Shown here: positions 1 to 42,179 of the stretch, piece by piece | How the letters are laid out: every line of letters begins with the position of its first letter | Position numbering within the stretch: the first letter of the stretch is position 1 | IMG/VR virus record: IMGVR_UViG_2778261252_000010 | Location: 1 to 42,179 of that record | DNA length: 42,179 bases | DNA from: a virus | Lineage: Duplodnaviria > Heunggongvirae > Uroviricota > Caudoviricetes | Direction: 5' to 3' (one strand) | Notes under the pieces: model-generated | The model's database searches: none | What the model was told of the DNA's origin: nothing | What the model saw: only the letters and a program-made list of their open reading frames with translations | Program-made: the position numbers and the translations under genes

Positions 1-933
1 ATGGACAACGACAAAATTGATCAACACAGCGACGAAATTGAAGTTGAGAGCGAAGAAAAAGAGCGCGGCAAAAAAATAGAAATAGATGAAGACCGACTCC
101 CCTCCCGGGCGATGGCAATTCATGAGCATATCCGCCAGGATGGTGAAAAAGAGCTGGAACGCGACGCAATGGCGCTACTGTGGTCAGCCATTGCGGCGGG
201 TCTGTCGATGGGCGCTTCGTTACTGGCAAAAGGGATATTTCATGTCGAACTGGAAGGTGTGCCGGGCAGCTTCTTACTGGAGAATCTCGGTTATACCTTT
301 GGTTTTATTATCGTCATTATGGCCCGCCAGCAATTATTTACCGAAAACACCGTGACTGCGGTACTACCCGTCATGCAAAAACCGACAATGAGCAACGTCG
401 GCTTACTTATGCGATTATGGGGCGTCGTGCTGCTGGGTAATATTCTCGGGACAGGTATTGCTGCATGGGCATTTGAATATATGCCTATCTTCAATGAAGA
501 AACTCGCGATGCATTTGTCAAAATCGGCATGGATGTGATGAAGAACACCCCCAGCGAGATGTTTGCCAACGCGATCATTTCCGGCTGGCTGATCGCCACT
601 ATGGTATGGATGTTTCCTGCAGCAGGTGCGGCAAAGATTGTGGTGATTATATTGATGACCTGGCTTATTGCCCTGGGTGACACCACCCATATCGTGGTCG
701 GTTCTGTTGAAATCCTCTATCTGGTGTTTAACGGTACGCTGCACTGGAGCGATTTCATCTGGCCCTTCGCACTACCTACTTTAGCGGGGAACATCTGCGG
801 CGGCACCTTTATCTTCGCGTTAATGAGTCATGCACAGATTCGTAACGACATGAGCAACAAGCGTAAAGCAGAAGCACGCCAAAAAGCAGAACGTGCGGAA
901 AACATTAAGAAAAATGATAAAAACCCGGCATAA
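1..933 (+). CDS. yfdC: Inner membrane protein YfdC (formate/nitrite transporter family), host gene
   Basis: 310-aa ORF with multiple hydrophobic helices and charged N- and C-termini; size and sequence recalled as E. coli YfdC; lies immediately upstream of argW as in E. coli. Confidence 0.8.
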   Translation: MDNDKIDQHSDEIEVESEEKERGKKIEIDEDRLPSRAMAIHEHIRQDGEKELERDAMALLWSAIAAGLSMGASLLAKGIFHVELEGVPGSFLLENLGYTFGFIIVIMARQQLFTENTVTAVLPVMQKPTMSNVGLLMRLWGVVLLGNILGTGIAAWAFEYMPIFNEETRDAFVKIGMDVMKNTPSEMFANAIISGWLIATMVWMFPAAGAAKIVVIILMTWLIALGDTTHIVVGSVEILYLVFNGTLHWSDFIWPFALPTLAGNICGGTFIFALMSHAQIRNDMSNKRKAEARQKAERAENIKKNDKNPA

Positions 934-1008
934 ATGGCGAGGGTTTAAGCAATCGAGCGGCAGCGTACTTACCCCGCACTCCATTAGCGGGTATACTCAT
1001 GCCGCATT

Positions 1009-1083
1009 GTCCTCTTAGTTAAATGGATATAACGAGCCCCTCCTAAGGGCTAATTGCAGGTTCGATTCCTGCAGGGGACACCA
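1009..1083 (+). tRNA. argW: tRNA-Arg (anticodon CCU)
   Basis: 75 nt folding as a cloverleaf: acceptor GTCCTCT/AGGGGAC, anticodon stem AGCCC/GGGCT with loop CTCCTAA (anticodon CCT), T-arm GCAGG-TTCGATT-CCTGC, 3' ACCA. Confidence 0.85.
1069..1083. repeat. attL core: 15-bp CTGCAGGGGACACCA at the tRNA 3' end, repeated at 40854..40868
   Basis: Exact 15-bp direct repeat at both prophage borders; the left copy is the 3' terminus of argW. Confidence 0.7.
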
Positions 1084-1199
1084 TTTATCAGTTCGCTCCC
1101 ATCCGTACTAGTCCGCAAAATCCCCTGCATATCAAGCCTTCCGTAGATTCACAGTTCGGCATGGTTCGCGTCAGATCGTTGACAGCCGCACACCATGAC

Positions 1200-1244
1200 G
1201 GGTAAAAAGTGGATAAAATAATTTTACCCACCGGATTTTTACCC
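1200..1244. promoter_or_regulatory. Cluster of GGGTAAAA-type repeats in both orientations directly upstream of intS (putative integrase/excisionase binding sites overlapping the intS promoter)
   Basis: GGGTAAAAA, GGATAAAAT, TTTTACCC and TTTTTACCC within 45 bp ending at the intS ATG; the same motif recurs at the torI end (40775..40795). Confidence 0.4.
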
Positions 1245-2399
1245 ATGCTCACCGTTAAGCAGATTGAAGCAGCAAAGCCGAAAGAAAAACCATACCGCCT
1301 TCTCGATGGTAATGGCCTGTACCTTTATGTCCCTGTGTCAGGGAAAAAGGTATGGCAGCTTCGCTACAAGATTGACGGTAAGGAGAAAATCCTGACCGTA
1401 GGAAAATATCCGCTAATGACTTTGCAGGAGGCAAGAGATAAAGCATGGACCGCGAGGAAAGACATCTCGGTTGGCATCGATCCGGTAAAAGCGAAAAAGG
1501 CTTCGTCTAACAACAATTCCTTTAGTGCAATTTACAAGGAATGGTACGAGCACAAGAAGCAAGTATGGTCAGTAGGCTATGCAACTGAGCTTGCCAAAAT
1601 GTTTGATGACGACATTTTACCCATCATCGGCGGTCTTGAGATTCAGGATATTGAGCCGATGCAACTGCTGGAAGTAATCCGCAGATTTGAAGATCGCGGT
1701 GCAATGGAACGAGCCAACAAAGCCCGCAGAAGATGCGGCGAGGTTTTCCGTTACGCTATTGTCACCGGAAGGGCTAAATATAACCCGGCACCTGACCTTG
1801 CAGACGCCATGAAAGGATACCGCAAGAAGAACTTCCCGTTTCTTCCAGCAGACCAGATCCCTGCATTCAACAAAGCACTGGCAACATTTTCAGGAAGTAT
1901 CGTATCGCTCATTGCGACCAAAGTTTTACGCTACACAGCCCTAAGAACGAAAGAGCTTCGCTCCATGCAATGGAAGAACGTCGATTTTGAAAACAGGATT
2001 ATCACCATCGACGCCAGTGTGATGAAGGGACGCAAAATTCATGTGGTCCCGATGTCAGACCAGGTGGTTGAACTTCTCACTACGCTAAGCTCAATCACTA
2101 AACCAGTATCAGAGTATGTTTTTGCCGGGCGCAACGATAAGAAGAAGCCAATTTGCGAGAACGCTGTACTACTTGTGATCAAACAAATCGGATATGAGGG
2201 TCTGGAAAGCGGACACGGATTCAGGCATGAATTCAGCACGATTATGAACGAGCACGAATGGCCTGCTGACGCGATTGAGGTTCAACTGGCGCATGCCAAC
2301 GGTGGATCTGTGCGCGGGATTTACAACCATGCTCAGTATCTGGATAAGCGCAGAGAAATGATGCAGTGGTGGGCTGATTTCATTGACGGAAAAGCATGA
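1245..2399 (+). CDS. intS: Tyrosine recombinase / prophage integrase (P4-like family)
   Basis: ORF next to the tRNA; N-terminus MLTVKQIEAAKP typical of P4-family integrases; C-terminal catalytic region with R..H..R..Y-type residues; start taken at the second Met (1245) of the 1209..2399 ORF. Confidence 0.8.
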   Translation: MLTVKQIEAAKPKEKPYRLLDGNGLYLYVPVSGKKVWQLRYKIDGKEKILTVGKYPLMTLQEARDKAWTARKDISVGIDPVKAKKASSNNNSFSAIYKEWYEHKKQVWSVGYATELAKMFDDDILPIIGGLEIQDIEPMQLLEVIRRFEDRGAMERANKARRRCGEVFRYAIVTGRAKYNPAPDLADAMKGYRKKNFPFLPADQIPAFNKALATFSGSIVSLIATKVLRYTALRTKELRSMQWKNVDFENRIITIDASVMKGRKIHVVPMSDQVVELLTTLSSITKPVSEYVFAGRNDKKKPICENAVLLVIKQIGYEGLESGHGFRHEFSTIMNEHEWPADAIEVQLAHANGGSVRGIYNHAQYLDKRREMMQWWADFIDGKA

Positions 2400-2490
2400 A
2401 TCATTAGCGCAAGACGAATCTTAACCTGTGATGATTTTGAGTTGTTTTGCGCTAATTTTTGCCCCATCCATGCCCCATCAAATCAATTTA

Positions 2491-4422
2491 TTAGTTTGTT
2501 AACACAGACCCACTTATGAGTATTGCATTTGACGTACTGGTTATGTTTGGCATCCAAACCACACCGTTAGTATCGATCATCGCAGATCCATAGTTCGTAC
2601 CAGCAGTATTCGAAACCTGTGCTGCACCTCCATATAACAGCCCTCCAAATGACGGAAGTGTCGTTTTTGATAGACCATGTTCACATGAAAGATAGTTTGT
2701 TGGCGACACTTTAACCGAAAAAGATACAATCTTATTATTTCTTGTAAATTTTCCTTCAATTAACGCACCTCCTGGAGCTGTCCAACCAGGGATCCCAGGT
2801 ATAAAGTCGCGACAACTCAAATCTCCTGTAATTGTTAAATAGTTCTGAATCCAGGAATCAGAACCAGCTATTCCTTTTGTTAGTTTTTCTGAATACACAT
2901 TAGTTATTTCTGTGTGCCCATTGACGCCTACAGCATTAATATCAGATGTCACATTACCTACCTGCGAATGTGATACTGGGTTTTCTATCAAAATATTACT
3001 ATTGGCACCGGATGTGCCATCCAACTTAACCAGGGCTCCATCTATGTCTCCAGTAAGATTTCCATTCCCTGCGCCATATGGGGAGGTAAGAACTACTTGA
3101 GAACACCCTGTAGATAGATAAAAAACACCTAACTTATTTCCTTCCCCTGCGCAGTTGATAGCAGTAAACCCTTCAACAGAATGCAGTATATAGCCATACC
3201 CAGAAACTTCACTTCCTTCACTTGCACAAGTGTTCATAGAGCAATAGATACAATTTTGGAAATAGAAATAACCACCAATGCCATAACAGTTTTCAAACAG
3301 CAATGAAGTACATGCCGGTTGCACACAGAAAGAAGGGCCACCTCCATGCATCCACACTTTGCAATGAGAGATATTCCCCATGAAAGCACAGTCTGTGCCA
3401 TTAGATTCCCCAAAGCGGATACCTTGCCCCCCAGGTCCAGTATCGGAATCCACAGTAAGACCAGTTAATCTAAAATCATCTATTTTAGTCAGCCATAAAG
3501 CGACTGAAAGCGAACTACCACCGGCACGATGCGATACATGAAAATCTTCTAAAACCAGACCTCTTACTCCCTTAAAAGTAATGGCACGCGAATTTTGCGG
3601 TATAGAATCAAAATTTAAATAGCAAAGGTTTTTAGTTTTGGCATTTGCCATATGATTATAAGAGCCAGTACCTGTTATTTTCAGGCTCGCCTCATCATTA
3701 AAGTCAATAACAAGTGGTTTTGAAAATTTATATTTACCACTTAAACTAATTTCTTTACCCCGTGCAGCAGCGATGCATTTTGTAAATGCTGCATGGCAAT
3801 CAACGGTGTCAGTAGGATCTGCTCCCCACCATTCGGGTTTGTAGCTCCCTTCTATTACCCTCTTCCATCTCCTACCGGAAGCCCCAACCAAAATGATTCC
3901 ATCATCATCATCGCTCGTAGTGTCTGTATCATCTAAATAAAACCATCCTTCTCCGCCATCAAATAACCCTGACCTCCCAAGGCAATATATTTTTTTTGAT
4001 TTCTCAGAATAAGTTCTTATATCAGAAAAATACGCTCCTCCAACCAGCGTTGAGCCATAAACATCGGCTAGGCGATTTGTGAACTGATCCGGGTCGTACT
4101 TCAGAACATTCGGAAAATAGAACTGCTGCGCCCCGTACGCATCATAAACAGCCATAGAATGGCCTTGCACAGTTACGAACTTGGCAATCTGTCCGTTATA
4201 TACCGGATAACCAGCAGCGTTAATGATGATTGGCTGTGCAACAGGAACGTGAGAACCATCTTCGTTCTCCACATAAACCTGAATCTGGTTTTCAGGATTT
4301 ACTGGGTCAGTGTCAATTTTACCGATATAAATTTTGCCATTAGCTACGGCTTTGAAAGAACGAGCCATAGTGAAGAGTTGCGATGGCATACTTACTACAA
4401 CATTGGCTGTAATGTCTGTCAT
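2491..4422 (-). CDS. Tailspike protein: P22 gp9-like N-terminal head-binding domain fused to a divergent, Cys-rich receptor-binding/depolymerase domain
   Basis: First ~115 aa ([11 protein letters not shown]...[19 protein letters not shown]...VLKYDPDQ) match the P22 tailspike head-binding domain from memory; last gene of the late operon, as gene 9 is in P22. Confidence 0.8.
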
Positions 4423-4480
4423 TTAATTTGCTCCAGATACAAGGAATCGCCGCAGCATGGCTACGGTGAATTTTGGGCAT

Positions 4481-4503
4481 AAAAAAACCCAGCCGAAGCT
4501 GGG
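4481..4503 (-). terminator. Intrinsic terminator downstream of ant
   Basis: On the minus strand: CCCAGC-ttcg-GCTGGG hairpin followed by TTTTTTT. Confidence 0.6.
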
Positions 4504-4522
4504 TCGTTGCGTTGGTTATCTG

Positions 4523-5425
4523 TCAGTAGTTATGTACTGAAGGAGGTAATTCTTTATTCTTAAGTCTCATCCATGCGGAAAGATTCGTTGGTCCGTCTGG
4601 CTCATTGATATCAACATCTCGTGTGTGATTGATTAAAACGTCTCTCGCCATTCCGATAACATACGAGAATTCATGACCGTAGTCGTAGCATCTGCCGGAA
4701 TAGTTCGATTGAATTTGTTTTAATGCCGGATACAGTTCGCGGAATAATGCCTGTGAACGGTTGGCATAATCCCATAACCATACAAGGCTGTTTGCTTCTT
4801 TTGCAGAAAGCTCGTTGGTTTTCTTCTCTTGTTTGCCAATGAACTCACCTTCAAGCACTACCCTGTGGATGTACTCTACTGCTTGCGGTATCTGAGATGC
4901 ATCAAGCTCTTCAATACTTTCCACATTGAAACGCTGATGAATCATTGCATAAGCTTCTGGGTACATTAGATGCTTTTTGCTGACTAGCATATTTACAGCA
5001 TCACGAAGCGGAGTCCTGTCATCAACAGATGTTTTCTTACGTGCATTTTCTGCCTTTCCCTTCGTCCAGTAGTCATGCAGCACAGTAAAGCATTCCTCCT
5101 GGTACTGAATCAGTTTATCGCGTATGTCAGCACGAACTTTCTCAGGGTTGATGCTGAACAGCCATCCATTTAACTTCTTCAAAGGAAGGCAGAGTAGCTT
5201 ACGAAGCTTACCATCAGCGGCAACCATATTCATATGAATACAGTTGAACTTATCTAGTTGTTTCATAAGTTTTTGTTGCTGAGTACCCCAGCTCATTCCG
5301 AGGTTTTCAACGATTGGCTTCATCGCAACATATGCAACTCCGGCAGCCATGGCGGTGATAATCTGCTGACCATTGAAAGGTACGTAAGAGGTGTTCACTG
5401 CTTCTAAAATTGCTATACTATTCAT
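4523..5425 (-). CDS. ant: Antirepressor Ant (P22 immI type)
   Basis: 300-aa product beginning [22 protein letters not shown] from the Met preceded by a GGAG ribosome-binding site; position downstream of arc in a mnt-arc-ant arrangement. Confidence 0.75.
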
Positions 5426-5487
5426 GTTGGTTTTTCTCCACGGATTTACCGACAACCGAAGCCCTGACTGTTACCGCAGTTGGGGCT

Positions 5488-5670
5488 TCACTGTTTTATG
5501 TTCACATCTAACATTGTTTTTCTAGAATTTAACTCTTTCCCCATCGCTTCAACGCAAAGAGATACACAACCACTACAGATAAATATCTCTGCTTTAGCGC
5601 GAATCAACATTGCACATTCATGCTGAGGCTTTCCGCAGAAGGAGCACTTAAAGCCATCTTCTTTATTCAT
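5488..5670 (-). CDS. 60-aa protein resembling the ClpX N-terminal C4 zinc-binding domain
   Basis: KCSFCGKPQHECAMLI...ICSGCVSLC aligns with ClpX YCSFCGKSQHEVRKLI...ICDECVDLC (same Cys spacing); start ATG overlaps the arc stop (ATGA) and is preceded by a GAGGG ribosome-binding site. Confidence 0.6.
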   Translation of the reverse strand: MNKEDGFKCSFCGKPQHECAMLIRAKAEIFICSGCVSLCVEAMGKELNSRKTMLDVNIKQ

Positions 5671-5819
5671 ATCGCCACACCCTCTCTCTTCAGGCTGTCT
5701 ATCAGGCGCTTGATAACCTCTGAGTTAAACGACCTGCACTCTTCCTTTGCCCTGCTACCGATAGCATCCTTTAACGACTGCGGCATCCTTACCAAAATCT
5801 TACTTATTTCTTTCTCCAT
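5667..5819 (-). CDS. arc: Arc-like ribbon-helix-helix repressor
   Basis: 50-aa product MEKEISKILVRMPQ...CRSFNSEVIKRL with an Arc/MetJ-type RHH signature; GGAGGG ribosome-binding site; divergent from mnt. Confidence 0.7.
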   Translation of the reverse strand: MEKEISKILVRMPQSLKDAIGSRAKEECRSFNSEVIKRLIDSLKREGVAI

Positions 5820-5933
5820 GTTACCCTCCACACAAACAACTCTTTTCGAATACAAAAGATAGCAAAGTGAGTATATCTAGTCAAAATTTTTTTGCATACA
5901 CTTTGATATCAAATTGAATACCAAAGGTGTGAT
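5820..5933. promoter_or_regulatory. Divergent Pant/Pmnt promoter-operator region of immI
   Basis: 114-bp AT-rich intergenic region between divergent arc and mnt; by analogy with P22 immI. Individual operators not resolved. Confidence 0.4.
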
Positions 5934-6185
5934 ATGGCAAAGGGTGTGTCAATTTCTCCAACTACGGTAAGAATCCCTGAATCTTTACGCGAGGCTCTTG
6001 CTGTCAGAGCATCAAAAAATGGTCGCTCTGTTAACTCCGAGATCGTCATGATTTTGCAAGCCGCGATTGATGAAGATAGGTCGCCAAAGTCAGTTGAGTC
6101 ATTTGCTCAGCAAGAAGCTGACAAATTCAAAGAGGCGCTGCTTGAGACGCTGAGGAACATGCAAGAAAACAAAAAACCCACCTGA
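5934..6185 (+). CDS. mnt: Mnt-like repressor (ribbon-helix-helix)
   Basis: 83 aa, same length as P22 Mnt, with N-terminal RHH motif (RIPESLREALAVRASKNGRSVNSEI). Confidence 0.7.
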   Translation: MAKGVSISPTTVRIPESLREALAVRASKNGRSVNSEIVMILQAAIDEDRSPKSVESFAQQEADKFKEALLETLRNMQENKKPT

Positions 6186-6199
6186 AGGTGGGTTTTATA
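6171..6199. terminator. Bidirectional intrinsic terminator between mnt and the convergent gene
   Basis: CCCACC-tgaa-GGTGGG hairpin flanked by an A-run upstream and a T-run downstream. Confidence 0.6.
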
Positions 6200-6200
6200 A

Positions 6201-7187
6201 TTAGATTTCTGGTTTTATTCTTCCAAAAACCTTTTCTATTCCTTTTTCGTATTCTTCTCTTGTCTCGCTCATCGCTGCGACACCAAGAAGCTTACCGATA
6301 TGCTGACGCAAAGCCTTGACACCAATTTCAGAAAGGAACAGGTGCAACTTATCAGATTGTTTTCCGTTCTCGTCTCGGCTGGCTCGAATCTGTTCAAGGA
6401 TTTTACCTTTACTCTTTGCTAGAGGAGTGTATATCTGCATGTTGGTTAGCTGCCCAAAACGAATTGGACGTCCTTTCTCTGGCCTGTTCAGGCCGTACAG
6501 TCGATACCACTCCTCATATAGCTCATCTGGAAATTCTTTTTCATACTGCCTCGCCTCTTCACGAACAAAGGCCTTGAAGGAATCAATAACCTCCTGTACT
6601 TCAGGTCGATATCCTGCAATAGCATAACCAAGTCCTTTAAGCCCTGCTTTCATTGATGCGGTAACAAGTCTTTGGGCAAGGCTGGCAGATTTTGATCTTG
6701 AAGGCGGTAGAGCGCCAGCTCGATCGGCATTAATCATTGCTGTGGCTATATCGCCGATAAGGGCAATATCGTAACCGTGAGCCTCATCAGCGAGTGGATT
6801 TGGGGCTGAGTTTGGGACCGGACTTCTCCATTGAAAAATAAGAGGTTTTTTGAATTTTTCTAGCAGAAATGGATCAACAAAATCAGCCATATAATTCGTA
6901 TTTAGAAAACGGTCTACATCCCTACCATGCTCACCGATTCCTAGTAATTTAGCCAGACCAGTTTTACTAACTACAACCGTTTTATCATTATCATCAAGTA
7001 CGTAACATTCTGCATCAATGCCGAAATCATCAATGAAGTTACCCTTTCTGATCGCTCTTAGTGGCTTACCTTCCCATCGTTTTGCCGCTGCTTTCTTTGC
7101 TATTTCAGAACGCTGCTCTTTAGTCAGCGACTTTGCGCGAGCGATCCCGCCCTTAGCTTTCCCTTCGCCACTTTTCTTTTCAGTCAT
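6201..7187 (-). CDS. Hypothetical phage protein, paralog of the cI-downstream gene 33149..34069 (possibly P63C-type regulator domain; unverified)
   Basis: 329 aa from an ATG with AGGTG ribosome-binding site (the ORF track extends to 7262); shares blocks with the 33149..34069 product (AECYVLDD vs IDCYVLD; FPDELYEEWYRLYG vs FPDELWEEFGRLTG). Confidence 0.65.
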   Translation of the reverse strand: MTEKKSGEGKAKGGIARAKSLTKEQRSEIAKKAAAKRWEGKPLRAIRKGNFIDDFGIDAECYVLDDNDKTVVVSKTGLAKLLGIGEHGRDVDRFLNTNYMADFVDPFLLEKFKKPLIFQWRSPVPNSAPNPLADEAHGYDIALIGDIATAMINADRAGALPPSRSKSASLAQRLVTASMKAGLKGLGYAIAGYRPEVQEVIDSFKAFVREEARQYEKEFPDELYEEWYRLYGLNRPEKGRPIRFGQLTNMQIYTPLAKSKGKILEQIRASRDENGKQSDKLHLFLSEIGVKALRQHIGKLLGVAAMSETREEYEKGIEKVFGRIKPEI

Positions 7188-7343
7188 AATGCAAGCACCT
7201 TTATTGTGATGTATGCTTGCATTATATGCACTGTACACACATACAAGCAAGCATAAAACCAAAACAAAATGCTTGCATTACAACCGCGCTACTCCAACTA
7301 CACATTATCATCTGGTATCCTGCGCAAAACTAAGGAGGTTGGT

Positions 7344-7838
7344 GTGTCTGATTCTATGAGTTACGCTGTGCTAGTTGCCGCAACTCTATTTCTGGGGATA
7401 GGGTTGCAGATTGCGTGGTTCTTTTTTTCTAGTTTTATTAAACGTAAAAGAATTGAATCAAGGATATCTGAGATTTCTATTGCTATAGGGAAAAATGCTG
7501 AAAATCCAGAGAATGAGGCCTGCGCACTGAATTACCTTAAAGAAAAGTTTTCCCCTGAAAAATTTGAAAACAGAATTACTGATGCTCTTGGATTGGTAAT
7601 ATCAGTAATTCATATGCCACTAAGTTTGCTGATAACAGTGTGGTACTTCGCCATGATCGCCGGAAGAATATTTGGTTTCATGAATATAGAGCCTGTAGTT
7701 CTTTGGGTTCCAATGATACTGCAATTGTTGTTAAGCGTTGCTATCTTTATTTTTTCTGTTTTTATAAAAATTGTCTTCGGAAGATACCCCGGAGAAGCGA
7801 AGGGATTTAATAAAGAATTCATAAAAACTATAAAATAA
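7344..7838 (+). CDS. Small polytopic inner-membrane protein in the sieA position (putative superinfection-exclusion or moron product)
   Basis: AT-rich ORF with several hydrophobic helices; strong AAGGAGG ribosome-binding site before GTG 7344 (in-frame ATG at 7356 is an alternative start); opposite strand to the late operon. Confidence 0.55.
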
Positions 7839-7860
7839 ATGCCGTCCTTGGCTTACAGTG

Positions 7861-9735
7861 CTACTGCCGGGTAGCTTCGTTAACTAAGAGCGGGCGCACG
7901 GCAGTAGCCGCCTGATTTAGCGCTCTTTCATAAGCTGGCGTTCCAGCTTTAGTGTTTGCCAGACGTAAGAGCGCATTCCTTGCTGCTTTGGATTCATACA
8001 AGCGCATCATTGCACCGAAACCAGCCTCAAGCCCCATTGATACGCCAAGAGTCGTAGTTGCGCCAATCGTCCTTATCCTGTTGGCTTGCGATTGCCCCGT
8101 CTGAGTTACTACATTTGCGGTGTCTGATCTTGCTGTTTGCTGTAGAACTTCATGAAGAGCATCAAGCTCTTTCATGTGCTTTCCAGAAAAAATAGTGTTG
8201 TAAATTTCACCGCCTGACTGAGATTTAAGCTTATTAACTTCAGTGATGAACTTGGCTGGAGAGTCACCGGCCTTTTCCGCTATTTTGCTGACGTAAGCTG
8301 CACGCATAGCATCTTTCCCTTTATCATCCAATGCGCTCCAGATTCGTTTCACGTCAGATGGTTTTCTGCTTAATACAACGGTATTTATAAGTTCAGGACT
8401 GGCTTCACTGCTTGCCTTGTTGAGCTTGTTAGCAATGTTTTTATTAAGCACCTTATTATAAACGTTTGCATAATCGGAATTTGCTTTAAGGTATTTTGCT
8501 GCGTCTGATGCACCGAGGTTTTTAGCAACTGCGTTACGAAGGTCTTTTGACATTGCATTCTCTACCATATTGGTAGCTGCTTTTGCCTGGTTGGGGAAGA
8601 CCATAGCATCTCCCTGAACATTAGATCTAAATGCTGTTCTGTGCTGACGCAAGAGATCAAACGTAACATCCAAATCAGTTGCAGGGTTTGCTAATTCTTC
8701 ACGTAGGTTACGCAAGGATGTAAGCAGGCTTTGATTGGCAGACGTCCCAAGCCGTTCCTGTCTTGCGATCGCTGTATTCAGAGCATTCATGGTATTTGTG
8801 GTATCAACTGCGGCATTACCCATTTTATTGGTGACGTCATTGATAACAGCGCCAGCGGCATCCTTCCGCCCCCTTAACGTGGTGGTAAGAGATTTCACCA
8901 CATCATCAGGGTTGTACTCACCAAACCGGTCAAAATAATTACTTACCAGCTTACTACGCGTTGCATATTGCTCCGCTCGCTTTGAGCCTGTCCCGAGCAA
9001 AGCCCCCTCGGCATCCTGAGTTAGGCCGCGAGTGAAAGCATTTTTCGGCGGGATAACATCAGATGTCATTGGTGTCACGCCCATCGATTCTGATGTGGCA
9101 ATTTTCTTCGCCACTTCTGGCGCAATATCACCTTTTATAGCCGTTATTCCACGCCCTATTCCCTTTGCTGCTGCGGAAAGAACACCCTGAGCGGCAAGGT
9201 TAACTCCGGCATTTTTAGCTGCATTTTGTGCGAAATCGCCTTTCTGATTTGCGGCCTCTGCCAGTGATCCAATAGCCATGCTTCCTGCCGTTCCAACTCC
9301 TGGAACTAAATACCCGCCAATTGTTTCTCCAGCTTGCGCATAAGGGTCTGTCGGTCGATCGACTGGACGATAGACATCATCCAATACTTTTGGCCCACCA
9401 AGCCCCTGACTGATTGCATTAATCAGACTTGCGCCACCCTGCAATACGTCAAATGGTATGTTTACCAGACCACGACCAGCCTGTTCTGCAATTTGCCCTG
9501 CACTTTGACCACCAGTGAGCCAATCGCCAGCTTGTTGCATCAATGATGGTTCTTCTTTCTGCTGCTGAGGCGGAGGGTATGCTGCATAAAACTGATCTCT
9601 TGCTTCAGCCCATTTGTCACCAGCCTTAGGGGCAACAACCTCATCAAAATATTGCGCTTGAGCCTGTGCTTTCTGTTCTTCAGTTAACGCCTGATACTGT
9701 GGAGAGGCGATAACATCTTTCCATGCTTTAGCCAT
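7861..9735 (-). CDS. Ejection (internal virion) protein, P22 gp16-like
   Basis: 624 aa, Ala/Gln/Gly-rich; N-terminus [22 protein letters not shown] and position match P22 gene 16. Confidence 0.75.
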
Positions 9736-11099
9736 TAATCACCCCATAGTGAAGAAAAGTTACTGCTGGCTGCTGGCTGTGATACCTGTGTAGGTTGAGA
9801 TTGCTGCCGCTGAGATTTACCAACATTAATGTTATATTGTTGGTTGTAATTGTCGGTATATTGCTGAATGTCGCGCATTGATTGTTGCAGTGCTTCAGGG
9901 CTTGAGAAATCAACCTGTGGCATACCTTGAAAATACATCTTTGCTTCTGCAACGGTGTTGATACCGGATGCCCCCATGTCTCTGGCTGCTGCAATGCCCT
10001 GATTCTGCATCTTTCCTTGGATTCGCTGTGCAGCGTTGTATAGTTTCCTCTGATCACCACCAGATGCACGGCTACGAATATCTGCACCAAGAGCAGGAGA
10101 ACCTGAAGAGCCTGTAATGCCAGTCATGAAGCCAAGATCGTCAATTGATGCACCAGAAATTGCATCAAGATCTTTCTTCATTGCGTAATTCTGCGCGCTT
10201 GCTGCCGATGTAGCCGGAGCGGCAATAGAGCCAGCAGGAACGCGAACCATATTCCCCTCGTTGTCGATACCTTCGTAGAACGCATTAGCCCCAGCGCCGT
10301 GAAGCTTCCCGCCTACCGTTACAGTTCTGCCATCTGCTAACTGAACTGTACGCTCATTATTCCCAACCGACCCTTTCATTGATGCTCTCTGCATCGATAA
10401 ATCCTGACCGCGCATCGTGATGTTCTGGCCTCGTGCTGTTAGCGCCTCGCCAGCCTGATTGCTGCGGATTGTCTCTGCCAACTTGCCACGCTCAATATCC
10501 CGCCCCTCCATTCGATCTTTTATATCGAAGTACTTCTCATGACCGAGAGAAAATAGTGCCAGATTACCTGCGAAGTGCTGGAAGCCCTGCGGGTCATTAA
10601 CCTGCATTTCAGCAATAGTTTCTGGAGGGATACCTAAACGACGCATCTCCTGCTCATTATCCATCATGAACCTGCCAAATGCGCCCGGACCAAGCGATGA
10701 GGCTACCTGTGCTTTAAGCGCCAGATTGCCAAAATCATCCCGCTGGGCGTCATCGACATACCCCATCCCTTTACGGACTTCCTCAAACTCTTCAGGGAAT
10801 GCTGTAATAAGATTACGCATCTGCTCCCTGTCGCCGGACGCATAAGCATCTGCATAACCTTTCTGGAATGCCGCTTTACGCTCCTGCTGTTGCTCCTGCT
10901 TATAAATATCAGCAACTCCAGCCAGACCACGTAACGCGGTCAGACCAACGTTATTTGCACCTGATCGAGACAGTTCATTGTTTTCGCGGATCAGACCAAG
11001 CGTTGCATTAATGTCGCTTGCCTTTGGCGCATTCTCGTTTTGCGCACCAATGCCAGCCAGAAAACCACCAGAATTAATACCCTGTTGCCACGTAGCCAT
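9735..11099 (-). CDS. Ejection protein, P22 gp20-like
   Basis: 454 aa; position and size in the gp7-gp20-gp16 block. Confidence 0.7.
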
Positions 11100-11109
11100 T
11101 GATTACCCC

Positions 11110-11802
11110 TTAAAACAGTGAACCAAGCAGACCAAGACCAGCACCGATACCAGCACCCCACGGAGTTGATAGCTCGAGAGCACTGGCTATGCCACCCCCC
11201 AAAAGCGCACCGGATGCAGCACCACTAACCCCCTGCTGCAATGCTGACGGTCGGTTGGCGTTTGCCGCAGCCAGCGCCGCGCTTTGCTGTGAAATCTGAC
11301 TCATGTTGTTGGCATATGTTTGCCCGGCGTTTGCCTGCCCCTGAAGAGCGCCAAGACCGATATTTGCCAGGTTGTTGTAATTGTTCATTTGTCCAGATAG
11401 CCATTGCTGACCAAGCGTTGGTGCGATTGTTGCTAACTGATTACTGGTTGCGGTGGAACCCAATCCACCTGTTGCTTCCGCTGCCGCAAGACTCTGATAG
11501 CGAGCCTGACCTGAAAGGTCTTTATACTGCTGAGAGTTGTAATACTGGTTAAGTGCCTGACCTTGCCCCTCCAGAGACGATAAGTTCTCGAGGCTGCCGA
11601 CATACTTCTCAGCCAGAGGAGTAAACGGCTTCAGGTTATTCATGATGGTGTTGAACTGCTGATTTTGCAGGTCTGCGGCATACTTCTGAGCTTCTGCTGC
11701 ATACTTTGCGCTTTTATCAGAGCTGCCACCTTTCCCGCCTTTTTCAGGGCAATAAGGTTCCTCGCCGCGCAGTTTTCTGCCCAGCTTAAATGCATATAAC
11801 AT
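11110..11802 (-). CDS. Ejection protein, P22 gp7-like
   Basis: 230 aa (P22 gp7 is 229); position in the ejection-protein block. Confidence 0.7.
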   Translation of the reverse strand: MLYAFKLGRKLRGEEPYCPEKGGKGGSSDKSAKYAAEAQKYAADLQNQQFNTIMNNLKPFTPLAEKYVGSLENLSSLEGQGQALNQYYNSQQYKDLSGQARYQSLAAAEATGGLGSTATSNQLATIAPTLGQQWLSGQMNNYNNLANIGLGALQGQANAGQTYANNMSQISQQSAALAAANANRPSALQQGVSGAASGALLGGGIASALELSTPWGAGIGAGLGLLGSLF

Positions 11803-11804
11803 GG

Positions 11805-12260
11805 CTATCTCCCGTGATTCAGGAAGTCGATTAGTTCTTCGCGTGTGGCGCTGTAAAAAGTCACGTCATCCACGCCTTTGAAGTATTTCTTGATGGTTCC
11901 TACACGATTAAGGCCAATCATTGCGCAGTACATCTGACCGTGGCGGAATTTGCGTGCAGCGAACGATGTGACGCACTGAACGGTGGTGTTAGTCAGAATG
12001 TATCGCCAAAACGCCAGCCCGATTTCCTTGCTGAATCCCCGAATCTCTGGCAGGTACATGGCGTGGCAATCGAATGTCAGCGGCTGAATCTCCTGATAGT
12101 AAACAATGCCGCCGAACTGACCGTGCACGTTAACCTCAAAGTAACGGCATTCAGGCTTGTAGTCGTATCCATCACCGTTGTTGCTTCCGGCAATAATGTC
12201 AGGGTGATTTCCGACTGCTTCGATCAGGTCGATGTTTCGCGTTGGTTTGAATGTAATCAT
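11805..12260 (-). CDS. Virion protein in the P22 gp14 position
   Basis: 151-aa ORF tightly packed between the gp26 and gp7 homologs. Confidence 0.55.
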   Translation of the reverse strand: MITFKPTRNIDLIEAVGNHPDIIAGSNNGDGYDYKPECRYFEVNVHGQFGGIVYYQEIQPLTFDCHAMYLPEIRGFSKEIGLAFWRYILTNTTVQCVTSFAARKFRHGQMYCAMIGLNRVGTIKKYFKGVDDVTFYSATREELIDFLNHGR

Positions 12261-12961
12261 CAGTCAATCAGCCCATGTAATCTAAGTGCTGTTTCAAGCG
12301 CCAGAATACGCTGCCGCGCCTGCTCCAAACCTGTAGCGATAGCTGCGACTTCGGATTGTGTGTACGTATTGCCGACAGCGTATGACTGGTTAGCGTTGAA
12401 TGAGCCAAGAAGTGGCGTACCCGTGGCTGTAGTCCATCCGGTATTTCTTGCTCCAACAACCTGAATTCCATCAACTGAATATGATGTTTTTACATCCAGC
12501 GGTGACTCAAGAGACTGCAATTCGGTTACGGTTTTCGATACGTAATCACTCTTAATGTCAGATACATCGTTTTCTACGCCATCCAGTCTTTGGTCAACAG
12601 TGACCAGATGCGCCTGAATATCGATAACCTCATCCAGCAAGTAATCAACATCGCTACGCAGTACGACTATCTTCCCTTCGGCGGTTGTTAACCTGACCTC
12701 AAGGAGATTTATCGCTTTTGTGTTTGCGGTGATTCTTGCGTCGTGATCAGCCAGTTCGACATCCTGTTCATCGTTTTTCACCTGTGCATCGTAAGCGCCC
12801 TGACCAGCCTGATTTGCCTTCCCGGCAATTGCGCCGACATCAGCCCCCTGATTAATGACATACAACAGGTAAGACTGGCTGAAGATATTGCGTGGAAGGA
12901 TTGATGTATCGAGCCGCGTCGCCTGCACAATAACAGGAGTGTTGAGATTCGAATCCGCCAT
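12260..12961 (-). CDS. Tail needle protein, P22 gp26-like
   Basis: 233 aa; N-terminus [25 protein letters not shown] and C-terminus ALRLHGLID match P22 gp26 from memory. Confidence 0.85.
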
Positions 12962-14379
12962 TACTCAATCCTTATCTGGCAGCCTGACAGAGTGACAGGT
13001 GACTTCGTGATAACGCGCAATTTGAAGCCGACATTTTTCCTGATGCGCCCGACACGCTTCCACAAAACACGTTTGTCGTAAATGAACGGTTCATTCTGTT
13101 CAATCATCTGCTCACGCCCGTAATTGATGCCGTCAGTGGTTGCAGAGAGGAACAGGCGGTCGGCGTACTGAGCTACGCCAGTGGATGATTCCACCTCCAG
13201 ATCGAAGCATCTGGCGTTATCCGCTTTGAACAACGGAGTAAACAGCAGGTGTTCCTGTTGCTTGTCGTACTGGCTGCTGATATCGAACTGCAGTTTCCCG
13301 GTAACAGATTCCAGCTTATCGCCGCACGTTATCTGATTGCCTTCGTAAATGAAGTCGATAGCGCGGTACACATCATCATATAAGCCAGTTTTCAACACGC
13401 ACCATTGCGGACCATTGGCGCTTGAAGATGCGTCGTACACCAGAACGTGACGCGGAAGATGGATAATCAGCAATTCATGAGCATCAAACCGCAGCGATTC
13501 CATTACGCCATCAGCCAGTTCATCAGCAGTGTAGGTGCGAAGAATTTTCTCAATGCTCGCGCTGGCGATTGGTGACACCTGCCCGGAACCGATGATGTAC
13601 ACAGACGGCGCACCCGTTGCCGGATTGCTGATGAACGCATAAGAATCAGCGAATGGTGTTTTGCAGTAAGTCCCGGCAATGCCTTTCTGCACCATCAGCG
13701 ATGGCTGTGCGACATACAAAGCAGCACCAACTGTGGTTGCACCAGTCAGGGAGAAATATTCAATAGTCGATGTACCAAAGCAGACGATGAAGTCTCGCCA
13801 TGTTCCGATTCCGATGATGCCGTCAGGCTGTGATTCTGCACGATATTGTGCGCTGTATCGGTCAGGATGCGATTCGTCTTCAAGGTCAGTGATAAACCAT
13901 GAATCGGTGCCGTCTTTTGACCACGCATAACGGCCACGTAAGCGCGTAATGTCGCGAACTGGACCTAACTCATACTGTGTGAATCCGCTGTCTGTAGGCC
14001 AGTTTGAGACGGTTTTAACCGTGCCATCATAGCGATACTCGACCAGTTGACCATTAACGCCTACCGCCTGTGATGTCCGACCATGCGCCATTGATACGCG
14101 ACCACTTCCGGCAACATCACCGACTTCACTTTCTCCTTTGTACAGCTTGCCACCACACACGCGATAAACAGCATTCTGCGCCATGTTGTACTCGACGCCA
14201 CGCGATACGCCGTTCACATCAGAACGTTTGGCAATGCCCGGGAATGAGCGAAGATATCCGCTGCTGTTAAGGATTTCTTTTGGTGTAGCCAACATATTCA
14301 CTGGCAGATAGTCGATATAGTCGGCGTTTCGGAAGTCTTTGCCGACACCTTTCATAAGCGGAAGTTGCTGAATCGGCAT
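12961..14379 (-). CDS. Tail accessory / head-completion protein, P22 gp10-like
   Basis: 472 aa (same as P22 gp10); gene order. Confidence 0.75.
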
Positions 14380-14438
14380 TTATTCACCTATGCGTTTGGG
14401 ATATCGCCATCAATCAGAGGGAGATCGCCTGGATAATA

Positions 14439-14870
14439 TCAGTCAGATGTAAACACGTCATATTTATTACCCTGTCCTACAGGAAAATCTCCACGTCGTC
14501 GCATTGAAGGAACAACCAGAGTGTCGGTCATCAAGGCATCATATGAGCGTTGGGCGTTACTGAGAACTTGCGGAGTTGGCTCAAGGCTGTAATCAGATAG
14601 CATTCTCAGCAATAACTGATAGCCTACTGCGTGTTTGTATTTTCTTGGAAGACCTGACTCATCATCTGGTAATGGCTGCTCATCTCCAGTTGCGAAAGCG
14701 TAACCAATGTCGCCGGGGTTAATCATCCACTCGGACATCATATCTTCCAGATCATTTACACCATCTTCAATTGATTGCGGCTCAACATCAGTCAGCGATG
14801 CATTAGAAGCAATAGCAAACTTACGAAGCGCAAAAAGGACGATCTCACCCTTTGTCAGTACTGTTGCCAT
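14439..14870 (-). CDS. Head-to-tail adaptor, P22 gp4-like
   Basis: N-terminal ...ALRKFAIASNASLTDVEPQS... resembles P22 gp4; gene order. Confidence 0.75.
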   Translation of the reverse strand: MATVLTKGEIVLFALRKFAIASNASLTDVEPQSIEDGVNDLEDMMSEWMINPGDIGYAFATGDEQPLPDDESGLPRKYKHAVGYQLLLRMLSDYSLEPTPQVLSNAQRSYDALMTDTLVVPSMRRRGDFPVGQGNKYDVFTSD

Positions 14871-15030
14871 TGTCTGCCGCCTTACGACCTCGCTTACTGG
14901 TCGGTTTCAATTCATCAACTGAGGCAACAAAGCCCAACTTTTCGAAAAACTGGAAGTCTTTTTCTGCGATAACGGCCTGTACATGTCCGGATTCGTTATC
15001 TGCGGCAAGGAATACACTCATGCGATCCAT
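14845..15030 (-). CDS. Small hypothetical protein between the coat and gp4 genes
   Basis: 61-aa ORF with AAGGA ribosome-binding site, placed just after the coat terminator; overlaps the gp4 start by 26 nt. Confidence 0.4.
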   Translation of the reverse strand: MDRMSVFLAADNESGHVQAVIAEKDFQFFEKLGFVASVDELKPTSKRGRKAADNGNSTDKG

Positions 15031-15040
15031 ATTGTTTCCT

Positions 15041-15066
15041 TAAAACATAAAAGGGGCGGAAGCCCC
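15041..15066 (-). terminator. Intrinsic terminator after the coat gene
   Basis: On the minus strand: GGGGC-ttcc-GCCCC hairpin followed by TTTTATGTTTT. Confidence 0.6.
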
Positions 15067-15072
15067 TTGTTA

Positions 15073-16344
15073 TTACGGATTACCGAAGAACTGACCGCCC
15101 ATGTGAGGGTTAAAGCACACATATGCAGGAAGTAAGTCGAAGCGCATTTTTTGCACGTTGGCATCGCCATCTGCGTATTTATGTACGCGGATGGAGAAAC
15201 CTTCATATGTTGCAACAGCAGAATCAATACTGTGCAGTTTCGGCAGTGGGATAGAGCCAAGTCCACAGAAGAACTTGTTATAGAACAGGTTTGGCTTCAT
15301 TGTCTGGCTAGCAGTGCCTACTACAGATACGGCATCGCCTGCCTCTACCTGACGACTTACAGAGTTGTACTGCGGGTTTGTAGTGTCATAAATCGGAACA
15401 CCAGAAAGCGTAACCGTCACATCGCCACCGCTGTCTGAATTAGCATCAGCAGTAACCGTTGCAGTGAAGCTAATTGGTGTGGCTCCGTTATACAACGCCT
15501 GTTTGGTCTGCTGTTGCAGCCAGTAGGTATTGGTGAATTTAACCTGATCACCAGCTTTCAGAAAACCTGTAACGCTGGCTGTCGCTCCGGTCAATGTTAC
15601 AGTGAACTGGTATGAGTCTTTAACTGCGTTATAGGTAACAGTTGGCTGTGTTTTGACTGTCAGTGTTCCTCCAAATGCCCCCTGCGTACGAGAGGCAAGC
15701 CCATTAGACATCAGTGCGCGAATGCCGCCAAAATTGGTTGGAATCTGCGCATTCTCCCATGCAGTACGAACCAATTGATCTGAAGCGTGCAAACCAGTCT
15801 GCGCATCAGCAAGTCGCTGTGCAGACCATGGATCCATTACAGCATAGTTTTCACCTTCATTAACGCCGAGGTCTTTCAGGAAAGATGCCGTCTGCGCAAC
15901 ATCAGACCATTTGGTGATTGGAGTATTGGGGCTACCAAGTGACAACGCACCGTTATTCATCATGAAGTGAGCAAGCTCTGTTTCAAGGTCGGTAACGATT
16001 CGCTGGCGAACCGGCGCGAGAATTTCTTCCAGTTGGTTAAGCTTGATCGCTTCCTCCAGTTGCTGATATTCAACAGCAACAGTGATGTAGTTACCTACAC
16101 GCCCCGTAGCTTTACCTGAGATCAGGTTGTTTTTATTTTGCCCTGAAATATCACCAGTGGGAGTACGGAGGGATGAGAATTGATGCGGACGTTTAAAGCT
16201 AACGCTATCGCCAGTGCTGGAGTTGATTTCACCTGCCAGCAACTGACGGTCTACGGTTTTCGCCAGAACTAAATCTGACATAAAACCCGGAAGGAATTTT
16301 TTCAGAACGATTTGACTGACGTTACTGTCGAGATTGTTAGGCAT
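15073..16344 (-). CDS. Major capsid (coat) protein, P22 gp5 / Sf6 gp5 type
   Basis: 423 aa; follows the scaffold gene; followed by a strong terminator. Confidence 0.8.
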   Translation of the reverse strand: MPNNLDSNVSQIVLKKFLPGFMSDLVLAKTVDRQLLAGEINSSTGDSVSFKRPHQFSSLRTPTGDISGQNKNNLISGKATGRVGNYITVAVEYQQLEEAIKLNQLEEILAPVRQRIVTDLETELAHFMMNNGALSLGSPNTPITKWSDVAQTASFLKDLGVNEGENYAVMDPWSAQRLADAQTGLHASDQLVRTAWENAQIPTNFGGIRALMSNGLASRTQGAFGGTLTVKTQPTVTYNAVKDSYQFTVTLTGATASVTGFLKAGDQVKFTNTYWLQQQTKQALYNGATPISFTATVTADANSDSGGDVTVTLSGVPIYDTTNPQYNSVSRQVEAGDAVSVVGTASQTMKPNLFYNKFFCGLGSIPLPKLHSIDSAVATYEGFSIRVHKYADGDANVQKMRFDLLPAYVCFNPHMGGQFFGNP

Positions 16345-16355
16345 TTATCTTTTCC

Positions 16356-17240
16356 TTATTCGATTTTTGCGCCGGGGCATAATTTGTTGAATTCGTCTTG
16401 TTTCGCATCAGCACCGCCACCACGTACTTCCGGCTCTGGCTTGATGGCTTTCTTTGGTTTTGGAGCAAGGCTTACCTGTTTGCTAATCTGCCCCAAGAGG
16501 AATGCTGCGCGAATTGGATCTGTCTCAGCGGCTACACGCTGGCGTAATTGCTGGCTCTTACCTAAGCCATAGGCGAGTAGTTCAGAGCCTTCGTCTGCAC
16601 AGTGAATGATGATTTCCTGCTGAATTGGTGGTAGCTCACTAAGAACAATGGCCTCCATTTCCTGATAATCTTTCACAGGAAGTTTGGCTGCCCGTTGTTT
16701 ATGCGCTTCTACCCTTTGCTGGAAACGCTGCTGGTATTCCTGTTGCTGACGTAGTTTTTGTTGCTGCTGCTGTTCGACACGGCCTTTTTTCTCATGCCAA
16801 TCAGTCAATGCCTGTTCAAACGCCTGTTCGTCATAATCACACGACTCAAGAGTCGGTTTTGGTGGAATAGCGTCTGGTTGTGGTTGCTGATGTTCCGCAG
16901 GCTTGGCTAATGCTTCCTCAAGCTGGCGGCGCAACTCACGGTTTTCTTTCTGTGTTTCTTTGAAGCCTTTGCGAAGATCTTTCACCCATTGCGGTGCAGG
17001 TTGCCCGTCAATGTGATCATCATCGTCAGCGTTAAGCTGAATTTCTTCATCACCAATACGCAAGGCGTAATCTTCTGGTGTCTCTTCGGTTTTTTCAGGA
17101 TCAGTTGCCACCTCTTTACCGTTGTCATCCTGGCTTTCATTCTCAGGCTGTGACTCTGTTTGGATGATGGTTTCTTCTGCATTTTCCTGTGTTTCAGACA
17201 GGTCAATAACCTGACCGTCGATGATCAGTTCGTTTTCCAT
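16356..17240 (-). CDS. Scaffolding protein (P22 gp8-like)
   Basis: 294 aa, highly acidic and Gln/Glu-rich, low complexity; located between portal and coat. Confidence 0.75.
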   Translation of the reverse strand: MENELIIDGQVIDLSETQENAEETIIQTESQPENESQDDNGKEVATDPEKTEETPEDYALRIGDEEIQLNADDDDHIDGQPAPQWVKDLRKGFKETQKENRELRRQLEEALAKPAEHQQPQPDAIPPKPTLESCDYDEQAFEQALTDWHEKKGRVEQQQQQKLRQQQEYQQRFQQRVEAHKQRAAKLPVKDYQEMEAIVLSELPPIQQEIIIHCADEGSELLAYGLGKSQQLRQRVAAETDPIRAAFLLGQISKQVSLAPKPKKAIKPEPEVRGGGADAKQDEFNKLCPGAKIE

Positions 17241-17253
17241 TGATTACTCCTGG

Positions 17254-19389
17254 TTAACTCGGCATTAAGTCTGCCGGAGACTGTGGTGGTGACTGGAATT
17301 GCTGTTGTTGTGACTCGGCGACATCTTTCAGAAGGCGTATTGCCTCCATCACTGCTTTGTCATCGATGTTTCTGGCTTGAGCCAGTTTATAGACAGTGTT
17401 TGCCTGACTCTCCATCGCATCCTGCTGGGCAGTAAATGCTTTGATTTGAGTTTGAGCAGTTTCGTTAGTTGCTTTTTGCGCTTCTGCCTGCGCTGCTACC
17501 ATTTGCGCCTGAGCGAGAACCATTTCAGGATTTGGCTGGCTTTGTGCTGCCATTTGCGCCTGTTGAACAATCTGCTGCTCTTTCTCATTGCGTGGTTTTG
17601 CAATGCCAGATATCAGCAGTTGGTTTCGGTTGTACTCTTTGAAGTCATCAAGGCCTTCGCCATCGATATTGTCCAGAATAATACCCTGAATTGCCGGACG
17701 CATTGGGTCTGTTGGAAGCATAGAGCTAAGGACATTTGTCAGTACAGAAACCGTTGCATCACGTCGTGCTGTGTAGCTTGGTCCAACATCAACCGTCACA
17801 TCGTATCGACCGACAGAAAGGTCATTTAACGCAACAACAGCCCCTGTTTGCCTGTCAACAACCTGTGCGCTCAGGACAGCGATATCATCACTTCCATCTT
17901 CGTTAACGATGCGCACTTCACGTTCTGAACCGTACACTTCACGCGCCATTGACAGCCATACTTCACCAGCGCGTTTAAGACTTTTCGCCATATTGTCCAG
18001 ATAGATAAACGAAGCCATATCTGCTCTGTTCATCAAGTTGTTAACCGTTTCCTGAGCAATATTACTTGGCATCTGCTGCATGGCCTGACTGCCGCCTGTA
18101 ACCTCCTGAATATCAGCACTGGTTTGCTGTAGTAATGCAGCCAATGCCTGATTCATAACCGCAGGCTGTGTATATCCTGCCGGGGTAGCTCCAGCGATAA
18201 TGTTGCCAGATTTATCTCTCACTTCGCGCAACGGCAAGAACGCTGGGCGTTTCTTGTTGCGAGCCTCCCAGTGCTTCTCAAGTCCACGAATTTGCTCCAT
18301 GCCAACTATAGGGATCTGACCGGGGTCTTGCGCTGCAGTATCAGCCAGCATTGAAACCTGAAGGTTGTACAAACGCTGTGGATCCATTGCTTTTGCAATG
18401 TGCCCTTCGACACGCTCAATGTCATCAATGAACCAGCGTTTTCCATAAACCGGGATGAGGGGGATATGCTCACCAGGAATACGTCGAGGTTTCTCAAGGA
18501 AACCATCACCATCCACTACGGATACATACACACGACGGCGCTTCACTGAGCGCCTTGCCACTTCCTGAAATCCAGCTATTGCCAGTTCATCTTCAATATC
18601 TTCAACCTGATCACTGTCGTATGTTGCAATCTCTCCAGTGATTGGATGTCGATAACTGATGACGTCAACAGACTCTTTACGAACTTCGTAATACTTCGCT
18701 ATGTAAATAACATCTGCACCAAACCAGTTATATTCCCAACTGGTCATAGACGTTACATCCAGAGAAGCAGGAGGTTTCTTTCCGTATTCAGCCTCATATT
18801 TTTCAGGTGACAACGAATACATACAGAACGCCCACAACGCGTCAGATTTGTCGTACTTCTTAGCGTCAGGGTCAAACCACACAGAGCGCGACGGGTCGTA
18901 TATTGGTTCAATAGCAATACGCTGACGATCGTCCATGGGGTCGTATTCATTGACCAGCATCGACGTCAAACGGAAGCAACCGAAACCACCAGTAGCAGCG
19001 TCGTCAAATGCATTATCGCAAGCCTCACCGCCATCAGTTTCTTCGTAGTCAGCACGGAACAGACCATTTAATTTATTGGCTAACTCTTCGCTTGCCTCTC
19101 TGTCACCAGGACGAAACTTAACGGTGATTCTGTTATTGCGGTATTCTGCAATGATGCGGTTAAGTTCAGTTGCTACCTTATTGATTTCAAACTTAGGATA
19201 CTTCTCGAACTGCTCATCAAGCTTAGTTCCAGCCGCCGTTGCTCCTTCCCATTGACCTCCGGGGACACGAGCAAACCTCGTAGCTTCAATGCACTTTTCG
19301 CGCACTTCCTTCTGTGGAGAATAGGCGCGGTCAAACCTGAGCATGATCCGCTCATGTTTTTTCTCTAATGTCTCTGCCATGTTTACCAA
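17254..19389 (-). CDS. Portal protein (P22 gp1-like)
   Basis: 711 aa; motifs such as GEHIPLIPVYG resemble the P22 portal; Gln-rich C-terminal barrel-like tail; follows the large terminase. Confidence 0.85.
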   Translation of the reverse strand: MVNMAETLEKKHERIMLRFDRAYSPQKEVREKCIEATRFARVPGGQWEGATAAGTKLDEQFEKYPKFEINKVATELNRIIAEYRNNRITVKFRPGDREASEELANKLNGLFRADYEETDGGEACDNAFDDAATGGFGCFRLTSMLVNEYDPMDDRQRIAIEPIYDPSRSVWFDPDAKKYDKSDALWAFCMYSLSPEKYEAEYGKKPPASLDVTSMTSWEYNWFGADVIYIAKYYEVRKESVDVISYRHPITGEIATYDSDQVEDIEDELAIAGFQEVARRSVKRRRVYVSVVDGDGFLEKPRRIPGEHIPLIPVYGKRWFIDDIERVEGHIAKAMDPQRLYNLQVSMLADTAAQDPGQIPIVGMEQIRGLEKHWEARNKKRPAFLPLREVRDKSGNIIAGATPAGYTQPAVMNQALAALLQQTSADIQEVTGGSQAMQQMPSNIAQETVNNLMNRADMASFIYLDNMAKSLKRAGEVWLSMAREVYGSEREVRIVNEDGSDDIAVLSAQVVDRQTGAVVALNDLSVGRYDVTVDVGPSYTARRDATVSVLTNVLSSMLPTDPMRPAIQGIILDNIDGEGLDDFKEYNRNQLLISGIAKPRNEKEQQIVQQAQMAAQSQPNPEMVLAQAQMVAAQAEAQKATNETAQTQIKAFTAQQDAMESQANTVYKLAQARNIDDKAVMEAIRLLKDVAESQQQQFQSPPQSPADLMPS

Positions 19390-20795
19390 CCGGAGGATGA
19401 GGGAACGTATATTTCAGTTTCTTCGCGGACCAATGCCGGGCAATGCATACACATCATCAGCGCATCAGCCAGGTTAGGAGATGGAATACCGAGCTTCTGC
19501 TTCATTTCGACCTTAGTCATAAGCTCCAGCTTCCCGTTGTTATTGAATTTGCGCTGAATCTGCGTCAGTTCTGCAAACAGCTTCTCCAGCATCTTCTCGC
19601 CTATCGCTTCTTTGTCGAAGCTCAGCATGTCGTCGGGGTCTGCATACTCACCGTGGACAACCGCCCGATATGTCAGATACAACCTGTCAGCCAGCGCGTA
19701 ATAGAATTGCGCTCGCTTATTGCGGAACACATCGCCAATAGTGCGAACGTTGTCGCCCTGCACGACTTCATCAGCCCATGCTCCAGCCTGATATGGTGCA
19801 TCTTCATCAAATGGCGATTCGCTGCCCTTGAACATCGTGGCGGTGATTTTCTTACCGGAGAACGCTTCCGTTGTCTGTCTGCGTAGCCCTGCACCGACAC
19901 CATCACCATCCCACAAGTAGTGGTCAGCACCGTCTTCAATCGCCAGCGAAGTAGCCCAGTCAGCCCCCTCGTTGATGTCCATCAGCAGACCTTCGGCAAT
20001 GCGCTTAACTACCGAACCGTGACGCGATGCATAACCTTTAGCATCCGGCCCTGTATCTGACGGGTCATGTGCAGAAACAACAGCGCCTTTCGCTTTCCAT
20101 CCTAGTTTCTTGTGCGCATCGGTTGCGGCTTCAAGCCATTCACGTTTGATGATTGCCATATCACTTGCGCTCACTGGCTCACCAAGCCAGATGTGACGAT
20201 ACAGTGTCGGATTTCTGCGTTTACACTCTTCCATCTCCAGACGGAGAACTTCAGGAAAGTGCGGGTTGTCGGTGTAGTTCACCGTCAGCAGGCAAATATC
20301 ATCTGGAGGATTTACGACGAATCGCTGATAGGTATCGTCGAGGATGTTTTTCGGGTTAAAGCTCACCCATATTTCAGAGAACGGCTTACGGATGGTTGGT
20401 ATCAGGATATCCCATGATTCCTTCGTTACCGCCTCCGCTTCTTCCACCCAGCAGATATCAATACCTTCGAGCGATTTAATCTTCGTCGGGTTGTTTTTGA
20501 TGCCGTAGAACATGAATTCAGCATTCGTTCCGAGATGACGAATCATGGAACGCTGAATTTCAAACTCAGCCGAATACCCTTCACGCTCGATGGTGTCTTC
20601 AAGCAACCGGATTACAGAATCGCTGATACTGTTTTGCAGTTCACGAGCGCAGAGAATACGCACAGGCTGCCGACGCGCCGCTTCAACAAGCAGCCTCGCA
20701 ATTGCCCATGATTTACCGCTACCTCGACCGCCTTTGGCGACTTTGTAGCGATGCGCCTCAATGAACGGTTCAAAGATAGGATTAATCGAGGTCAT
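19383..20795 (-). CDS. Terminase large subunit (Sf6 gp2-like)
   Basis: 470 aa; Walker A GGRGSGKS near the N-terminus; C-terminal nuclease region; overlaps the small-terminase stop. Confidence 0.85.
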   Translation of the reverse strand: MTSINPIFEPFIEAHRYKVAKGGRGSGKSWAIARLLVEAARRQPVRILCARELQNSISDSVIRLLEDTIEREGYSAEFEIQRSMIRHLGTNAEFMFYGIKNNPTKIKSLEGIDICWVEEAEAVTKESWDILIPTIRKPFSEIWVSFNPKNILDDTYQRFVVNPPDDICLLTVNYTDNPHFPEVLRLEMEECKRRNPTLYRHIWLGEPVSASDMAIIKREWLEAATDAHKKLGWKAKGAVVSAHDPSDTGPDAKGYASRHGSVVKRIAEGLLMDINEGADWATSLAIEDGADHYLWDGDGVGAGLRRQTTEAFSGKKITATMFKGSESPFDEDAPYQAGAWADEVVQGDNVRTIGDVFRNKRAQFYYALADRLYLTYRAVVHGEYADPDDMLSFDKEAIGEKMLEKLFAELTQIQRKFNNNGKLELMTKVEMKQKLGIPSPNLADALMMCMHCPALVREETEIYVPSSSGW

Positions 20796-21232
20796 TTTCC
20801 GAACAGAGTGCTCATCGGTGATGTTTCAATCTGAATTGCGCCGCCGTCTTTGCCTGTTAGCTCGTGATCAACCTTGTCGCGCCATTTATCCTTCTGTCGG
20901 TTCTTAAGCCAGAAGATGGCGGCTGTTGTATCAGGCGGGTAATACTTCTCAAGCGGAGTTTCGACAATTCTGTTTTCAATAACACGAATATCGATGTCTG
21001 GAGCCACGAAGCCCATAGCGCGTTGATAAAGACGATCACTAACTTCTGCATCAGCGACGGCCTTACCCTTTTTTATGGACTCCGAAAACTTAGGATAATC
21101 AAGCTTCCACTTGTTAATAGTTGACTCACTGACTTCAAAGAAATCAGCAAGTTCTGCGTCTGTATAGCCCAGCAAGCACAGTTTGCGTGCCTGTTCGGCG
21201 TACGCCTCTTGATACTTTGTTGGGCGCGCCAT
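20792..21232 (-). CDS. Terminase small subunit (Sf6 gp1-like)
   Basis: 146 aa; C-terminal ELTGKDGGAIQIETSPMSTLFGK matches the Sf6 small terminase from memory. Confidence 0.8.
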   Translation of the reverse strand: MARPTKYQEAYAEQARKLCLLGYTDAELADFFEVSESTINKWKLDYPKFSESIKKGKAVADAEVSDRLYQRAMGFVAPDIDIRVIENRIVETPLEKYYPPDTTAAIFWLKNRQKDKWRDKVDHELTGKDGGAIQIETSPMSTLFGK

Positions 21233-21234
21233 GT

Positions 21235-21477
21235 TTATGCTCCGGTGGTGAACAGGTCTAACGCTTCCTTCGATTTACGCACCGCTTCGATAGTGCGGGT
21301 CGTGATATCTGAATTAGCGCCACCTGACTGGAAGTGAATTTTGAATAGCTCAAGCTTCAGCTCGTCAGTGCCAATGAACTGAAATGCTTCTTCTGCGGCT
21401 GCGTTCTGGTTCATGACCAGTTTGTAAATCTCTAACTGGAATTTCTGTTCTTCAGTCATGGGAATAATCTCTGCCAT
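21235..21477 (-). CDS. Hypothetical small phage protein upstream of the terminase genes
   Basis: 80-aa ORF, stop adjacent to the small-terminase start. Confidence 0.5.
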   Translation of the reverse strand: MAEIIPMTEEQKFQLEIYKLVMNQNAAAEEAFQFIGTDELKLELFKIHFQSGGANSDITTRTIEAVRKSKEALDLFTTGA

Positions 21478-21623
21478 TGTTGGCTCCGTTTATCCGTTAA
21501 AAGGGATATCAGTTAAGTTATCCCGTGTAGGGTATAAGCCATTATCAAAGCCACTCTGTAGGGAATGGCTTTTGTGATGGCAATAAAAAAGGCCTACTTA
21601 GCGACCAATTTAATAATTAATTA

Positions 21624-21866
21624 TCAATAATGTGGGAATTGACTACTATTTTGCAAGATAACCCAAGATGGGCGAAACAAGTCAAAAACATTGATGCTTA
21701 ACAGGGCTTCATTTATTGATTTTTTTTCATCCATAGAAACTCCGCGTCCTGCTTTTGACATTACAAGCTGACCATTAACTATTTCACTACATTGTTTTAC
21801 ATAACTACCTTGCGGTATTGATTGAAAGTTACATGTACCATTTATTATTTTATCAATTTCACTCAT
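21624..21866 (-). CDS. Hypothetical small protein, AT-rich (moron-like)
   Basis: 80-aa ORF with GAGG ribosome-binding site; markedly lower GC than its neighbours. Confidence 0.45.
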   Translation of the reverse strand: MSEIDKIINGTCNFQSIPQGSYVKQCSEIVNGQLVMSKAGRGVSMDEKKSINEALLSINVFDLFRPSWVILQNSSQFPHY

Positions 21867-22160
21867 ATCAACCTCGTCTAGTTGTTCGTCATAGATTCAG
21901 TGGCTGGCGGTGACGATTCCGCTTTTCGGGAGCTACCCTAGCCACTGTTTTATTCTATCCGATGTCTTTCCATCAGTCCGCCACCACAAAGAATCTTTTT
22001 TGCCATAAGGCAGGAGGTTCATCTTTCAGTGGCTGCCAGTGTTATTTCCCCACTTACTGGCTTGGGTTGTTTCGCGGTACTGCCGTAACTGGTTGCCCAG
22101 AATAAATTCCGGTTTCATTATCAAGCCCACCCGTAGATAGGCTTTGTAATGACTACATGG

Positions 22161-22640
22161 TTAAATGATTTGCCAGTCTTCAGCCATCAGGTCGCCAATG
22201 GATGGAACCCATGTAGCAAGTCGGTTCTGTGAGTTTTTCAATACAAGCGTGTCATTGAAAGTTGGCTCGCCAACATATTCGCCAAAGCCATAACCCAACG
22301 CAGACGCTAATTTTTCCCCTTTCATGAGATAAACAAACTGGTCTTTCCCATTCCATCCTGCCCGCTGCAAACTTTTGCCCTGTTTTAACGCTTCCATGGC
22401 AAGGCCGAAACTTAGTCCTGATACCGGACGATAAGCCCTTTCGAATACTTCTTTTGGACTCCAGCTAACGTAGCCATCAAAGCGATCGGTGTTAGGTTTT
22501 CCGCCATCCAGATATTCAACCAGATAGCCTTCGTCCTCGCCGTTTTCTCCGGCAGGAAGCTGCCAGCCACGAAAATCGTTATATGCCTGTCTCGTCATCG
22601 GAAAGGCGTTAATCAGTTTTACGCCAATATGCTGGGTCAT
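22161..22640 (-). CDS. Hypothetical protein with a possible DUF2829 (Tad2-like) C-terminal region
   Basis: 159 aa, AGGTGA ribosome-binding site; segment ALKQGKSLQRAGWNGKDQFVYL resembles the remembered DUF2829 signature (G-K-x-hydrophobic-x-R-x-G-W). Confidence 0.5.
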   Translation of the reverse strand: MTQHIGVKLINAFPMTRQAYNDFRGWQLPAGENGEDEGYLVEYLDGGKPNTDRFDGYVSWSPKEVFERAYRPVSGLSFGLAMEALKQGKSLQRAGWNGKDQFVYLMKGEKLASALGYGFGEYVGEPTFNDTLVLKNSQNRLATWVPSIGDLMAEDWQII

Positions 22641-22661
22641 AAAATCACCTATGGAGTTGGG

Positions 22662-22686
22662 AATAAAAAACCCCGCGAATGCGAGG
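22662..22686 (-). terminator. Intrinsic terminator after the lysis genes
   Basis: On the minus strand: CCTCGCATTCGCGGGG hairpin followed by TTTTTTTAT; the same hairpin recurs at 40287..40302 on the plus strand. Confidence 0.55.
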
Positions 22687-22861
22687 CTAAATCCTGGTAT
22701 TTGTAATGACTGGCTCTTATCTCAACGCAGCCCCTTACCGCGCGCCAGATGCTCAATATCAAGCATCAACAATGAGATATTTAATCTGGATTCACTCCAG
22801 AAGTGATCACCACCCTGTCTACAGAGCCAGATGTGAAGGATGATGAGTAAAATTATCGCTA

Positions 22862-23299
22862 TCATCGAAGGCATTGCGTCCTTATGTATTCCTGCAGGTA
22901 GTTAACCTGCGCGGTTATCCTGTCGATTCCACTTCGGAGACGGTAATAATTGAGTTCAGCATCTGCTGTAAGTCTTGGACTTTCTCCATCGCCCATGCTG
23001 CTGGCTCCGGTCGTTGACTTTGCACAGATGGCGGCGACTTGCAGGCGCTTACGACCAGCAGAAACATCAGCACGGAGACTTTCGATAGTCGCGTTAGCAT
23101 CAGCAAGCTCCTTTGTGTATCTTGCGTCGAGTTCTGCTACATCACGTTGACGCTTCTGCATATCAGCGATGATGGATGTGGCTTTATCGCGCTGCTCTTT
23201 GTAGGTCATGGCGTTATCACGGTAATGATTAACAGCCCATGACAGGCAGACAATGATGCAGATAACCAGAGCGGAGATAATCGCGGTTACTCTGCTCAT
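22862..23299 (-). CDS. Rz: Spanin inner-membrane subunit Rz (i-spanin)
   Basis: 145 aa with N-terminal transmembrane helix [29 protein letters not shown], near-identical to the lambda Rz N-terminus from memory. Confidence 0.8.
22915..23106 (-). CDS. Rz1: Outer-membrane lipoprotein spanin Rz1 (o-spanin), embedded in the +1 frame of Rz
   Basis: 63-aa ORF wholly inside Rz; signal peptide with lipobox LVVSAC, Pro-rich mature part. Confidence 0.65.
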
Positions 23300-23772
23300 A
23301 CCTCAATCTCTCTGACCGTTCCGCCTGCTTCTTTGAATTTTGCAATCAGGCTGTCAGCCTTATGCTCGAACTGACCATAACCAGCGCCCGGCAGTGAAGC
23401 CCAGATATTGCTGCAACGGTCGATTGCCTGACGAATATCACCGTGGTCAATCATCGGTAAAGCACCACGCTCTTTAATCTGTTGCAGTGCCACAGCGTCC
23501 TGGCTTTTCGGAGAGAAGTCTTTCAGGCCAAGCTGCTTGCGATAGGCATCCCACCAACGGGAAAGAAGCTGGTAACGTCCGGCGGCTGTTGATTTGAGTT
23601 TTGGGTTTAGCGTGACAAGTTTGCGAGGGTGATCGGAGTAATCGGTAAATAGCTCTCCGCCTACAATGACGTCATAACCATGATTTCTGGTTTTCTGTCG
23701 TCCGTTATCAGTTCCCTCTGACCACGCCAGCATATCGAGGAACGCCTTACGTTGATTATTGATTTCCACCAT
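23296..23772 (-). CDS. R: Endolysin (lambda R-type lytic transglycosylase)
   Basis: 158 aa, essentially identical to lambda R as remembered ([26 protein letters not shown]...). Confidence 0.9.
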
Positions 23773-24079
23773 CTTCTACTCCGGCTTTTTTAGCAGCGAA
23801 GCGTTTGATAAGCGAACCAATCGAGTCAGTACCGATGTAGCCGATGAACACGCTCGTTATATAAGCGAGATTGCTACTTAGTCCGGCGAAGTCGAGAAGG
23901 TCACGAATGAACCAGGCGATAATGGCGCACATCGTTGCGTCGATTACTGTTTTTGTAAACGCACCGCCATTATATCTGCCGCGAAGGTACGCCATTGCAA
24001 ACGCAAGGATTGCCCCGATGCCTTGTTCCTTTGCCGCGAGAATCGCGGCTAACAGGTCATGTTTTTCTGGCATCTTCAT
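23756..24079 (-). CDS. S: Holin/antiholin S (class I holin, dual-start M1-K2-M3)
   Basis: 107 aa, matches lambda S as remembered ([34 protein letters not shown]...). Confidence 0.9.
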
Positions 24080-24610
24080 GTCTTACCCACAATAAGGGGA
24101 TTTGCTCTATTTAATTAGGAATAAGGTCGATTACTGATAGAACAAATCCAGGCTACTGTGTTTAGTAATCAGATTTGTTCGTGACCGATATGCACGGGCA
24201 AAACGGCAGGAGGTTGTTAGCGCAGCCTCTTGCCACCCGCTTTCACGAAGGTCATATGTAGAAGGCCGCAGCATAACTATCACTGATGAGTTCAGGATAG
24301 CCAGTGACTACGGCTCAGTTTGGGTTGTGCTGTTGCTGGGCAGCGATGACGCCTGTACGCATTTGGTGATCCGGTTCTGCTTCCGGTATTCGCTTAATTC
24401 AGCACAACGGAAAGAGCACTGTATGTTGCCGGGCCAGATGTCGGCTGCACAGGGAGTCATTGCCGACCCACGCCCTAAACACACTCGTAAATGCGCTTAG
24501 GGTTGACTCCCCTGGTATCCAGTTATTCCCCGGCTGGGGATACTCCGCGCGACGCTAATGCGTTTCGTCCCTCATGGACTCGTCAGGCGCGCAATGCTCT
24601 TACCTGTTGT

Positions 24611-24647
24611 GCAAACGCAAAAAGCCCCGAGCTATTAACTCAGGGCT
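24611..24647 (-). terminator. tR'-like intrinsic terminator of the short pR' leader transcript
   Basis: On the minus strand: ~9-bp stem hairpin (AGCCCTGAG...CTCGGGGCT) followed by TTTTGCGTTTGC, about 60 nt downstream of pR'. Confidence 0.55.
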
Positions 24648-24683
24648 TTATTTAACGAGTGCATTTATCCATCGTTGATGTCA

Positions 24684-24712
24684 AATCTACCCAACTTTAT
24701 TCAAAAAGTCAA
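24684..24712 (-). promoter_or_regulatory. Late promoter pR' (Q-modified)
   Basis: Minus-strand TTGACT -35 and TAGATT -10 with a 17-bp spacer, immediately downstream of Q; resembles lambda pR' as remembered. Confidence 0.6.
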
Positions 24713-24754
24713 TATTATGCCGTTAATATGTTGCCATCCGTGGCAATCATGCTG

Positions 24755-25378
24755 CTAACGTGTGACCGCGTTCAAAATGTTGTCTGCGATTGACTCTTCC
24801 TTGTGGCATTGCACCACCAGAGCGTCATACAGCGGCTTAACAGTGCGTGACCAGGTGGGTTGAGTAAGGTTTGGGATTAGCATCGTTACAGCGCGATATG
24901 CGGCGCTTGCTGGCATCCTTGAATAGCCGACACCTTTGCATCTTCCGCATTCTTTCTCAACAACTCTCCCCCACAGCTCTGTTTTGGCAATATCAACCGC
25001 ACGGCCTGTACCGTGGCAATCTCTGCATCTTGCGCCCGGCGTCGCGGCACTACGGCAATAATCCGCATAAGCGAATGTTGCGAGAACTTGCAGTACCTTT
25101 GCCTTAGTATTTCCTTCAAGCTTTGCCACGCCACGGTATTTCCCCGATACCTTGTGTGCAAATTGCATCAGATAGTTGATAGCCTTTTGTTTGTCGTTCT
25201 GGCTGAGTTCATGCTTACCACAGAATGCAGCCATTCCGAATCCGGCTTGTGATTGCGCCATCCCCATAGCAGCCATCACATCAGTACCGGAAAGAGAGTC
25301 AGAAGCCGTAGCCCGTGGTGAGTCGCTCATCATCGGGCTTTTTGGCGAATGAAATTTAGCTACGCTTTCGAGTCTCAT
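24755..25378 (-). CDS. Q: Late antiterminator Q (lambda type)
   Basis: 207 aa, matches lambda Q as remembered, including the zinc-binding Cys cluster (CRDCHGTG...CGRCKGVG). Confidence 0.9.
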   Translation of the reverse strand: MRLESVAKFHSPKSPMMSDSPRATASDSLSGTDVMAAMGMAQSQAGFGMAAFCGKHELSQNDKQKAINYLMQFAHKVSGKYRGVAKLEGNTKAKVLQVLATFAYADYCRSAATPGARCRDCHGTGRAVDIAKTELWGRVVEKECGRCKGVGYSRMPASAAYRAVTMLIPNLTQPTWSRTVKPLYDALVVQCHKEESIADNILNAVTR

Positions 25379-25563
25379 CGTCTTCCCTTTTTGCCTGGCG
25401 TGACCATCAGGACGCCGTTAACTATTACGTGACGCTCGCCTTTGCTGTCTCGGTTGTACTTGAGCACCGTTCCTCTTGCGCAGGAAAGCATCCTCGCCAC
25501 TTCGGTCTGATTGCCTCGTGTCTGGATAAGAAGCTCTGGTATCGTTTGAATTGTGGCGTTCAT
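25375..25563 (-). CDS. ninH: NinH-like small helix-turn-helix protein
   Basis: 62 aa; HTH motif QTEVARMLSCARGTVLKY; position in the nin region upstream of Q. Confidence 0.65.
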   Translation of the reverse strand: MNATIQTIPELLIQTRGNQTEVARMLSCARGTVLKYNRDSKGERHVIVNGVLMVTPGKKGRR

Positions 25564-25922
25564 ACGTTCTCCAGTTCGGTGATTTTTATTCCAAGCCTTC
25601 CGCCTGGTACTTTCACACCACGAATTACGCGAATGTCATCGAATTGCTCGTCGTCTTCCGCAAATCCGGCGTGGATAAGGGAGTCGAGTAAACCTTTCAG
25701 GATGTTATCGAGGTCGCGGCGGCGGGAGTCTGGAACGTCTGCGATGACTTTGATGCGGAGTCGTGATTTGGTGAAAATGTCTAACTTAAGTTGGCGGATG
25801 ATTTGCTGAACGTCTTTTCGGTATTTCTGGCCTTTATCGCTGATGTAGTATTGGCTTCCCCGTCTTCGCCAGTAGGTATTCACCGACGGCGGGTATGGAA
25901 GCACAAACTGATATTCGTTCAT
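25560..25922 (-). CDS. rusA: RusA-family Holliday junction resolvase
   Basis: 120 aa; LPYPPSVN and RRRDLDN motifs characteristic of RusA. Confidence 0.8.
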   Translation of the reverse strand: MNEYQFVLPYPPSVNTYWRRRGSQYYISDKGQKYRKDVQQIIRQLKLDIFTKSRLRIKVIADVPDSRRRDLDNILKGLLDSLIHAGFAEDDEQFDDIRVIRGVKVPGGRLGIKITELENV

Positions 25923-26209
25923 GGCTTAATCTTCCCCTCCTTCAGTAGTATCGCCTGCGTCCTGATCACGCCTTCGAGGTGGTAAAGTCTGGCGTCTTTG
26001 TTGTCGAGATTATGGGTGCGTCGGTCGATTTCATCGTGACACGCGCTACAAGCCCATGCGCCGATCAGGTCGTCAGGCTTCATTCCCGTTCCGCAAATTC
26101 CAGCCATCCGGTAATGTGCCAGAACTGTAGTTTCAGGATTACCATTGCATACGCCGTAAATACGTACCTGGCATTCTCTGCCGCGTGCTTCTTTGCGTAG
26201 ATTAGCCAT
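25919..26209 (-). CDS. YbcO-like protein (DUF1364, Cys-rich putative nuclease)
   Basis: 96 aa with several conserved Cys/His; size and position match the nin-region ybcO of lambdoid prophages. Confidence 0.6.
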   Translation of the reverse strand: MANLRKEARGRECQVRIYGVCNGNPETTVLAHYRMAGICGTGMKPDDLIGAWACSACHDEIDRRTHNLDNKDARLYHLEGVIRTQAILLKEGKIKP

Positions 26210-26931
26210 TAAGCAGCCTCCCCTGTTACTTTCAGCATTCCGTTATCGAGCAGCTTTCTGGTCAGCCACTGTTGACCACGCCCGGTGATTTTTGTGGTGA
26301 ACGATATCTGTATTCCGTGATTTGTGTTGACCGCTGTTTCTTTCACTGTGAAATAGCCGCGATCCATATATTCCTGCATTGGCACATTGCGCCGGGAACC
26401 TGAAGCAATAAGGATTTTGTGATCGCGCATCCACGCAAACAGTTTGTTTGGACCAATACCGACAACCTTTGCAAAGTTTCCAATCAAAATTCCGCTGGCC
26501 TCGCCAACGCGATCGGCAAACTCAACTTTAGGTGCGGCAATTGCAAGCTGGTTTTCCAGTTGCATTTTCTGCTCAGCAAGATCAGCAGCAAGGCGCAACG
26601 CTTCCGGTAGCGTTTTGGGGATATTAACCGCAGATTCTTCAAGCTCTCGCCAACGGTCAACAAGACGAGCGGTGAATTCCGGCGACAACTGGGCTACAAC
26701 GACAATACTGTCTCGCTTTCCTTGTTCGCCTTCGAATACATACACACAAAAACTTTGATTTAAGCCTAACCCATTGATTCTTCCACAATCCTCAATTTGA
26801 GGAAGCCGGATAACACCATTTTTAGCCAGCGTTTCGATGGTACGTTTCACATTGTCATGACGCTTACCCACCAACTCAGCGATTTCAATGCTTGTCATTT
26901 TGATGGCATTGCCATTTATTAACTCATTCAT
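26209..26931 (-). CDS. Rha-family phage regulatory protein (with KilA-C-like C-terminal region)
   Basis: N-terminus MNELINGNAIKMTSIEIAELVGKRHDNVKRTIETL is typical of the Rha domain; 240 aa. Confidence 0.7.
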   Translation of the reverse strand: MNELINGNAIKMTSIEIAELVGKRHDNVKRTIETLAKNGVIRLPQIEDCGRINGLGLNQSFCVYVFEGEQGKRDSIVVVAQLSPEFTARLVDRWRELEESAVNIPKTLPEALRLAADLAEQKMQLENQLAIAAPKVEFADRVGEASGILIGNFAKVVGIGPNKLFAWMRDHKILIASGSRRNVPMQEYMDRGYFTVKETAVNTNHGIQISFTTKITGRGQQWLTRKLLDNGMLKVTGEAA

Positions 26932-27100
26932 CGTCTTCTTCCTCGTACATTGAGCTATTCGGATCGCTCATCAGCTCTGCGCAGCAATCGGAGCACACGT
27001 GAACTTCCAGCACATGCAGCTTCTGACCGCAGTTAGCGCACGTTAAAGCCCGCTCGACGCTTTCTTTCTGGTATTGAATGGATTGGGATAGGCTAAGCAT
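26924..27100 (-). CDS. Small zinc-ribbon protein (58 aa), translationally coupled
   Basis: Below the 60-aa ORF-track cutoff; CxxC...CSDCC motif; its start overlaps the upstream stop (TAATG) and its stop overlaps the Rha start. Confidence 0.4.
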   Translation of the reverse strand: MLSLSQSIQYQKESVERALTCANCGQKLHVLEVHVCSDCCAELMSDPNSSMYEEEDDE

Positions 27101-27459
27101 TATTGGATTCTCTGCATCATGAGAAAGACAATCATGGCGGCGCGAAGGGGATTTTCATGTATAGCTCGCTTAGATTTACAGTAGGCCACACCGCGTGCAC
27201 CCCACTCGTCTTCATCGAGATTGATAATGCTAATCCTGTATTTTTCAATAATCGGCCATGAGTCTGCTGGGTTTGCGCATGGGTTAAAGGATCCGCGCTC
27301 AACTTCTACTTCAACTGCGTCTCCGTTTACAATGTCTCCCTCAAATGAGACAAACACCATATCGCCATTCTCACCTTCTTTGTAATCCGGTGATCCGTTA
27401 TGAATGGCTTCGAATACCGCCACGTTAATTTCAAAATCACTTAACTGTGAATAATCCAT
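27100..27459 (-). CDS. Hypothetical nin-region protein (acidic, 119 aa)
   Basis: ORF-track ORF 27100..27501; start chosen at ATG 27459 with a GAGG ribosome-binding site. Confidence 0.5.
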   Translation of the reverse strand: MDYSQLSDFEINVAVFEAIHNGSPDYKEGENGDMVFVSFEGDIVNGDAVEVEVERGSFNPCANPADSWPIIEKYRISIINLDEDEWGARGVAYCKSKRAIHENPLRAAMIVFLMMQRIQ

Positions 27460-27634
27460 TGTCATTTCCTCGCACGATGTCTTAGCCACCGGATATCCCA
27501 CAGGTGAGCCGTGTAGTTGAAGGTTTTTACGTCAGATTCTTTTGGGATTGGCTTGCGTTTATTTCTGGAGCGTTTCGTTGGAAGGTATTTGCAGTTTTCG
27601 CAGATTATGTCGGTGATACTTCGTCGCTGTCGTC

Positions 27635-28162
27635 TCATGCCGCCCTCCTGACGCCCTGCCCGATCGCCATCAATGCCGCTTTTGATACGGTAGTAAACAT
27701 CCGTCGAGGACTGATGAACGGTCGCCAAATCAGCAGCATGGAGCCTTTGCTGTTTCCCTTCTTCTCCAGCCCTGTCGATGGTTCGATAAAATTAATCCGT
27801 CCATCAGTGATAATACGAACTTCGTCAACACTCTCCAGAGCCTTGCTGAACCATCCGACTGACATATCCTCTGGCACAAGCATCACTACCGTCTGTCGCT
27901 GTTGTATGCACTGCTCAGCGGCTTTTTCCACCCACGGCCTGATATTGCTGTACGGTGGGTTATTCCAGATTGCACCGTGGCTTATCCACTCAGAATTGAG
28001 CGCGTCGTCGGCCTCAGTTAACCAATGAGCGCACAGAGCATTTTTGTCGCTCGCTGCCGAATCCAGCCAGAATCCAAACTCAATATCCAGTGCATCAAAA
28101 AGCCAAAGCGGCGTTTGCCAGCAGTCCTTGTCGTGTGCTGGCGTATTTGATTTGATAGTCAT
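27635..28162 (-). CDS. Phage N6-adenine DNA methyltransferase (Dam-like, orphan)
   Basis: Catalytic NPPY motif ([13 protein letters not shown]); start ATG overlaps the ninB stop (ATGA); no restriction partner found nearby. Confidence 0.7.
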
Positions 28163-28599
28163 GCAGCCCGATCTCCCCATCGCGCTTTCCATTCGAGAGC
28201 CAGTCGCGCTTCGTCTGACCACTTAACGCCACGCTCTGTACCGAATGCCTGTATAAGCTCTAATAGCTCCGAAAATTCGTTTACACGCATCCTGCTGGTT
28301 GACTGGCCTATTACCACAAAGCCATTCCCGGCAAGGTTAGGAACAACGTCCTGCTGCTTTAATGCTGCGGTAAACACACACTTCCAGCTTTCTGCATCCA
28401 GCCAGCGACCATGCCATTCAACCTGACGAGAGACGTCACCTAAGCAGGCCCATAGCTTCCTGTTTTGGTCTAAGCTGCGGTTGCGTTCCTGAATGGTTAC
28501 TACGATTGGTTTGGTTGGGTCTGGAAGGATTTGCTGTACTGCGTGAATAGCGTTTTGCTGATGTGCTGGAGATCGAATTTCAAAGGTTAGTTTTTTCAT
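28159..28599 (-). CDS. ninB: NinB (Orf-family recombination mediator)
   Basis: 146 aa from Met MKKLTFEIRSPAHQQ..., matching lambda NinB as remembered. Confidence 0.85.
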   Translation of the reverse strand: MKKLTFEIRSPAHQQNAIHAVQQILPDPTKPIVVTIQERNRSLDQNRKLWACLGDVSRQVEWHGRWLDAESWKCVFTAALKQQDVVPNLAGNGFVVIGQSTSRMRVNEFSELLELIQAFGTERGVKWSDEARLALEWKARWGDRAA

Positions 28600-28676
28600 G
28601 ACTTCCCTCTCCCCCAAATAAAAAGGCCTGCGATTACCAGCAGGCCTGTTACAAGCTCAGTGATGTAGATGGTCAT

Positions 28677-30557
28677 TTAATACTCCGTCACGTTTTCCTG
28701 TCGCCACGCCTCGTCATATTCCGATTTCGGCATATTGGCGATGTAGCTATATGGCGATCCTGATTCAAGTTGCAGGAACTGGTGCGATTGCTCGTCAAGG
28801 AACAACGGGACGCCACCTTCCCAACCTTCGCCGTTACGTTGTTTTTCAAGCATCAAAACAGATGCCGGAGATGCCAGTAGCTGTTCGTCCTTCTCTGACA
28901 TCTTTTCACCACTCTGAACTCTCTGTAACGCTCTCTCGCGAGCCTTGTTACGCCAGATGATGAAAAGGTTGTCTGTCAGGTCTGTTATCGCTCCAGAGCC
29001 TTTTACGTCCATTTTCCCGGTTGGTTTTTCTTCGCTGTCTCCTTTTCGCGAGTGAGTAACGAGAATGACGTGGGAGTTTGTTTTGTTTTTGAAGTCGCAA
29101 ATCGAGTCAACAAATGCTTTCTGCCCGTTATAATCATCGTCACCTATGCCGCATTTCATCAGGCTGTCGATGATGAATAACTGGATGCCGTATCGGCGGC
29201 GAGCGTAGTCGAATATTTCGATCAGCCTGTCGGCTTTCGCCGTTCCTGTCAGGCCAAACACCCAAAGTCTTTCGTCATAGAATTTAAATGCAGAGTCAAT
29301 TTCAAGCACTGGCGGCATCTTGCAGCACGTTGCCTGACGGGTAAGTCGCTTAAGGAGAATACCAGGCTTCAGCTCAAGTGACGCGATGCACGTCTTCACA
29401 CCCTGACGCATTGCCTCAAGTGCCATATGCCCGACAACCTCCGTTTTTCCGTGACCGTTCACACCATTGACCAGCGTCAACTCTGCCTCACGGAACTGGA
29501 ATTTATCTGCCAGAGATTCCCACGGTGGATTAAACAGATACTGCTGCTTGCCGTAGAAAGCGTTGATAGTGTCCTGGTAAAACTCTCGCGCGCTGTAGAG
29601 TTCTTCAGGGTCGAAGTAGGATGACGTGCCGATGTACTGCCAGATTTCATCCTCGGTAACACCGTTCATCAGGCATTCGTTGATGTCTTTGTACGGCAGA
29701 GTAACAAGACGGCAACGATGTTCACCGAGTCGGCTTGCGATTTCCCTTGCGGCTTCACGACCAACATCATCAACGTCCATCGAGATGAATATTTCCTCAA
29801 ACCTGTCGAGGTTGTGATACTCAAACTCAATCCACTGCTGTTTAGCGCCTTTCCCGCCACCAAACGGCACGGATAACGCCGAGATGCCATATTGCGCATA
29901 GCTCATACAATCAATTTCGCCTTCGCAAAGTACAACCGCCCTCACGCCAGCGTCCAGAGCCTGCCATCCGAACAGACAAGGTTCGCAATCACCTTCTGCC
30001 ATAATGACTTTCTTCCCGTCCGGGCGCTCAGTGCTGATTCGCTTGACCTGCAACAACTCACCATCGCGTTTGTACGGAATCACCAGAGCATCCAGTTCCA
30101 GCTCTCCATTCCACACCTTGCCGCTGACAACCTCGTAGCGCTTTACGATTTCTGGCGATATGCCACGCGATTGCAGGTACTCAAGATGGGATTCTGTTCT
30201 GGTAACGTAGCGGGCGATTTTCTTGCGATCAGGTCTGGAGAATTTCTTCTCACGTTTGGCATCGAAATGGTGATCGTCATCCTTGATACCGAGAAAGGCT
30301 TTCGCTTCCTGCATAGCCTGATGCAGGTTAATTCCACGACATGCCATCCACAAATCAAGCATGTCACCGCCGTCTCCCTCAGCGAAATCAGCCCATTTTT
30401 TCTTGCCGCTAAGGTTGACCTTAAGGCTGTTTCCCTTGTCACCGTTGACGTTACCGGCAACCCACTCATGCCCCTCTTTCTTGCCGTTTGGCAACAGGTG
30501 CGGAGCCACCCTGTCAACCTGCGCCCAAAGCAGGTCGCTAAGTTCACTTGGTGTCAT
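28677..30557 (-). CDS. Bifunctional primase-helicase (TOPRIM primase N-terminal, DnaB/RecA-like helicase C-terminal)
   Basis: 626 aa; Walker A GVNGHGKTEV in the C-terminal half, acidic TOPRIM-like CEGEIDC/DVDDVG segments in the N-terminal half; follows the O-like initiator. Confidence 0.7.
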   Translation of the reverse strand: MTPSELSDLLWAQVDRVAPHLLPNGKKEGHEWVAGNVNGDKGNSLKVNLSGKKKWADFAEGDGGDMLDLWMACRGINLHQAMQEAKAFLGIKDDDHHFDAKREKKFSRPDRKKIARYVTRTESHLEYLQSRGISPEIVKRYEVVSGKVWNGELELDALVIPYKRDGELLQVKRISTERPDGKKVIMAEGDCEPCLFGWQALDAGVRAVVLCEGEIDCMSYAQYGISALSVPFGGGKGAKQQWIEFEYHNLDRFEEIFISMDVDDVGREAAREIASRLGEHRCRLVTLPYKDINECLMNGVTEDEIWQYIGTSSYFDPEELYSAREFYQDTINAFYGKQQYLFNPPWESLADKFQFREAELTLVNGVNGHGKTEVVGHMALEAMRQGVKTCIASLELKPGILLKRLTRQATCCKMPPVLEIDSAFKFYDERLWVFGLTGTAKADRLIEIFDYARRRYGIQLFIIDSLMKCGIGDDDYNGQKAFVDSICDFKNKTNSHVILVTHSRKGDSEEKPTGKMDVKGSGAITDLTDNLFIIWRNKARERALQRVQSGEKMSEKDEQLLASPASVLMLEKQRNGEGWEGGVPLFLDEQSHQFLQLESGSPYSYIANMPKSEYDEAWRQENVTEY

Positions 30558-30664
30558 GATTCCCTCAGATTGAGATTTTTAAACCAGAAATCGACAAACG
30601 AAATACTTAACCAGCCGTGGTTATAACCAGCGACCAGTAGCGATTTGATTTTTGATTTCATGGT

Positions 30665-31525
30665 TCACCTGTCGAAAAACACGTAGCCAGTTTTCGATAC
30701 GGTGATTGCGGATGATGGTTTGGATTGTGGTTGAATGGTTTCTGGCTTCTCGTCGTTCCAGCGCTGACCGTTCAGGTAGCTCGATGGTAACAACCTGTCG
30801 AATCCGAACTGCTTACCATTCCTGCATGCGATGTCTTCTGCCAGCATCGTGGCAAACTCGCTTGCCGTACCCCTGGTAGTTTTACGCCATTCCCTGAACT
30901 GTGTTCTGAATGCTGAAGCTGCGTTTTTCTTCCCGGCTTTCCGCATGCCCGCACACCAGAATATTTCCTCGAATGCCTTGTCGGTTTCTTCGTGATGGTC
31001 AGGTGATTTTTCACACTCCGTCCGAACACTTTCGGACATAGTGTTTTTATTATTTCTTTTTTCTTTTGTAATAGTTTCTTTTGTGTGTCCCTGTTTTGGT
31101 GACAGCGCTGTCACCGTTTTGGTGACACTTTTTGTCACCAATGCAGTGACATTATCACCAGAGTAGTGACACCCTTCTATTTGCCATTCCTCGATGTTCT
31201 TGTTAGGCCCGATTTGCTGGCCTTCGCGAAGGATAACCTTCATCGCGATAAGCTCATTCTTGGCCTTGTTTACCTTCTGTCTTGGCAGCCTGGTAATTTG
31301 AGCTAACTGACTATCAGAAATGCGATCCATCTTTTTACCGTAGCCGTATGTTTTACGGCATATGGCGTGGGCAACCTTGCTCTGATTTTTCGTTAAATCT
31401 GCGCCGATAAGCTCTTCATACAGGGCATTTGCAAGACGGGTATAACCATCTTCAACTTCTGCCACACGACGCTCCACAGGCCGTTGTGAAGGCCTTAAAT
31501 GTGTTACGGTTGCAAGATTACTCAT
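30665..31525 (-). CDS. Replication initiation protein (lambda O-like N-terminal domain)
   Basis: 286 aa; N-terminal HTH region ([13 protein letters not shown]...[22 protein letters not shown]); iterons embedded in the coding sequence. Confidence 0.7.
31093..31172. repeat. Origin iterons (GTGACA-containing repeats) inside the initiator gene
   Basis: GTTTTGGTGACA twice (31093 and 31116) plus at least four further GTGACA/TGTCACC copies within ~80 bp. Confidence 0.6.
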
Positions 31526-31664
31526 GACCTTTCTCCTTCTGCATCAGCTTCACTTTTTCCAACTCAGCCCGGAATCGACCAGGCTGCTTGAAGCTGGACA
31601 GGAAGCGATCACGTAGTATGTGTTTGTGAATTTTGTCCTGGTAAGGACTGAGTTGTTTTGTCAT
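31518..31664 (-). CDS. Small hypothetical protein (48 aa) between cII and the initiator
   Basis: Below the ORF-track cutoff; AGGAG ribosome-binding site; stop overlaps the initiator start. Confidence 0.4.
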
Positions 31665-31696
31665 AATGACTCCTGTGGATTGATCCAGTAATTCCC

Positions 31697-31993
31697 TCAG
31701 AATTGCATATCAATTTGCTTAAAATCCTCGGTGGCGGCCGGGGATTTTTTCTTTGTGATTCCATCAAGCGCATACTTAAAAGCCCTGCTAATCGGACTGA
31801 TGTCTGATGCCATTCCGAAAGCACACAAGACCGAAGCAATAAATCTCCAGTCCGTTCTGCTTATCTTCGATTCATGACAGCCAATCATCTTTGCCAGACC
31901 GCGCTGGGTAAGCGTTGACAGGTTGATAAGTAAATCTGTTTCTGCGCGATCAACGTCGCGCTGTGATAGTTTGCTGTAACTTGTTTGTTCCAT
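31697..31993 (-). CDS. cII: CII-like transcriptional activator
   Basis: 98 aa; C-terminal ...[18 protein letters not shown] resembles lambda CII ...KKRPAATERSEQIQMEF; located downstream of cro and nutR. Confidence 0.7.
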
Positions 31994-32057
31994 TTCTTAC
32001 TATTTCCATAGGTAAATAATCACTAATACTCATCTTTCGATGAGTGATTAATTAGTT

Positions 32058-32092
32058 ACCGCGTTGTCGGCGGTGCAGATTGATAAAGAGCG
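32058..32092 (-). promoter_or_regulatory. nutR (boxA plus boxB)
   Basis: Minus strand: boxA CGCTCTTTATC and boxB hairpin ACCGC-CGACAA-GCGGT between cro and cII. Confidence 0.6.
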
Positions 32093-32099
32093 GTGTTAC

Positions 32100-32327
32100 T
32101 TATGCAGCCAGAAGGTTCTTTTTGCTTATTTCAAGCATTTCGCTTGCTTGATATTTGCCACCAGAAATCTCTTCGATTTTTGATGCGTATTTAGTTTTCC
32201 CAAAAAACTCAGTCTTAGGGAGGAAGCCGTTTTTGAGCCACTTATAGACAGCCCTTTCGCTAACTCCACAAGCCTTCGCAACTTCAGGGATGCCGACACC
32301 TTTAATCGGCTCATCAAGATTTTGCAT
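32100..32327 (-). CDS. cro: Cro-like repressor (HTH)
   Basis: 75 aa, HTH VAKACGVSERAVYKWLKNG; divergent from the cI-like gene across an operator region. Confidence 0.7.
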   Translation of the reverse strand: MQNLDEPIKGVGIPEVAKACGVSERAVYKWLKNGFLPKTEFFGKTKYASKIEEISGGKYQASEMLEISKKNLLAA

Positions 32328-32406
32328 AGGAATATCCTTTTTTCGTACTTTCAGTACGCATTATGATTGAACTGAAAGTTTTTGCAAGTGCTTTAGTATC
32401 GTACTC
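32328..32406. promoter_or_regulatory. OR / pR-pRM region with palindromic operators
   Basis: 79-bp region between divergent cro and cI; palindromes CGTAC-TTTCA-GTACG (32344..32358) and CTTTCAGT/ACTGAAAG; TCGTAC half-site also near 34288. Confidence 0.5.
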
Positions 32407-33114
32407 ATGGTTCAGAATGAAAAAGTGCGCAAAGAATTCGCCCAGCGGCTAGCGCAAGCCTGTAAAGAAGCTGGTCTTGATGAACATGGTAGGGGGATGG
32501 CCATAGCCCGTGCCCTTTCTCTTTCGTCCAAAGGCGTTAGCAAATGGTTTAATGCTGAGTCTTTACCGCGTCAGGAAAAAATGAATGCGCTTGCGAAATT
32601 TCTAAACGTTGATGTTGTTTGGCTTCAGCACGGAACTTCGTTAAATGGAGCGAATGATGAAGATACTCTTTCATTTGTTGGCAAATTAAAAAAAGGGTTA
32701 GTGCGCGTGGTTGGTGAGGCAATTCTTGGTGTTGATGGTGCCATCGAGATGACCGAAGAGCGCGATGGGTGGCTCAAAATTTATAGCGATGATCCTGATG
32801 CCTTTGGTCTTCGTGTGAAAGGAGACAGCATGTGGCCCAGAATAAAATCAGGAGAATATGTACTCATTGAGCCTAACACCAAAGTCTTCCCGGGTGATGA
32901 GGTGTTTGTCAGAACCATCGAAGGACACAACATGATCAAGATTCTTGGCTATGACAGAGATGGAGAATACCAGTTTACAAGCATCAACCAAGACCACAGG
33001 CCAATAACGTTGCCTTATCATCAAGTAGCAAAGGTGGAGTATGTGGCTGGTATTCTGAAGCAATCTCGTCATCTGGATGACATCGAGGCAAGGGAGTGGC
33101 TGAAAAATTCGTGA
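32407..33114 (+). CDS. CI-type prophage repressor (HTH plus LexA-like S24 peptidase domain)
   Basis: 235 aa; N-terminal HTH; C-terminal autocleavage domain with GDSM Ser motif and downstream Lys. Confidence 0.8.
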   Translation: MVQNEKVRKEFAQRLAQACKEAGLDEHGRGMAIARALSLSSKGVSKWFNAESLPRQEKMNALAKFLNVDVVWLQHGTSLNGANDEDTLSFVGKLKKGLVRVVGEAILGVDGAIEMTEERDGWLKIYSDDPDAFGLRVKGDSMWPRIKSGEYVLIEPNTKVFPGDEVFVRTIEGHNMIKILGYDRDGEYQFTSINQDHRPITLPYHQVAKVEYVAGILKQSRHLDDIEAREWLKNS

Positions 33115-33148
33115 CTTCATCGTCACATAGCTGGTAACCAGTGGCCTG

Positions 33149-34069
33149 ATGAGACGTTTGGGTGATTCAACGCAGCGAAAAAGGGTAATTCAATTAATGG
33201 AACATGATGATTTACAGCAATTACCATCCCCATTCGCAAAATGGAAGGGGAAGATCGACTTAGGTGGTGAAAGTATTGATTGCTATGTGCTTGACACTGG
33301 ACATCGTGTTATAGCTTTGCGAGCAACTGTAAAAGCAATTGCCAATGCGGAGTCAGGAGACCTGGCTAAATTTATTGGCGTTAGCTCACTTAATGGCTTT
33401 ATAGACAAAGACTTAGTCCTGGCCGAACTCATAGAGTTTTCCATACCAGGAACCCAATTTAAGAGCCAAGGACTTAAGACTGAGCAATTTGAATTGATTT
33501 GTCGCGGCTATGTACAGGCGCTATACAAAGGCGCGCCATTGACAGATAGACAGCGAGAAATAGCAATTAAATGTGCTGTATTAACAGCTGGTTTAACTAG
33601 GACTGGGTTAGATGCTCTAATTGATGAGGCTACTGGGTATCAGTATGAGCGTGCAGAGGATGCTCTCCAAGTAAAACTCAGGGCGTTCATCGCTGAGGAA
33701 CTAAGAGCATGGGAAAAAACATTTCCTGATGAGTTATGGGAAGAATTTGGTAGATTGACAGGATGGAGCACCCCATTGCAATCAAGGCCCAAATGGTGGG
33801 GGAAATTGGTTATAGAGTTAATTTATGACACTCTTGACGAAGATGTGGCTAAATATCTTAAAGAAAACAAGCCTGCGGCAGGAGTTCACTGGCATAGACA
33901 GTTAACCGAGAACCTAGGTGTAAGGCAGCTTGTATCAAGGTGCTGGGAGGTTATTGGGGTCGCAAAAACATGCGACACCATGCATGAGCTAAGAAGTCGA
34001 GTTGCTCAACACTATGGAAAGAAACCTGTTCAAATGACAATGTATTTACCGGAAAAAGAAATTAAATAA
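33149..34069 (+). CDS. Hypothetical protein in the rexAB position (co-oriented with cI), paralog of 6201..7187; candidate lysogen-expressed exclusion/defense gene
   Basis: 306-aa ORF 35 bp after cI and before the terminator and OL/pL; shares sequence blocks with 6201..7187. Confidence 0.65.
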   Translation: MRRLGDSTQRKRVIQLMEHDDLQQLPSPFAKWKGKIDLGGESIDCYVLDTGHRVIALRATVKAIANAESGDLAKFIGVSSLNGFIDKDLVLAELIEFSIPGTQFKSQGLKTEQFELICRGYVQALYKGAPLTDRQREIAIKCAVLTAGLTRTGLDALIDEATGYQYERAEDALQVKLRAFIAEELRAWEKTFPDELWEEFGRLTGWSTPLQSRPKWWGKLVIELIYDTLDEDVAKYLKENKPAAGVHWHRQLTENLGVRQLVSRCWEVIGVAKTCDTMHELRSRVAQHYGKKPVQMTMYLPEKEIK

Positions 34070-34076
34070 TATACAA

Positions 34077-34102
34077 CCCGGCCTCAGCGCCGGGTTTTCT
34101 TT
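34077..34102 (+). terminator. Intrinsic terminator ending the cI operon
   Basis: CCCGGC-ctcagc-GCCGGG hairpin followed by TTTTCTTT. Confidence 0.65.
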
Positions 34103-34279
34103 GCCTCACGATCCCCACACCTAATAACACCTTAACCAATTGTATTTATTGAAAAATTGATAGATACAACTTGCTAAACCACGAAATTCTGATCCCTGCC
34201 GCATAACCTTCATCCGCAACATTTACAAAAATAAATTTCCTTATATATCAAAATCATATTTCGTAGAGTTAATAAATCA

Positions 34280-34330
34280 CAAAATTTTCGTACCAATAGT
34301 TCTTGATAATGTCGAACTATTGGTTCATTA
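34280..34330. promoter_or_regulatory. Putative OL/pL operator-promoter region
   Basis: AT-rich region upstream of nutL and N containing a TCGTAC half-site (34288..34293) and a 10-bp inverted repeat ACCAATAGTT/AACTATTGGT. Confidence 0.4.
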
Positions 34331-34377
34331 TTATCGCCATCAGCAGGAAGCTGGAAGCCAAACGGAACAGATTGGCA

Positions 34378-34412
34378 GGCTCTTTAACTTCGATGGGGCG
34401 CTGACAAAGCGC
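34378..34412 (+). promoter_or_regulatory. nutL (boxA plus boxB, P22 type)
   Basis: boxA GGCTCTTTAAC and boxB hairpin GCGC-TGACAAA-GCGC, as remembered for P22 boxB. Confidence 0.65.
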
Positions 34413-34531
34413 AAACAGATACCAAACGAGATGGGTTTGGCGGTGATGTGAATTGCAGCTGCAACGACAGCAACCAGAAGATCAGCACCTGGCGCATCAC
34501 CACCAAAGCCATTTCACATGAGGAAAATATC

Positions 34532-34840
34532 ATGACGGTAATCGTGTACGGAAAATCAACATTTGCAGGAAATGCCAAAACTCGCCGTCATGAGCGGCGC
34601 AGAAAGCTGGCTATCGAGCGTGATGCTATATGCAACATCATCGATTCGATCTTCGGCACAGACAGTGAGGAACCTGTTCAGGAAGCCCCGAGAAAGCGTT
34701 TAAGCATTTCTGAAAAAGCAATATCACTCGGCATCATTAGCAAATCAAATACAGATGCGAATAGCGGAAGCGTTTGTTTGCCTGAAGTTGCACTGTATGC
34801 TGCTGGTTACAGAAGGCAAAAACTAATTACAGCGAGGTAA
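34532..34840 (+). CDS. Antiterminator N (P22 gene 24 type)
   Basis: 102 aa from the Met with GAGGA ribosome-binding site; arginine-rich motif GNAKTRRHERRRKLAIER matches the P22 N boxB-binding peptide from memory. Confidence 0.8.
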   Translation: MTVIVYGKSTFAGNAKTRRHERRRKLAIERDAICNIIDSIFGTDSEEPVQEAPRKRLSISEKAISLGIISKSNTDANSGSVCLPEVALYAAGYRRQKLITAR

Positions 34841-34842
34841 AA

Positions 34843-35121
34843 ATGAAGCCTAGCATAACAATCAAGCCAGCGAGAGATAATAGCAGGAACCGCCGCAGAG
34901 AGGCCAGGAAGGCAGAAAGAGCAGAGAAGGAAAACAAGAGCCGGGAGGAGAGAAAGGCAGAGATTTTGGAAAAAGGAGGATTGGCTGCCGTGAGGGGTGA
35001 AAAAGCAGCTGAATTAGCAGTAGCTCACGAAAAGACAGAGATTGACAATAATTCTGGTGGAGATGCAATGTTTAAAGTTGTCAATCACGCCCATCAACGA
35101 AACCCCAAAAAGAAATGGTAA
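34843..35121 (+). CDS. Small highly charged (Lys/Arg/Glu-rich) hypothetical protein
   Basis: 92-aa ORF immediately after N and followed by a terminator. Confidence 0.5.
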   Translation: MKPSITIKPARDNSRNRRREARKAERAEKENKSREERKAEILEKGGLAAVRGEKAAELAVAHEKTEIDNNSGGDAMFKVVNHAHQRNPKKKW

Positions 35122-35125
35122 TCAA

Positions 35126-35149
35126 CCCGTCCAAGACGGGTTTTTTATT
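35126..35149 (+). terminator. Intrinsic terminator (tL1-like)
   Basis: CCCGTC-caa-GACGGG hairpin followed by TTTTTTATT. Confidence 0.65.
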
Positions 35150-35178
35150 GCAAGCAAACCACTTATTTGAGATGAGAT

Positions 35179-35544
35179 ATGGAAGAACAAGCAAACAAGA
35201 TTCTCGTAGAACTACTGCAAAAAGCCAGTAATGGAATAGACGCGGCTGTTTCATTTAGCCAGGCACAGATTCCTGATGTCATCCATCAGCTTTTGATGTG
35301 GCACGCCGTATCATCAGCTGGAATTCAGGCTATCTGTGTATTGGTGATTATAGCGTGTGTTTATCTGATGATTTTTGCATGGAATAAAGGAGATGATGTA
35401 GATATTATTCTTTTATCACTACTTGTCACATCAGGAATAGCGATTACTTCTATTGTTGTTTTCTTCAATTATTTCGACTGGCTGAAAATTTGGCTTGCTC
35501 CAAAACTTTACCTTATCGAATATGCCGCATCATTGGTTAAGTAA
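35179..35544 (+). CDS. Membrane protein with predicted transmembrane helices, in the sieB-like position
   Basis: 121-aa ORF, AT-rich; hydrophobic segments AGIQAICVLVIIACVYLMIFAW and IILLSLLVTSGIAITSIVVFF. Confidence 0.55.
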   Translation: MEEQANKILVELLQKASNGIDAAVSFSQAQIPDVIHQLLMWHAVSSAGIQAICVLVIIACVYLMIFAWNKGDDVDIILLSLLVTSGIAITSIVVFFNYFDWLKIWLAPKLYLIEYAASLVK

Positions 35545-35597
35545 TTTCATGCCGCATAGTCGGACTTTATTTTTGGCATAAACAATATGGGGTAAAA

Positions 35598-35924
35598 ATG
35601 AAAGTTTTAATGGTTTATGAAAATGTTCCAGAGTCGACTGAAATCTATATTTTTGATGCCAATGAAGATGAAGTTAACGATTTGAAATTGTCTCACGGCA
35701 ATTACACAAATGCTAATTGTGATGAAAGTATCGAAAAAGCACTATCACGTGTTCTTGTCAGAATTAGTGTTCCAGAACATTGTGATGATGATTGGCTTTC
35801 TTATTGTGGAGCGGTAAAAACTGATGCAGGAAAATGGAGTAAAAGTAAAGTTGATAACTCAACTCCAATCATTATGAAAGATAGTGATATTGAAATGGTA
35901 ATAATAACCGGAATGATTATGTAG
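35598..35924 (+). CDS. Hypothetical acidic protein (AT-rich moron)
   Basis: 108-aa ORF, about one-third GC by eye; followed by a 9-bp-stem hairpin. Confidence 0.5.
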   Translation: MKVLMVYENVPESTEIYIFDANEDEVNDLKLSHGNYTNANCDESIEKALSRVLVRISVPEHCDDDWLSYCGAVKTDAGKWSKSKVDNSTPIIMKDSDIEMVIITGMIM

Positions 35925-36030
35925 GCTGCGAATAAGCACTGTGTATTCATTCCAACGAGTGAATACACGGAGCAATGTCGCTCGTAACTAAACAGGAGCC
36001 GACTTGTTCTGATTATTGAAAATCTTCTTT

Positions 36031-36057
36031 GCCCTCCAGTGTGAGGGCAATTTTTTT
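36031..36057 (+). terminator. Intrinsic terminator inside the early-left operon
   Basis: GCCCTC-cagtgt-GAGGGC hairpin followed by AATTTTTTT, immediately upstream of the ribosome-binding site of the next gene. Confidence 0.6.
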
Positions 36058-36069
36058 GACGGAGGAATT

Positions 36070-36486
36070 ATGGAAATTACAGATATTCTGGTTAATCCAG
36101 ATAATTACGACCAATTCAATATCTCTACTCAATCAGTTGATTTGGGATGTGCAACTGTCAGCGCATGGCTACTTAATGGTAAACAGTTGGATAAATGCCT
36201 TGATGCACATATGACGGTTAACAGCTTCCTTGCAGAAAAGACACACTGGCAAGATGCTGGAGGGAAATATGCTGGATGGCTTGAAAGCATGGGATTTGAA
36301 TATCAATCTGATGAAGGTTGGTGGAGCCTTATAGCTGTAACGCCTGAGACAATAGAATGCTTCGTTAAATACTCAAACGACGATGACTATAAACACCAGG
36401 TAGACTCTGCGATAGAAAGATACAAAAGAAAATCGTTCAACCACGAAATATCATCAGTTCTTGATTTCATAGAAGTCTTCAAATAA
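36070..36486 (+). CDS. Hypothetical protein (138 aa), AT-rich moron
   Basis: ORF-track ORF 36016..36486; start chosen at ATG 36070 with a GGAGG ribosome-binding site. Confidence 0.55.
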   Translation: MEITDILVNPDNYDQFNISTQSVDLGCATVSAWLLNGKQLDKCLDAHMTVNSFLAEKTHWQDAGGKYAGWLESMGFEYQSDEGWWSLIAVTPETIECFVKYSNDDDYKHQVDSAIERYKRKSFNHEISSVLDFIEVFK

Positions 36487-36569
36487 GCCGCCAAGCGCGG
36501 CTTTACCGCATACCAATAACGCTTCACTCGAGGCGTTTTCGTTATGCAATCAAACAGAAGGAGCATCCT

Positions 36570-36740
36570 ATGCAACAGTTCGCTATTGCAGGGGCGGCAT
36601 CGGTTCGCCCTTTCAACCCGATTTTATCGGTACAACATTCACGAAAAAACATTTTAACCGGAGCAGACTTTAAACAACCAAGAATGAAAAGCTTGCTCGA
36701 AAAGCTTTGGGATATTTTGAAACAACAAGGCCGTCCATGA
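36570..36740 (+). CDS. CIII-like protein (putative FtsH inhibitor)
   Basis: 56 aa, below the ORF-track cutoff; AAGGAG ribosome-binding site; MQQFAIAG...SLLEKLWDILKQQGRP resembles lambda CIII MQYAIAG...LIDILNQPGVP. Confidence 0.5.
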   Translation: MQQFAIAGAASVRPFNPILSVQHSRKNILTGADFKQPRMKSLLEKLWDILKQQGRP

Positions 36741-36821
36741 GTTTTACAGATAACTGGTCAGACGAAGAATTCATTCGTCAGATGAACAAAATGCTCAATC
36801 AGCACAAAGAACAGGAGAAAG

Positions 36822-37133
36822 ATGATGATTCTGACTCTGAATGATAAGCGTGAAATATCGCAAATCATCGCAAGTTTTACCGATGATGATTACGAACGAA
36901 TCAACAGTGAAGTTGATCGCCTCTGCAAACGTTGCGACCCAATAAGCGAAATGCTTCGCTCATATAAACCAGATGAACACACTAAGGACGCTATCGACTG
37001 GCTGGAAGATGATGACTGTAACTATCAGGAAAAAGCCGCTGAATGGTTCTGGGATGCAATAACCGAAAGAGTTAAAGCTGAATATGCCTTCGCAATATTT
37101 AAACGCAGACACATTTTTGGAGAAGCTGCATGA
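36822..37133 (+). CDS. Hypothetical early protein
   Basis: 103-aa ORF with AGGAG ribosome-binding site; stop overlaps the RecT start (ATGA). Confidence 0.55.
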   Translation: MMILTLNDKREISQIIASFTDDDYERINSEVDRLCKRCDPISEMLRSYKPDEHTKDAIDWLEDDDCNYQEKAAEWFWDAITERVKAEYAFAIFKRRHIFGEAA

Positions 37134-38041
37134 GCAATATCGTTGAATTCGTTAAACAGCAGGAGCAGTTATTCTGCGGAGCATTGACTGAACAGACGGT
37201 GACATGGGCTAAGGAAAGCCAGTTTGCAATTCAGTATTTCCAGAAAAACGATTACCTGGCTAAAACAGCACTGGCAAATCCAACCAGCGCACAGAACGCC
37301 ATCATCAATGTTGCGGCGATCGGCATCACCTTAAACCCGGCCAGCAAACTGGCTTATCTGGTTCCTCGCGACGGCATGGTGTGCCTTGATATCAGCTATA
37401 TGGGATTGCTCCATATTGCAATGGAGTCTGGTGTTATCTCATGGGGTCAGGCAAAACTTGTTCATGCTAACGATACCTATGAGTCAAACGGGCTTGATAA
37501 AGCACCAACCCATAAATACAACGCCTTCGGTGACCGTGGTGATATCGTTGGCGTTTACTGCACAGTTAAGACGCCAGCAGGTGATTATCTAACGGAAGAG
37601 ATGAGTCTGGCTGAAATTGAGGCTGTAAGGAAAACAAGCAAGGCAGCATTCAGCGATAAAGGACCATGGGTAAATCACTGGAATGAGATGGCGCGAAAGA
37701 CGGTCGTAAAGCGTGCAAGCAAGTATTGGCCTAAGGCATCACGCCTTGATAGTGCTATTCACGTACTAAACGAAGAAGAAGGCGTGTGGACCGAACCAGT
37801 TATGCCGCACAAATCAGAGGAAGATATCCGCGAAGATGAACGGAAACGCCAGCAGGAAATAATGGATAAAGCACAACTTCTTTGCGATGAAATGGCTCAG
37901 GCAGAAAACATGGATGATTTGAAGCGATATTTTGCAGAAGCATATCGCCTGACATCTGGAATGAAATTGCAGCAGAACGTACAAGCCATTTACATAGAAT
38001 GCAAAGCGAAACTGGAGGTTGCCAGTGAGCAAACTGTATGA
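37130..38041 (+). CDS. RecT-family single-strand annealing protein
   Basis: 303 aa; GPWVNHWNEMARKTVVKR matches the RecT signature GPWVTHWEEMAKKTAIRR. Confidence 0.8.
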   Translation: MSNIVEFVKQQEQLFCGALTEQTVTWAKESQFAIQYFQKNDYLAKTALANPTSAQNAIINVAAIGITLNPASKLAYLVPRDGMVCLDISYMGLLHIAMESGVISWGQAKLVHANDTYESNGLDKAPTHKYNAFGDRGDIVGVYCTVKTPAGDYLTEEMSLAEIEAVRKTSKAAFSDKGPWVNHWNEMARKTVVKRASKYWPKASRLDSAIHVLNEEEGVWTEPVMPHKSEEDIREDERKRQQEIMDKAQLLCDEMAQAENMDDLKRYFAEAYRLTSGMKLQQNVQAIYIECKAKLEVASEQTV

Positions 38042-38507
38042 AATTGCCAATGAATACGCAAAATTGATGGATTCAGATTTAGAACCAGAGATGATTGCTG
38101 ACACAATAGAAGGCATGGAAGGAGAATTTACCGATAAAATAGAGCAACTTCTTGCCATTATTAAAAATGAATCTGGTTATGCTGAACGCCTCAAGGAAGA
38201 GGCAAAGTCACTGAATGAGCGAGCCGCAGTAATTCAAAATAAGATTGGCAGCATTATGGCGTATATAGCGTCATCGCTTGAAATGGTTGGCAAGAAAAAG
38301 ATTAGAGCAGGTATTCACCAGGTAACAATCCGCAAACCGTCAGAAACTGTAGAAATCATCGACTCAAGCGCCCTTCCTCCTGAATACGTTGAGTTTGAAA
38401 CGACAATTAAAGCCGACAAACTGGCAATCAAACACCAACTAAAAGCAGGAATAAATATCCCCGGCGCTCAACTCAAAGTTGGGAAACCTTCACTTCTTAT
38501 CAAATAA
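38025..38507 (+). CDS. Hypothetical protein, possibly Gp157-family recombination-associated
   Basis: ORF-track ORF 38019..38507 starts on TTG; GTG 38025 has a GGAGG ribosome-binding site; family assignment is tentative. Confidence 0.45.
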   Translation: MSKLYEIANEYAKLMDSDLEPEMIADTIEGMEGEFTDKIEQLLAIIKNESGYAERLKEEAKSLNERAAVIQNKIGSIMAYIASSLEMVGKKKIRAGIHQVTIRKPSETVEIIDSSALPPEYVEFETTIKADKLAIKHQLKAGINIPGAQLKVGKPSLLIK

Positions 38508-38518
38508 CGGTATCGCCT

Positions 38519-38833
38519 ATGAAAAAGACTCCATGGGAGAAATGGGAAGTCGATTTCTTGCGCGAAGTGGCGGCGACAATGCCAGTTGAAGTTATCGCTG
38601 AAAAACTGGAAAGGACTGAAAAAGCAGTAATGGCGAAAGCAACAAGGATTGGCGCTGACATTGTTAGCCGACTTCGTGGAAGACGCTGGACAAGAGCCGA
38701 AGTATCACTTTTCGGTAAGTTCTCCGCAGAAGAAATAGCAATTGCAACCTGCCGCTCAATTTATTCAGTAAGAGCTATGCGATACAAGCTAAAAAAACTC
38801 GATGAAGAAAGAGCAGGCATACGAATAAATTAA
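38519..38833 (+). CDS. Hypothetical protein with two HTH-like repeats
   Basis: 104-aa ORF with an internal repeat pattern (W..E...L...E.A..L.RT.KAV). Confidence 0.5.
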
Positions 38834-38849
38834 CAAAGAGGAATTTACC

Positions 38850-39014
38850 ATGAGAGGACTTGCATACAATCCAGGCATTCTTCCGGCAGAAATGATTATT
38901 CGCCAACGCGTAAAGCCAATGCCATCGAGAGAGGAATTGCTTAAAAGAAATAGTTTCGGTTCTGTTAATGACAACAAATATCTGAATGCGATATGGCGGA
39001 GTGGGAAGAAATGA
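38850..39014 (+). CDS. Small hypothetical protein (54 aa)
   Basis: Below the ORF-track cutoff; AAAGAGGA ribosome-binding site; stop overlaps the next start (ATGA). Confidence 0.35.
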
Positions 39015-39430
39015 AACAAATGTCACTAATTGAGATGGATGGTTTTCTGAAAGGCAAATGCATCCCACGAGATTTAAAGGTTAACGAAACAAATGCTGAA
39101 TATCTGGTGCGTAAATTTGCTGAAGCGGAGGCCAAGTGCGCGGCGATGGCAGCGGAAAATGCGGGGCTGAAGTCTGCAATTCCTCAACTACGGGATATTG
39201 ATGCTGACAATGACAATATGGATGACGTATCTCTTGCTGAAGATTTCGGGTTCAATTATGCAATAGAACTGATGAGGAGACGGATTCCTAAAACTCCGGC
39301 CACCGATGCTTTCCTGGATGAAGTACGGGCGCAGGGCGTGGAGATGTTTGCTGAGTGTGCATACACACTTGAACATCATGATCACGCAGTAGCCTTCGCC
39401 GCTGAGCTTCGCAAAGGAGGCAACCAGTGA
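39011..39430 (+). CDS. Hypothetical protein (Ea22-like early protein)
   Basis: ORF-track ORF 38993..39430; start 39011 preferred because of the ATGA coupling with the upstream ORF. Confidence 0.55.
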
Positions 39431-40167
39431 ACAAGATTGACTATCAGGCACTGCGTGAAAAGGCAGAGAAAGCAACGAGTGGTGTGTGGTCGCTCGAATA
39501 TGGAGAGGAGAGATTTGATGCTGGTGATGCGCTAATTCATCGTGAAGTTGTTGGATATCTTCCCATTTGCAGAATTGAAGGAGCGCATCCTGAAAGCGGT
39601 TTCGATGAAGATTTCCAAATGGAGCAGCAGGCTAATGCTGAATTCATCGCCGCAGCCAGTCCGGATACCGTCTTGGCGCTGCTGGATGAGCTGGAAGACG
39701 CAGAGAGACAAATCCTTAAGCTGGAAAGGCTGGCAGAGGCTGAATCTGTAGGAGCAGATAAAGCTGCGGAATCTTGCGTTGAATGGATGAAACGATGTCA
39801 TGCCGCAGAGAAGCGCATAGCAGAACTGGAAGCCGAACCTGTAAGCCAAACTTGCAAGTTGAACGATCCATCGGGCAACTCTCCGGTAACTCCGGATGGT
39901 TGGATAAGCTGTAGTGAGCGAATGCCTGTAATTGGCGAGCTAAATTGGAGAACTAGTTTTCCTTTACTGGTTACGTGTGAGATCGGCGTTATACCTGCTT
40001 ATTACGGCTTTGTGAGCGTTAATGGTGATAGGCATTATGGCTTTATGGAGAGTCTTAAATACGGAGACGATAACGGCAACCATCCTCAAACTAATGAATA
40101 TGGTCTGATTAGCAATGTCGCACACTGGATGCCACTACCAGAACCGCCGCAGCATGATGGTGAATGA
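39427..40167 (+). CDS. Ead/Ea22-like protein with DUF551-like C-terminus
   Basis: 246 aa; N-terminus [21 protein letters not shown] and C-terminal HWMPLPEPP resemble these families as remembered. Confidence 0.6.
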   Translation: MNKIDYQALREKAEKATSGVWSLEYGEERFDAGDALIHREVVGYLPICRIEGAHPESGFDEDFQMEQQANAEFIAAASPDTVLALLDELEDAERQILKLERLAEAESVGADKAAESCVEWMKRCHAAEKRIAELEAEPVSQTCKLNDPSGNSPVTPDGWISCSERMPVIGELNWRTSFPLLVTCEIGVIPAYYGFVSVNGDRHYGFMESLKYGDDNGNHPQTNEYGLISNVAHWMPLPEPPQHDGE

Positions 40168-40253
40168 TGCCGCCAGTTAAAGTTGTGATTATCACTTTGG
40201 TGATGATAGTGATTGCGAGAATCATGTCTGGTGAAATTGGGTGGATATGGTAA
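40164..40253 (+). CDS. Small hydrophobic peptide (29 aa, single transmembrane helix)
   Basis: MMPPVKVVIITLVMIVIARIMSGEIGWIW; start overlaps the upstream stop (ATGA); followed by a terminator. Confidence 0.35.
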   Translation: MMPPVKVVIITLVMIVIARIMSGEIGWIW

Positions 40254-40286
40254 TGACCAAGGCAGCAGCAGAGCGCAACTAACAAT

Positions 40287-40313
40287 CCTCGCATTCGCGG
40301 GGATTTCTTTTAT
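40287..40313 (+). terminator. Intrinsic terminator (same hairpin as at 22671..22686)
   Basis: CCTCGCATTCGCGGGG hairpin followed by ATTTCTTTTAT. Confidence 0.5.
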
Positions 40314-40354
40314 CTGAACTCACTACGGCGAGTTTTGTTTTATGGAGATGATAA

Positions 40355-40522
40355 ATGCACTTCCGAGTCACAGGTGAATGGAATGGAGAGCCATTCGACA
40401 GGGTTATCGAAGCAGAGGACATCAACGACTGCTATAACCACTGGATGATATGGGCGCAGATAGCACATGCAGACGTAACCAATATTCGAATTGAAGAACT
40501 GAAAGAACACCAATCCGCCTGA
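40355..40522 (+). CDS. Small hypothetical protein (55 aa)
   Basis: Below the ORF-track cutoff; GGAGA ribosome-binding site; stop codon sits inside the following terminator hairpin. Confidence 0.5.
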   Translation: MHFRVTGEWNGEPFDRVIEAEDINDCYNHWMIWAQIAHADVTNIRIEELKEHQSA

Positions 40523-40536
40523 TGGCGGTTTTTTAT
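40515..40536 (+). terminator. Intrinsic terminator
   Basis: CCGCC-tgat-GGCGG hairpin followed by TTTTTTATT. Confidence 0.65.
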
Positions 40537-40544
40537 TACCTGAT

Positions 40545-40560
40545 TTGCAGGTTCGATTCC
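40545..40560. repeat. 16-bp TTGCAGGTTCGATTCC, an exact copy of the argW T-arm segment at 1054..1069
   Basis: Exact 16-bp match to the part of the tRNA just 5' of the att core; lies 19 bp upstream of torI. Confidence 0.7.
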
Positions 40561-40579
40561 CTATTCGGAGATAGCACTC

Positions 40580-40780
40580 ATGCAACACGAACTACAGCCT
40601 GATTCACTGGTTGATTTGAAATTCATCATGGCCGATACTGGCTTCGGTAAAACCTTCATCTATGACCGGATTAAGTCCGGGGACCTGCCTAAAGCCAAAG
40701 TTATCCACGGGCGAGCAAGATGGTTATATCGTGACCATTGTGAATTCAAAAATAAGCTCTTAAGCCGCGCCAATGGGTAA
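40580..40780 (+). CDS. torI: Excisionase / recombination directionality factor TorI
   Basis: 66 aa (MQHELQPDSLVDLKFIMADTGFGKTFIYDRI...), matches KplE1 TorI as remembered; winged-helix Xis/AlpA-like; sits at the prophage end opposite intS. Confidence 0.8.
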   Translation: MQHELQPDSLVDLKFIMADTGFGKTFIYDRIKSGDLPKAKVIHGRARWLYRDHCEFKNKLLSRANG

Positions 40781-40795
40781 AATAGCGGGTAAAAT
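40775..40795 (+). promoter_or_regulatory. Two direct GGGTAAAAT repeats overlapping the torI stop (putative recombination-protein binding sites in the attR arm)
   Basis: GGGTAAAAT at 40775 and 40787, 12 bp apart; same motif as the cluster upstream of intS. Confidence 0.4.
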
Positions 40796-40853
40796 TTTAT
40801 TCACATCTAAAAAACACCATTCCAATCAATCCCCTGCCGATTCAAGTAGATGT

Positions 40854-40868
40854 CTGCAGGGGACACCA
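40854..40868. repeat. attR core CTGCAGGGGACACCA
   Basis: Exact copy of the 15 nt at the argW 3' end (1069..1083). Confidence 0.7.
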
Positions 40869-41309
40869 GATACCCTTCAAACGAAATCTACCTTCACCCC
40901 GTAAAAGATGGGTTTGGCAGCACACTTGCCTTATATCTACTCATTTTTACTGCAACAGGTTGAAATCTCAGCACTGTCAGAAAGCGCTGATGACTAAACA
41001 GCCCTGGGCCGGGCGATGTAACCATCACACAGAATCCTGATAGCGAAATATGGCGTGACTCGATACTTCACTCCGCAATGCATTCCTTGATGAATTCGCA
41101 GGACCGTGATACACGGGACAGGTCACTGAATGACGACAATGTCCTGGAAATCAGCGAACCGCGCATCTGAAGTACATTTGAGCGACTGTACCAGAACATG
41201 AATGAGGCGTTTGGATTAGGCGATTATTAGCAGGGCTAAGCATTTTACTATTATTATTTTCCGGTTGAGGGATATAGAGCTATCGACAACAACCGGAAAA
41301 AGTTTACGT

Positions 41310-42179
41310 CTATATTGCTGAAGGTACAGGCGTTTCCATAACTATTTGCTCGCGTTTTTTACTCAAGAAGAAAATGCCAAATAGCAACATCAGGCAGACA
41401 ATACCCGAAATTGCGAAGAAAACTGTCTGGTAGCCTGCGTGGTCAAAGAGTATCCCAGTCGGCGTTGAAAGCAGCACAATCCCAAGCGAACTGGCAATTT
41501 GAAAACCAATCAGAAAGATCGTCGACGACAGGCGCTTATCAAAATTTGCCACGCTGTATTTGAAGACGGATATGACACAAAGTGGAACCTCAATAGCATG
41601 TAACAGCTTCACTAATGAAATAATCCAGGGGTTAACGAACAGCGCGCAGGAAAGGATACGCAACGCCATAATCACAACACCGATAAGTAATGCATTTTTT
41701 GGCCCTACCCGATTCACAAAGAAAGGAATAATCGCCATGCATAGCGCTTCGAGTACCACCTGGAATGAGTTGAGATAACCATACAGGCGCGTTCCTACAT
41801 CGTGTGATTCGAATAAACCTGCATAAAAGACAGGAAAAAGTTGTTGATCAAAAATGTTATAGAAAGACCACGTCCCCACAATAAATATGACGAAAACCCA
41901 GAAGTTTCGATCCTTGAAAACTGCGATAAAATCCTCTTTTTTTACCCCTCCCGCATCCGCCGCTACGCACTGGTGATCCTTATCTTTAAAACACATGTTG
42001 ATCATCATAAATACAGCGCCAAATAGCGAGACCAACCAGAAGTTGATATGGGGACTGATACTAAAAAATATGCCGGCAAAGAACGCGCCAATAGCATAGC
42101 CAAAAGATCCCCAGGCGCGCGCTGTTCCATATTCGAAATGAAAATTTCGCGCCATTTTTTCGGTGAAGCTGTCAAGCAA
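41310..42179 (-). CDS. cscB: LacY-family oligosaccharide:H+ symporter, probably sucrose permease CscB (C-terminal 289 aa; N-terminus beyond the window)
   Basis: Strong LacY-like blocks (YNIFDQQLF, GTRLYGY, VNRVGPKNALLIG, KLLHAIEVPLCVISVFKY); csc genes are known to lie near argW in sucrose-positive E. coli; ORF runs to the window edge. Confidence 0.6.
   Translation of the reverse strand: MLDSFTEKMARNFHFEYGTARAWGSFGYAIGAFFAGIFFSISPHINFWLVSLFGAVFMMINMCFKDKDHQCVAADAGGVKKEDFIAVFKDRNFWVFVIFIVGTWSFYNIFDQQLFPVFYAGLFESHDVGTRLYGYLNSFQVVLEALCMAIIPFFVNRVGPKNALLIGVVIMALRILSCALFVNPWIISLVKLLHAIEVPLCVISVFKYSVANFDKRLSSTIFLIGFQIASSLGIVLLSTPTGILFDHAGYQTVFFAISGIVCLMLLFGIFFLSKKREQIVMETPVPSAI

Follow-up and report, generated by a model that had tools for sequence, protein, structure and literature searches.

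The short repeats GGGTAAAA that stand before intS and over the torI stop codon of this prophage are very probably the arm-type binding sites of its integrase, IntS, in a recombination module of the KplE1/HK620/Sf6 type carried by an HK620-like prophage in argW. We base this assignment on sequence comparison with published systems. The repeats themselves, their part in the intasome and their part as operator of the intS promoter (PintS) are already known, having been worked out in KplE1 of Escherichia coli K-12 between 2007 and 2010. The primary mapping of the KplE1 sites is reportedly that of Panis, Mejean and Ansaldi (J Biol Chem, 2007) and Panis and co-workers (Virology, 2010). The KplE1 module was characterised by Ansaldi's group, and the account used here is that of Panis et al., PLoS Genet 2010 (PMC2951348).

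The window, by which we mean the whole stretch of DNA that was analysed (42,179 nucleotides), opens within yfdC and then runs into argW of E. coli. Two copies of a 15-nt core, CTGCAGGGGACACCA, bound an element of 39.8 kb, and exact matches to this core occur in the whole window at 1069 and 40854 only. The structural genes of the element are about 96% identical to those of phage HK620, and a P22-type sar antisense RNA was found at 5426 to 5492 on the plus strand with a score above the Rfam gathering score. On the strength of these features we class the element as a full-length HK620/Sf6-like (P22-like) prophage inserted at argW. Its landmarks for recombination are as follows.

1009 to 1083, plus strand: argW, tRNA-Arg(CCU), the integration target (ARAGORN; Rfam tRNA).
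1069 to 1083, plus strand: attL core CTGCAGGGGACACCA, the strand-exchange site, an exact 15-nt repeat.
1245 to 2399, plus strand: intS, tyrosine integrase, identified by its Pfam domains, with its ATG at 1245 to 1247.
40580 to 40780, plus strand: torI, excisionase or recombination directionality factor (RDF), identified as an open reading frame and by tblastn identity.
40854 to 40868, plus strand: attR core CTGCAGGGGACACCA, an exact 15-nt repeat.

The integrase gene lies beside attL and points away from the tRNA gene, and torI lies at the opposite end and points toward attR. Insertion in argW, duplication of the core at both ends and the near-identity of intS, torI and both att arms place the element with the KplE1/HK620/Sf6 argW modules. 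From the -35 box of PintS to the ATG, attL is 100% identical to K-12 KplE1 and to the attP of HK620; the P-arm repeats at attR and their surroundings are identical to K-12. The core of K-12 has been given as CTGCAGGGGACACCAT (PMC2951348), and at the 16th base K-12 has T where this prophage has G. Beyond the attR core, the host sequence on the right (40869-42179) bears no relation to that of K-12, which runs on in the direction of dsdC, and it ends in a partial open reading frame for a 289-aa membrane protein (41310-42179, minus strand). Another Rfam match above the gathering score, the int-alpA RNA motif (21886-21948, minus strand), lies midway along the prophage, at a great distance from both intS and torI, and sits upstream of an 80-aa open reading frame (21624-21866, minus strand).

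The attL array, which reads gacGGGTAAAAagtGGATAAAAtaaTTTTACCCaccggatTTTTACCCATG from 1200 to 1244, is made up of two direct copies with an 11-bp step followed by two inverted copies with a 15-bp step, all inside 45 bp. The attR pair (40775-40794) reads aatGGGTAAAAtagcGGGTAAAAt. The individual sites are listed here.

1200 to 1207, plus strand: arm-type site 1, which is P'1, an exact GGGTAAAA overlapping the PintS -10 box (1203-1208).
1211 to 1218, plus strand: arm-type site 2, GGATAAAA, a degenerate copy with one mismatch (the site number is that of this analysis).
1222 to 1229, minus strand: arm-type site 3, an exact GGGTAAAA on the minus strand (TTTTACCC on the plus strand), in the intS 5' UTR.
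1237 to 1244, minus strand: arm-type site 4, again an exact GGGTAAAA on the minus strand (TTTTACCC on the plus strand), ending at position -1 of the intS ATG.
40775 to 40782, plus strand: first P-arm site, an exact GGGTAAAA with the torI stop TAA (40778-40780) inside it.
40787 to 40794, plus strand: second P-arm site, an exact GGGTAAAA that starts 12 bp after the start of the first.

A repeat search recovered the direct and inverted pairs of both arrays independently. The four attL sites are on the right-hand side of the attL core at a distance of about 131 bp, and the two attR sites on the left-hand side of the attR core at 68 to 80 bp. An earlier note on this DNA had described four motifs in both orientations within the 45 bp that end at the intS ATG, and two direct copies 12 bp apart over the torI stop. 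Both descriptions are accurate, the first group consisting of three exact GGGTAAAA copies and the near copy GGATAAAA. Its expression "symmetric placement" goes too far, given that the two arms carry four and two sites, at different distances and in different orientations.

Clustering on this scale is not expected from the composition of the DNA. The window holds eight exact copies of GGGTAAAA where 1.09 +/- 1.05 were expected, a count that none of 100 shuffles reached, and five of the eight fall in the two arrays. Four matches with at most one mismatch within 45 bp were seen in 0 of 300 first-order Markov simulations, the largest simulated cluster being three (8 of 300 runs). The other three exact copies are isolated, at 1615 (inside intS), 35590 and 41940. 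The one inside intS (1615-1622, minus strand) falls on codons for DILP, and the HK620 record marks the corresponding position as an attP repeat; the sequence there is TTTTACCT in K-12 and HK620. We considered this copy as a functional site and rejected it: no divergent relative has kept it at synonymous positions, and it is therefore probably fortuitous.

Arm-type sites of a heterobivalent integrase are short repeats, unrelated to the core, that are present in both att arms, and GGGTAAAA has these properties relative to CTGCAGGGGACACCA. The integrase itself fits: residues 2 to 86 of IntS match Pfam PF13356, Arm-DNA-bind_3 (E = 2.2e-25), and Phage_int_M and Phage_integrase were also found, so that the protein has a separate N-terminal arm DNA-binding domain. 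IntS is 98-99% identical to the Int proteins of HK620, Sf6 and CUS-3. Over residues 1-88 it matches the allele at loci L004/L005 at 100% identity, and the attL of these loci is identical to K-12 attL over the roughly 180 nt compared. In addition, the repeats belong to DNA that is known to recombine. The published in vitro attL substrate of 220 bp maps to 1049-1268 (primers at 1049-1069 and 1245-1268), and the left-edge primer of the published 135-bp attR substrate maps to 40757-40776 (PMC3509656). With substrate primers at 1049/1268 and 40757, all six arm-type GGGTAAAA copies lie inside the attL and attR substrates, at the outer edges of the recombining DNA.

At attL the array is interwoven with the promoter of the integrase gene, whose boxes are these.

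1179 to 1184, plus strand: PintS -35 box TTGACA (PMC2951348), invariant in 16 divergent relatives.
1203 to 1208, plus strand: PintS -10 box TAAAAA (given as TAaAAa in PMC2951348), separated from the -35 box by an 18-nt spacer and placed inside GGGTAAAA site 1.

A sigma-70 int promoter thus lies within attL, with an arm-type site on its -10 box and the TorI site I5, which ends at 1178, against its -35 box. Our promoter scan, which demands T at position 6 of the -10 box, missed PintS and returned a weaker ATGACG/AATAAT pair. In K-12, intS transcription starts 28-30 nt before the ATG according to primer extension (PMC2951348). Transferred by the TorI-site offset, the published start coordinates map to 1215/1216, and the stated bases (T, A) fit 1214/1215, an ambiguity of 1 nt; arm-type site 2 covers this start (~1214-1216). 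All IntS P' arm-type sites of K-12 contain TAAA, and P'1 overlaps the -10 box (PMC2951348). IntS represses PintS about 5-fold, as does TorI, and mutation of I4/I5 abolishes repression by TorI (PMC2951348). In reporter assays only P'1 relieved repression among the single P' mutations, P'1 being inseparable from the -10 box (PMC2951348). Autorepression has been described as keeping IntS in the narrow concentration range needed for efficient excision (PMC2951348). The coupling to integrase promoter control that the earlier note had proposed is right, and it is an already published conclusion, with IntS acting about 5-fold and TorI acting through I4/I5 (PMC2951348).

The closeness of these repeats to the sites of the excisionase raises another reading, in which the repeats would be bound by TorI, polymerising along DNA with a spacing close to one helical turn. 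By tblastn, TorI matches HK620 HkaC and Sf6 gp18 at 100% identity, and both of these have been stated to be 100% identical to K-12 TorI (PMC3509656). A Pfam search with the 66-aa protein gave no match at E <= 1e-3, and an Rfam search at E <= 10 around torI and attR gave nothing credible. RDF sites usually take the form of direct repeats spaced by roughly one helical turn, a pattern that the 11-12 bp steps within the direct pairs fit. The published mutagenesis, however, puts TorI on GTTCG/GATCG/GTCCG boxes between 1088 and 1178, not on the TAAA repeats, and K-12 TorI binds five such sites upstream of the -35 box (PMC2951348). We placed these sites on the window through the published MG1655 coordinates 2464409-2464436 and 2464472-2464499 with one constant offset (PMC2951348).

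1088 to 1115, plus strand: TorI sites I1 (1088-1095, tcaGTTCG) and I2 (1108-1115, ctaGTCCG), with 12 nt between them.
1151 to 1178, plus strand: TorI sites I3 (1151-1158), I4 (1161-1168) and I5 (1171-1178), of the GTTCG/GATCG form, with a 10-bp period.

Sites I3-I5 adjoin the -35 box, and relatives keep them as 10-bp-periodic repeats; the region of the TorI sites as a whole is near-identical to that of K-12, with few differences in spacer bases. The motif in the 8-bp TorI boxes is G(T/A)(T/C)CG, and GGGTAAAA does not contain it. The specific binding sites of TorI have been described on attL, as five cooperative sites, and none is mentioned for attR (PMC3509656). As shown below, the arm motif also changes among relatives independently of the class of RDF repeat. 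It is thus highly improbable that the GGGTAAAA copies are TorI sites. The earlier note had named the excisionase or the integrase arm domain as the ligand; it is the integrase arm that agrees with the TAAA-containing P' sites of K-12, and the excisionase part does not stand, its sites lying at 1088-1178.

Two further readings, together with the choice of IntS as ligand, were weighed by comparison with relatives. Int-proximal regions were compared in 30 Enterobacterales genomes whose Int proteins are 58-99% identical to IntS, and xis-attP-int regions in divergent phages and 87 viral contigs. A viral-contig scan with the Xis alignment returned only loci with 100%-identical TorI, and it was the Xis proteins of phiEt88 and g341c, used as queries, that gave diversity. 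Across Enterobacterales the layout is kept: int is preceded by two direct copies and two inverted ones, and xis is followed by a pair at 12 bp. In 16 divergent attL regions of the GGGTAAA class, the -35 box and the four sites are kept, each at a constant distance from the ATG, whereas the 18-nt spacer is scrambled. GGGTAAA of site 1 and TTTTACCC of site 4 are invariant in this set and site 3 is kept; site 2 reads GGGTAAA[A/T/G] or GAGTAAA, being variable at positions 2-3. The P arms are as regular: all 57 distinct P arms have two direct copies, 12 bp apart in 56, and the second copy starts 68 nt before the core TGCAGGGG in 53 of 56. Two loci depart from the usual number before int, L023 (Xenorhabdus hominickii) and L020, with only three arm-type copies each, and L023 also carries a tandem 9-nt unit, CCCTTAAAT, in at least eight copies, upstream of the excisionase-type repeats before int.

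The observation that separates the readings is a concerted change of motif. In lineages with a second type of Int arm domain, GGGCATA replaces GGGTAAA at all P' positions, and also at both P positions wherever a P arm was available, that is, in phages and viral contigs, the prophage loci of this class being without a P arm. These lineages include Tatumella punctata, several Enterobacter, Kluyvera, Pantoea, Erwinia phage phiEt88 and Salmonella phage g341c. The loci compared for the switch were L015, L026-L030, L034, L087, L088 and L169-L255, and the alternative motif can also read GGGCACA. The class of the motif follows about ten discriminating residues of the Int arm domain, for instance N23G, Q38R and T51V. 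Mosaic integrases make the same point, the Int of phiEt88 being 56% identical in residues 1-88 and 79% in the rest, and that of T. punctata 58% in the arm domain and 76% in the rest. The class of the RDF repeats (GTTCG, GTAACC/ATTACC, GTAAAC or GAACC) varies independently; g341c, for instance, pairs GTTCG-type RDF repeats with GGGCATA arm sites. Host genus does not determine the class either, and Erwinia, Pantoea and Tatumella each carry both GGGTAAA and GGGCATA. The motif therefore tracks the integrase arm domain, not the RDF or the host, and it is this concerted switch that favours binding by the integrase arm over sites for an excisionase, for a host factor or for the promoter alone.

The repeats could in principle be mere A/T-rich promoter and leader elements of intS, with the attR pair a coincidence. 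The attL copies do occupy suggestive places, as TAAAAA is contained in the first, the start of transcription falls within the second and the fourth adjoins the ATG. Against this, the same 8-mer occurs twice at attR, where the pair is outside any promoter; the GGG and CCC parts are conserved though a -10 box needs none; both arms switch jointly to GGGCATA; and clusters of the size observed were absent from the simulations. We regard this explanation as very unlikely. A third possibility is that a host architectural protein (IHF, Fis or similar) binds the repeats, since lambdoid att arms carry IHF and Fis sites and a primer adjoining the repeats was named attR-IHF2 (PMC3509656). The motif is, however, unlike the IHF consensus WATCAANNNNTTR, and although host factors vary little among Enterobacterales, the motif follows the phage Int arm within the same genera. 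A host protein as the cognate ligand is exceedingly improbable.

The inverted half of the attL array allows a role beyond protein binding, namely an RNA hairpin that would gate intS translation on transcripts entering from upstream. RNA covering 1185-1265 folds (-18.2 kcal/mol, z = -2.2) into a hairpin in which sites 1 and 4 pair with each other, as do sites 2 and 3, and which ends at position -1 of the AUG. The mRNA made from PintS begins at ~1214, is without the 5' arm and is unstructured (z = +0.9), so that structure in the PintS 5' UTR itself was rejected as a candidate. The potential to fold is nevertheless automatic in palindromic arrays of protein sites, so conservation cannot separate the two roles; in addition, the z-score is modest, and a transcript that reaches intS from upstream is putative here. 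That the array is at once a DNA arm array, the PintS operator and an RNA gate, acting on argW read-through in the prophage or on torI-attP-int transcripts of the circular phage, seems to us unlikely. Were it so, ribosome loading would be blocked except on PintS-started mRNA, giving a promoter-dependent gate with a logic like that of lambda sib.

With arm-type sites of IntS as the preferred reading, the module would work as follows. IntS would act as a heterobivalent protein, its N-terminal arm domain docking on the four P' copies at attL and the two P copies at attR and its C-terminal core-binding and catalytic domains holding the core sites. TorI polymerised on the GTTCG repeats I1-I5 would bend the attL DNA, and arm-bound and core-bound IntS would bridge to form the excisive intasome. 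IHF on attR is reported to assist the excisive complex. We infer that all six copies, four at attL and two at attR, are individually bound, the degenerate GGATAAAA being the case to which this caution applies most. Since the -10 box, the start of transcription and the intS leader all lie under the P' array, occupancy by IntS would repress its own promoter, and TorI at I4/I5, next to the -35 box, would repress PintS as well. The experimental basis for this scheme comes from K-12: P'1 on the -10 box, the shared TAAA, the TorI sites and the dual repression (PMC2951348), and recombination of the substrates (PMC3509656). For annotation, the KplE1-type module in the window is intact and belongs to a full-length HK620-like prophage, and for that reason the prophage should be excision-competent once TorI is made.

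The natural GGGTAAA to GGGCATA data set could also guide specificity engineering of P4-type (Arm-DNA-bind_3) integrases.

Several other elements were observed around torI and in the att arms. A 12-nt box, GGTTCGATTCCC, lies at 40550-40561, 18 nt upstream of the torI ATG and just past a terminator-like hairpin, and the T-arm/T-loop of argW (1059-1069) has the same sequence as the first 11 nt of the box. Of 53 distinct xis-upstream regions, 34 contain an exact copy of the core of the box, GTTCGATTCC, and 6 more a copy with one mismatch; 32 of the 34 exact copies stand at the same distance from the ATG, and the flanks are wholly different between lineages. The survey of this box also took in L085, L087, L088 and L169-L255. 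Several lineages have lost it, and Erwinia phage Midgardsormr38 has two tandem copies. Joined together, box and core equal the contiguous 3' half of the tRNA, and xis and the P arm separate the two parts. The box is unlikely to be an Xis operator, since phiEt88 keeps it despite a different excisionase repeat motif; a core-type Int site, a promoter element and a module boundary sequence are candidates. The records of HK620 and Sf6 label the region upstream of torI as a putative cII-dependent pI promoter, the TTGC repeats of which are not conserved.

The hairpin next to this box, CCGCCtgatGGCGG followed by a T run (40515-40535), resembles an intrinsic terminator and lies immediately upstream of torI, and comparable hairpins precede xis in many relatives. 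Their presence suggests that transcription gets as far as xis only when it is anti-terminated or reads through. The core motif GCAGGGGA also has inverted copies, TCCCCTGCA and TCCCCTGCC, one on each arm: the copy at 1121-1129 stands 42 nt right of the attL core, and the copy at 40830-40838 stands 12 nt left of the attR core. An 'atcccctg' block is present in the P arms of most relatives and in several P' arms. These inverted copies may be extra core-type or accessory sites.

The closest known system is KplE1 (CPS-53) of K-12, which has the same argW site, the same 15-nt core, the same TorI, the same IntS arm domain and the same overlap of promoter and operator. KplE1 is a defective remnant of 10.2 kb, whereas here the module flanks a full HK620-like prophage of 39.8 kb. 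The two differ by few substitutions, located between the TorI sites and just past the second P copy, and in the right host flank. In HK620 (AF335538) the same blocks are annotated as attP repeat regions, and they are identical at 1421-1443, 1631-1652 and 1652-1677 of L001. The TTGACA promoter is labelled 'prophage excision' in the 2001 GenBank record of HK620 and pX in that of Sf6 (AF547987). Both records describe a circular attP with xis, attP and int contiguous, whereas the prophage studied here has its att site divided between attL and attR.

A more distant parallel is phage P4, the Int of which is about 35% identical to IntS and the GenBank record of which annotates an 'attP arm sequence repeat'. 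The tRNA target of P4 is leuX, unlike argW. As summarised in PMC2951348 from the work of Piazzolla et al. on int autoregulation, the P4-type integrase occupies repeats that surround the start of its own transcript and represses int; the RDF lowers Int as well. The same summary has the P4 excisionase Vis proposed to act on mRNA and not on DNA (PMC2951348).

In phage lambda the logic is the same, with a short non-core repeat in both arms, an N-terminal arm domain, and bends by the RDF and IHF that bridge to the core. Ross and Landy (1982) reportedly described the lambda Int arm-type sites P1, P2 and P'1-P'3, the paradigm for heterobivalent integrases. The arm-type motif of lambda is C/AAGTCACTAT. 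The motif here is different, and the arm family is the Arm-DNA-bind_3 of P4-type integrases; unlike lambda, the present module has 2 + 4 sites with an inverted pair, and its RDF sites lie on the int-proximal arm. Finally, int here has its own promoter inside attL, whereas lambda int is co-transcribed with xis (PMC2951348).

Follow-up and report, generated by a model that had tools for sequence, protein, structure and literature searches.

P22-like tailspikes and O-antigen specificity: how a prophage spike is assembled, and from which parts, is the question raised by a gene at positions 2491 to 4422 of the IMG/VR record IMGVR_UViG_2778261252_000010 (Caudoviricetes), which was analysed over its whole stretch of 42,179 nucleotides (hereafter the window). 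The original prediction described its product as a chimera, in which a conserved P22-type head-binding domain is joined to a divergent receptor-binding domain (RBD) with many cysteines. According to our analyses, the protein is with high probability (roughly 0.85) a P22-like prophage tailspike, made of a head-binding anchor and of a swapped receptor module (neck, beta-helix and beta-sandwich) that would cleave a surface polysaccharide and whose cysteines form structural ladders. Both the description and the interpretation first proposed were thus essentially right, save for the weight given to the cysteines.

A P22-Type Anchor Joined to a Divergent Receptor Module

The protein consists of three or four modules, i.e., the anchor, then the neck, a right-handed parallel beta-helix and a C-terminal beta-sandwich, which are encoded as follows:

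2491..4422, minus strand: complete tailspike gene, 643 codons plus stop (from the ORF list)
4084..4422, minus strand: head-binding (virion anchor) domain, residues 1–113 (Pfam PF09008 and identity to P22/Sf6)
4072..4083, minus strand: recombination junction, residues 114–117, where the DNA homology to other P22-like prophages ends
3844..4071, minus strand: neck/cap module, residues ~118–193 (phmmer, PF27114, weak PDB matches)
2818..3843, minus strand: predicted right-handed parallel beta-helix, residues ~194–535, the presumed catalytic/receptor-binding body
3103..3390, minus strand: cysteine-ladder region, residues 345–440, holding the candidate catalytic residues E402 and E427, with D468 just downstream
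2494..2817, minus strand: C-terminal beta-sandwich domain, residues ~536–643 (model strands 553–642, pLDDT ~90)

The tailspike already has a database entry with a correct, automatically assigned name: its 643 residues are identical to RefSeq WP_249818541.1 (exact-sequence look-up), called “phage tailspike protein [Escherichia coli]”, and the exact protein occurs in the assembly GCA_002474525.1 (contig NODQ01000005.1). The 90% identity cluster to which it belongs counts 101 proteins, found in E. coli and in E. albertii (one genome of the latter holding UUL40417.1). IMG/VR returned two viral contigs carrying near-identical copies of the gene and no others.

That the first ~115 residues correspond to the head-binding domain of P22 is borne out at every level of comparison. 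Residues 1–113 cover the full Pfam profile PF09008 Head_binding (positions 1–113 of 113; E 2.9e-67), and phmmer aligns residues 1–116 without gaps to the solved N-domains of P22 gp9 (75.0% identity; E 2.5e-51) and Sf6 gp14 (90.5% identity; E 1.8e-65), identity to the corresponding domains of the HK620 and CUS-3 tailspikes being 87–91%. The remainder was said not to resemble the P22 endorhamnosidase, and we found the same: phmmer alignments to the P22 chains stop at residue 116, no phmmer alignment to the P22, Sf6 or HK620 spikes exists past residue ~119, and the catalytic domain of P22 gp9 is without sequence homology to the tailspike residues past ~120. When 50,697 phage records were searched with tblastn, P22-like phages matched only from residue 1 to ~130–157, with the match to CUS-3 limited to residues 1–124 and that to SEN22 limited to residues 1–128. 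In these searches, sequence similarity to the Sf6, HK620 and CUS-3 tailspikes is confined to the N-terminal part, and no full-length identity to a characterised tailspike was found among these phage records and the solved structures. What the protein shares with P22 gp9, Sf6 gp14, HK620 gp9 and the CUS-3 spike is the head-binding domain, a junction near the motif KYDPDQ, a receptor module of the beta-helix type and the position of the gene, after ant and before int/att.

The junction is equally sharp at the DNA level. In megablast searches of 5,426 complete E. coli genomes, the gene was matched in 1,129 of them, always restricted to nucleotides 1 to 340–347 (residues 1–114), at 90–95% identity and with an abrupt end; none of the 5,426 covered at least 80% of the gene, and the remaining 1,590 nucleotides had no match in these genomes even by word-11 blastn. 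The head-binding segment is the sole part of the gene with DNA homology to other E. coli prophages, and E. coli homology restarts 11 nucleotides past the stop codon (query_to 2480). With a GC content of 0.41, the replaced segment lies below both the remainder of the prophage (0.466) and the host flank (0.49). At the protein level, homology to relatives with different N-termini starts at residue 118, which, together with the DNA homology, places the breakpoint at residues ~114–117.

Lederbergvirus spikes are known to combine an anchor with an exchangeable RBD, and the first 124 residues of the HK620 spike have served as an anchor probe (PMC10408124). The module swapping first proposed for the present gene is supported by the DNA match that stops at residue 114, by the shared flank after the stop codon and by the occurrence of the RBD behind unrelated N-termini. 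The receptor module would have been acquired by a P22-type backbone through recombination at this conserved site. The exchange of tailspike modules at the end of the head-binding domain is textbook knowledge, and this tailspike is an ordinary case of well-known phage receptor-binding module swapping.

Predicted Fold of the Receptor Module

A monomer model was computed with AlphaFold2 from an alignment of 16 sequences, and reached a pLDDT of ~90 for residues 120–643; its N-terminus is of low confidence, which is of no consequence because this region is directly homologous to solved structures. From the N- to the C-terminal side, the model features a short helix, the neck, an alpha-helical cap (residues 210–219), regular three-stranded rungs up to residue ~535 and the beta-sandwich (~536–643). 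Foldseek matched it to the K2-2 TSP, CBA120 TSP2, the AM24 spike, WceF and Sf6, a beta-helix fold resembling both tailspike depolymerases and polysaccharide lyases/hydrolases, whereas in the viral model library the sole close match was gp17 of Shigella phage Sd1 (E 7e-61; TM 0.71). The rungs and the Foldseek matches thus agree on a parallel beta-helix RBD, the fold for which a prediction had been called for. Among the matches, the O157-specific CBA120 TSP2 (5w6p/6w4q) is only 13% identical to the tailspike, to which it shows no relationship at the sequence level, and its N-terminal anchor is of another kind.

Profile searches detected much less. A Pfam scan of the whole protein (E<=1) returned Head_binding only, with no match to PF12708 Pectate_lyase_3 or PF13229 Beta_helix, even though a relative (P0121) has a precomputed PF12708 match; neither was there any NCBIfam family match, nor any Pfam match to a Peptidase_S74 chaperone or endosialidase domain, as in CUS-3 and K1F. 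The neck/cap is semi-conserved among many tailspikes, with a precomputed match to PF27114 Phage_tail_beta and weak PDB matches (5w5p and 6tgf). A profile of the 30-member family (see below), compared to the PDB sequences, hit the Sf6 neck only (E 8e-5) and nothing for the beta-helix. Since the beta-helix has no solved sequence homologue, catalytic residues are not mappable by homology. The fold class is nevertheless established by prediction, and the predicted fold is of the PF12708/PF13229 class despite the lack of a profile match.

Within the cluster of proteins that are 97–98% identical, a linked block of 13 substitutions in the beta-sandwich (residues 554–631) splits two allele groups (P0001, P0128, P0131 and P0138 vs. 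P0129, P0130, P0133 and others), which pair with different beta-helix alleles. Such combinations suggest that the body and the distal domain have recombined within the gene.

A Small Family Found on Several Phage Platforms

The receptor module belongs to a small family that is also found on T1-like, siphovirus-type and large-podovirus-type platforms. In an exhaustive phmmer search of 1.84 billion representatives with the C-terminal (RBD) query, residues ~118–230 matched hundreds of spikes at 40–50% identity, while the body from residue ~194 onward matched only 27 representatives at E<1e-30; a peptide-pattern scan of the GTDB species-representative genomes gave no confirmed relative. Residues 118–643 (526 residues) are 53–54% identical, over 97–100% of the RBD, to proteins with unrelated N-termini (P0002–P0006), and residues 118–642 are 52.8% identical to Sd1 gp17. 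These proteins fall within the same subtype of receptor-binding proteins, as defined by at least 30% identity over at least 60% coverage (Pas et al. 2023, PMC10408124).

Sd1 gp17 (YP_009791915.1, “tail fiber protein”; Drexlerviridae, Wilsonroadvirus) shares the conserved cysteines and acidic residues of the module, but is 752 residues long, with an unrelated N-terminal anchor of ~230 residues for a siphovirus tail, and its gene lies between a primase gene and an OB-fold gene in this T1-like phage. Sd1 gp17 is likewise uncharacterised, and the two proteins, at 53% identity, may not share their specificity. As for the other platforms, the 44.8-kb contig that encodes P0005 also carries genes for siphovirus tail chaperones, PolA and an SNF2 helicase, and the contig of P0002 (72 kb) has genes for an adaptor and a portal, both SU10-type, and for two tandem spikes. 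On the latter contig (L006, 5031..10037), the tandem spike genes (971 and 678 residues) directly follow the SU10-type adaptor gene, a dual-spike podovirus-type arrangement that shares its receptor module with the P22-like tailspike. The family has no solved structure, and it is here that the residual novelty lies.

Candidate Catalytic Residues and Glycan Target

Conservation was counted in 30 family members at 26–56% identity. The most conserved acidic residues are E427 and D468 (29/30 each) and E402 (Glu in 24 of the 30 and Asp in five others), of which E402 and E427 are exactly one rung apart, each three residues after a ladder cysteine. These three residues are the best candidates for catalytic carboxylates. 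A motif similar to YG(F)DPH of AlgE4 was considered at Y409-G-Y-I-L-H414 and rejected, as the Asp is missing and H414 varies among the family members.

The C-terminal part was first described as a possible polysaccharide depolymerase of undefined specificity, which fits the fold evidence, the activity itself being deduced from the fold. By analogy with all characterised spikes of the same architecture, the protein, presumably a trimer, would dock on the tail hub via residues 1–113, while its beta-helix would bind and cleave a polysaccharide on the surface of the host (most probably the O-antigen characteristic of the lysogen's serogroup), the virion thereby reaching the outer membrane. The O-antigen is the most likely substrate because the RBDs of Lederbergvirus prophages generally track the O-serogroup of their host (PMC10408124), and because the module is absent from the 5,426 complete genomes, which would suit a rare serogroup.

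The chemistry might be of another kind, with the module acting as a polysaccharide lyase (beta-elimination on a capsule or O-antigen containing uronic acids) or as an epimerase-like enzyme rather than as a glycoside hydrolase. We regard this as possible but rather doubtful, given that CBA120 TSP2 and polygalacturonases score equally well in the comparisons, that the conserved E402, E427 and D468 are carboxylates, more typical of hydrolases, and that neither a conserved Arg/Lys/His base nor a Ca-site motif is found in the family (H414 is not conserved, and K355 is present in 22/30).

As for the glycan, the target could be other than a serogroup-specific O-antigen, such as a capsule, colanic acid, ECA or some other polysaccharide of wide occurrence. 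The best PHROG, 8280 (E 2.6e-118, residues 1–537), is indeed annotated “tail spike protein with colanic acid degradation activity”, homologous receptor modules occur on four phage platforms that are unrelated to one another, rough E. coli B is a plating host of Sd1, and no O-antigen-modifying gtr or oac genes lie beside the spike. Yet the score of PHROG 8280 is dominated by the shared N-terminus, the labelled phage SEN22 matching only the first 128 residues, which makes the colanic-acid label uninformative for the receptor module. A literature search for receptor data on Sd1 returned nothing usable. Moreover, an RBD missing from 5,426 complete E. coli genomes is more in keeping with a receptor specific to a rare serogroup than with a common receptor, and the tracking of host O-serogroups by related prophages points the same way. 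On balance, a target of this other kind is unlikely, and the O-antigen is preferred.

A bolder proposal, which we put forward only as speculation and hold to be improbable as a whole, is that the module represents a distinct, structurally unsolved depolymerase family, defined by a nearly invariant four-cysteine ladder at the T2-PB3 turn (described below), by E402/E427/D468 and by its presence on four unrelated phage platforms. Its target would then be a rare or so-far-untyped Escherichia/Shigella glycan, possibly other than an O-antigen, and its chemistry (hydrolase vs. lyase) would be unlike that of the characterised Lederbergvirus spikes.

Cysteines as Probable Structural Ladders of the Beta-Helix

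The protein has 16 cysteines (2.5%), all of them within residues 118–643 (3.0% of this portion), the head-binding domain being free of them; seven are clustered within residues 351–400, and the peptide singled out in the original prediction corresponds to residues 366–400. Their number had been called unusual. They are enriched compared to 281 related spike proteins (mean 1.5%, maximum 2.9%), but the enrichment is modest (~1.7-fold, around the 93rd percentile), and proteins with as high a content or a higher one are mostly relatives of the tailspike itself.

When the register of the rungs is read from the secondary structure of the AlphaFold2 model, eight of the cysteines fall into two series. 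The first ladder (C354/C379/C399/C424; spacings of 25/20/25 residues) stands immediately before strand 3 of consecutive rungs, in an N/H/T-C motif, and the second (C345/C371/C394/C440) immediately before strand 2. The first is strongly conserved across the family (C379 in 30/30, C424 in 29/30, C399 in 28/30 and C354 in 23/30), while at the positions of the second, Cys alternates with Ser, Thr or Asn; C147, C366, C537 and C580 are idiosyncratic to this tailspike. Of the two ladders that the module would thus contain, the one at the T2-PB3 turn is made of strongly conserved cysteines, and the one before PB2 is weaker, with a mixture of Cys and Ser. A comparable arrangement exists in the N-terminal domain of the fucoidan lyase FdlA of Flavobacterium sp. 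SA-0082, a right-handed beta-helix with a five-cysteine ladder at the T2-PB3 juncture, buried and non-catalytic (PMC9410043), C354/C379/C399/C424 occupying the equivalent position in the tailspike. FdlA is an unrelated, non-phage enzyme, and the likeness concerns an architectural motif; it is not evidence of common ancestry or chemistry. The cysteines of the tailspike are best explained as ladders of buried structural residues, their side chains probably pointing inward.

Seven cysteines in 50 residues, and four cysteine positions nearly invariant in a family at 26–56% identity, could also evoke a functional redox, disulfide or metal-binding site, but this is very unlikely: cysteines recur at the same place in successive rungs, no CxxC-type pair occupies conserved positions (C391-x2-C394 is poorly conserved), the second ladder freely swaps Cys for Ser, Thr or Asn, as expected of small buried residues, the FdlA ladder is non-catalytic, and spikes fold in a reducing cytoplasm.

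An Apparently Complete P22-Like Prophage

The window holds an apparently complete P22-like (Lederbergvirus-type) prophage, integrated at tRNA-Arg(CCU) beside yfdC in an Escherichia chromosome. The tRNA gene (1009..1083), which adjoins yfdC in a flank with 97–98% identity to E. coli chromosomes, precedes a tyrosine integrase gene (1209..2399), whose stop codon is separated from that of the tailspike gene by 91 bp (2400..2490). At the right edge, the prophage is delimited by a repeat of the tRNA and by a host gene of the LacY family, which gives a length of ~39.5 kb. The repeat, 16 nucleotides of the 3' part of tRNA-Arg at 40545..40560, is a candidate attR core, and the gene, encoding a LacY-family sugar symporter (41310..42179, minus strand) and truncated by the end of the window, is probably host DNA. 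In P22 and Sf6, O-antigen-modifying gtrABC or oac cassettes are located between the tailspike and integrase genes; no such cassette is present in the 91-bp gap.

Upstream of the spike, the same strand encodes Ant, a 60-residue ORF with a ClpX-type zinc finger, and Arc. An Arc-family (Mnt-like) gene lies on the opposite strand. Further on are found the P63C protein, SieA (opposite strand), gp16, gp20, gp7 and gp14, then a 233-residue ORF without Pfam match, gp10, gp4, coat, scaffold, portal and terminase. One additional feature separates ant from the spike:

4486..4505, minus strand: terminator-like hairpin between ant and the spike start codon (consensus scan)

This hairpin, GACCCAGC-TTCG-GCTGGGTT followed by a T-run (8-bp stem with 5 GC pairs), coincides in position with the annotated “bsq1 boundary sequence” of phage CUS-3. 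Two accessory loci are also worth describing. The zinc-finger ORF (5488..5670, minus strand; ClpX-type C4 finger, precomputed PF06689) stands alone between arc and ant, in the immI region, and could act as a free mimic of the ClpX N-domain that interferes with substrate or adaptor recognition by ClpXP. Between gp16 and mnt/arc lie the genes for the P63C-domain protein (6201..7262, minus strand; 353 residues from a TTG start in the ORF list vs. 328 in the gene call) and for the superinfection-exclusion protein SieA (7269..7838, plus strand).

That the tailspike gene is a decaying remnant in a defective prophage, devoid of a functional spike, is scarcely plausible: nothing supports it directly, even if many argW-linked E. 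coli prophages are remnants (e.g., PK13, with a pseudogene beside intS), while the ORF is intact both here and in ~100 nearly identical copies from independent assemblies, none of the P22 virion and injection genes is missing or shortened, and two IMG/VR viral contigs carry the gene.

Significance

The practical value of these results is modest, and they change no concept. The receptor module could serve as a reagent with which to type or degrade one particular, apparently rare surface polysaccharide of E. coli or E. albertii. Its transfer to tailocins or to the platforms of other phages is also conceivable, and RBDs of other Lederbergviruses have already been used in this way (PMC10408124). 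It further provides a clean example of one receptor module used on both podovirus and siphovirus tails.

Follow-up and report, generated by a model that had tools for sequence, protein, structure and literature searches.

A free-standing ClpX-type zinc finger encoded in an accessory cassette slot between arc and ant of an Escherichia coli P22-like prophage

The zinc-binding domain (ZBD) that constitutes the N-domain of ClpX is a constitutive dimer (PMC7226468; PMC5415555); it dimerises alone and is needed for the processing of MuA, FtsZ and adaptor-delivered proteins, but not for that of the ssrA tag (PMC5415555). A single hydrophobic surface of this domain serves SspB, RssB, trigger factor and lambda O, and lambda O is left undegraded when the ZBD is missing (PMC7804408). 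Ile46 is one of two hydrophobic side-pocket residues, and its mutation abolished the trigger-factor enhancement of lambda O degradation by ClpXP (PMC7804408). Supplied in trans at 5-20 µM, the isolated E. coli ZBD inhibits the RssB-mediated turnover of σS by ClpXP in vitro, and it can be cross-linked to RssB (PMC7226468). The E. coli anti-adaptors IraD, IraM and IraP are small proteins that occupy the adaptor surface and stop the delivery of σS to ClpXP; IraD and the ClpX ZBD have been proposed to use the same site on RssB (PMC7226468). Phages are known to dampen host AAA+ proteases with small proteins of their own: lambda RexB blocks ClpP proteolysis while T7 gp4.5 and T4 PinA target Lon, and dampening of this type spares host antitoxins or phage proteins, lambda O among them, from degradation (review PMC10286901).

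P22-like phages differ from one another in the genes they carry between gene 16 and the tailspike gene (PMC2629481; PMC8022706), and the "ant moron" found there is on record for its rapid turnover of genes (PMC2629481). The open reading frame (ORF) described here lies in the same gene 16-tailspike region as the ant moron cargo of Villafane et al. (2008). It was found in a 42,179-nucleotide viral sequence (IMG/VR record IMGVR_UViG_2778261252_000010), referred to below as the window, whose relevant features are collected in Table 1. With near certainty, the ORF is a small accessory ("moron") cassette lodged in the immI/ant moron region of an E. coli prophage of P22-like (Lederbergvirus) type, where it separates arc from the sar terminator, and its product is a stand-alone, divergent homologue of the ClpX ZBD.

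Table 1. Features of the arc-ant region and the replication initiator of the same prophage (window coordinates)
Feature	Position	Strand	Evidence or remark
Zinc-finger ORF, free-standing ClpX-N-domain type (treble-clef, C4)	5488..5670	-	Pfam, PDB, AlphaFold2, RefSeq
Shine-Dalgarno-like GAGGG	5680..5684	-	9 nt upstream of the ORF ATG, within the last arc codons (...KREG...)
arc, 51 aa, Arc-family ribbon-helix-helix repressor	5667..5822	-	Pfam Arc 45.7 bits; RefSeq annotation of identical locus
Pant-like σ70 promoter (TTGACT, 17 nt, TATCTT, TG extension), would drive arc, ORF and ant	5856..5884	-	Consensus scan, pattern match only
sar antisense RNA, full length	5426..5492	+	Rfam RF00262 88.4 bits vs gathering 43, E 5.5e-19
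sar terminator hairpin and T-tail	5458..5499	+	Terminator scan
ant (antirepressor, 301 aa), downstream operon gene	4523..5428	-	Pfam P22_AR_N 152 bits, P22_AR_C 104 bits
mnt (83 aa), divergently transcribed repressor of Pant	5934..6185	+	Pfam Arc/RHH; position as in P22 and epsilon34
lambda-O-type replication initiator, same prophage	30665..31525	-	Pfam Phage_rep_O 128.8 bits

The ORF encodes 60 residues (MNKEDGFKCSFCGKPQHECAMLIRAKAEIFICSGCVSLCVEAMGKELNSRKTMLDVNIKQ). Plus-strand positions 5667-5670 read TCAT, hence ATGA on the coding strand, where the TGA of arc overlaps the ATG of the ORF in a 4-nt start/stop overlap; the overlap described in the initial annotation is thus borne out by the sequence, and the ribosome-binding site of its own that had been ascribed to the ORF is present as the Shine-Dalgarno-like GAGGG. 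The same element precedes three other cassettes, of 57, 73 and 67 aa, in related prophages. The product had also been aligned residue for residue with E. coli ClpX through the motifs CSFCGK and ICSGC, 18 residues apart. Both motifs are indeed there, but the spacer between them is 16 residues, against 15 between the equivalent knuckles of E. coli ClpX, so that a one-residue indel in the hairpin loop prevents a strict residue-for-residue alignment. A spacing of 16 is frequent elsewhere in the zf-C4_ClpX family.

The homology of the product to the ClpX zinc domain is far beyond chance. The Pfam family PF06689 (zf-C4_ClpX) is matched with an E-value of 7.6e-11 and 42.2 bits, against a gathering score of 27, over positions 2-36 of the 39 in the profile. 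In a phmmer comparison with the PDB, all seven matches with E <0.001 are ClpX, including the E. coli ZBD structures 1ovx_A (E 1.7e-7) and 2ds5_A (E 2e-7), and the eighth, a ribosomal protein, is at E 0.72. The product shares 19 of 39 residues (49%) with the E. coli ZBD. The predicted zinc ligands C9, C12, C32 and C35 align with ClpX C14, C17, C36 and C39, in four columns that are invariant in alignments of 57 and 59 sequences and 99-100% cysteine across 325 domain segments; also kept, besides the CSFCGK knuckle, are the equivalents of F16 (F11) and Y34 (F30). Provided with an alignment of 57 ZBD homologues, AlphaFold2 predicts a treble-clef fold made of two hairpins and a C-terminal helix, with a mean pLDDT of 78.7 that rises to 90-95 over residues 11-40; from the single sequence the model is poor (pLDDT 58.7). 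Superposed on 2ds5_A, the model fits at 0.7 Å across 39 columns (target TM 0.84); on 2ds8_B, from the ZBD-XB complex, it fits at 0.9 Å. In a fold search the seven top PDB structures are all ClpX, followed by RING, LIM and GATA domains. By sequence (Pfam and PDB matches) and by predicted fold, the product is thus homologous to the C4 zinc domain at the ClpX N-terminus, which supports the likeness initially noticed.

In comparison with the E. coli ClpX ZBD (1OVX, 2DS5-2DS8), the product belongs to the same Pfam family and has the same C4 ligands, CSFCGK knuckle, F16 and Y34 (as F), but it is free-standing, without linker or AAA+ module, its hairpin loop is one residue longer and it carries an extra cysteine at position 19. 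The AAA+ module (Walker motifs, pore loops, IGF loop) is absent from this 60-aa protein, which ends 25 residues past the last ligand and gives no second Pfam match; the product thus cannot itself unfold or degrade anything. The 14 residues that extend beyond the domain at the C-terminus are predicted to be helical at low confidence. Three departures from the ClpX consensus stand out. V24, a valine in 83% of the family, is replaced by C19; A29-G30-P31 (A 57%, G 81%, P 72% in the family) is replaced by R24-A25-K26, that is, AGP by RAK(A), and the V24/A29-G30-P31 signature of ClpX is accordingly missing; the place of I46 is taken by A42 (by Val in one allele), in a column that is Ile in 59% and Ala in 6% of 325 family domains. 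For the side pocket, defined here by F16 and I46 after PMC7804408, the phenylalanine is kept as F11. As read from the sequence, the departures at V24, A29-G30-P31 and I46 would count against, and so weaken, the titration of ClpX adaptors or substrates by this protein. A recent copy of the 5' end of the host clpX gene is ruled out by the identity of only 49% and by a GC content of 39%.

The initial annotation knew of no such phage protein in immI. Full-text literature searches found no functional study of it, in line with that statement, but RefSeq already carries the name "ClpX C4-type zinc finger protein" (WP_047668240.1), and small proteins of ZBD type, standing alone, are encountered repeatedly in phages. 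Five PHROG families (5259, 6797, 12435, 20296 and 3680) are of this kind, as are BFVD entries of 57-65 aa, among them a 65-aa "Clp protease" of Pseudomonas phage PP9W2 (A0A9E7CCK4), and the P2-like phage P88 encodes a 110-aa ZBD-like protein at the end of its replication and partition genes. These small phage proteins (57-110 aa) are, like the ORF product, stand-alone or nearly stand-alone ClpX-type zinc fingers and are without described function, except that phrog_12435 is labelled "protease". The P88 protein is 79% identical to the host ZBD, against 49% for the ORF product; the likeness of the latter to the PHROG families is at the level of the domain only (E of about 1e-7 to the profiles), and the gene contexts differ. 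The nearest relative, P0136, shares 21 of 37 residues together with an odd PQxEC...no-AGP pattern; it is a 151-aa protein with a further C-terminal region, whose gene adjoins a Mom-like one on a phage-like contig from a metagenome. In a word-indexed protein search, matches were confined to the protein's own cluster, and an exhaustive search of representative proteins gave no other cluster at ≥50% identity. The top of the latter search was dominated by bacterial proteins with two to six tandem ZBD repeats, which are uninformative for the present gene.

The insertion point of the ORF is exact, with the arc stop codon on one side and the sar terminator on the other. P22 and epsilon34 have no gene at this point, the arc stop there running directly into the sar terminator, and the ORF is thus absent from the characterised P22 immI; in related prophages, the same slot holds a 57-aa, 73-aa or 67-aa ORF, or nothing. 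The slot therefore accepts at least four interchangeable small cassettes, and every occupied version has ATGA or GTGA over the arc stop. Its right boundary is set by the tail of the sar terminator (ACTGTTTT), which on the other strand encodes the last codons of the ORF (...K-Q-stop); the junction ...AAACAGTGAAGCCCC is common to three cassettes. The 3' end of sar is antisense to the ORF stop codon and last codon, and sar itself is intact downstream of the ORF. Of 5,426 complete E. coli genomes, 372 (about 7%) carry the 67-aa Cys-rich cassette, which makes it the commonest occupant, and the zinc-finger cassette is the rarest of the four (10 genomes, against 51, 93 and 372). The 67-aa protein has a CxxCG...CxxCV spacing and no Pfam ClpX match, its best PDB sequence match being the RING domain of RNF4; it is tied to the ZBD profile only marginally, by an hhalign probability of 55% and a shared cross-match to phrog_5259, and its ORF is unannotated by RefSeq in the records shown. 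As the other three cassettes are unrelated or barely related to the zinc-finger ORF, position alone says nothing about ClpX. Within the window, GC content is 39% for the zinc-finger cassette and 46% overall. PADLOC gave nothing for the ORF, for the 57- and 73-aa cassettes or for the neighbouring genes. A ClpP-like gene that follows mnt in relatives was considered as an obligatory partner and ruled out, being absent from the window and also found with the 57-aa and 67-aa cassettes. No description of the arc stop-sar terminator sub-slot with its four coupled cassettes was found in PMC2629481 or PMC8022706, and the annotation of phage CUS-3 gives the equivalent stretch no label but "boundary sequence". 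Should the decoy model set out below fail, the analysis would still have delimited a precise cassette slot in immI that had gone unannotated.

In P22, sar controls the translation of ant. In the prophage described here, arc, the ORF and ant (96.9% identical in DNA to the ant of epsilon34) all lie on the minus strand downstream of the Pant-like promoter, which lies where P22 and epsilon34 are annotated with Pant/Oarc. A terminator scan found none intervening on that strand, the only sites being the plus-strand sar terminator and one beyond mnt. Expression with immI, as initially proposed, is thus the natural reading predicted from the Pant-like promoter at 5884-5856 (-) and the intact sar RNA. 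From this layout, the ORF is very likely transcribed from Pant together with arc and ant, in a short pulse after infection and silently in the lysogen, and translated by coupling to arc. The ORF has the same orientation as the flanking late genes, and late transcription through the ant moron was reported by Villafane 2008 (PMC2629481); read-through from the late operon, to judge from the gene order, probably transcribes the ORF too. A candidate promoter at 5501-5528 (+), inside the ORF, was ruled out as not above shuffle expectation.

Among the alleles of the zinc-finger gene, the intact one predominates by a wide margin, its exact sequence being carried by 469 E. coli, Shigella and Salmonella contigs; the alleles include copies from Salmonella diarizonae and salamae. 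Inactivating alleles are seen in three of the ten complete genomes, with loss of a zinc ligand (C9Y) in two and a nonsense codon (G13stop) in one, and one of five IMG/VR contigs carries G13stop or C9Y. All four ligands are kept in 12 of 13 distinct variants, and the core changes of the most divergent variant, P0180, are conservative only (I29V, L38I). The nucleotide differences inspected are all non-synonymous, five distinct ones (six with A42V, seen at the protein level only) with none synonymous, so that there is no sign of purifying selection, at very low power. The prophage with the G13stop allele has its ant interrupted by IS2 as well, which points to general decay rather than to a specific loss. 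Between two prophages, the block formed by arc and the zinc-finger gene shows 0-2 mismatches, against differences of 7% in mnt, 17% in the sar spacer and 23% in ant, and the gene adjoins three different ant alleles; the near-identity of this block in diverged backgrounds and the association of the gene with three ant alleles argue for a function independent of any particular Ant, and an Ant-specific partner was rejected as unlikely on account of the three ant alleles. Among 50,697 phage records, tblastn found no copy at >60% identity and no isolated phage genome with the gene; one match, MT835703, was a full-length clpP-clpX pair. The JGI metagenome contigs scanned held no relative at >65% identity, and species-representative genomes and JGI metagenomes gave only matches of 41-65% identity, which are assumed to be clpX-type domains.

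What such a protein might do in the infected cell can be approached from its likeness to the ClpX docking domain. A possible role, advanced tentatively on grounds of homology and gene layout, is that of a ClpX N-domain mimic acting by protein-protein competition and dampening N-domain-dependent ClpXP proteolysis. The product would be made in a short pulse after infection, before Arc shuts Pant, and would be silent in the lysogen under Mnt; it would bind partners of the N-domain, either adaptors such as SspB and RssB or substrates such as the phage's own lambda-O-type initiator, or alternatively it might heterodimerise with ClpX N-domains. N-domain-dependent ClpXP proteolysis would be briefly dampened as a result, with ssrA-type degradation left intact. 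The titration of ClpX adaptors or substrates by a ZBD supplied in trans is plausible, and the initiator of this prophage, 49% identical to lambda O over residues 1-157, may be a beneficiary of such a decoy. The reading is weakened by the identity to the host of only 49%, by the loss of V24, G30 and P31, by A42, by the rarity of the gene and by its damaged alleles.

The same departures at V24, A29-G30-P31 and I46 would suit a small interaction module that uses its treble-clef scaffold to bind a host or phage protein, or a nucleic acid, unconnected with the ClpX pathway (e.g., a defence factor, a component of a resident prophage or a partner in the immI circuit), its ClpX likeness reflecting ancestry only. 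P0136, which shares the PQxEC...no-AGP pattern, and the commonest occupant of the slot, a different Cys-rich protein of 67 aa, fit with this explanation, as does the use of treble-clef fingers in many unrelated binding roles, with RING, LIM and GATA next by fold. It is nevertheless slightly less probable than the mimic: the sequence match is specific to ClpX ZBDs (seven of eight PDB matches), the overlay is at 0.7 Å, no match suggests another target, PADLOC is silent, and a role tied to Ant is made unlikely by the three ant alleles. Alternatively, the ORF might be a mere passenger that does little or nothing today, a fragment of ZBD ancestry captured in a recombination-prone slot and carried along with arc, drifting and decaying in prophages. 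The rarity of the cassette, the G13stop and C9Y alleles, the uniformly non-synonymous substitutions and the low GC content would all be in keeping with this, and P22 and epsilon34 work without a gene in the slot, in a moron documented for rapid gene flux (PMC2629481). A mere passenger is unlikely, however, given that the intact allele is the commonest and the ligands are kept in nearly all variants, that even P0180 changes its core conservatively, that the coupled start is precise, the Shine-Dalgarno element kept and the domain complete, and that the arc-ZBD block has spread between diverged immI backgrounds; the nonsense allele, beside a broken ant, speaks of general decay.

Competition is not the only way in which a ZBD could act on ClpXP, as the product might instead serve as a hijacking adaptor that, by heterodimerising with the ClpX N-domain or by docking through its C-terminal tail, brings a new target (a repressor or a defence protein) to the protease. 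ZBDs being constitutive dimers (PMC7226468; PMC5415555), a heterodimer is conceivable; the C-terminal extension of 14 residues, helical at low confidence, might supply the tail, and such a role would suit a protein predicted to be co-expressed with an antirepressor, itself a means of inactivating repressors. The idea is pure inference and quite improbable, as the 60 residues show no sign of a second binding domain, the sar terminator sequence fixes the last two positions of the extension and no precedent was found for an adaptor consisting of a ZBD only.

If the decoy model is right, the ORF product would follow the same logic as lambda RexB, T7 gp4.5 and T4 PinA, that of a small phage protein dampening a host AAA+ protease. 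These proteins have no sequence or fold relation to it and act on ClpP or Lon, not by mimicry of a docking domain. IraD, IraM and IraP are likewise unrelated in sequence, and they are chromosomal and stress-regulated, whereas a ZBD mimic would compete from the ClpX side. A decoy would then be the first natural inhibitor aimed at the docking domain of ClpX rather than at the protease chamber or the pore. It would enable a temperate phage, for a few minutes after entry, to shield its replication initiator or to block protease-triggered toxin-antitoxin and σS responses, and it would offer the AAA+ protease field a ready-made selective tool against adaptor-dependent ClpXP degradation in vivo.

A broader and more speculative extension, which we regard as somewhat unlikely, is that phages encode trans-acting copies of the ClpX docking domain as decoys or poison subunits that shut only the N-domain-dependent branch of ClpXP, the ORF product, the P88 protein and several PHROG families without assigned function forming one unrecognised anti-protease class for which the arc-ant slot would be a dedicated site. 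The branch switched off briefly after infection would then comprise adaptor-delivered σS and ssrA, lambda-O-type initiators, MuA and FtsZ. As regards the slot itself, its most frequent occupant in E. coli P22-like prophages, the 67-aa ORF, is another small zinc-finger-like one.

The 60-aa open reading frame (ORF) that the initial annotation placed between arc and ant, at window 5488-5670, is real, as are its coordinates and motifs, and its product is a stand-alone zinc finger of the type found in the N-terminal C4 zinc-binding domain (ZBD, or N-domain) of the unfoldase ClpX, where adaptors and substrates dock. The protein scores 42.2 bits against Pfam zf-C4_ClpX (cut-off 27; E 7.6e-11), and its score, zinc ligands and predicted fold place it in this family; it is not a ClpX proper and, having no ATPase, could act only by binding something. 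Both proposed motifs, CSFCGK and ICSGC, are present, but the spacer between them is 16 residues rather than 18; with 15 residues at this place in E. coli ClpX, the alignment needs a one-residue indel, and the homology stands while the claimed alignment is not strictly residue for residue. A 16-residue spacer is common elsewhere in the family, and 19 of 39 positions are identical to the E. coli ZBD. Sequence matches in the PDB are the ClpX ZBD entries 1OVX and 2DS5-8 together with full-length ClpX chains (best E 1.7e-7), the sole exception being a ribosomal protein at E 0.72. Structure prediction, which had been proposed as a check, gave an AlphaFold2 model (57 homologous domain segments) with a ZBD-like fold and a pLDDT of 90-95 over residues 11-40; it superposes on ClpX ZBD crystal structures at 0.7-0.9 A with a target TM of 0.79-0.86, the next fold matches, RING, LIM and GATA fingers, coming well behind. 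As judged from sequence and model, the likeness to the ClpX ZBD is far beyond chance. The initial annotation knew of no described phage protein of this kind in immI, but RefSeq already carries the name "ClpX C4-type zinc finger protein"; the ORF is an accessory gene that was rightly picked out and whose domain had already been annotated.

The window contains a complete P22-like (Lederbergvirus) prophage of E. coli, and the chromosomes of E. coli 14EC047 and 14EC017 are 100% identical to it over 501 bp around the ORF, which lies in the second immunity region, immI. The start/stop overlap claimed for the ORF is borne out, its ATG overlapping the arc stop as ATGA, and a candidate ribosome-binding site is present, GAGGG ending 9 nt upstream of the ATG within arc codons. 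The promoter-like site inside the ORF (TTCACA, 16 nt, TAGAAT; 10 of 12 matches), antisense toward arc, is probably a chance occurrence, two such sites being found against 1.6 expected from shuffles.

Coordinates of features in the window, in related prophages and in other phages
Feature	Location	Strand	Remark
yfdC	1-933		formate/nitrite transporter family; left end of window
Phage integrase gene	1209-2399		left end of window
ant	4523-5428	-
sar antisense RNA	5426-5492	+	full-length; Rfam 88.4 bits, gathering score 43
60-aa ORF	5488-5670	-
Promoter-like site	5501-5528	+	inside the 60-aa ORF
arc	5667-5822	-
Pant-like promoter	5884-5856	-	candidate
mnt	5934-6185	+
P63C-domain gene	6201-7187	-	phrog_2384; in the ant moron, adjoins mnt
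SieA-like gene	7269-7838	+	in the ant moron
P63C-domain gene	33149-34069	+	beside S24/HTH repressor gene
LacY-type gene			right end of window
Prophage locus L032, with the 67-aa ORF	NZ_CP159170.1 4198204-4199925		ORF in the arc-ant gap
67-aa ORF, phage CUS-3 (L033)	about 2501-2701		stretch labelled "bsq2 boundary sequence"
Panacea-domain gene and small partner ORF, prophages L006 and L025	about 3632-4611		beside mnt
178-aa ClpP-family gene, related prophages	L002 3274-3810; L007 2774-3310; L008 2774-3310; L032 1404-1722		outside window
110-aa protein gene, phage P88	L026 2324-2656; KP063541.1 10195-10527

P22 and epsilon34 lack any gene between arc and ant, the arc stop abutting the sar terminator. 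Where E. coli P22-like prophages share this arc allele, exactly that gap was found filled by one of at least four small ORFs: the 60-aa ZBD cassette (no specific PHROG; 10 of 5,426 complete E. coli genomes) and, in the same set of genomes, a 57-aa ORF (phrog_17642; 93), a 73-aa ORF (phrog_11805; 51) and a 67-aa Cys-rich ORF (phrog_7150; 372). All start with ATGA or GTGA over the arc stop with the same GAGGG upstream, and in three of them the last codons read AAA-CAG-TGA, the complement of the sar terminator U-tail; the 67-aa cassette ends in GAA-AGT-TGA, with a hairpin junction as in P22 and epsilon34. This makes the 60-aa ORF an allele of a sharply defined cargo slot, coupled in translation to arc, within the "ant moron", the variable region around ant named by Villafane et al. 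and described as in rapid flux (PMC2629481; also PMC8022706). The most frequent occupant, the 67-aa ORF, also encodes a small CxxCG...CxxCV protein (MSKECCFCG...LCSDCV... in L032, coupled to arc by ATGA), for which the eight RefSeq records among the matches listed have no annotated feature. It has no Pfam ClpX match, its best PDB sequence match is the RNF4 RING, and a marginal profile alignment to the ZBD (hhalign probability 55%), together with a cross-hit to phrog_5259 common to both proteins, hints weakly that the two may be related.

Elsewhere in the ant moron, the SieA-like superinfection-exclusion protein matches phrog_7745 (E 1e-108) and has no Pfam match. The Panacea-domain pair stands at mnt in some ZBD-carrying prophages where the window has one of its two P63C-domain genes, a further case of cargo turnover.

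The ZBD cassette is absent from 50,697 phage records and has no counterpart above 65% identity in the scanned JGI metagenome contigs; five IMG/VR prophage-like contigs carry it. In a large protein collection, 469 contigs from E. coli, Shigella and Salmonella encode the exact 60-aa sequence, and there are 12 minor variants of it. When 1.84 billion cluster representatives were searched exhaustively, no cluster other than its own reached 50% identity. The nearest single-domain relative matches it at 21 of 37 positions and is encoded next to a Mom-like gene on a phage-like metagenome contig. Between the window and the prophage of genome APEC20/16 (L008), the ZBD gene and arc are nearly identical (0/183 and 2/152 mismatches), amid mnt, sar spacer and ant differing by 7%, 17% and 23% (18/252, 10/59 and 210/906). 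As the ZBD gene also adjoins three different ant alleles, the arc and ZBD block moves by recombination between diverged immI regions, and the pattern of mismatches indicates a recent transfer.

What the protein might do is suggested by its layout and by studies of ClpX. From the gene order we infer that it would be made with Arc and Ant from Pant, in a pulse after infection, and repressed by Mnt in lysogens; late-operon read-through would probably also transcribe it, because the flanking late genes lie on the same strand (PMC2629481). The protein may act as a mimic of the ClpX N-domain. When isolated, the ZBD of E. coli ClpX forms dimers and can be cross-linked to RssB, and 5-20 uM of it inhibits the breakdown of sigma-S that depends on RssB (PMC7226468). 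A single hydrophobic surface, to which F16 and I46 belong, is used in common by SspB, RssB, trigger factor and lambda O, and degradation of lambda O requires the ZBD (PMC7804408). For ssrA tags the N-domain is not needed (PMC5415555). Among the prophage's own genes is one for a lambda-O-type initiator (Phage_rep_O, 128.8 bits), 49% identical over the N-terminal 157 residues to lambda O, and lambda RexB, T7 gp4.5 and T4 PinA are precedents for phage interference with host AAA+ proteases (PMC10286901). Mimicry is a reasonable and cheaply testable hypothesis, to which we would give about a third of our confidence.

Against a protein working like a free ZBD stand departures at some signature positions: aligned to 325 family domains, it has C for V24, A for G30 and K for P31, all strongly conserved positions, and alanine at the I46 pocket position, which undermines such a reading and would suit a zinc finger with a target outside the Clp system. 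Nor does position decide for ClpX: the slot is shared with occupants that are unrelated or barely related, and location alone therefore carries no information on it. A non-Clp target is accordingly almost as probable as mimicry. The alleles bear on another explanation, a drifting passenger: of the ten complete genomes with the gene, seven carry the intact allele, two carry C9Y, which removes a zinc ligand, and one carries G13stop, in a prophage where IS2 also interrupts ant. The inspected nucleotide differences are all non-synonymous, though too few for measuring selection; together with the damaged alleles they weigh against strong selection. Drift is less likely than either mimicry or a non-Clp target, and a hijacking adaptor is more improbable still.

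Stand-alone ZBD-like small proteins recur in phages: there are five PHROG families of them, and BFVD has entries 57-65 aa long, one of which, from a Pseudomonas phage, bears the label "Clp protease". The 110-aa protein of the P2-like E. coli phage P88, mis-annotated as "carboxylate-amine ligase", has a C-terminal ZBD 79% identical to host ClpX, in contrast to the 19 of 39 of the 60-aa protein, and is a stronger candidate N-domain mimic. A full-text literature search turned up no paper on any of these phage proteins, none of which has a described function. Hundreds of bacterial proteins are made up of two to six tandem ClpX-type ZBD repeats, without an ATPase domain (P0002-P0150 among the cluster representatives); we know of no described function for them. 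Related prophages also encode a protein of 178 aa from the ClpP family (Pfam CLP_protease, 46.7 bits), whose Ser and His align with ClpP catalytic residues and whose start overlaps the mnt stop, so that it is presumably made in lysogens. Its gene, replaced in the window by a P63C-domain gene, co-occurs with the ZBD cassette in one genome (APEC20/16) and also with the 57-aa and 67-aa cassettes.

What the first reader, a model, noticed from the sequence alone, without database searches (positions are those of the whole stretch)
6201..7187. Second copy of the same protein family in the immI region next to the sieA-position membrane protein
The 329-aa product shares several colinear blocks with the cI-downstream protein (ECYVLDD/DCYVLD, FPDELYEEWYRLYG/FPDELWEEFGRLTG, and a similar C-terminal helical region). 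It lies between mnt and a divergent membrane-protein gene, the region where P22 carries sieA. Two diverged paralogs in the two classical lysogen-expressed exclusion slots of one prophage is unusual. They may be a two-part system or two specificities of one exclusion mechanism.
Basis: seen in the sequence. Interest (0 to 1): 0.7.

Follow-up and report, generated by a model that had tools for sequence, protein, structure and literature searches.

The report
Two P63C-family cargo genes, one prophage
This E. coli P22-like prophage carries two distant copies (26% identical) of a widespread phage protein family of unknown function (P63C), each sitting as an independent, swappable cargo gene in a slot where related phages carry known or suspected anti-phage genes; they are candidates for a defence role, not a proven or two-part exclusion system.

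Summary
The 328-aa product of 6201-7187(-) and the protein downstream of cI (33149-34069,+) align over about 294 residues (26% identity, E=1e-21). Both carry Pfam P63C and match phrog_2384 full-length.

The neighbouring membrane protein is SieA itself, so the gene occupies the sieA–mnt slot.

The family is catalogued but uncharacterised. It is not BstA: there is no PADLOC hit, and hhalign gives 3.7% probability. It has no PDB relative.

The two genes are not an obligate pair. All 60-62 matching phage records have one copy. In complete E. coli genomes the two assort independently: 74 and 11 genomes carry them, and at least 3 have both.

Each is a swappable cassette:
- With 99%-identical flanks, the immI cassette (6199-7290) is replaced by a Panacea-domain two-gene unit in strain LR-64-1.
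- In ST104 a P63C cassette replaces aba+bstA of BTP1 behind the same repressor.

The immI copy has its own terminator, a TATAAT promoter and four ATGCAAGCA half-sites. These sites recur upstream of P63C genes that encode an N-terminal KGG…ARW motif, across alpha-, beta- and gamma-proteobacteria, which suggests autoregulation. The cI-linked copy lacks them and reads as a cI operon gene.

A defence function is plausible but inferred only from position.

The parts
6201..7187 (-). immI-slot P63C-family gene (328 aa). It has an N-terminal KGGIARAKSLTKEQRSEIAKKAAAKRW motif (about residues 10-38), a mixed alpha/beta N-domain (about 43-160), a helical linker, and a C-terminal P63C domain (205-292).
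   Evidence: ORF. Pfam P63C E=9e-14. phrog_2384 E=1e-92. A 100% identical protein is annotated 'P63C domain-containing protein [Salmonella enterica]'. AF2 model pLDDT 71.
6173..6196 (.). Bidirectional rho-independent terminator shared by the convergent mnt and P63C genes. It marks the left boundary of the swappable cassette.
   Evidence: Terminator scan: 10-bp stem with 5 GC pairs, T-run on the minus strand and TTTTATAA on the plus strand. Homology to the LR-64-1 locus ends at 6198.
7186..7280 (-). Regulatory region of the immI P63C gene. Four half-sites ATGCAAGCA/TGCTTGCAT form two inverted repeats (7186-7197/7214-7225 and 7247-7254/7269-7280). They overlap a -10 TATAAT (7226-7221), a -35-like TTGCTT (7250-7245, 18-nt spacer), the SD AAAGGTG and the start codon.
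   Evidence: Sequence. Repeats. The half-sites and -10 are conserved while the spacers diverge in ST104, 611R6 and Salmonella loci. The 8-mers occur nowhere else in the 42-kb window. 0/5000 shuffles reach the observed count.
6199..7290 (-). The whole mobile cassette (gene plus promoter/operators) as delimited by comparison with a prophage whose flanks are 99% identical.
   Evidence: blastn of the window against E. coli LR-64-1: identity runs 5455-6198 and 7291-8200. In between, LR-64-1 has a Panacea-domain gene plus a 139-aa gene.
7344..7838 (+). sieA (superinfection exclusion protein A, 164 aa from GTG 7344), divergent from the P63C gene.
   Evidence: phrog_7745 E=1e-108, aligned from ORF residue 26. 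SD TAAGGAGGT lies upstream of GTG 7344. Carries the SieA motif [13 protein letters not shown].
5934..6185 (+). mnt (Arc/Mnt-family repressor of the immI region), convergent with the P63C gene.
   Evidence: Pfam Arc E=9e-11. Equivalent genes in related loci carry Repressor_Mnt PF11423.
32407..33114 (+). cI-type (S24/LexA-family) prophage repressor.
   Evidence: ORF. Annotated 'LexA family transcriptional regulator' in the 99.9% identical EC02 locus.
33149..34069 (+). cI-linked P63C-family paralog (306 aa from 33149; 290 aa if it starts at 33197 as PGAP calls it). It lacks the N-terminal KGG...ARW motif and the ATGCAAGCA sites.
   Evidence: Pfam P63C E=2.5e-22. phrog_2384 E=4e-87. Homologs are 75-90% identical across gamma-, beta- and alpha-proteobacteria. 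No sites upstream.
34075..34096 (.). Strong terminator immediately after the cI-linked paralog; it closes the inferred cI-P63C operon.
   Evidence: 8-bp stem with 6 GC pairs followed by TTTTCTTTG. No plus-strand terminator lies between the cI stop and the P63C start.

Best explanation
Shown:
- The two genes are independent, single-gene cargo cassettes ('morons') of the P63C family (Pfam PF10546 / phrog_2384). They are not parts of one system.
- Each sits in a recombinational hot-spot of lambdoid/P22-like phages and can be exchanged for other cargo.
- The immI copy is self-contained. It has its own sigma-70-type promoter, a bidirectional terminator, and four ATGCAAGCA half-sites that overlap the -35, the -10 and the start codon.
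- The cI-linked copy has none of these features and sits between the cI stop and a strong terminator.

Inferred:
- The N-terminal KGG...ARW motif of the immI protein binds the half-sites and autorepresses the gene. This would give low, position-independent expression, including in the lysogen.
- The cI-linked copy is co-transcribed with cI from PRM, like rexAB or bstA.
- Both proteins are DNA-associated two-domain proteins: a Bro-N/KilA-N-like N-domain plus a helical P63C domain with invariant E211, R213, E216 and H282.
- Both act in the lysogen against superinfecting phage, most likely at the level of incoming or replicating phage DNA, as BstA does functionally.
- The diverged N-domains would give the two copies different target ranges.
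For: Homology and family. The family is large, with 3,589 representatives of 50%-identity clusters at E<=1e-3.

Independence of the two genes:
- One copy per record in all 60-62 phage records.
- Single-copy prophages of either kind exist.
- In 5,426 complete E. coli genomes, 74 carry immI-type DNA and 11 carry the cI-linked type. At least 3 have both in one prophage.

Cassette swaps with near-identical flanks:
- The P63C cassette is exchanged for a Panacea-domain gene plus a gene weakly similar to NsnC at the immI slot.
- The P63C cassette is exchanged for aba+bstA behind an identical cI (ST104 against BTP1-like). BstA is an experimentally shown abortive-infection protein (PMC8585504).

Operon structure of the cI-linked copy. 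The same linkage to an S24 repressor is seen in Pseudomonas and Delftia.

Autonomy of the immI copy: terminator, promoter and operators.

Sites co-vary with the N-motif:
- Half-sites of the ATGCNNGC type cluster upstream of motif-bearing P63C genes in six lineages (window/611R6/Salmonella, ST104, Delftia, Rhodanobacter, Frateuria, Xanthobacteraceae). In five of the six, 0/5000 shuffles reach the observed count with either pattern; Delftia reaches it only with the GCAAGC-type pattern (ATGCNNGC count 1, 359/5000).
- They are absent upstream of three motif-less genes.
- The Delftia, Rhodanobacter and Frateuria proteins have a core about 80% identical to the motif-less window paralog. The sites therefore follow the motif and not the core.

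Other support:
- A solitary chromosomal copy with no phage genes within the 1.5 kb fetched on either side occurs in Rhodanobacter.
- Intragenic mosaicism: the P63C domain is 94-97% identical while the N-domain is 52-59%.
- Weak structural matches are dominated by Bro-N/KilA-N proteins.
Against: - No experiment exists for any P63C protein in the searched literature.
- There are no hits in PADLOC-DB v2 or NCBIfam.
- The defence role rests only on position and on what replaces the cassette.
- The immI copy is co-oriented with the late operon (gp16, arc, ant, tailspike), so it could be a late or lytic gene.
- In 933W the family member lies in the nin region next to roi, inside the early lytic operon.
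- The cI-linked subfamily is 75-90% identical across proteobacterial classes. That is atypical for a fast-evolving phage sensor. It fits better a protein that contacts a conserved host machine, or a regulator.
- The structure model is only moderate (pLDDT 71, pTM 0.5), and its Bro-N/KilA-N resemblance is not statistically significant (E 0.07-3).
- The link between N-motif and sites could reflect physical linkage of a 5' module, not binding.
- 933W has the motif but different repeats (ACGTGCAT).
Confidence: 0.5

Rival explanations
1. The two paralogs form one two-part system (a hetero-oligomer, or a sensor plus effector) that only works when both are present.
For: Both occur in the same prophage here and in at least three other complete E. 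coli genomes. At genome level this is an enrichment: 3 of 11 carriers of the cI-linked type have the immI type, against 74 of 5,426 genomes overall. Homologous proteins often hetero-oligomerise.
Against: All 60-62 phage records have a single copy. Single-copy prophages of each type exist. The cI-linked subfamily is found alone in Pseudomonas, Delftia and Aureimonas. About 74 of the roughly 254 genomes that match the immI flanks carry the immI gene, so 3 of 11 is near the rate expected from independent assortment of P22-like modules. Each copy has its own separate expression signals.
Confidence: 0.07
2. P63C proteins are ordinary phage developmental regulators (Roi/antirepressor/Bro-type DNA-binding proteins) used in the phage's own lytic or decision circuitry, with no role in exclusion.
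For: The 933W homolog lies in the nin region beside roi. The immI copy has the orientation of the late genes and sits in the regulatory immI region. Some family members have N-terminal Cro/YdaS HTH fusions. Weak fold matches go to Bro-N/KilA-N proteins. The cI-linked subfamily is very highly conserved. From my own knowledge, not read here: P63C was defined by Iyer et al. 2002 among domains of viral transcription regulators.
Against: A regulator that antagonises repression would be self-defeating in the cI operon, yet that linkage is conserved from E. coli to Delftia and Pseudomonas. The gene is dispensable and swaps with bstA or with a Panacea-domain two-gene unit. Most P22-like prophages lack it. 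A solitary chromosomal copy exists. Its own autoregulated promoter decouples it from the phage circuits.
Confidence: 0.3
3. They are divergent members of the BstA abortive-infection family.
For: Same size (about 300 aa), same slot behind cI, two-domain architecture with a possibly KilA-N/Bro-N-like N-domain. hhalign aligns YVLDD..T.VS.RGLAKLLG with GVLNDGTPYLT.RGLA.LCG. A DNA element spans the region upstream of the start codon, at the position where aba lies in bstA.
Against: BLASTP finds no similarity (E>1). The PADLOC BstA model scores real BstA at 1.9e-124 but neither window protein. BstA carries PF26567 and not P63C. Profile-profile probability is 3.7%.
Confidence: 0.03
4. The similarity is fortuitous or low-complexity, or one copy is a decaying pseudogene.
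For: Identity is only 26%.
Against: E=1e-21 with composition-based statistics over 294 colinear residues. Both match the same full-length PHROG and Pfam models. Both ORFs are intact and each is >=99% identical to proteins found in many genomes.
Confidence: 0.01

Closest known systems
P63C domain family (Pfam PF10546, 'Bacteriophage Mx8 p63 C-terminal'; PHROG 2384), e.g. 933W L0095 and ST104 ORF23
   Same: Both window proteins are full-length members. They share domain order, length and conserved residues. The target is 100% identical to a Salmonella protein already annotated 'P63C domain-containing protein'.
   Different: Nothing differs structurally. The family simply has no assigned function. 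New here are the slot analysis, the portable promoter/operator module and its link to the N-terminal motif.
BstA (BTP1 prophage abortive-infection protein with the aba self-immunity element; Owen et al. 2021, PMC8585504)
   Same: Single gene of about 300 aa behind the prophage repressor, ended by a terminator. In ST104 a P63C cassette occupies exactly the place of aba+bstA behind an identical cI. Both are found in prophages of several proteobacterial classes and sometimes outside prophages. In both, a repeated DNA element straddles the start of the gene.
   Different: No detectable sequence or profile similarity. Different Pfam families (PF26567 against PF10546). The aba sequence and its CCCGCC repeats are absent. 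No phenotype is known for P63C.
Lambda RexAB and other cI-operon exclusion genes
   Same: The cI-linked copy has the cI–cargo–terminator layout that lets a lysogen express an accessory gene from PRM.
   Different: RexAB is a two-protein membrane-depolarising system. P63C is one soluble-looking protein with no homology to Rex.
P22 immI region: sieA – orf59a – mnt (Leavitt et al. 2024, PMC10883804)
   Same: Same gene order and orientation of gp16, sieA, mnt, arc, ant and tailspike. The P63C gene sits where P22 has orf59a.
   Different: P22 has only a small ORF there. Here the slot holds a 1.1-kb autonomous cassette on the opposite strand to sieA and mnt. Other prophages hold a Panacea-domain two-gene unit, a ClpP-like gene or small ORFs in this slot.
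Bro-N / KilA-N DNA-binding proteins of phages and large DNA viruses (Roi, Ant-type antirepressors)
   Same: The Foldseek hit list against viral models is dominated by Bro-N/KilA-N proteins. The N-domain is a beta-hairpin plus helix unit. The 933W homolog neighbours roi.
   Different: No hit reaches significance. No Pfam Bro-N, KilA-N or ANT match appears in any of 39 family members even at E<=10. The true Ant of this prophage is a separate gene (4523-5455).

Membership tests
P63C domain family (PF10546 / phrog_2384) | Match to the Pfam P63C model above the gathering score | tested here: met
   52.3 bits (target) and 79.7 bits (cI-linked copy) against a 26.1 cut-off. All 39 aligned homologs match.
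P63C domain family (PF10546 / phrog_2384) | Full-length colinearity with other family members, N-domain included | tested here: met
   phrog_2384 is aligned over residues 6-327 and 14-303 of the two proteins. There are 20 invariant columns across both subfamilies.
BstA abortive-infection family | Sequence match to BstA (PADLOC PDLC02356 / Pfam PF26567 BstA-like C-terminal domain) | tested here: not met
   No PADLOC hit for either protein, while authentic BstA scores 1.9e-124. BLASTP E>1. hhalign probability 3.7%.
BstA abortive-infection family | KilA-N-like N-terminal DNA-binding domain | tested here: inconclusive
   Only weak Foldseek matches to Bro-N/KilA-N viral proteins (E 0.07-3). No PDB match. 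No Pfam KilA-N hit.
BstA abortive-infection family | Location directly downstream of the prophage repressor with its own terminator | tested here: met
   Met for the cI-linked copy and for ST104 ORF23. Not met for the target gene, which is in immI.
BstA abortive-infection family | Cognate aba DNA element that gives self-immunity, and an abortive-infection phenotype | not testable with these tools
   The BTP1 aba sequence is absent from ST104. Whether the ATGCAAGCA repeats play an analogous role needs experiments.
SieA (neighbouring gene, not the target) | SieA-family sequence, conserved cytoplasmic motif FxRYPxEAxxFNK, position after gene 16 | tested here: met
   phrog_7745 E=1e-108. Motif [13 protein letters not shown] is in the ORF (motif from PMC10883804). 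The gene is adjacent to gp16.
P22-type antirepressor (Ant) / Bro-N regulators | P22_AR_N/P22_AR_C, Bro-N, KilA-N or ANT domains | tested here: not met
   None of these models hits either P63C protein or any of 39 homologs. The prophage's Ant is a different gene, 4523-5455.
Known anti-phage defence systems (PADLOC-DB v2.0.0, 2023) | Match to any of 5,027 defence-protein models | tested here: not met
   Zero hits at E<=0.01 for both paralogs. Newer catalogues could not be searched.

The most novel reading that the evidence does not exclude
P63C proteins are a large, so far unrecognised family of single-gene, prophage-borne anti-phage (abortive-infection-like) proteins that act on phage DNA. A roughly 30-residue N-terminal KGG...ARW module together with clustered ATGCNNGC sites forms a portable autoregulatory unit. 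This unit lets the gene function in any genomic slot. By titrating the protein on replicating copies of its own phage, it could also provide aba-like self-immunity. Under this reading the prophage here stacks two specificities: one driven by PRM and one self-regulated.
Probability: 0.3. Interest if true: 0.7.

Novelty: new member of a known kind. Interest (0 to 1): 0.42.

Why it matters
If P63C proteins turn out to be defence proteins, a family with more than 3,500 representatives of 50%-identity clusters, spread across proteobacteria, actinobacterial phages and streptococcal satellites, would join the list of prophage-encoded immunity genes. The slots behind cI and between sieA and mnt would be confirmed as predictive defence hot-spots in P22-like and lambdoid phages.

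Two testable handles come out of this work whatever the function is:
- A compact candidate operator/repressor module: the ATGCAAGCA half-sites plus the N-terminal motif.
- Natural 'allelic' swaps (P63C against bstA, P63C against the Panacea-domain two-gene unit) that provide isogenic comparisons.

As it stands, the finding is an ordinary example of mosaic cargo in a prophage. It involves a catalogued family of unknown function.

Tried and rejected
1. BstA identity. I recovered BTP1 bstA through its published aba sequence. I tested BLASTP, Pfam, PADLOC and hhalign. There is no relationship.

2. Known defence catalogues and NCBIfam gave no hits.

4. Literature. Searches for P63C with phage or prophage found no functional study. 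Brenes & Laub 2025 is not held. The DefensePredictor paper does not mention P63C.

5. RNA-hairpin reading of the proximal inverted repeat. I rejected it in favour of DNA operators for three reasons: the same half-site occurs four times in two pairs; the 5' arm overlaps the -10, so it would be largely untranscribed; and the sites are conserved while the spacers diverge.

6. Exact source genome. No complete E. coli genome holds the whole immI segment. The window is a mosaic of modules seen separately.

7. Not completed: five of the eleven genomes carrying the cI-linked type (TW14425, EC5931, 20AR0300, ETEC1749, ETEC4085) were not resolved for an immI copy. The TW14425 window I fetched missed the region.
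Full report
**Setting.** The window is a complete P22-like (Lederbergvirus-type) prophage of E. coli integrated at argW.
- Left end: yfdC (1-933), tRNA-Arg(CCU) (1009-1083), then an IntS-type integrase (1209-2399).
- Then on the minus strand: tailspike, ant, a ClpX-zinc-finger ORF and arc.
- Then mnt (+), the target gene (-), sieA (+), gp16/gp20/gp7 and the rest of the virion genes (-).
- Then replication genes, cro/cI, the PL operon, and a TorI-type excisionase at the far end.
- The same layout, with annotation, is seen in E. coli EC28 and 14EC047.

**Observation.**
- The ORF 6201-7187 (-) gives 328 aa.
- Both proteins exceed the Pfam P63C gathering score and match phrog_2384 over their full length.
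- An alignment of 39 members of both subfamilies has 20 invariant columns from W38 to L293.
- The homology is therefore real and covers both domains.
- The divergent membrane protein is SieA itself (SieA motif from PMC10883804). The gene thus sits in the sieA–mnt interval, where P22 has orf59a.

**What the family is.**
- P63C is a catalogued domain family ('Mx8 p63 C-terminal') with no assigned function.
- The target is 100% identical to proteins in Salmonella P22-like prophages, always in the same slot. It is 75% identical to a protein of coliphage vB_EcoP-611R6 in the same slot.
- A profile search finds 3,589 representatives of 50%-identity clusters.
- Nothing matches in PADLOC-DB or NCBIfam, and no functional paper was found.
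- I suspected BstA, because of its size and its position behind cI, so I tested that directly. I recovered BTP1 bstA through the published aba sequence. BLASTP, Pfam, PADLOC and hhalign all deny a relationship.
- Against viral models, the sub-significant hits are dominated by Bro-N/KilA-N proteins. I treat this only as a hint that the N-domain binds DNA.

**One system or two?** The evidence points to two independent genes.
- Every phage record with a family member has a single copy: 60 of 60 and 62 of 62.
- In 5,426 complete E. coli genomes, immI-type DNA occurs in 74 and the cI-linked type in 11.
- Both lie 25-26 kb apart in one prophage in EC28 (verified), GPEC349-628 and WS4437A-1.
- Prophages with the cI-linked copy only are EC02 and S51 (myovirus-tailed lambdoids) and EC19 (P22-like, with other small ORFs in the immI slot).
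- 14EC047 and 611R6 have the immI copy only.
- About 74 of roughly 254 genomes with matching immI flanks carry the immI gene. Three of eleven is therefore close to what independent assortment predicts.
- The cI-linked subfamily also stands alone behind S24 repressors in Pseudomonas and Delftia prophages.

**Cassette behaviour.**
- Comparison with E. coli LR-64-1, whose flanks are 99% identical, delimits the immI cassette to 6199-7290. In its place LR-64-1 has a Panacea-domain gene plus a 139-aa gene with weak NsnC similarity, on the same strand.
- ST104 and BTP1-like prophages share an identical cI. Between cI and gene 24, ST104 has a P63C gene (ORF23, 32% identical to the target) exactly where BTP1 has aba+bstA.
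- In 933W the family member lies in the nin region beside roi.
- P63C genes are thus mobile cargo that land in several hot-spots. Two of these hot-spots alternately hold a proven abortive-infection gene or a Panacea-domain (antitoxin-type) unit.
- This positional association is the only evidence for a defence role.

**How the two copies are expressed (inferred from sequence).**
- The cI-linked copy follows the cI stop by 35 nt (or 83 nt from the PGAP-style start). There is no plus-strand terminator in between, and a strong terminator (34075-34096) follows it. This is the cI–cargo–terminator layout of rexAB and bstA.
- The immI copy ends at a bidirectional terminator shared with mnt (6173-6196).
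- It is preceded by a perfect TATAAT (7226-7221), a -35-like TTGCTT, a good SD, and four half-sites ATGCAAGCA/TGCTTGCAT arranged as two inverted repeats. These cover the -35, the -10 and the start codon.
- The half-site 8-mers occur nowhere else in the window.
- The same four sites and the -10 are conserved upstream of ST104 ORF23, although the spacers have diverged.

**An unexpected regularity.**
- The immI-type proteins carry an N-terminal motif, KGGxARAxxL(S/T)xExRxxIAxKAAxxRW, which the window's cI-linked paralog lacks.
- Some members of the cI-linked subfamily (Delftia, Rhodanobacter, Frateuria, Xanthobacteraceae) do have the motif. Their genes are preceded by clusters of the same kind of site:
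  - Delftia: AAGCAAGCA ×4.
  - Rhodanobacter: ATGCTTGC ×2 plus ATGCAAGCAT.
  - Frateuria: ATGCTTGC, ATGCGTGC, ATGCAAGCAT.
  - Xanthobacteraceae: ATGCCTGC/GCAGGCAT.
- In each of these lineages, 0 of 5,000 shuffles reach the observed count with at least one of the two patterns tested. For Delftia this holds only for the GCAAGC-type pattern; its single ATGCNNGC match is reached by 359/5000 shuffles.
- Three motif-less genes have no such cluster.
- The sites follow the motif and not the protein core. The simplest reading is that the motif is a small DNA-binding module that autorepresses the gene and makes the cassette independent of its position.
- Caveats: 933W has a motif variant with different repeats (ACGTGCAT). 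Physical linkage of a 5' module cannot be excluded.

**Other features.**
- The immI subfamily is internally mosaic. Some homologs are 94-97% identical in the P63C domain but only 52-59% in the N-domain, and others show the reverse pattern. This fits a variable recognition domain on a conserved C-terminal domain.
- The cI-linked subfamily is unusually conserved, at 75-90% identity from Enterobacterales to Pseudomonas, Burkholderiales and alpha-proteobacteria. This argues for a conserved partner and weighs somewhat against a fast-evolving sensor.

**Verdict.**
- The 'two-part system' reading is not supported.
- 'Two independent cargo genes of one uncharacterised family, possibly two specificities' is the best reading.
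- The family membership is already annotated in public records.
- What is new is contextual: the slot exchange with bstA and with the Panacea-domain unit, and the portable promoter/operator plus N-motif module.
- A defence function is plausible (I put it at roughly one in three) but rests on guilt by position. A role as a phage regulator remains a serious rival.

Noticed in passing
window 7186-7280; also L002 2861-2951, L030 4920-4960, L035/L036/L037 about 1380-1500: Clustered ATGCAAGCA-type (ATGCNNGC) half-sites lie upstream of P63C genes that encode the N-terminal KGG...ARW motif, in alpha-, beta- and gamma-proteobacteria. They are absent upstream of motif-less genes. This is a candidate portable autoregulatory module, with possible aba-like titration.
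   Followed up: partly
window 33149-34069 and homologs P0121-P0240: The cI-linked P63C subfamily is 75-90% identical across Enterobacterales, Pseudomonas, Burkholderiales, Xanthomonadales and alpha-proteobacteria, and 83.5% identical (tblastn) to a protein of a Paracoccus phage. That is unusually conserved for phage cargo. A few members carry N-terminal Cro/YdaS HTH fusions (PF14549, PF15943).
   Followed up: partly
L034 1839-2706 (E. coli LR-64-1), equivalent to window 6199-7290: With 99%-identical flanks, the sieA–mnt slot holds a Panacea-domain protein plus a 139-aa protein with weak similarity to PADLOC NsnC. This is a likely toxin-antitoxin or defence cargo. The slot is a hot-spot.
   Followed up: partly
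window 5488-5670 (-): A 60-aa ClpX C4 zinc-finger-only ORF lies between arc and ant (Pfam zf-C4_ClpX, E=8e-11). It is common in E. coli P22-like prophages. In one Salmonella locus (L023 11043-11579) a ClpP-family protease gene lies between the P63C gene and mnt.
   Followed up: no
window 1009-2399 and 40580-40780: The integrase lies next to argW at one prophage end and the TorI-type excisionase at the other (KplE1/Sf6/HK620-style split recombination module). The right flank looks like an MFS sugar permease (41310-42179).
   Followed up: no
L027 3033-4082 (phage 933W L0095): The Stx2 phage 933W carries a P63C gene in the nin region between a DNA methyltransferase and roi. It has its own upstream ACGTGCAT/ATGCACGT repeats. 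This shows the family is not restricted to lysogen-expressed slots.
   Followed up: partly
window 6201-7187 against P0001; loci L014-L023: The target protein is 100% identical in Salmonella enterica prophages integrated next to hut-operon genes (urocanase, aromatic-amino-acid-lyase family), although the flanking sieA types, small ORFs and mnt alleles differ. This indicates recent cassette exchange between Salmonella and E. coli phages.
   Followed up: partly
alignment A1, residues 41-160 against 201-295 of the target: Intragenic mosaicism: homologs P0016, P0021 and P0050 are 94-97% identical in the P63C domain but 52-59% in the N-domain; P0008 shows the reverse pattern.
   Followed up: yes
L035 1501-2496 (Rhodanobacter): A solitary P63C gene with the N-motif and upstream sites lies between an aminotransferase gene and a ketoacyl-synthase gene, with no phage genes within the 1.5 kb fetched on either side.
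   Followed up: no

Follow-up and report, generated by a model that had tools for sequence, protein, structure and literature searches.

The locus considered here raises the question of which protein is encoded by an AT-rich gene lying opposite to the late operon of a P22-like prophage, and whether this protein is the superinfection exclusion protein SieA or another membrane protein occupying its place. The window, i.e., the whole stretch of 42,179 nucleotides that was analysed, is a P22-like prophage of the E. coli type, composed as a mosaic of HK620, Sf6 and vB_EcoP-611R6-like segments, in which the genes are ordered tailspike, ant, sar, arc, mnt, P63C, sieA, gene 16, gene 20 and gene 7. A tRNA identified with Rfam (1009-1080, plus strand) adjoins the integrase gene (1209-2399, plus strand), beyond which are found the tailspike gene (2491-4422, minus strand) and ant (4523-5455, minus strand). 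The sar antisense RNA (5426-5492, plus strand) was recovered by Rfam at 88 bits, indicating that the immI region is intact, and it is accompanied by arc (5667-5855, minus strand) and mnt (5934-6185, plus strand). On the other side of the gene under study are located the ejection-protein genes, all on the minus strand: gene 16 (7861-9735; 624 aa, 77% identical to P22 gp16, PHROG 770), gene 20 (9735-11099; 63% identical to P22 gp20, PHROG 917) and gene 7 (11110-11802). The gene runs towards gene 16, their stop codons being 22 nt apart, and is the sole plus-strand gene between gene 16 and immI, its P63C neighbour being on the minus strand. An earlier note, made from the same DNA, had described it as the only plus-strand gene between the ejection-protein genes and immI and had assigned it to the position held by sieA in P22; the gene calls and the order between genes 16 and 9 agree with both statements.

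[quoted passage not shown] A small ORF encoding a 60-aa ClpX-type zinc-finger protein (5488-5670, minus strand) is inserted between arc and ant, where P22 has nothing. Between mnt and sieA, the place of P22 orf59a/hkcC is taken by a P63C-domain gene (6201-7188, minus strand; Pfam PF10546, phrog_2384 without assigned function), while other E. coli prophages with an identical sieA have a Panacea-domain gene pair or hypothetical genes at this position, which thus appears as a second variable slot. Elsewhere in the window, an int-alpA RNA was identified with Rfam (21886-21948, minus strand), and the most AT-rich stretch (about 35180-35930, plus strand), with a GC content of 33% that is below that of sieA, carries two ORFs (phrog_3054 and phrog_4658) just downstream of a Nun/N-like gene. 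This stretch is a candidate moron, situated roughly where P22 carries sieB.

The identity of the gene was addressed by sequence comparison. Its 164-residue product aligns with P22 SieA (AAF75056) over the full length and without gaps, 152 of the 164 residues being identical (93%, E=3e-114), and it matches PHROG 7745, "superinfection exclusion SieA-like", from end to end of the profile (1-164 of 164, E=7e-109). A megablast search with 7200-7900 matched 44 phage records, 40 of which derive from Salmonella phages, and the ORF is kept at 95% nucleotide identity across these records; P22 matches at 95.4% over 7313-7899, and the features matched are annotated as sieA or superinfection exclusion protein. 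Among the 12 substitutions that distinguish the protein from P22 SieA, nine are conservative; of the three others, E53K and C60Y fall within a loop predicted to be cytoplasmic, and K153N affects one of the free positions of the family motif. This motif, FxRYPxEAxxFNK, is the best-conserved part of all SieA types and spans residues 145-157 in P22 (PMC10883804); a regular-expression search found it at the same residues here (7776-7814, plus strand), in a part of the protein predicted to be cytoplasmic. Members of type A are closely related, and SieA types A to C share only about 25% identity with one another (PMC10883804). Type B, from E. coli prophage HS1, and type C, from Providencia, Proteus and Morganella, have the same slot, predicted topology core and motif as the protein studied here but carry N-terminal extensions that it lacks, making it clearly of type A. 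General libraries were silent on this family: Pfam, which has no SieA model, returned only sub-threshold noise (Kri1, DUF6161, DUF485), and NCBIfam, likewise without a model for the family, gave no match. PADLOC had no match for SieA or its P63C neighbour at E values up to 0.1; since it contains no SieA model, this result says nothing against a SieA function.

Collectively, these data make it very probable that the gene is sieA itself, of type A, in a P22-like prophage of the E. coli type. The earlier note had proposed an inner-membrane superinfection-exclusion protein in the sieA position, with the reservation that it might have a different exclusion function, and had called for an alignment with P22 SieA. 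Homology with P22 SieA supports the proposal, and the reservation can be dropped in view of the 93% identity, the PHROG match and the motif; clear homology to a non-exclusion function was not found. That the slot might here hold a different membrane protein, with another exclusion or envelope function, is suggested by sister prophages, in which unrelated small proteins with predicted membrane or signal segments are encoded behind the same leader. This reading is scarcely credible for an occupant so close to P22 SieA from one end to the other and bearing the family motif, and an unrelated protein merely sitting in the sieA slot was rejected on the alignment and the PHROG 7745 match.

The limits of the coding sequence required a correction. 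The plus-strand frame is open from 7269 to 7838 in the ORF list, and the earlier note took the gene to cover this whole interval, behind a strong AAGGAGG ribosome-binding site. This sequence is present at 7332-7338, i.e., inside those limits, and it would serve a GTG codon at 7344: the Shine-Dalgarno element AAGGAGGT (7332-7339, plus strand) lies 4-5 nt before this codon, and P22, E. coli prophages and at least 120 viral contigs share it without any change. Being located downstream of the ATG at 7269, the ribosome-binding site cannot serve that codon. Initiation at GTG 7344 yields a gene of 495 nt (7344-7838, plus strand), the length of the P22 sieA coding sequence, and both the P22 sieA and the RefSeq PGAP annotations use the same GTG. 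The sequence thus points to GTG 7344 as the most likely translation start, giving the 164-aa type A protein, and the upstream part of the mechanical ORF (7269-7343) is most likely untranslated. The start of P22 sieA has itself been termed uncertain (PMC10883804), and initiation at ATG 7356, 12 nt past the GTG, would be a possible alternative leading to a 160-aa protein. A 189-aa product starting at ATG 7269 and bearing a 25-residue N-terminal extension would take advantage of the open frame and recall the extensions of SieA types B and C (PMC10883804). It is nonetheless very improbable, as there is no ribosome-binding site before 7269, the strong one falls inside the extension, and the extension is not hydrophobic. 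Moreover, nucleotide similarity to P22 starts only at 7313, the sequence further upstream is unrelated among sieA carriers, and P22 has, upstream of its GTG, 45 open in-frame codons with no start codon among them, in addition to the GTG starts in the P22 and PGAP annotations. The longer ORF was accordingly rejected, ATG 7269 being an accident of the local upstream sequence. With the corrected limits, the AT-richness described earlier is borne out: the GC content of 7344-7838 is 35.6%, versus 46.4% for the window, and values as low or lower occur in 0.8% of the 495-bp windows.

The prediction that the gene encodes several transmembrane helices was confirmed by a topology check. Using Kyte-Doolittle 19-residue windows with a threshold above 1.6, three hydrophobic segments were delineated on the plus strand, at residues about 8-28 (7365-7427), 81-106 (7584-7661) and 118-146 (7695-7781), the first being followed by the basic sequence KRKR. 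Likewise, TMHMM predicts three transmembrane segments in P22 SieA, a FLAG-tagged version of which was found in the inner-membrane fraction only (PMC10883804). Hydropathy, together with the 93% identity to P22 SieA, suggests that the protein is located in the inner membrane. Considering KRKR and the basic C-terminal tail, the positive-inside rule would place the N terminus in the periplasm and both the 52-residue loop and the C-terminal tail in the cytoplasm.

Compared with P22 SieA (AAF75056/DAA00996), the gene is therefore the same in its 164-aa length, its leader, ribosome-binding site and GTG start, its three hydrophobic segments and motif, and its position converging on gene 16. It differs by its 12 substitutions and its background, an E. 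coli prophage instead of a Salmonella one, and by what lies upstream, where P22 has orf59a/hkcC and the window a P63C-domain gene without the annotated P22 -35 element. The ejection proteins are also only 77% (gp16) and 63% (gp20) identical between the two.

How the gene is expressed in its present context can be approached from the P22 promoter, as annotated in the curated record BK000583. In this record, PsieA (TTGGTA...TTTCAT) is located within the 31 nt that directly precede the conserved leader. Since homology with P22 starts at 7313, the -35 element (TTGGTA) is not conserved, and an unrelated sequence is found in its place. A candidate -10 element, TATCAT (7306-7311, plus strand), shares 5 of 6 positions with TATAAT and is offset by one base from the BK000583 -10, and no -35 element fitting it was found; an alternative candidate is the extended -10-like TGGTATCCT at 7313-7321. 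When 5800-8100 was scanned for consensus signals, neither a sigma-70 promoter ahead of sieA nor a terminator in the gap to gene 16 was detected. Expression of sieA beside the P63C gene is hence only presumed; judging by what was found for P22 SieA (Leavitt et al., 2024), the gene would be weakly expressed in the lysogen, using signals of its own. The intergenic region between the divergent P63C and sieA genes also contains three exact copies of TGCTTGCATTA within 94 bp, at 7187-7197 (minus strand, overlapping the P63C ATG), 7214-7224 (plus strand) and 7270-7280 (plus strand), with no further copies elsewhere in the window. These repeats are retained by E. coli prophages that carry the P63C gene, and P22 lacks them; they are probably operator sites for a regulator. 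Their use as -35 elements for sieA was considered and discarded, as the spacing of TTGCAT to any -10 does not fit.

Exclusion by P22 SieA has been studied experimentally. When P22 sieA is present as a single chromosomal copy, together with the 85 bp before it, P22 plating drops by at least 1e7 and lysogenisation by 1e5, and the protein, which acts only on P22-like phages and works in E. coli, abolishes the K+ efflux accompanying DNA entry (PMC10883804). In this account, SieA resides in the inner membrane and keeps P22-like phages from injecting their DNA, the probable cause being a disturbance of the gp16/gp20 conduit (Leavitt et al., 2024, PMC10883804), and HS1 SieA has the same exclusion phenotype (PMC10883804). 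By homology, SieA of the window would insert into the inner membrane and stop superinfecting P22-like phages from moving their DNA across it, while adsorption and phages of other types would be unaffected. To escape P22 SieA, a phage needs both P546S and G532W in gp16 plus a single gp20 substitution, which may be T338I, T341I, A348T or G350D; P546S, the universal escape substitution, gives no escape alone in P22 (PMC10883804). In the window, the four gp20 positions correspond to T326, T329, A336 and G338, all carrying the wild-type residue, as does G547 of gp16 (P22 G532). At the remaining position, T561 is found where P22 has P546, and divergence within the C-terminal region of gp16 is highest in the approximately 40 residues around it. 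With the wild-type residue at five of the six escape positions, phages of the resident kind are expected, judging from these sequences, to be among those excluded.

Two other interpretations bear on this mechanism, one on whether sieA is active in this prophage and one on what its product acts upon. The gene could be silent or decaying after replacement of the P22 promoter region by the intergenic region of the P63C gene, a reading favoured by the start of P22 homology just 31 nt before the start codon, by the absence of the annotated P22 -35 and by the lack of a detectable consensus promoter. It is improbable, however, as sieA is here an intact, conserved ORF under purifying selection, with a dN/dS of 0.36 versus P22 and 0.11 versus an E. 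coli allele, and at least eight complete E. coli genomes carry an allele that is 100% identical along all 495 nt, with three different upstream neighbours among them. In addition, TATCAT is a good -10 element, and the 34-nt leader is kept in at least 120 contigs whatever sequence lies upstream, suggesting that the signals needed are in the leader or directly beside it. As for the target, SieA might mask or titrate a host inner-membrane factor needed by the conduit, such as YajC, without contacting the ejection proteins. [quoted passage not shown] It is also consistent with the predicted topology: nearly all the non-membrane mass of SieA is predicted to be cytoplasmic, leaving little surface for the periplasmic gp20. 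On the other hand, the escape mutations map to gp16 and gp20, and exclusion, which operates at low expression, is partly overcome at high multiplicity, as fits titration of SieA by the ejection proteins; action through a host factor is hence regarded as rather unlikely, though deserving more weight than silencing of the gene. A disturbance of the gp16/gp20 conduit by an expressed SieA is the interpretation retained here; for P22 itself, SieA may either touch gp16/gp20 directly or occlude a host factor such as YajC.

SieA is reminiscent of other membrane proteins encoded by phages or prophages that block genome entry after adsorption, namely HK97 gp15, Tuc2009 Sie2009, TP-J34 Ltp and T4 Imm, which, in the cases with an identified target, act on the DNA-delivery conduit or tape measure protein of the phage itself. 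These proteins have no sequence relationship to SieA and hit long-tailed phages or myoviruses, whereas SieA hits the gp7/gp20/gp16 conduit of the short-tailed P22-like phages. A closer parallel in position is STnc6030 of the BTP1 prophage, a highly expressed transcript of more than 700 nt that is antisense to the 3' end of an injection-protein gene (PMC7067206). This prophage is also P22-like, and STnc6030 has the position and strand of sieA, opposite to the late operon, and is reported to exclude phages of its own type; it was, however, described as a non-coding antisense RNA, specific to BTP1, that does not exclude P22 (PMC7067206). BTP1 escape mutations map at the 3' end of STnc6030 (PMC7067206), and this part of gene 16 is also where escape from SieA maps, so that the possibility of a small protein encoded at STnc6030 may merit re-examination.

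The boundaries of the homology around sieA proved informative. When P22, the window and E. coli prophages are compared, their homology sets in precisely at 7313, with TGGTATCCTGCNCAAAACTAAGGAGGTTGGTGTG, and runs through the start codon. It defines a conserved leader of 34 nt, TGGTATCCTGCGCAAAACTAAGGAGGTTGGTGTG (7313-7346, plus strand), which occurs once in the window and comprises a 5' UTR or promoter-proximal element, the ribosome-binding site and the start codon. The exact leader pattern with one free position was found in at least 120 IMG/VR contigs (loci L006-L125), the 100% identity across these loci being a consequence of the exact pattern used, and had no match in a genome-contig collection with one genome per species, a sampling that makes this absence uninformative. 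Megablast with the 34-nt leader (28-nt word size) returned one record and its looser "distant" mode 69; in these 69 phage records, the leader is 91-100% identical, and among them are HK620, where it precedes hkcB, and epsilon34, where it precedes gene 14. A further copy of the leader was observed at 1501-1534 of locus L127. Identity drops to background directly on both sides of the leader, at least 12 classes of sequence being found upstream of it.

Behind the shared GTG, at least 11 unrelated families of small proteins are encoded in frame, most of them with predicted membrane or signal segments. Among the matches listed, SieA occupies 14 loci, a 129-aa protein with a signal peptide about 25 and an hkcB-like protein of 107/109 aa, with one membrane segment and a coiled coil, 28; another 109-aa type is found at 9 loci, a 62-aa type at 12 and a 75-aa type at 10, followed by 149-aa and 140-aa types (6 loci each), 99/68-aa types (7), a 116-aa type (5) and a 103/106-aa type (4). 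When ten representatives, one for each non-SieA family except the 62-aa type, were scanned against PHROG, they fell into separate PHROGs without assigned function or had no match, several of the alignments beginning at residue 1 or 2. With Pfam, only a YobH-like 68-aa protein was recognised among the slot occupants. In nearly all the loci listed, a distance of 0-60 nt separates the end of the ORF from the stop codon of a gene 16 that converges on it, and the gp16 proteins beside the slot are of at least five C-terminal types. The 62-aa type is illustrated by E. coli AR_0118 (L003), in which the leader (2713-2746) is followed by the ORF at 2745-2933 (plus strand). This ORF has two hydrophobic segments, matches phrog_21338 and uses the same leader and GTG as sieA; it is present in 89 of 5426 complete E. 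coli genomes, is unannotated in the RefSeq records listed and is probably orf62 of phage L.

A second conserved element marks the 3' side of the slot. Three nucleotides past the sieA stop codon, between sieA and gene 16, a small hairpin can be drawn (7841-7852, GCCG-TCCT-TGGC). The corresponding motif, CCNTCCNTGG, is found 0-6 nt past the stop codon of the slot gene in 52 of 116 related loci, across ten families, for a background rate of 3.75e-5 per nt; in hkcB-type genes, it falls inside the last codons (...NPSMDD). The motif can fold into a hairpin in which CCR/TGG forms the stem and TCCN the loop, and its fourth, outward pair covaries among 25 variants (GC 14, UA 4, AU 2, CG 1, GU 1 and unpaired 3), with a covariation score reached by one of 500 shuffles; pairs further out are weak. 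Another copy in the window, TTGCCA-TCCG-TGGCAA (24731-24746), lies between the stop codon of a 207-aa ORF (24755-25378, minus strand), which we take from its position to be gene-23-like, and an apparent late promoter.

It is tempting to consider, albeit tentatively, that the leader and the 3' hairpin delimit a slot for cassette exchange, in which whole ORFs are swapped from codon 2 to just past the stop codon and whose other occupants are uncharacterised envelope-level proteins acting in exclusion or host modification. We regard this possibility as less likely than the contrary. The short conserved flanks would act as recombination "linkers" for phage recombinases, and some occupants may be matched to particular gp16 types. 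That this region varies is well established; no description of the leader or the hairpin was found in the papers on the ant moron region covered by the analysis, and they may be described elsewhere.

SieA function has been established between 1974 and 2024, and the gene studied here is an already characterised phage gene, to which the window adds one more type A allele and, by this allele itself, very little. Its interest lies in part in annotation: sieA is present in 35 of 5426 E. coli genomes, and the identical allele corresponds to RefSeq WP_001519614.1, labelled "hypothetical protein", while a 98.6% nucleotide-identical allele is named "superinfection exclusion protein A" in one record. 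The gene can now be annotated as SieA, with GTG 7344 as start codon. A lysogen carrying this prophage is predicted to resist other P22-like phages at the step of DNA entry. If the exchange slot is real, the leader and hairpin would provide a simple sequence handle with which to harvest candidate exclusion genes from P22-like prophages, and would offer a tangible example of the "linker sequence" concept long put forward for modular phage evolution.

Follow-up and report, generated by a model that had tools for sequence, protein, structure and literature searches.

Introduction

In phage lambda the repressor gene cI is followed by rexA and rexB, and the Rex proteins are a sensor and a membrane protein. 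The interval between cI and N of lambdoid prophages has been the source not only of RexAB but also of Stk, Hex and BstA. BstA of the Salmonella prophage BTP1 (Owen et al. 2021, PMC8585504) is a proven abortive-infection protein whose gene is strongly expressed in the lysogen. Genes carried on pRM transcripts have mostly exclusion functions: in 933W the slot genes, including stk, reportedly share a transcript with cI, and Stk is reported to abort infection by HK97; in 434, the pRM-cotranscribed hex gene, a 158-aa ORF that lies 3' of cI and partly overlaps it, confers an exclusion phenotype and dampens RecA-stimulated cI cleavage (PMC3564112).

Here we describe the occupant of this slot in a 42,179-nucleotide stretch of DNA (hereafter the window), which is an E. 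coli HK620/P22-like prophage with a 933W immunity region. The gene belongs to the P63C family, whose members are annotated only as 'P63C domain-containing protein' and have no reported function; our literature search found no experimental report on any P63C protein, and full-text mentions of P63C or PF10546 were passing annotation only. By analogy with the systems above, we consider it a good candidate prophage defence gene.

The cI-to-N Slot of a 933W-Type Immunity Region

The cI protein of the window is 98.7-99.1% identical to cI of 933W and other Stx phages (98.7% to that of 933W itself), and the OR DNA (window positions 32300-32430) shows 98% identity to the annotated 933W OR region. By sequence, then, cI together with OR/pM makes up a 933W immunity region. 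Table 1 lists its features and those of the slot.

Table 1. Coordinates of the slot, its immunity region and the second P63C locus in the window.
Feature	Position	Strand	Remarks
P22 Ant, paralog neighbour	4523..5455		
Arc/Mnt-like protein, paralog neighbour	5934..6185		
Paralogous P63C protein	6201..7187	-	328 aa, immI-like region; P63C E 1e-13
Membrane protein, paralog neighbour	7269..7838		
gp16-like protein, paralog neighbour	7861..9735		
cro	32100..32327	-	75-aa ORF, divergent from cI; equivalent gene annotated Cro in SI5 and 933W
OR operators oR1-oR3	32344..32414	.	placed by transfer from 933W annotation
pM	about 32372..32399	+	position transferred from 933W annotation
pR	about 32387..32360	-	transferred from 933W annotation; promoter-like minus-strand site found by scan at 32387..32360
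cI repressor, 933W immunity type	32407..33114	+	HTH_3 plus Peptidase_S24
Linker, left boundary of slot	33138..33165	+	CCAGTGGCCTGA[T/A]GAGACGTTTGGGTGA
P63C-family ORF as first reported	33149..34069	+	306 aa
Most likely true CDS	33197..34069	+	290 aa, N-terminus MEHDDLQQLPSPFAKWKG
N-terminal alpha/beta domain	33230..33643	+	aa 28-165 (306-aa numbering); Bro-N/KilA-N-like, BstA-N-like
P63C domain, all-helical C-terminal module	33677..33931	+	aa 177-261; PF10546 match, helices in AF2 model
tM intrinsic terminator, right boundary of slot	34075..34104	+	hairpin 34075..34096, then U tract
pL-like promoter within OL	34303..34331	+	TTGATA-17-CATTAT; region conserved with 933W
N antiterminator, P22 gp24-like	34532..34840	+	ORF translation opens MTVIVYGKSTFAGNAKTRRHERRRK; EC02 annotation 'transcriptional antitermination N peptide'

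An earlier note on this DNA had described a gene after cI on the same strand, a clean intrinsic terminator between that gene and OL/pL and N, and an architecture like that of lambda cI-rexA-rexB. All three observations were borne out. The ORF is co-oriented with cI and separated from it by 34 nt if translation starts at 33149, and the terminator precedes both the pL-like promoter and N. Its hairpin has an 8-bp stem with six G-C pairs and a 6-nt loop, and is followed by TTTTCTTTG / UUUUCUUUG; the predicted folding energy is -14.6 kcal/mol (z -3.15), and the element thus has the G+C-rich hairpin and U tract of an intrinsic terminator. The 933W annotation labels an identical sequence 'tM; putative terminator for pM transcript'. 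Over the terminator and roughly the next 125 nt, the sequence shares 85-89% identity with the stretch that follows rexB in lambda-type prophages, and the slot is therefore the rexAB slot by sequence, beyond analogy.

Both boundaries of the slot are conserved regardless of what lies between them. The linker at the left boundary, which occurs once in the window (0 occurrences expected), has a 17-nt core that is invariant across six loci, among which the cargo is of four kinds and cI of at least three alleles; the tM sequence, too, is identical in six loci whatever the cargo. Elsewhere these flanks surround the stk operon (933W), bstA (BTP1) or rexAB/rexB; further cargoes include DUF2335, DUF1828 and hypothetical genes, and a HigB toxin gene annotated beside a helix-turn-helix gene. 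With the linker and tM as a simple sequence handle, the genes carried in this hotspot could be catalogued across E. coli and Salmonella genomes. A possible hammerhead ribozyme in the linker (CUGAUGAG) was considered and rejected: an Rfam search at E≤10 returned three sub-threshold matches, none a hammerhead, and the downstream CGAAA is present only with the P63C cargo.

Among 5,426 complete E. coli genomes, 11 carry the P63C slot gene, which accompanies two cI alleles; that the gene is accessory is well supported. In EC28-type prophages, where a different cI precedes it, its annotated start and the cI stop overlap by 8 nt.

The 306-aa ORF of the earlier note exists, yet its start is probably misplaced. 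ATG 33149 falls within the conserved non-coding linker, where the corresponding codon is AAG in 933W, EC28 and MS21-1, and all enterobacterial orthologs start at the equivalent of ATG 33197. PGAP made the same call on near-identical DNA (99.8%) in EC02, where the gene is 873 nt long, and the SI5 annotation uses this start as well. Homologs resemble the 306-aa protein only from about residue 15 onward, and residues 1-23 (306-aa numbering) are disordered in the AF2 model. Since 33149 lies inside the linker and both the orthologs and PGAP start at the equivalent of 33197, the most likely product is a 290-aa protein whose gene is separated from cI by 82 nt.

The gene has the layout of pRM-operon cargo: it is co-oriented with cI, no terminator or promoter intervenes, and the unit ends at tM, upstream of OL/pL. 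A scan of the plus strand from pM to the P63C gene found no sigma-70-like promoter. By homology to 933W and BTP1, the gene is most likely cotranscribed with cI from pM/pRM in the lysogen, with transcription ending at tM.

The P63C Family

The P63C domain was reportedly first described by Iyer, Koonin and Aravind in 2002 among shuffled viral regulator domains. The earlier note had found the slot protein unassignable, outside any known defence family, and had named the ORF at 6201..7187 as its only clear relative. It was right about defence families (PADLOC returned no match for the P63C protein, and a BstA HMM built from 54 homologs matched none of the window ORFs), but the protein can be assigned: Pfam P63C (PF10546) matches with E 2.5e-22 (bit score 79.7, cutoff 26.1), and phrog_2384, whose category is 'unknown function', matches over its full length (E 3.9e-87; aa 14-303 aligned to positions 32-336 of the 338-position profile). 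Searches of NCBIfam with the protein, and of PDB sequences with both the single protein and a profile, returned no match. Likewise, the paralog is real (26% identity, E 2e-21), and a family HMM found exactly two P63C members in the window, the slot gene and this one, but thousands of relatives exist elsewhere.

The family comprises about 3,650 clusters, across which the full-length two-domain architecture is conserved, and Pfam P63C matched each of 111 diverse relatives. Members of the close subfamily are 72-90% identical across alpha-, beta- and gammaproteobacteria, with a dN of 0.08 and saturated synonymous sites; this subfamily is under strong purifying selection. Among IMG/VR viral loci, an S24 repressor lies directly upstream of the P63C gene at 27 of 79 loci (12 of 47 clusters). 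This linkage was seen in Salmonella SI5, Erwinia, Streptococcus and Pseudomonas, as well as in Delftia, Klebsiella, Stutzerimonas and ST104; many other members are not adjacent to any repressor.

A Two-Domain Protein with a Possible Bro-N-Like Module

The AF2 model of the slot protein consists of two domains, whose relative orientation is uncertain because the pTM is 0.50. Most of the N-terminal domain was modelled with a pLDDT of 86-98. The HMM and structure searches that the earlier note had suggested yielded the P63C match described above and, by Foldseek on this model, a weak resemblance of the N-terminal domain to Bro-N folds: Bro-N proteins made up about 30 of the top 50 matches in BFVD, and the sole PDB signal was the SKI/Dachshund DHD. 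None of the 111 family members matched Bro-N (PF02498) or KilA-N in Pfam at E≤1. The N-terminal domain may share a fold with Bro-N/KilA-N proteins (a group that includes Roi and similar phage antirepressors as well as baculovirus BRO), from which it differs in lacking a Pfam-level match and an ANT/KilAC C-terminal domain. Kinship to Roi, a Bro-N protein, or to the window's own P22 Ant was rejected (hhalign E 0.4-0.7).

The segment that joins the N-terminal domain to the P63C domain (aa 147-211) is extremely conserved. Helix 169-189 was modelled with low pLDDT, although it is 97% conserved. Invariant or near-invariant positions in the family are mostly hydrophobic, Gly, Pro or Cys. An enzymatic role was considered and set aside: no catalytic motif is evident, and no residues of catalytic type are invariant across the family.

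Comparison with BstA and Other Slot Proteins

BstA, which forms foci where phage replicates, is among the closest known counterparts. In its P22-like prophage, bstA lies in the same slot, after cI and before N, and is flanked by a close variant of the same linker and by a terminator of the same type as tM; like bstA, the P63C gene follows a prophage repressor and has its own rho-independent terminator. The two proteins are of similar size (307 aa for BstA, 290-306 aa for the P63C protein) and each has two domains, and both families occur in alpha-, beta- and gammaproteobacteria, usually in linkage with a repressor.

At the protein level the similarity is marginal and confined to the N-terminal domain. 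BLASTP gave an E value of only 1.6, whereas hhalign aligned P63C aa 44-166 with BstA aa 29-151 (E 6.8e-4, 113 columns, probability 27%), compared with E 0.15 for reversed controls. The N-terminal domains align collinearly, and their secondary-structure elements occur in the same order in both AF2 models. The C-terminal domains are unrelated: that of BstA combines helices with beta-hairpins, whereas the P63C domain is all-helical. The Pfam set used here did not contain the BstA C-terminal domain (PF26567), and BstA itself matched 0 families in it. Scans for an aba-like element at the P63C locus yielded only a trivial palindrome among inverted repeats of at least 8 nt and, in a sequence-level scan of the gene, no excess synonymous conservation other than in an unreliable first interval.

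Other slot occupants share the arrangement rather than the protein. The 933W cI-stk operon has a 98-99% identical cI and OR/pM region, an identical linker core and an identical tM, but its cargo is unrelated (a DUF3024 gene, a RuvC-like gene, the stk kinase gene and a small ORF), and the P63C gene of 933W lies in the nin region, not in the slot. Lambda cI-rexA-rexB follows the same operon logic; RexA and RexB show no similarity to P63C and are two proteins as opposed to one cytoplasmic protein. Hex of 434 shares the position 3' of cI, but its 158-aa ORF partly overlaps cI and it acts on RecA-mediated cleavage; its published description does not indicate relatedness (PMC3564112).

Candidate Functions of the Slot Gene

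We propose that the P63C gene is exchangeable accessory ('moron') cargo cotranscribed from pRM and that its product, in the manner of BstA, most probably serves exclusion or abortive infection, a reading to which we give slightly less than an even chance. Because of the analogy with BstA, the shared slot and the shared flanks, we envisage that a cytoplasmic protein of about 290 aa would be made constitutively in the lysogen; that its N-terminal domain would recognise DNA, or a replication or early complex, of a superinfecting phage; and that the conserved linker segment (aa 147-211) and the P63C module would then block that phage by exclusion or abortive infection. More tentatively, and with rather less confidence, P63C proteins as a whole may be a large unrecognised repressor-linked anti-phage family that shares an ancestral Bro-N/KilA-N-type sensor with BstA and combines it with a different effector (aa 147-211 plus the P63C helices).

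Were the slot protein a defence protein, a function would be suggested for thousands of genes in prophages of Enterobacteriaceae, Pseudomonas, Burkholderiales, alphaproteobacteria, streptococci and actinobacteria, and the shared sensor domain would link the P63C family mechanistically to BstA. On the more tentative family-wide reading, the two would represent a single modular defence class in the cI-N slot, built as 'sensor plus swappable effector', and the second P63C copy in immI would give this phage two specificities. The defence hypothesis is directly testable because the gene is small, would act as a single gene and resides in E. coli.

Some P63C members carry N-terminal add-ons (HTH_3, Cro/YdaS, MerR, RelB or a Zn-ribbon), which we count in favour of the defence reading above, as pointing to a DNA association of the family.

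The slot protein could also be a DNA-binding transcription regulator that acts in lysogenic conversion on genes of the host or of a co-resident prophage; we consider this unlikely.

It is unlikely that the protein tunes its own prophage's switch as Hex does, by adjusting spontaneous induction through RecA-mediated repressor cleavage or antirepressors. Hex sits in the same kind of position and acts on RecA-stimulated cleavage, P63C genes are tightly linked to S24 (RecA-cleavable) repressors, and paralogs adjoin the antirepressor modules ant/mnt, arc and roi. However, P63C proteins remain closely similar while the neighbouring repressor alleles differ widely, the 933W-type cI functions with unrelated slot cargo, and many P63C members do not lie beside a repressor at all.

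We regard as quite improbable a pro-phage lytic function of the Roi/Ant type, in which the protein would act as an antirepressor or would aid early transcription or replication, its position after cI being incidental. A P63C gene does adjoin roi in the pR-driven nin region of 933W and other Stx phages, and the predicted N-terminal fold is shared with proteins annotated as antirepressor or 'Repressor domain protein'. Yet neither the slot protein nor the family members examined matched an ANT/KilAC or P22_AR domain in Pfam, and the hhalign comparisons with Roi and Ant were negative; the gene is dispensable and rare, it is co-oriented with cI and isolated from pL and pR by tM, and in SEN34 a P63C gene is antisense to the nin genes. 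A passenger gene, selfish or neutral, spread by recombination at the conserved flanks with no benefit to phage or host, would accord with the ease of exchange that such flanks allow and with the patchy distribution in E. coli, but is very improbable given the strong purifying selection, the retention of both domains throughout the family and a positional association that persists outside enterobacteria, where the linker and tM flanks are absent.

Lytic-phase regulators also occupy nin and immI positions, and we counted this against the defence reading. The immI P63C genes lie beside ant or arc, both for the window paralog, with its P22 Ant and Arc/Mnt-like neighbours (Table 1), and in Pkon1.

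The P63C gene in the cI-to-N slot

As a whole, the window is a prophage of E. coli, of HK620/P22-like (Lederbergvirus) type, in which a 306-aa ORF follows the cI repressor gene after a 34-nt gap. The earlier note's description of this ORF, its order and spacing, and the intrinsic terminator that separates it from pL and N held up, but its start codon probably needs to be moved. ATG 33149 lies inside a conserved non-coding element, and the equivalent position is AAG in 933W, EC28 and MS21-1. All enterobacterial orthologs have the N-terminus ME.EE..Q.PSPFAKWKG, equivalent to ATG 33197; PGAP called an 873-nt gene on 99.8% identical DNA of strain EC02; the SI5 homolog has the same annotated start as EC02, with an AAGGA Shine-Dalgarno; homolog similarity begins at about residue 15; and the AF2 model leaves residues 1-23 disordered. 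Because of this evidence, the P63C protein is most likely 290 aa long and starts at ATG 33197 (residues are numbered here in the 306-aa frame).

Coordinates of the features discussed, in the window unless another phage or prophage is named
Feature	Coordinates	Strand	Remarks
P22 immI-like region	4523..9735		holds the paralog
P22 Ant	4523..5455	-	
Arc/Mnt-like RHH protein	5934..6185	+	
P63C paralog	6201..7187	-	
Basic motif of paralog	7187..7080		N-terminus
Membrane protein	7269..7838	+	189 aa; sieA position
gp16-like	7861..9735	-	
Primase/helicase fusion	28677..30557	-	626 aa
Replication-module protein	30665..31525	-	286 aa
cro	32100..32327		divergent from cI
cI repressor	32407..33114		235 aa; HTH_3 and Peptidase_S24 domains
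Linker	33138..33165		left flank of slot
cI-linked P63C ORF	33149..34069	+	306 aa
Codons for aa 147-211	33589..33781		most conserved stretch
tM hairpin	34075..34096		right flank of slot
pL-like promoter	34303..34331		3' of terminator hairpin
N gene	start at 34532		P22 gp24-type
P63C gene, Paracoccus phage vB_PkoS_Pkon1 (Pkon1, locus L005)	3857..4834		
P63C gene, Aureimonas (locus L011)	4001..4930		
P63C gene, Salmonella phage SEN34 (locus L018)	2438..3466		antisense to nin-region genes; adjoins dinI

The terminator hairpin begins 6 bases past the ORF stop (8-bp stem with 6 G-C pairs, 6-nt loop, then TTTTCTTTG; dG -14.6 kcal/mol, z = -3.15 versus shuffles). It belongs to a conserved right flank, AACCCGGCCTCAGCGCCGGGTTTTCTTTGCCTCAC, with a 31-nt core, CCCGGCCTCAGCGCCGGGTTTTCTTTGCCTCAC, that does not vary among the six loci compared; the 933W record labels this terminator 'tM; putative terminator for pM transcript'. 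Read on the minus strand (tail GTATATTATT), the hairpin again scores as a terminator-like element and therefore may act in both directions. On the left, a conserved non-coding linker, CCAGTGGCCTGA[T/A]GAGACGTTTGGGTGA, occurs once in the window (0 expected), and its core shows no change across six loci with four different cargoes and several cI alleles. Between these conserved flanks the P63C gene occupies a cassette slot. The linker, which may mark a boundary for recombination or be an RNA element in the pM transcript, stands directly 3' of several cI alleles and ahead of every kind of cargo, with a variant in BTP1. It contains CUGAUGAG, yet Rfam identified no hammerhead.

Slot cargo and expression

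Sequence comparison identifies the immunity region as the one found in phage 933W: the window's cI is 98.7-99.1% identical to the cI of 933W and Stx phages, and its OR/pM/pR DNA matches the annotated operators and promoters of 933W at 98% identity. The genome is a mosaic, since this immunity region and the HK620-type virion genes derive from different lineages. In place of lambda O/P, the replication module, shared with Salmonella phage SI5, comprises a primase/helicase fusion and a 286-aa protein whose SI5 homolog is annotated as a helix-turn-helix domain protein.

The slot carries a DUF3024 gene, a RuvC-like gene, stk and a small ORF in 933W, and DUF2335, DUF1828, a HigB toxin gene annotated beside a helix-turn-helix gene, or hypothetical genes in other E. 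coli prophages. Across E. coli genomes H164/H165 (NZ_CP027325.1, NZ_CP074885.1), H150 and H179-H183, some prophages have a HigB-family toxin plus helix-turn-helix gene as cargo and others a DUF1828 gene. In the Salmonella prophage BTP1 the cargo is bstA, with a close linker variant on its left and the same terminator type on its right. The window's right flank is 85-89% identical to DNA 3' of rexB in lambda-type prophages. The cI-linked P63C gene is rare in E. coli (11 of 5,426 complete genomes), where two different cI alleles precede it; in one type there is an 8-nt overlap between its annotated start and the cI stop. ST104 has a distant P63C paralog (27% identical) 3' of an HK022-type cI, and tblastn detects this same paralog in about 20 other P22-like Salmonella phages. 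The linker and tM could serve to catalogue all cargo of this cI-to-tM hotspot.

Genes of the pRM transcript are accessory, mostly with exclusion functions (PMC3564112). A promoter scan found no sigma-70-like promoter on the plus strand from pM to the P63C gene, stk of 933W is reported to share a transcript with cI and to abort infection by HK97 (PMC3564112), and bstA is highly expressed in lysogens (PMC8585504). Cotranscription of the P63C gene with cI is therefore well supported by homology. The best-supported reading, in which we place high confidence, is that the pM/pRM operon carries the gene as exchangeable accessory cargo and that the gene is expressed in the lysogen.

A large family repeatedly linked to repressors

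The earlier note could not assign the protein to a defense family and saw the paralog as its only clear relative. The protein matches Pfam P63C (PF10546; E 2.5e-22, aa 177-261) and PHROG 2384 (E 3.9e-87; category unknown function), and an exhaustive profile search returned 3,652 clusters (50% identity) at E <=1e-3, 706 of them at 1e-30 or better. The absence of a known defense family was borne out by PADLOC, and neither NCBIfam nor PDB sequences gave a match; searches of the literature found nothing on P63C function. The paralog is genuine (26% identity, E 2e-21), and the family HMM run on all six-frame window ORFs recovered exactly these two members. A close subfamily is unusually conserved: its members are 71-90% identical in Enterobacter, Klebsiella, Serratia, Pseudomonas, Stutzerimonas, Delftia, Burkholderiaceae, Aureimonas, Sulfitobacter and Caulobacterales, and a Paracoccus phage has one at 83.5%.

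In IMG/VR, an S24 repressor lay directly upstream of the P63C gene (gap <=400 nt, same strand) in 27 of 79 loci (12 of 47 when these are clustered at 90% identity), against a rough expectation of ~2% for a random gene in a ~60-gene phage. It lay within 2 kb in 31 loci (16 clusters), and the linkage was present in all identity tiers. The gene is 3' of and co-oriented with an S24 or other repressor in Erwinia phage Midgardsormr38, in Pseudomonas chlororaphis and Delftia prophages (two small ORFs intervene), in three of the four Klebsiella places listed and in both Stutzerimonas places; in Streptococcus prophage Javan515 it lies between repressor and integrase, co-oriented with the repressor.

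The remaining contexts are typical moron sites as well. The gene lies beside integrase or at the prophage edge in DC1, Lodos, Petra and Aureimonas, and in 933W it lies in the nin region, beside roi. The SEN34 gene looks like a self-contained transcription unit within the early operon. In Pkon1 it occupies an immI-like region, where its neighbours are two Arc-like genes and a KilA-N gene, and the window paralog lies in such a region beside arc/mnt/ant-type genes; thus the phage of the window has P63C genes in two different moron hotspots.

Predicted structure and comparison with BstA

The AF2 model (pLDDT 80.9, pTM 0.50) has an N-terminal alpha/beta domain (aa 28-165, pLDDT mostly 86-98; beta-beta-beta-alpha-alpha-alpha-beta-beta-alpha-alpha-alpha), a long helix (aa 169-189, pLDDT below 50) and a helical C-terminal domain (aa 190-290) that takes in the Pfam region. 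Bro-N or 'Repressor domain' proteins made up ~30 of the best 50 matches to predicted viral structures (E 3e-3 to 0.3, probability up to 0.98); none of 111 diverse P63C members gave a Bro-N/KilA-N sequence match. Additional DNA-binding modules (HTH_3, Cro/YdaS, MerR, RelB, IS1595 Zn-ribbon) are found at the N-terminus of a minority of the family, and a basic GGxARAxxL...RW motif opens many members, including the window paralog. The most conserved stretch, aa 147-211, which contains LIDEATGYQYER...FPDELWEEFGRL, is 88-98% identical among eight orthologs from alpha-, beta- and gammaproteobacteria. It overlaps helix 169-189, the only internal region with pLDDT below 50, and this coincidence suggests a partner-binding or oligomerisation interface. 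Most positions that are invariant or nearly so throughout the family hold hydrophobic residues, Gly, Pro or Cys; an enzyme is therefore not indicated.

BstA (307 aa) is described as a two-domain protein whose N-terminal part (aa 32-147) is a KilA-N-like DNA-binding domain; it is found at the replicating DNA of the phage that invades and brings about abortive infection, and aba, a short DNA element at the bstA 5' end, confers self-immunity (PMC8585504). Direct BLASTP of the P63C protein against BstA found nothing, and the BstA HMM had no match in the window. Profile-profile alignment of the two families gave a collinear match of 113 columns between P63C aa 44-166 and BstA aa 29-151, with E 6.8e-4 and a probability of 27% (reversed-sequence controls, E 0.15). 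In this register the BstA model (AF2, pLDDT 82.3; strands 19-25, 28-33, 38-40; helices 42-49, 53-61, 70-81, 105-117, 125-136, 139-147) has the secondary-structure order of the P63C N-domain (strands 29-38, 41-48, 53-56; helices 57-65, 72-76, 87-92, 111-126, 133-152, 154-162). The C-domains differ: beta-hairpins in BstA, all-helical in P63C. Neither an aba-like repeat at the P63C gene nor an embedded conserved nucleotide element within it was found. Slot, size and architecture are common to both, with N-domains that are probably homologous and C-terminal modules that differ; the P63C protein is a BstA analogue, not a BstA family member, and possibly a distant relative.

Proposed function

The most likely function, which we advance tentatively by analogy, is that of a BstA-like exclusion or abortive-infection protein. 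Its N-domain, putatively of Bro-N/KilA-N type, would recognise an invading phage by its DNA or an early complex, and the block itself would come from the conserved central segment together with the P63C domain.

A transcription regulator for lysogenic conversion is an unlikely alternative, and a Hex-like modulator of induction somewhat less likely still. The earlier note would have taken a confident antirepressor or replication match as refuting its reading; what we found is a weak resemblance to the Bro-N domain at the level of fold. The protein lacks ANT/KilAC and P22_AR domains, which argues against a Roi/Ant-like lytic helper, a role we consider improbable. That the gene is a neutral passenger is very improbable: against the SI5 ortholog, dN is 0.08 with saturated synonymous sites (pS 0.79), which indicates that purifying selection on the protein is strong.

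Both the P63C family and the slot hotspot are already catalogued, and nothing here is categorically new. Absent from the searchable literature are the systematic repressor linkage of this very large uncharacterised family, its presence in the exact bstA/stk/rexAB cassette slot, and the BstA sensor domain that it may share.

Variable N-terminal add-ons precede the conserved core in family members P0096, P0269, P0366 and P0388, and the paralog begins with GGxARAxxLxxxxRxxIAxxAAxxRW, which the cI-linked copy lacks. Lastly, orthologs in alphaproteobacterial phages and prophages, those of Pkon1 and Aureimonas, are 79-84% identical to the E. coli protein, which implies wide horizontal spread and strong constraint.

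What the first reader, a model, noticed from the sequence alone, without database searches (positions are those of the whole stretch)
35179..36486. AT-rich three-gene moron bracketed by intrinsic terminators in the early-left operon
Three ORFs (121-aa membrane protein, 108-aa acidic protein, 138-aa protein) have conspicuously lower GC than the flanking N, cIII-like and RecT genes. They are bounded by hairpin-plus-T-run terminators at 35126..35149 and 36031..36057, and a 9-bp-stem hairpin follows the second gene. This is the signature of a horizontally acquired cassette; the P22 equivalent of this position carries sieB-type exclusion functions. None of the three proteins matches a family I can name.
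Basis: partly seen in the sequence, partly recalled or inferred. Interest (0 to 1): 0.65.

Follow-up and report, generated by a model that had tools for sequence, protein, structure and literature searches.

The report
Three swappable accessory genes, early-left operon
The AT-rich stretch is real, but it is three separately exchangeable single-gene modules of unknown function in the well-known variable N-to-cIII region of a P22-like prophage, not one imported cassette, and the terminators around them are conserved lambda-family boundary sequences.

Summary

- The three genes assort independently. In 128 related loci none carries all three. Precise empty sites exist for ORF2 (35585|35936) and ORF3 (36056|36508).
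- In 5,426 complete E. coli genomes each gene occurs in 16-45 genomes. Some part of 35100-36560, mostly the boundary sequences, matches in 2,254.
- The terminators belong to conserved boundaries. 35936-36056 is 98.3% identical to phage lambda's ral-ea10 (tL2) intergenic region.
- No promoter fits between any terminator and the next start codon. All three genes point the same way as pL, downstream of a P22-type nutL and N. They are therefore most likely N-dependent delayed-early genes, silent in the lysogen.
- None resembles SieB, Ral, Kil, gp17 or Ea10.

All three have homologues in virulent phages (T4-like, rV5-like, phi92-like). That favours a role in lytic growth, such as host takeover or counter-defence; this step is inferred.

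ORF2 gives a very confident model (pLDDT 96.7) with no match among solved structures. ORF1 belongs to the large Sf6 gp34 family, which has conserved termini and a hypervariable membrane hairpin.

The parts
34303..34331 (+). pL-like promoter (TTGATA, 17-nt spacer, CATTAT) upstream of N
   Evidence: Consensus scan. It sits between the terminator after the cI-P63C unit and nutL. It is a consensus match only.
34398..34412 (+). nutL boxB hairpin, GCGCTGACAAAGCGC (P22 type)
   Evidence: Read directly from the sequence. Identity with P22 boxB is from my own knowledge.
34529..34840 (+). Antiterminator N
   Evidence: Pfam PF25694 N_peptide, E = 1.9e-38.
34843..35121 (+). 92-aa basic protein, Nun-like (phrog_5632)
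   Evidence: PHROG E = 1.5e-29; pI 10.2.
35124..35149 (+). Intrinsic terminator in the tL1 position; forms the left edge of the variable region
   Evidence: -13.3 kcal/mol, z = -4.2. The mosaic joint at 35153 lies just after it.
35153..35190 (+). Short boundary sequence with the ribosome-binding site, found upstream of several unrelated genes in other phages
   Evidence: 94-97% identical copies in Sf6 (two copies), PA28, HK633 and others; 84% in lambda.
35179..35544 (+). ORF1: 121-aa membrane protein with two hydrophobic segments, Sf6 gp34 family (phrog_3054)
   Evidence: PHROG E = 1.3e-46. 574 clusters of homologues, including one named 'Gene 34 protein'. Hydropathy and segment conservation.
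35290..35470 (+). Hypervariable core of ORF1 (both hydrophobic segments and the loop between them), bounded by mosaic joints inside the gene
   Evidence: Joints at 35289|35290 and 35471/35479. Mean pairwise identity in the family is 0.22 here, against 0.77 for the N-terminal and 0.89 for the C-terminal part.
35586..35935 (+). ORF2 module: a 350-bp single-gene insertion carrying a ribosome-binding site and the coding sequence 35598-35924 (108 aa, phrog_4658)
   Evidence: Empty site 35585|35936 in Sf6, HK633, 118970_sal4, L013, L055 and L117. PHROG E = 3.3e-38. AlphaFold2 pLDDT 96.7.
35936..36056 (+). Conserved boundary sequence (Sf6 'bsq4'), homologous to the lambda tL2 region. Holds hairpin 35941-35968 and the stem of terminator 36029-36050; its T-run extends to 36057, across the joint.
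   Evidence: 98.3% identical to lambda 33925-34045. The Sf6 record annotates it as bsq4 and terminator tL2A. Present in 113 of 131 loci held.
36057..36507 (+). ORF3 module: a 451-bp single-gene insertion carrying a ribosome-binding site, the coding sequence 36070-36486 (138 aa, phrog_8967) and a small GC hairpin at 36487-36501
   Evidence: Empty site 36055/36056|36508 in L003, L081 and L117. Lambda has ea10, Sf6 has gene 33 and PA28 has gp17 at this position. PHROG E = 2.7e-87.
36508..36563 (+). Conserved boundary upstream of cIII, with a terminator-like hairpin at 36518-36537 followed by TTTTCGTT
   Evidence: z = -3.7 for 36487-36569.
36570..36740 (+). cIII-like gene, the right-hand neighbour of the variable region
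   Evidence: phrog_550, E = 1e-22.

Best explanation
The interval is the N-to-cIII accessory region of the early-left (pL) operon of a P22-like prophage integrated at argW. It is not one cassette. It holds three independently exchangeable single-gene modules (ORF1, ORF2, ORF3), separated by short boundary sequences that are almost identical across lambdoid phages and that contain the tL1-position and tL2 terminators.

Shown: recombination at these shared boundaries swaps or inserts one gene at a time. This combination of three is therefore rare, and each gene keeps the low GC of its source.

Inferred from anatomy: the three genes have no promoters of their own. They are read from pL only after N, acting at a P22-type nutL, lets RNA polymerase pass the terminators. 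That makes them delayed-early genes, expressed on infection or induction and silent in the repressed prophage.

Inferred, weaker: all three families also occur in obligately virulent phages, one of them in a documented early region (RB16, near ndd). They therefore most likely act during lytic growth. ORF2 and ORF3 are small acidic cytoplasmic proteins and would be inhibitors of host or defence proteins. ORF1 would be a membrane-anchored early protein whose conserved N- and C-terminal parts form the working unit, held in the membrane by a hypervariable hairpin.
For: Architecture:
- The gene order is cI, P63C gene, terminator, pL, nutL, N, Nun-like gene, terminator, ORF1, ORF2, hairpins plus terminator, ORF3, hairpin, cIII, kil-like gene, RecT.

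Independent assortment:
- Of 23 ORF3 loci, one has the close ORF1 allele and one has ORF2. Of 18 ORF2 loci, one has the close ORF1 allele and one has ORF3. None of the 128 loci has all three.
- Contigs carrying the identical ORF1 protein have ORF2+ORF3, or ORF2 alone, or two other small genes.

Joints and frequencies:
- Counts in 5,426 complete E. coli genomes: ORF2 16, ORF3 37, ORF1 core 45, any part of 35100-36560 (mostly the boundaries) 2,254, and 80% or more of the block in one place 0.
- The boundary 35936-36056 is 98.3% identical to lambda and is annotated bsq4/tL2A in Sf6.

No own promoter:
- The gaps from terminator to start codon are 29 nt for ORF1 and 12 nt for ORF3.
- No promoter-like site at 8 or more of 12 matches lies in those gaps or in the 53-nt ORF1-ORF2 spacer.

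Homologues in virulent phages:
- ORF2: 114 phage records, all below 60% identity. The listed ones are T4-like, Jedunavirus and other large lytic phages. The RB16 homologue lies among small genes next to ndd.
- ORF3: 115 records, all of about 130-140 kb; the classified ones are rV5-like Vequintavirinae.
- ORF1: phi92-like, N4-like, Vibrio and Pseudomonas phages.

Real, conserved proteins:
- ORF2 family alignment and model, pLDDT 96.7 and pTM 0.88. ORF1 family conservation pattern.
Against: - Expression timing is inferred from sequence alone. A weak or non-consensus promoter, or read-through, could give expression in the lysogen.
- Virulent phages also encode infection-time exclusion proteins, so presence in lytic phages does not exclude an exclusion role, especially for ORF1.
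- No functional homologue was found for any of the three. The 'inhibitor of host or defence proteins' step rests only on size, charge, position and distribution.
- The ORF3 structure model is unreliable: one of five models reached pLDDT 75.8 and the others about 40.
- The three genes do occur together in at least two assemblies. The block can therefore travel as a unit within one recent prophage lineage.
Confidence: 0.6

Rival explanations
1. One reading: one horizontally acquired three-gene moron with its own terminators, giving the lysogen a sieB-like superinfection exclusion function.
For: - GC is the lowest in the window, and terminators flank the block.
- The N-to-cIII region of lambda and P22-like phages does carry sieB.
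- The trio recurs in two assemblies.
Against: - The genes assort independently, and empty sites exist for ORF2 and ORF3 separately.
- The terminators are conserved lambda-type boundaries, also present where the genes are absent.
- No promoter is available.
- sieB is on the opposite strand to N, coexists with ORF1 in 118970_sal4, and shows no profile similarity (hhalign probability below 1%).
- There are no PADLOC hits beyond noise.
Confidence: 0.05
2. One or more of the genes, most plausibly the membrane protein ORF1, is an exclusion or abortive-infection factor. It would act either in the lysogen through leaky expression, or early in infection as T4 Imm does, blocking entry or growth of competing phages. 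The hypervariable membrane hairpin would be the surface engaged in the arms race.
For: - ORF1 is a small membrane protein with two hydrophobic segments.
- The core and the loop between the segments are hypervariable (pairwise identity 0.22, loop length variable), while the termini are conserved.
- There are weak PADLOC matches to '2TM effector' models, E = 0.05-0.13.
- The position is next to where sieB lies in other phages.
Against: - The PADLOC hits are at noise level.
- Membrane segments often diverge fast simply because they are weakly constrained.
- No promoter is available for prophage expression.
- Nothing comparable can be said for ORF2 or ORF3.
Confidence: 0.2
3. The three ORFs are dispensable passengers with no selected function, carried along by recombination at the boundary sequences.
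For: - Each gene is rare: 16-45 of 5,426 complete E. coli genomes.
- Empty sites are common.
- Frameshifted ORF2 copies exist.
Against: - Full-length conservation holds across distant phage groups: ORF2 at 27-44% identity over 108 aa with conserved motifs, and ORF1 termini at 77-89% identity across genera.
- ORF3 is 64-67% identical to homologues in rV5-like phages.
- ORF2 gives a confident compact fold.
Confidence: 0.05

Closest known systems
Lambdoid mosaic modules joined at boundary sequences (Sf6 bsq4; the phage lambda N-sieB-ral-tL2-ea10-cIII region)
   Same: - The position in the pL operon is the same.
- The spacer 35936-36056 is 98.3% identical to lambda's ral-ea10 intergenic region and is annotated bsq4/tL2A in Sf6.
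- Single genes are replaced exactly at these boundaries.
   Different: The occupants differ. Here they are a Nun-like gene, ORF1, ORF2 and ORF3, in place of sieB/orf28/ral and ea10 (lambda), genes 36/35(ral)/34 and 33 (Sf6), or gp17 (H-19B, PA28). ORF3 shows no similarity to gp17 or Ea10.
Morons in the sense of Hendrix and colleagues (an extra gene with its own promoter and terminator, deviant base composition, expressed from the prophage)
   Same: - Base composition is deviant.
- ORF2 and ORF3 are clean insertions between sequences that are adjacent in related phages.
- The ORF3 module brings a small hairpin of its own.
   Different: No own promoter is detectable for any of the genes. The main terminators belong to the conserved backbone, not to the inserts. 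The block is three units, not one.
Sf6 gene 34 protein family (phrog_3054)
   Same: ORF1 is a full-length member (PHROG E = 1.3e-46). The first 111 nt and the last 70 nt or so of the gene are shared at 85-100% nucleotide identity with the 140-148-aa Sf6-type alleles.
   Different: ORF1 is the short 121-aa allele, with a 7-residue loop between the hydrophobic segments. Its central 60 residues are only about 20-30% identical to the Sf6-type alleles. No function is known for the family.
P22 and lambda SieB superinfection exclusion protein
   Same: Same neighbourhood, between N and cIII.
   Different: SieB has 184-192 residues and lies on the opposite strand to N. It coexists with ORF1 in 118970_sal4. 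There is no profile similarity.
Small early accessory genes of virulent phages (the RB16 small-gene cluster next to ndd; arrays of small ORFs in rV5-like and phi92-like phages)
   Same: Homologues of ORF2, ORF3 and ORF1 sit in such arrays.
   Different: Those homologues are also uncharacterised. Early timing is documented only for the T4-type ndd region, and that is from my own knowledge.

Membership tests
Moron (autonomous extra transcription unit in a prophage) | Inserted between two genes or sequences that are adjacent in related phages | tested here: met
   Met for ORF2 (empty site 35585|35936) and for ORF3 (36056|36508) as separate units. Not met for the three-gene block as one unit.
Moron (autonomous extra transcription unit in a prophage) | Base composition different from the surrounding genome | tested here: met
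   GC is 32.7-38.6% against 46.4% for the window, the lowest stretch in the window.
Moron (autonomous extra transcription unit in a prophage) | Own promoter upstream of the gene | tested here: not met
   No sigma-70-like site at 8 or more of 12 matches lies between a terminator and the next start codon. The gaps are 29 nt and 12 nt. This is a consensus scan only, so a non-canonical promoter is not excluded.
Moron (autonomous extra transcription unit in a prophage) | Own terminator | tested here: inconclusive
   The strong terminators lie in conserved backbone boundaries, or straddle a joint as tL2 does; its T-run is rebuilt in the empty sites. Only the ORF3 module carries a small hairpin of its own (36487-36501, then UUU).
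Moron (autonomous extra transcription unit in a prophage) | Expressed from the repressed prophage | not testable with these tools
   Needs transcript data from a lysogen.
SieB-type superinfection exclusion | Sequence or profile similarity to SieB | tested here: not met
   hhalign of the ORF1 family against P22-type SieB and lambda SieB gave probabilities of 0.1-0.2%. No Pfam or PHROG SieB hit for any of the three ORFs.
SieB-type superinfection exclusion | Gene on the opposite strand to N (as annotated), as an independently transcribed gene would be | tested here: not met
   sieB lies on the opposite strand to N in lambda and in 118970_sal4. ORF1-3 point the same way as pL.
SieB-type superinfection exclusion | Aborts growth of superinfecting phages | not testable with these tools
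   Needs a plating experiment.
Ral, Kil or other named early-left proteins | Match to the family profile | tested here: not met
   Pfam, PHROG and NCBIfam give no Ral or Kil hit for ORF1-3. A kil-like ORF lies separately at 36707-36844.
Sf6 gp34 family (phrog_3054) | Full-length profile match; conserved N-terminal (about 46 aa) and C-terminal (about 23 aa) segments flanking two hydrophobic segments | tested here: met
   ORF1: E = 1.3e-46 over residues 1-121. The family alignment has 23 invariant columns, all in the termini.
phrog_4658 (unknown function) | Full-length profile match | tested here: met
   ORF2: E = 3.3e-38 over residues 1-108. 52 representatives found in 1.84 billion proteins.
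phrog_8967 (unknown function) | Full-length profile match | tested here: met
   ORF3: E = 2.7e-87 over residues 1-138.
Lambda tL2-type boundary and terminator (Sf6 bsq4) | Nucleotide homology to lambda's ral-ea10 intergenic region, with a hairpin-plus-T-run terminator | tested here: met
   98.3% identity over 121 nt. The terminator was found by the scan and by folding. Termination activity itself was not tested.

The most novel reading that the evidence does not exclude
ORF2 founds a small family of about 108-residue proteins with a fold not seen in any solved structure. The family is shared between temperate lambdoid prophages and virulent T4-like, Jedunavirus and other enterobacterial phages. 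It would be a new early-expressed inhibitor of a host defence or host housekeeping protein. In parallel, the Sf6 gp34 family (ORF1) would be a new class of membrane-anchored early phage protein whose hypervariable membrane hairpin is an arms-race surface.
Probability: 0.3. Interest if true: 0.6.

Novelty: new member of a known kind. Interest (0 to 1): 0.35.

Why it matters
- The architecture is textbook lambdoid mosaicism. Its value here is as a clean worked example: exact joints, empty sites, and lambda-identical boundary terminators that double as recombination linkers.
- The open part is the three proteins. They are uncharacterised, conserved, and shared with virulent phages.
- ORF2 in particular gives a near-perfect structure prediction with no solved relative.
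- Genes in this slot with known functions are counter-defence or host-control factors (Ral and Kil; P22 gp17 from my own knowledge). These three are therefore reasonable candidates for new anti-defence or takeover functions.
- They are cheap to test, at 108-138 codons each.

Tried and rejected
Searches that gave nothing for ORF1-3:
- Pfam, NCBIfam, PADLOC and PDB sequence searches with single sequences, and with family profiles.
- Rfam on 33900-37200, where every match was far below its gathering score.
- Full-text literature search for the RefSeq accessions and PHROG ids.

Structure searches:
- ORF2 model against BFVD: only uncharacterised phage proteins.
- The AlphaFold database library (afdb50) was not available.

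Context of distant ORF2 homologues:
- The search for related loci with the ORF2 family alignment failed, because no stretch was conserved enough.
- Contigs holding two distant ORF2 homologues (P0136, P0144) were too short to give context.

Papers:
- The phage L, epsilon34 and lambdoid Chi-site papers give no function for these genes.
- The Sf6 experimental-evolution paper concerns nin-region deletions, not this region.

Hypotheses rejected:
- ORF3 is related to the genes that share its slot, gp17 or Ea10.
- ORF1 is related to SieB.
- A promoter is hidden in the spacers.

Database quirk: the 90% cluster that holds ORF2 has an unrelated 210-aa Cys-rich representative. This is probably why one search returned so few homologues.
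Full report
CONTEXT

The window holds a complete P22-like prophage. It has a P22-type coat protein, portal and tailspike head-binding domain. It is integrated next to tRNA-Arg(CCT) at 1009-1083, between a formate/nitrite-transporter gene and a LacY-like gene.

From 32.4 kb onward the + strand reads like the lambda immunity-left region:
- a cI-like repressor (32407-33114);
- a P63C-domain gene (33149-34069) followed by a bidirectional terminator (34075-34096);
- a pL-like promoter (34303-34331);
- a boxB hairpin, GCGCTGACAAAGCGC (34398-34412), which from my own knowledge is the P22 nutL sequence;
- N (34529-34840; Pfam N_peptide, E = 1.9e-38);
- a 92-aa basic Nun-like gene (34843-35121; phrog_5632);
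- the three ORFs of the finding;
- a cIII-like gene (36570-36740), a kil-like ORF, and RecT (37130-38041).

CHECK OF THE OBSERVATION

- The three ORFs have the stated lengths.
- ORF1 has two hydrophobic segments (about residues 47-68 and 76-98) and all three proteins are acidic (pI 4.4-4.8).
- GC of 35179-36486 is 37.5%, against a window mean of 46.4% (sd 3.2 for stretches of that length). No other 1308-bp stretch sampled in the window is lower.
- ORF2 is the extreme, at 32.7% GC and 22.9% at third codon positions.
- Both terminators were found by the scan (35124-35142 plus a T-run; 36029-36050 plus T7). Terminator-like sites are enriched threefold in this 7-kb region (18 found, 5.7 +/- 2.4 expected).
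- The spacers fold far better than shuffled controls, with z-scores of -4.2, -5.6 and -3.7.
- The hairpin after ORF2 is a 12-bp stem at 35941-35968.

WHAT IT IS: THREE MODULES, NOT ONE CASSETTE

No record holds the block as a unit. Megablast of 35100-36560 found 328 phage records and 2,254 of 5,426 complete E. coli genomes with a match. None has 80% or more of the query in one place. The matches fall into separate pieces.

I then fetched 128 related loci and searched them with the window's proteins.
- Of 23 loci with ORF3, one has the close ORF1 allele and one has ORF2.
- Of 18 loci with ORF2, one has the close ORF1 allele, three have a 49-50% identical allele, and one has ORF3.
- None has all three.

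Contigs that encode the identical ORF1 protein show three arrangements. Two assemblies have ORF2+ORF3 and look like the window's own lineage. Others have ORF2 with an empty ORF3 site, or two unrelated small genes in place of ORF2.

In complete E. coli genomes ORF2 occurs in 16, ORF3 in 37 and the ORF1 core in 45.

Blastn against representative loci gives exact joints.
- ORF2 is a 350-bp insert (35586-35935) between ...GGCATAAACAA and GAATAAGCACTGTG... These two sequences are contiguous in Sf6, HK633, Salmonella phage 118970_sal4 and others.
- ORF3 is a 451-bp insert (36057-36507) that begins right after the T-run of the terminator and ends at GCATACCAATAACGC. Three loci have this site empty.
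- At the ORF3 position lambda carries ea10, Sf6 carries gene 33, and PA28 carries gp17; H-19B's gp17 lies at the same flanking sequences.

The sequences between the modules are the conserved part. 35936-36056 is 98.3% identical to lambda 33925-34045, the ral-ea10 intergenic region. The Sf6 record annotates it as boundary sequence bsq4 with terminator tL2A. It is present in 113 of the 131 loci held at that point, whatever genes flank it.

So the 'bracketing terminators' belong to the backbone, not to the inserts.

EXPRESSION LOGIC (INFERRED)

All three genes point the same way as pL. The distance from the end of a terminator to the next start codon is 29 nt for ORF1 and 12 nt for ORF3. The ORF1-ORF2 spacer is 53 nt. 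Even at a relaxed threshold (8 of 12 consensus positions) no promoter-like site lies in these gaps.

With N and a P22-type nutL upstream, the simplest reading is N-dependent delayed-early expression, as for lambda genes beyond tL1 and tL2. That would leave them silent in the repressed prophage.

This differs from sieB. In lambda and in 118970_sal4 sieB lies on the opposite strand to N, and in 118970_sal4 it coexists with ORF1.

THE PROTEINS

ORF1 is a full-length member of phrog_3054 (E = 1.3e-46). It belongs to a large family: 574 clusters at E <= 1e-3, found in Escherichia, Salmonella, Citrobacter, Pectobacterium, Serratia, Klebsiella and others, and including 'Gene 34 protein' of Sf6.
- The family has a striking conservation pattern. 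Mean pairwise identity is 0.77 for residues 1-46 and 0.89 for residues 99-121, but 0.22 for the central part with both hydrophobic segments. The loop between the segments varies in length.
- The same pattern shows at the DNA level as mosaic joints inside the gene, at 35289|35290 and 35471/35479.
- More distant homologues (30-45% identity) occur in Vibrio phages, phi92-like and N4-like virulent phages, and a Pseudomonas phage.

ORF2 (phrog_4658) has 52 representatives among 1.84 billion proteins.
- Conserved positions are P11, H33, N38, G105 and a GKW motif.
- With that alignment AlphaFold2 gives pLDDT 96.7 and pTM 0.88, and all five models agree.
- tblastn finds it in 114 phage records, all below 60% identity. 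The listed records are T4-like (RB16, RB43, KP27 and relatives), Jedunavirus and other large lytic phages. In RB16 it lies in the cluster of small genes next to ndd.

ORF3 (phrog_8967) is a narrow family of 10 clusters. It has 64-67% identical homologues in 115 phage records, all of about 130-140 kb; the classified ones are rV5-like Vequintavirinae.

None of the three resembles SieB, gp17 or Ea10 in profile comparisons. None resembles any Pfam, NCBIfam, PADLOC or PDB entry.

MOST LIKELY MECHANISM

- Shown: a variable region built from single-gene modules that recombine at lambda-family boundary sequences, which also carry the operon's terminators.
- Inferred from anatomy: expression depends on N.
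- Inferred from distribution: because each family also lives in obligately virulent phages, the selected function is likely exerted during lytic growth. That points to host takeover or counter-defence by the small acidic proteins ORF2 and ORF3, and a membrane-located early function for ORF1.

The main rival is that ORF1 is an exclusion factor, acting at infection time or through leaky expression. Its hypervariable membrane hairpin would fit an arms race, but weak constraint on membrane segments explains it equally well.

COMPARISON AND NOVELTY

The architecture is already known from lambda, P22, Sf6 and HK97-type comparisons. The terminators are homologues of lambda tL2 and of the terminator in the tL1 position.

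The block fails the defining moron features of an own promoter and a single unit. It meets deviant composition and clean insertion, for ORF2 and ORF3 individually.

The three proteins are catalogued but uncharacterised. ORF2's confident model without a solved relative is the most interesting item.

I rate the finding as new members of a known kind, with modest interest (0.35). The most novel reading is that ORF2, and perhaps ORF1, are new classes of early phage effectors. I give that about 0.3 probability, and it would merit about 0.6.

Noticed in passing
window 33149-34069 (terminator 34075-34096): A 306-aa P63C-domain protein (Pfam E = 2.5e-22; phrog_2384, unknown function) sits directly after the cI-like repressor on the same strand. 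It ends with a strong bidirectional terminator before pL, the position of rexAB in lambda. The slot is variable: other loci carry unrelated genes of 122, 145+107 or 290 aa there. It is a better candidate for a prophage-expressed defence gene than the three ORFs of the finding.
   Followed up: partly
window 34843-35121: A 92-aa very basic protein (pI 10.2) with an arginine-rich N-terminus starts 2 nt after the N stop codon. It matches phrog_5632, 'Nun-like transcription termination factor' (E = 1.5e-29). Carrying both N and a Nun-like gene in tandem is unusual enough to check. The first terminator of the finding follows this gene, not N.
   Followed up: partly
window 35179-35544; alignment A4: The Sf6 gp34 family has nearly invariant N-terminal (about 46 aa) and C-terminal (about 23 aa) segments around a hypervariable pair of hydrophobic segments and a loop of variable length. 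Mosaic joints lie inside the gene at 35289|35290 and 35471/35479.
   Followed up: yes
window 1009-1083, 1209-2399 and 40.2-41.3 kb: The prophage sits at tRNA-Arg(CCT) next to a formate/nitrite-transporter gene. The integrase is at the left end beside the tailspike gene, while the distal end of the pL operon is at the right end beside a LacY-like gene. The attachment site therefore appears to lie between the early-left operon and int. The att repeats were not mapped.
   Followed up: no
protein cluster of ORF2 (P0200, P0201, P0208): The 90%-identity cluster that contains ORF2 is represented by an unrelated 210-aa Cys-rich protein with many CxxC motifs. This is a clustering artefact and probably hid ORF2's own cluster from the word-indexed search.
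   Followed up: partly
phage records MG0656xx ('Campylobacter phage' C15, A13b, A150 and others): Records labelled Campylobacter phage carry ORF3 or ORF1 homologues.
   Followed up: no
window 36707-36844 and 36822-37133: A 45-aa acidic ORF overlaps the end of the cIII-like gene; its residues 11-30 are shared with many phages (phrog_17766 and phrog_2123). A 103-aa protein of phrog_3486 (unknown function) lies directly upstream of RecT. The segment 36737-36786 is 100% identical in many loci, which suggests another boundary sequence.
   Followed up: no
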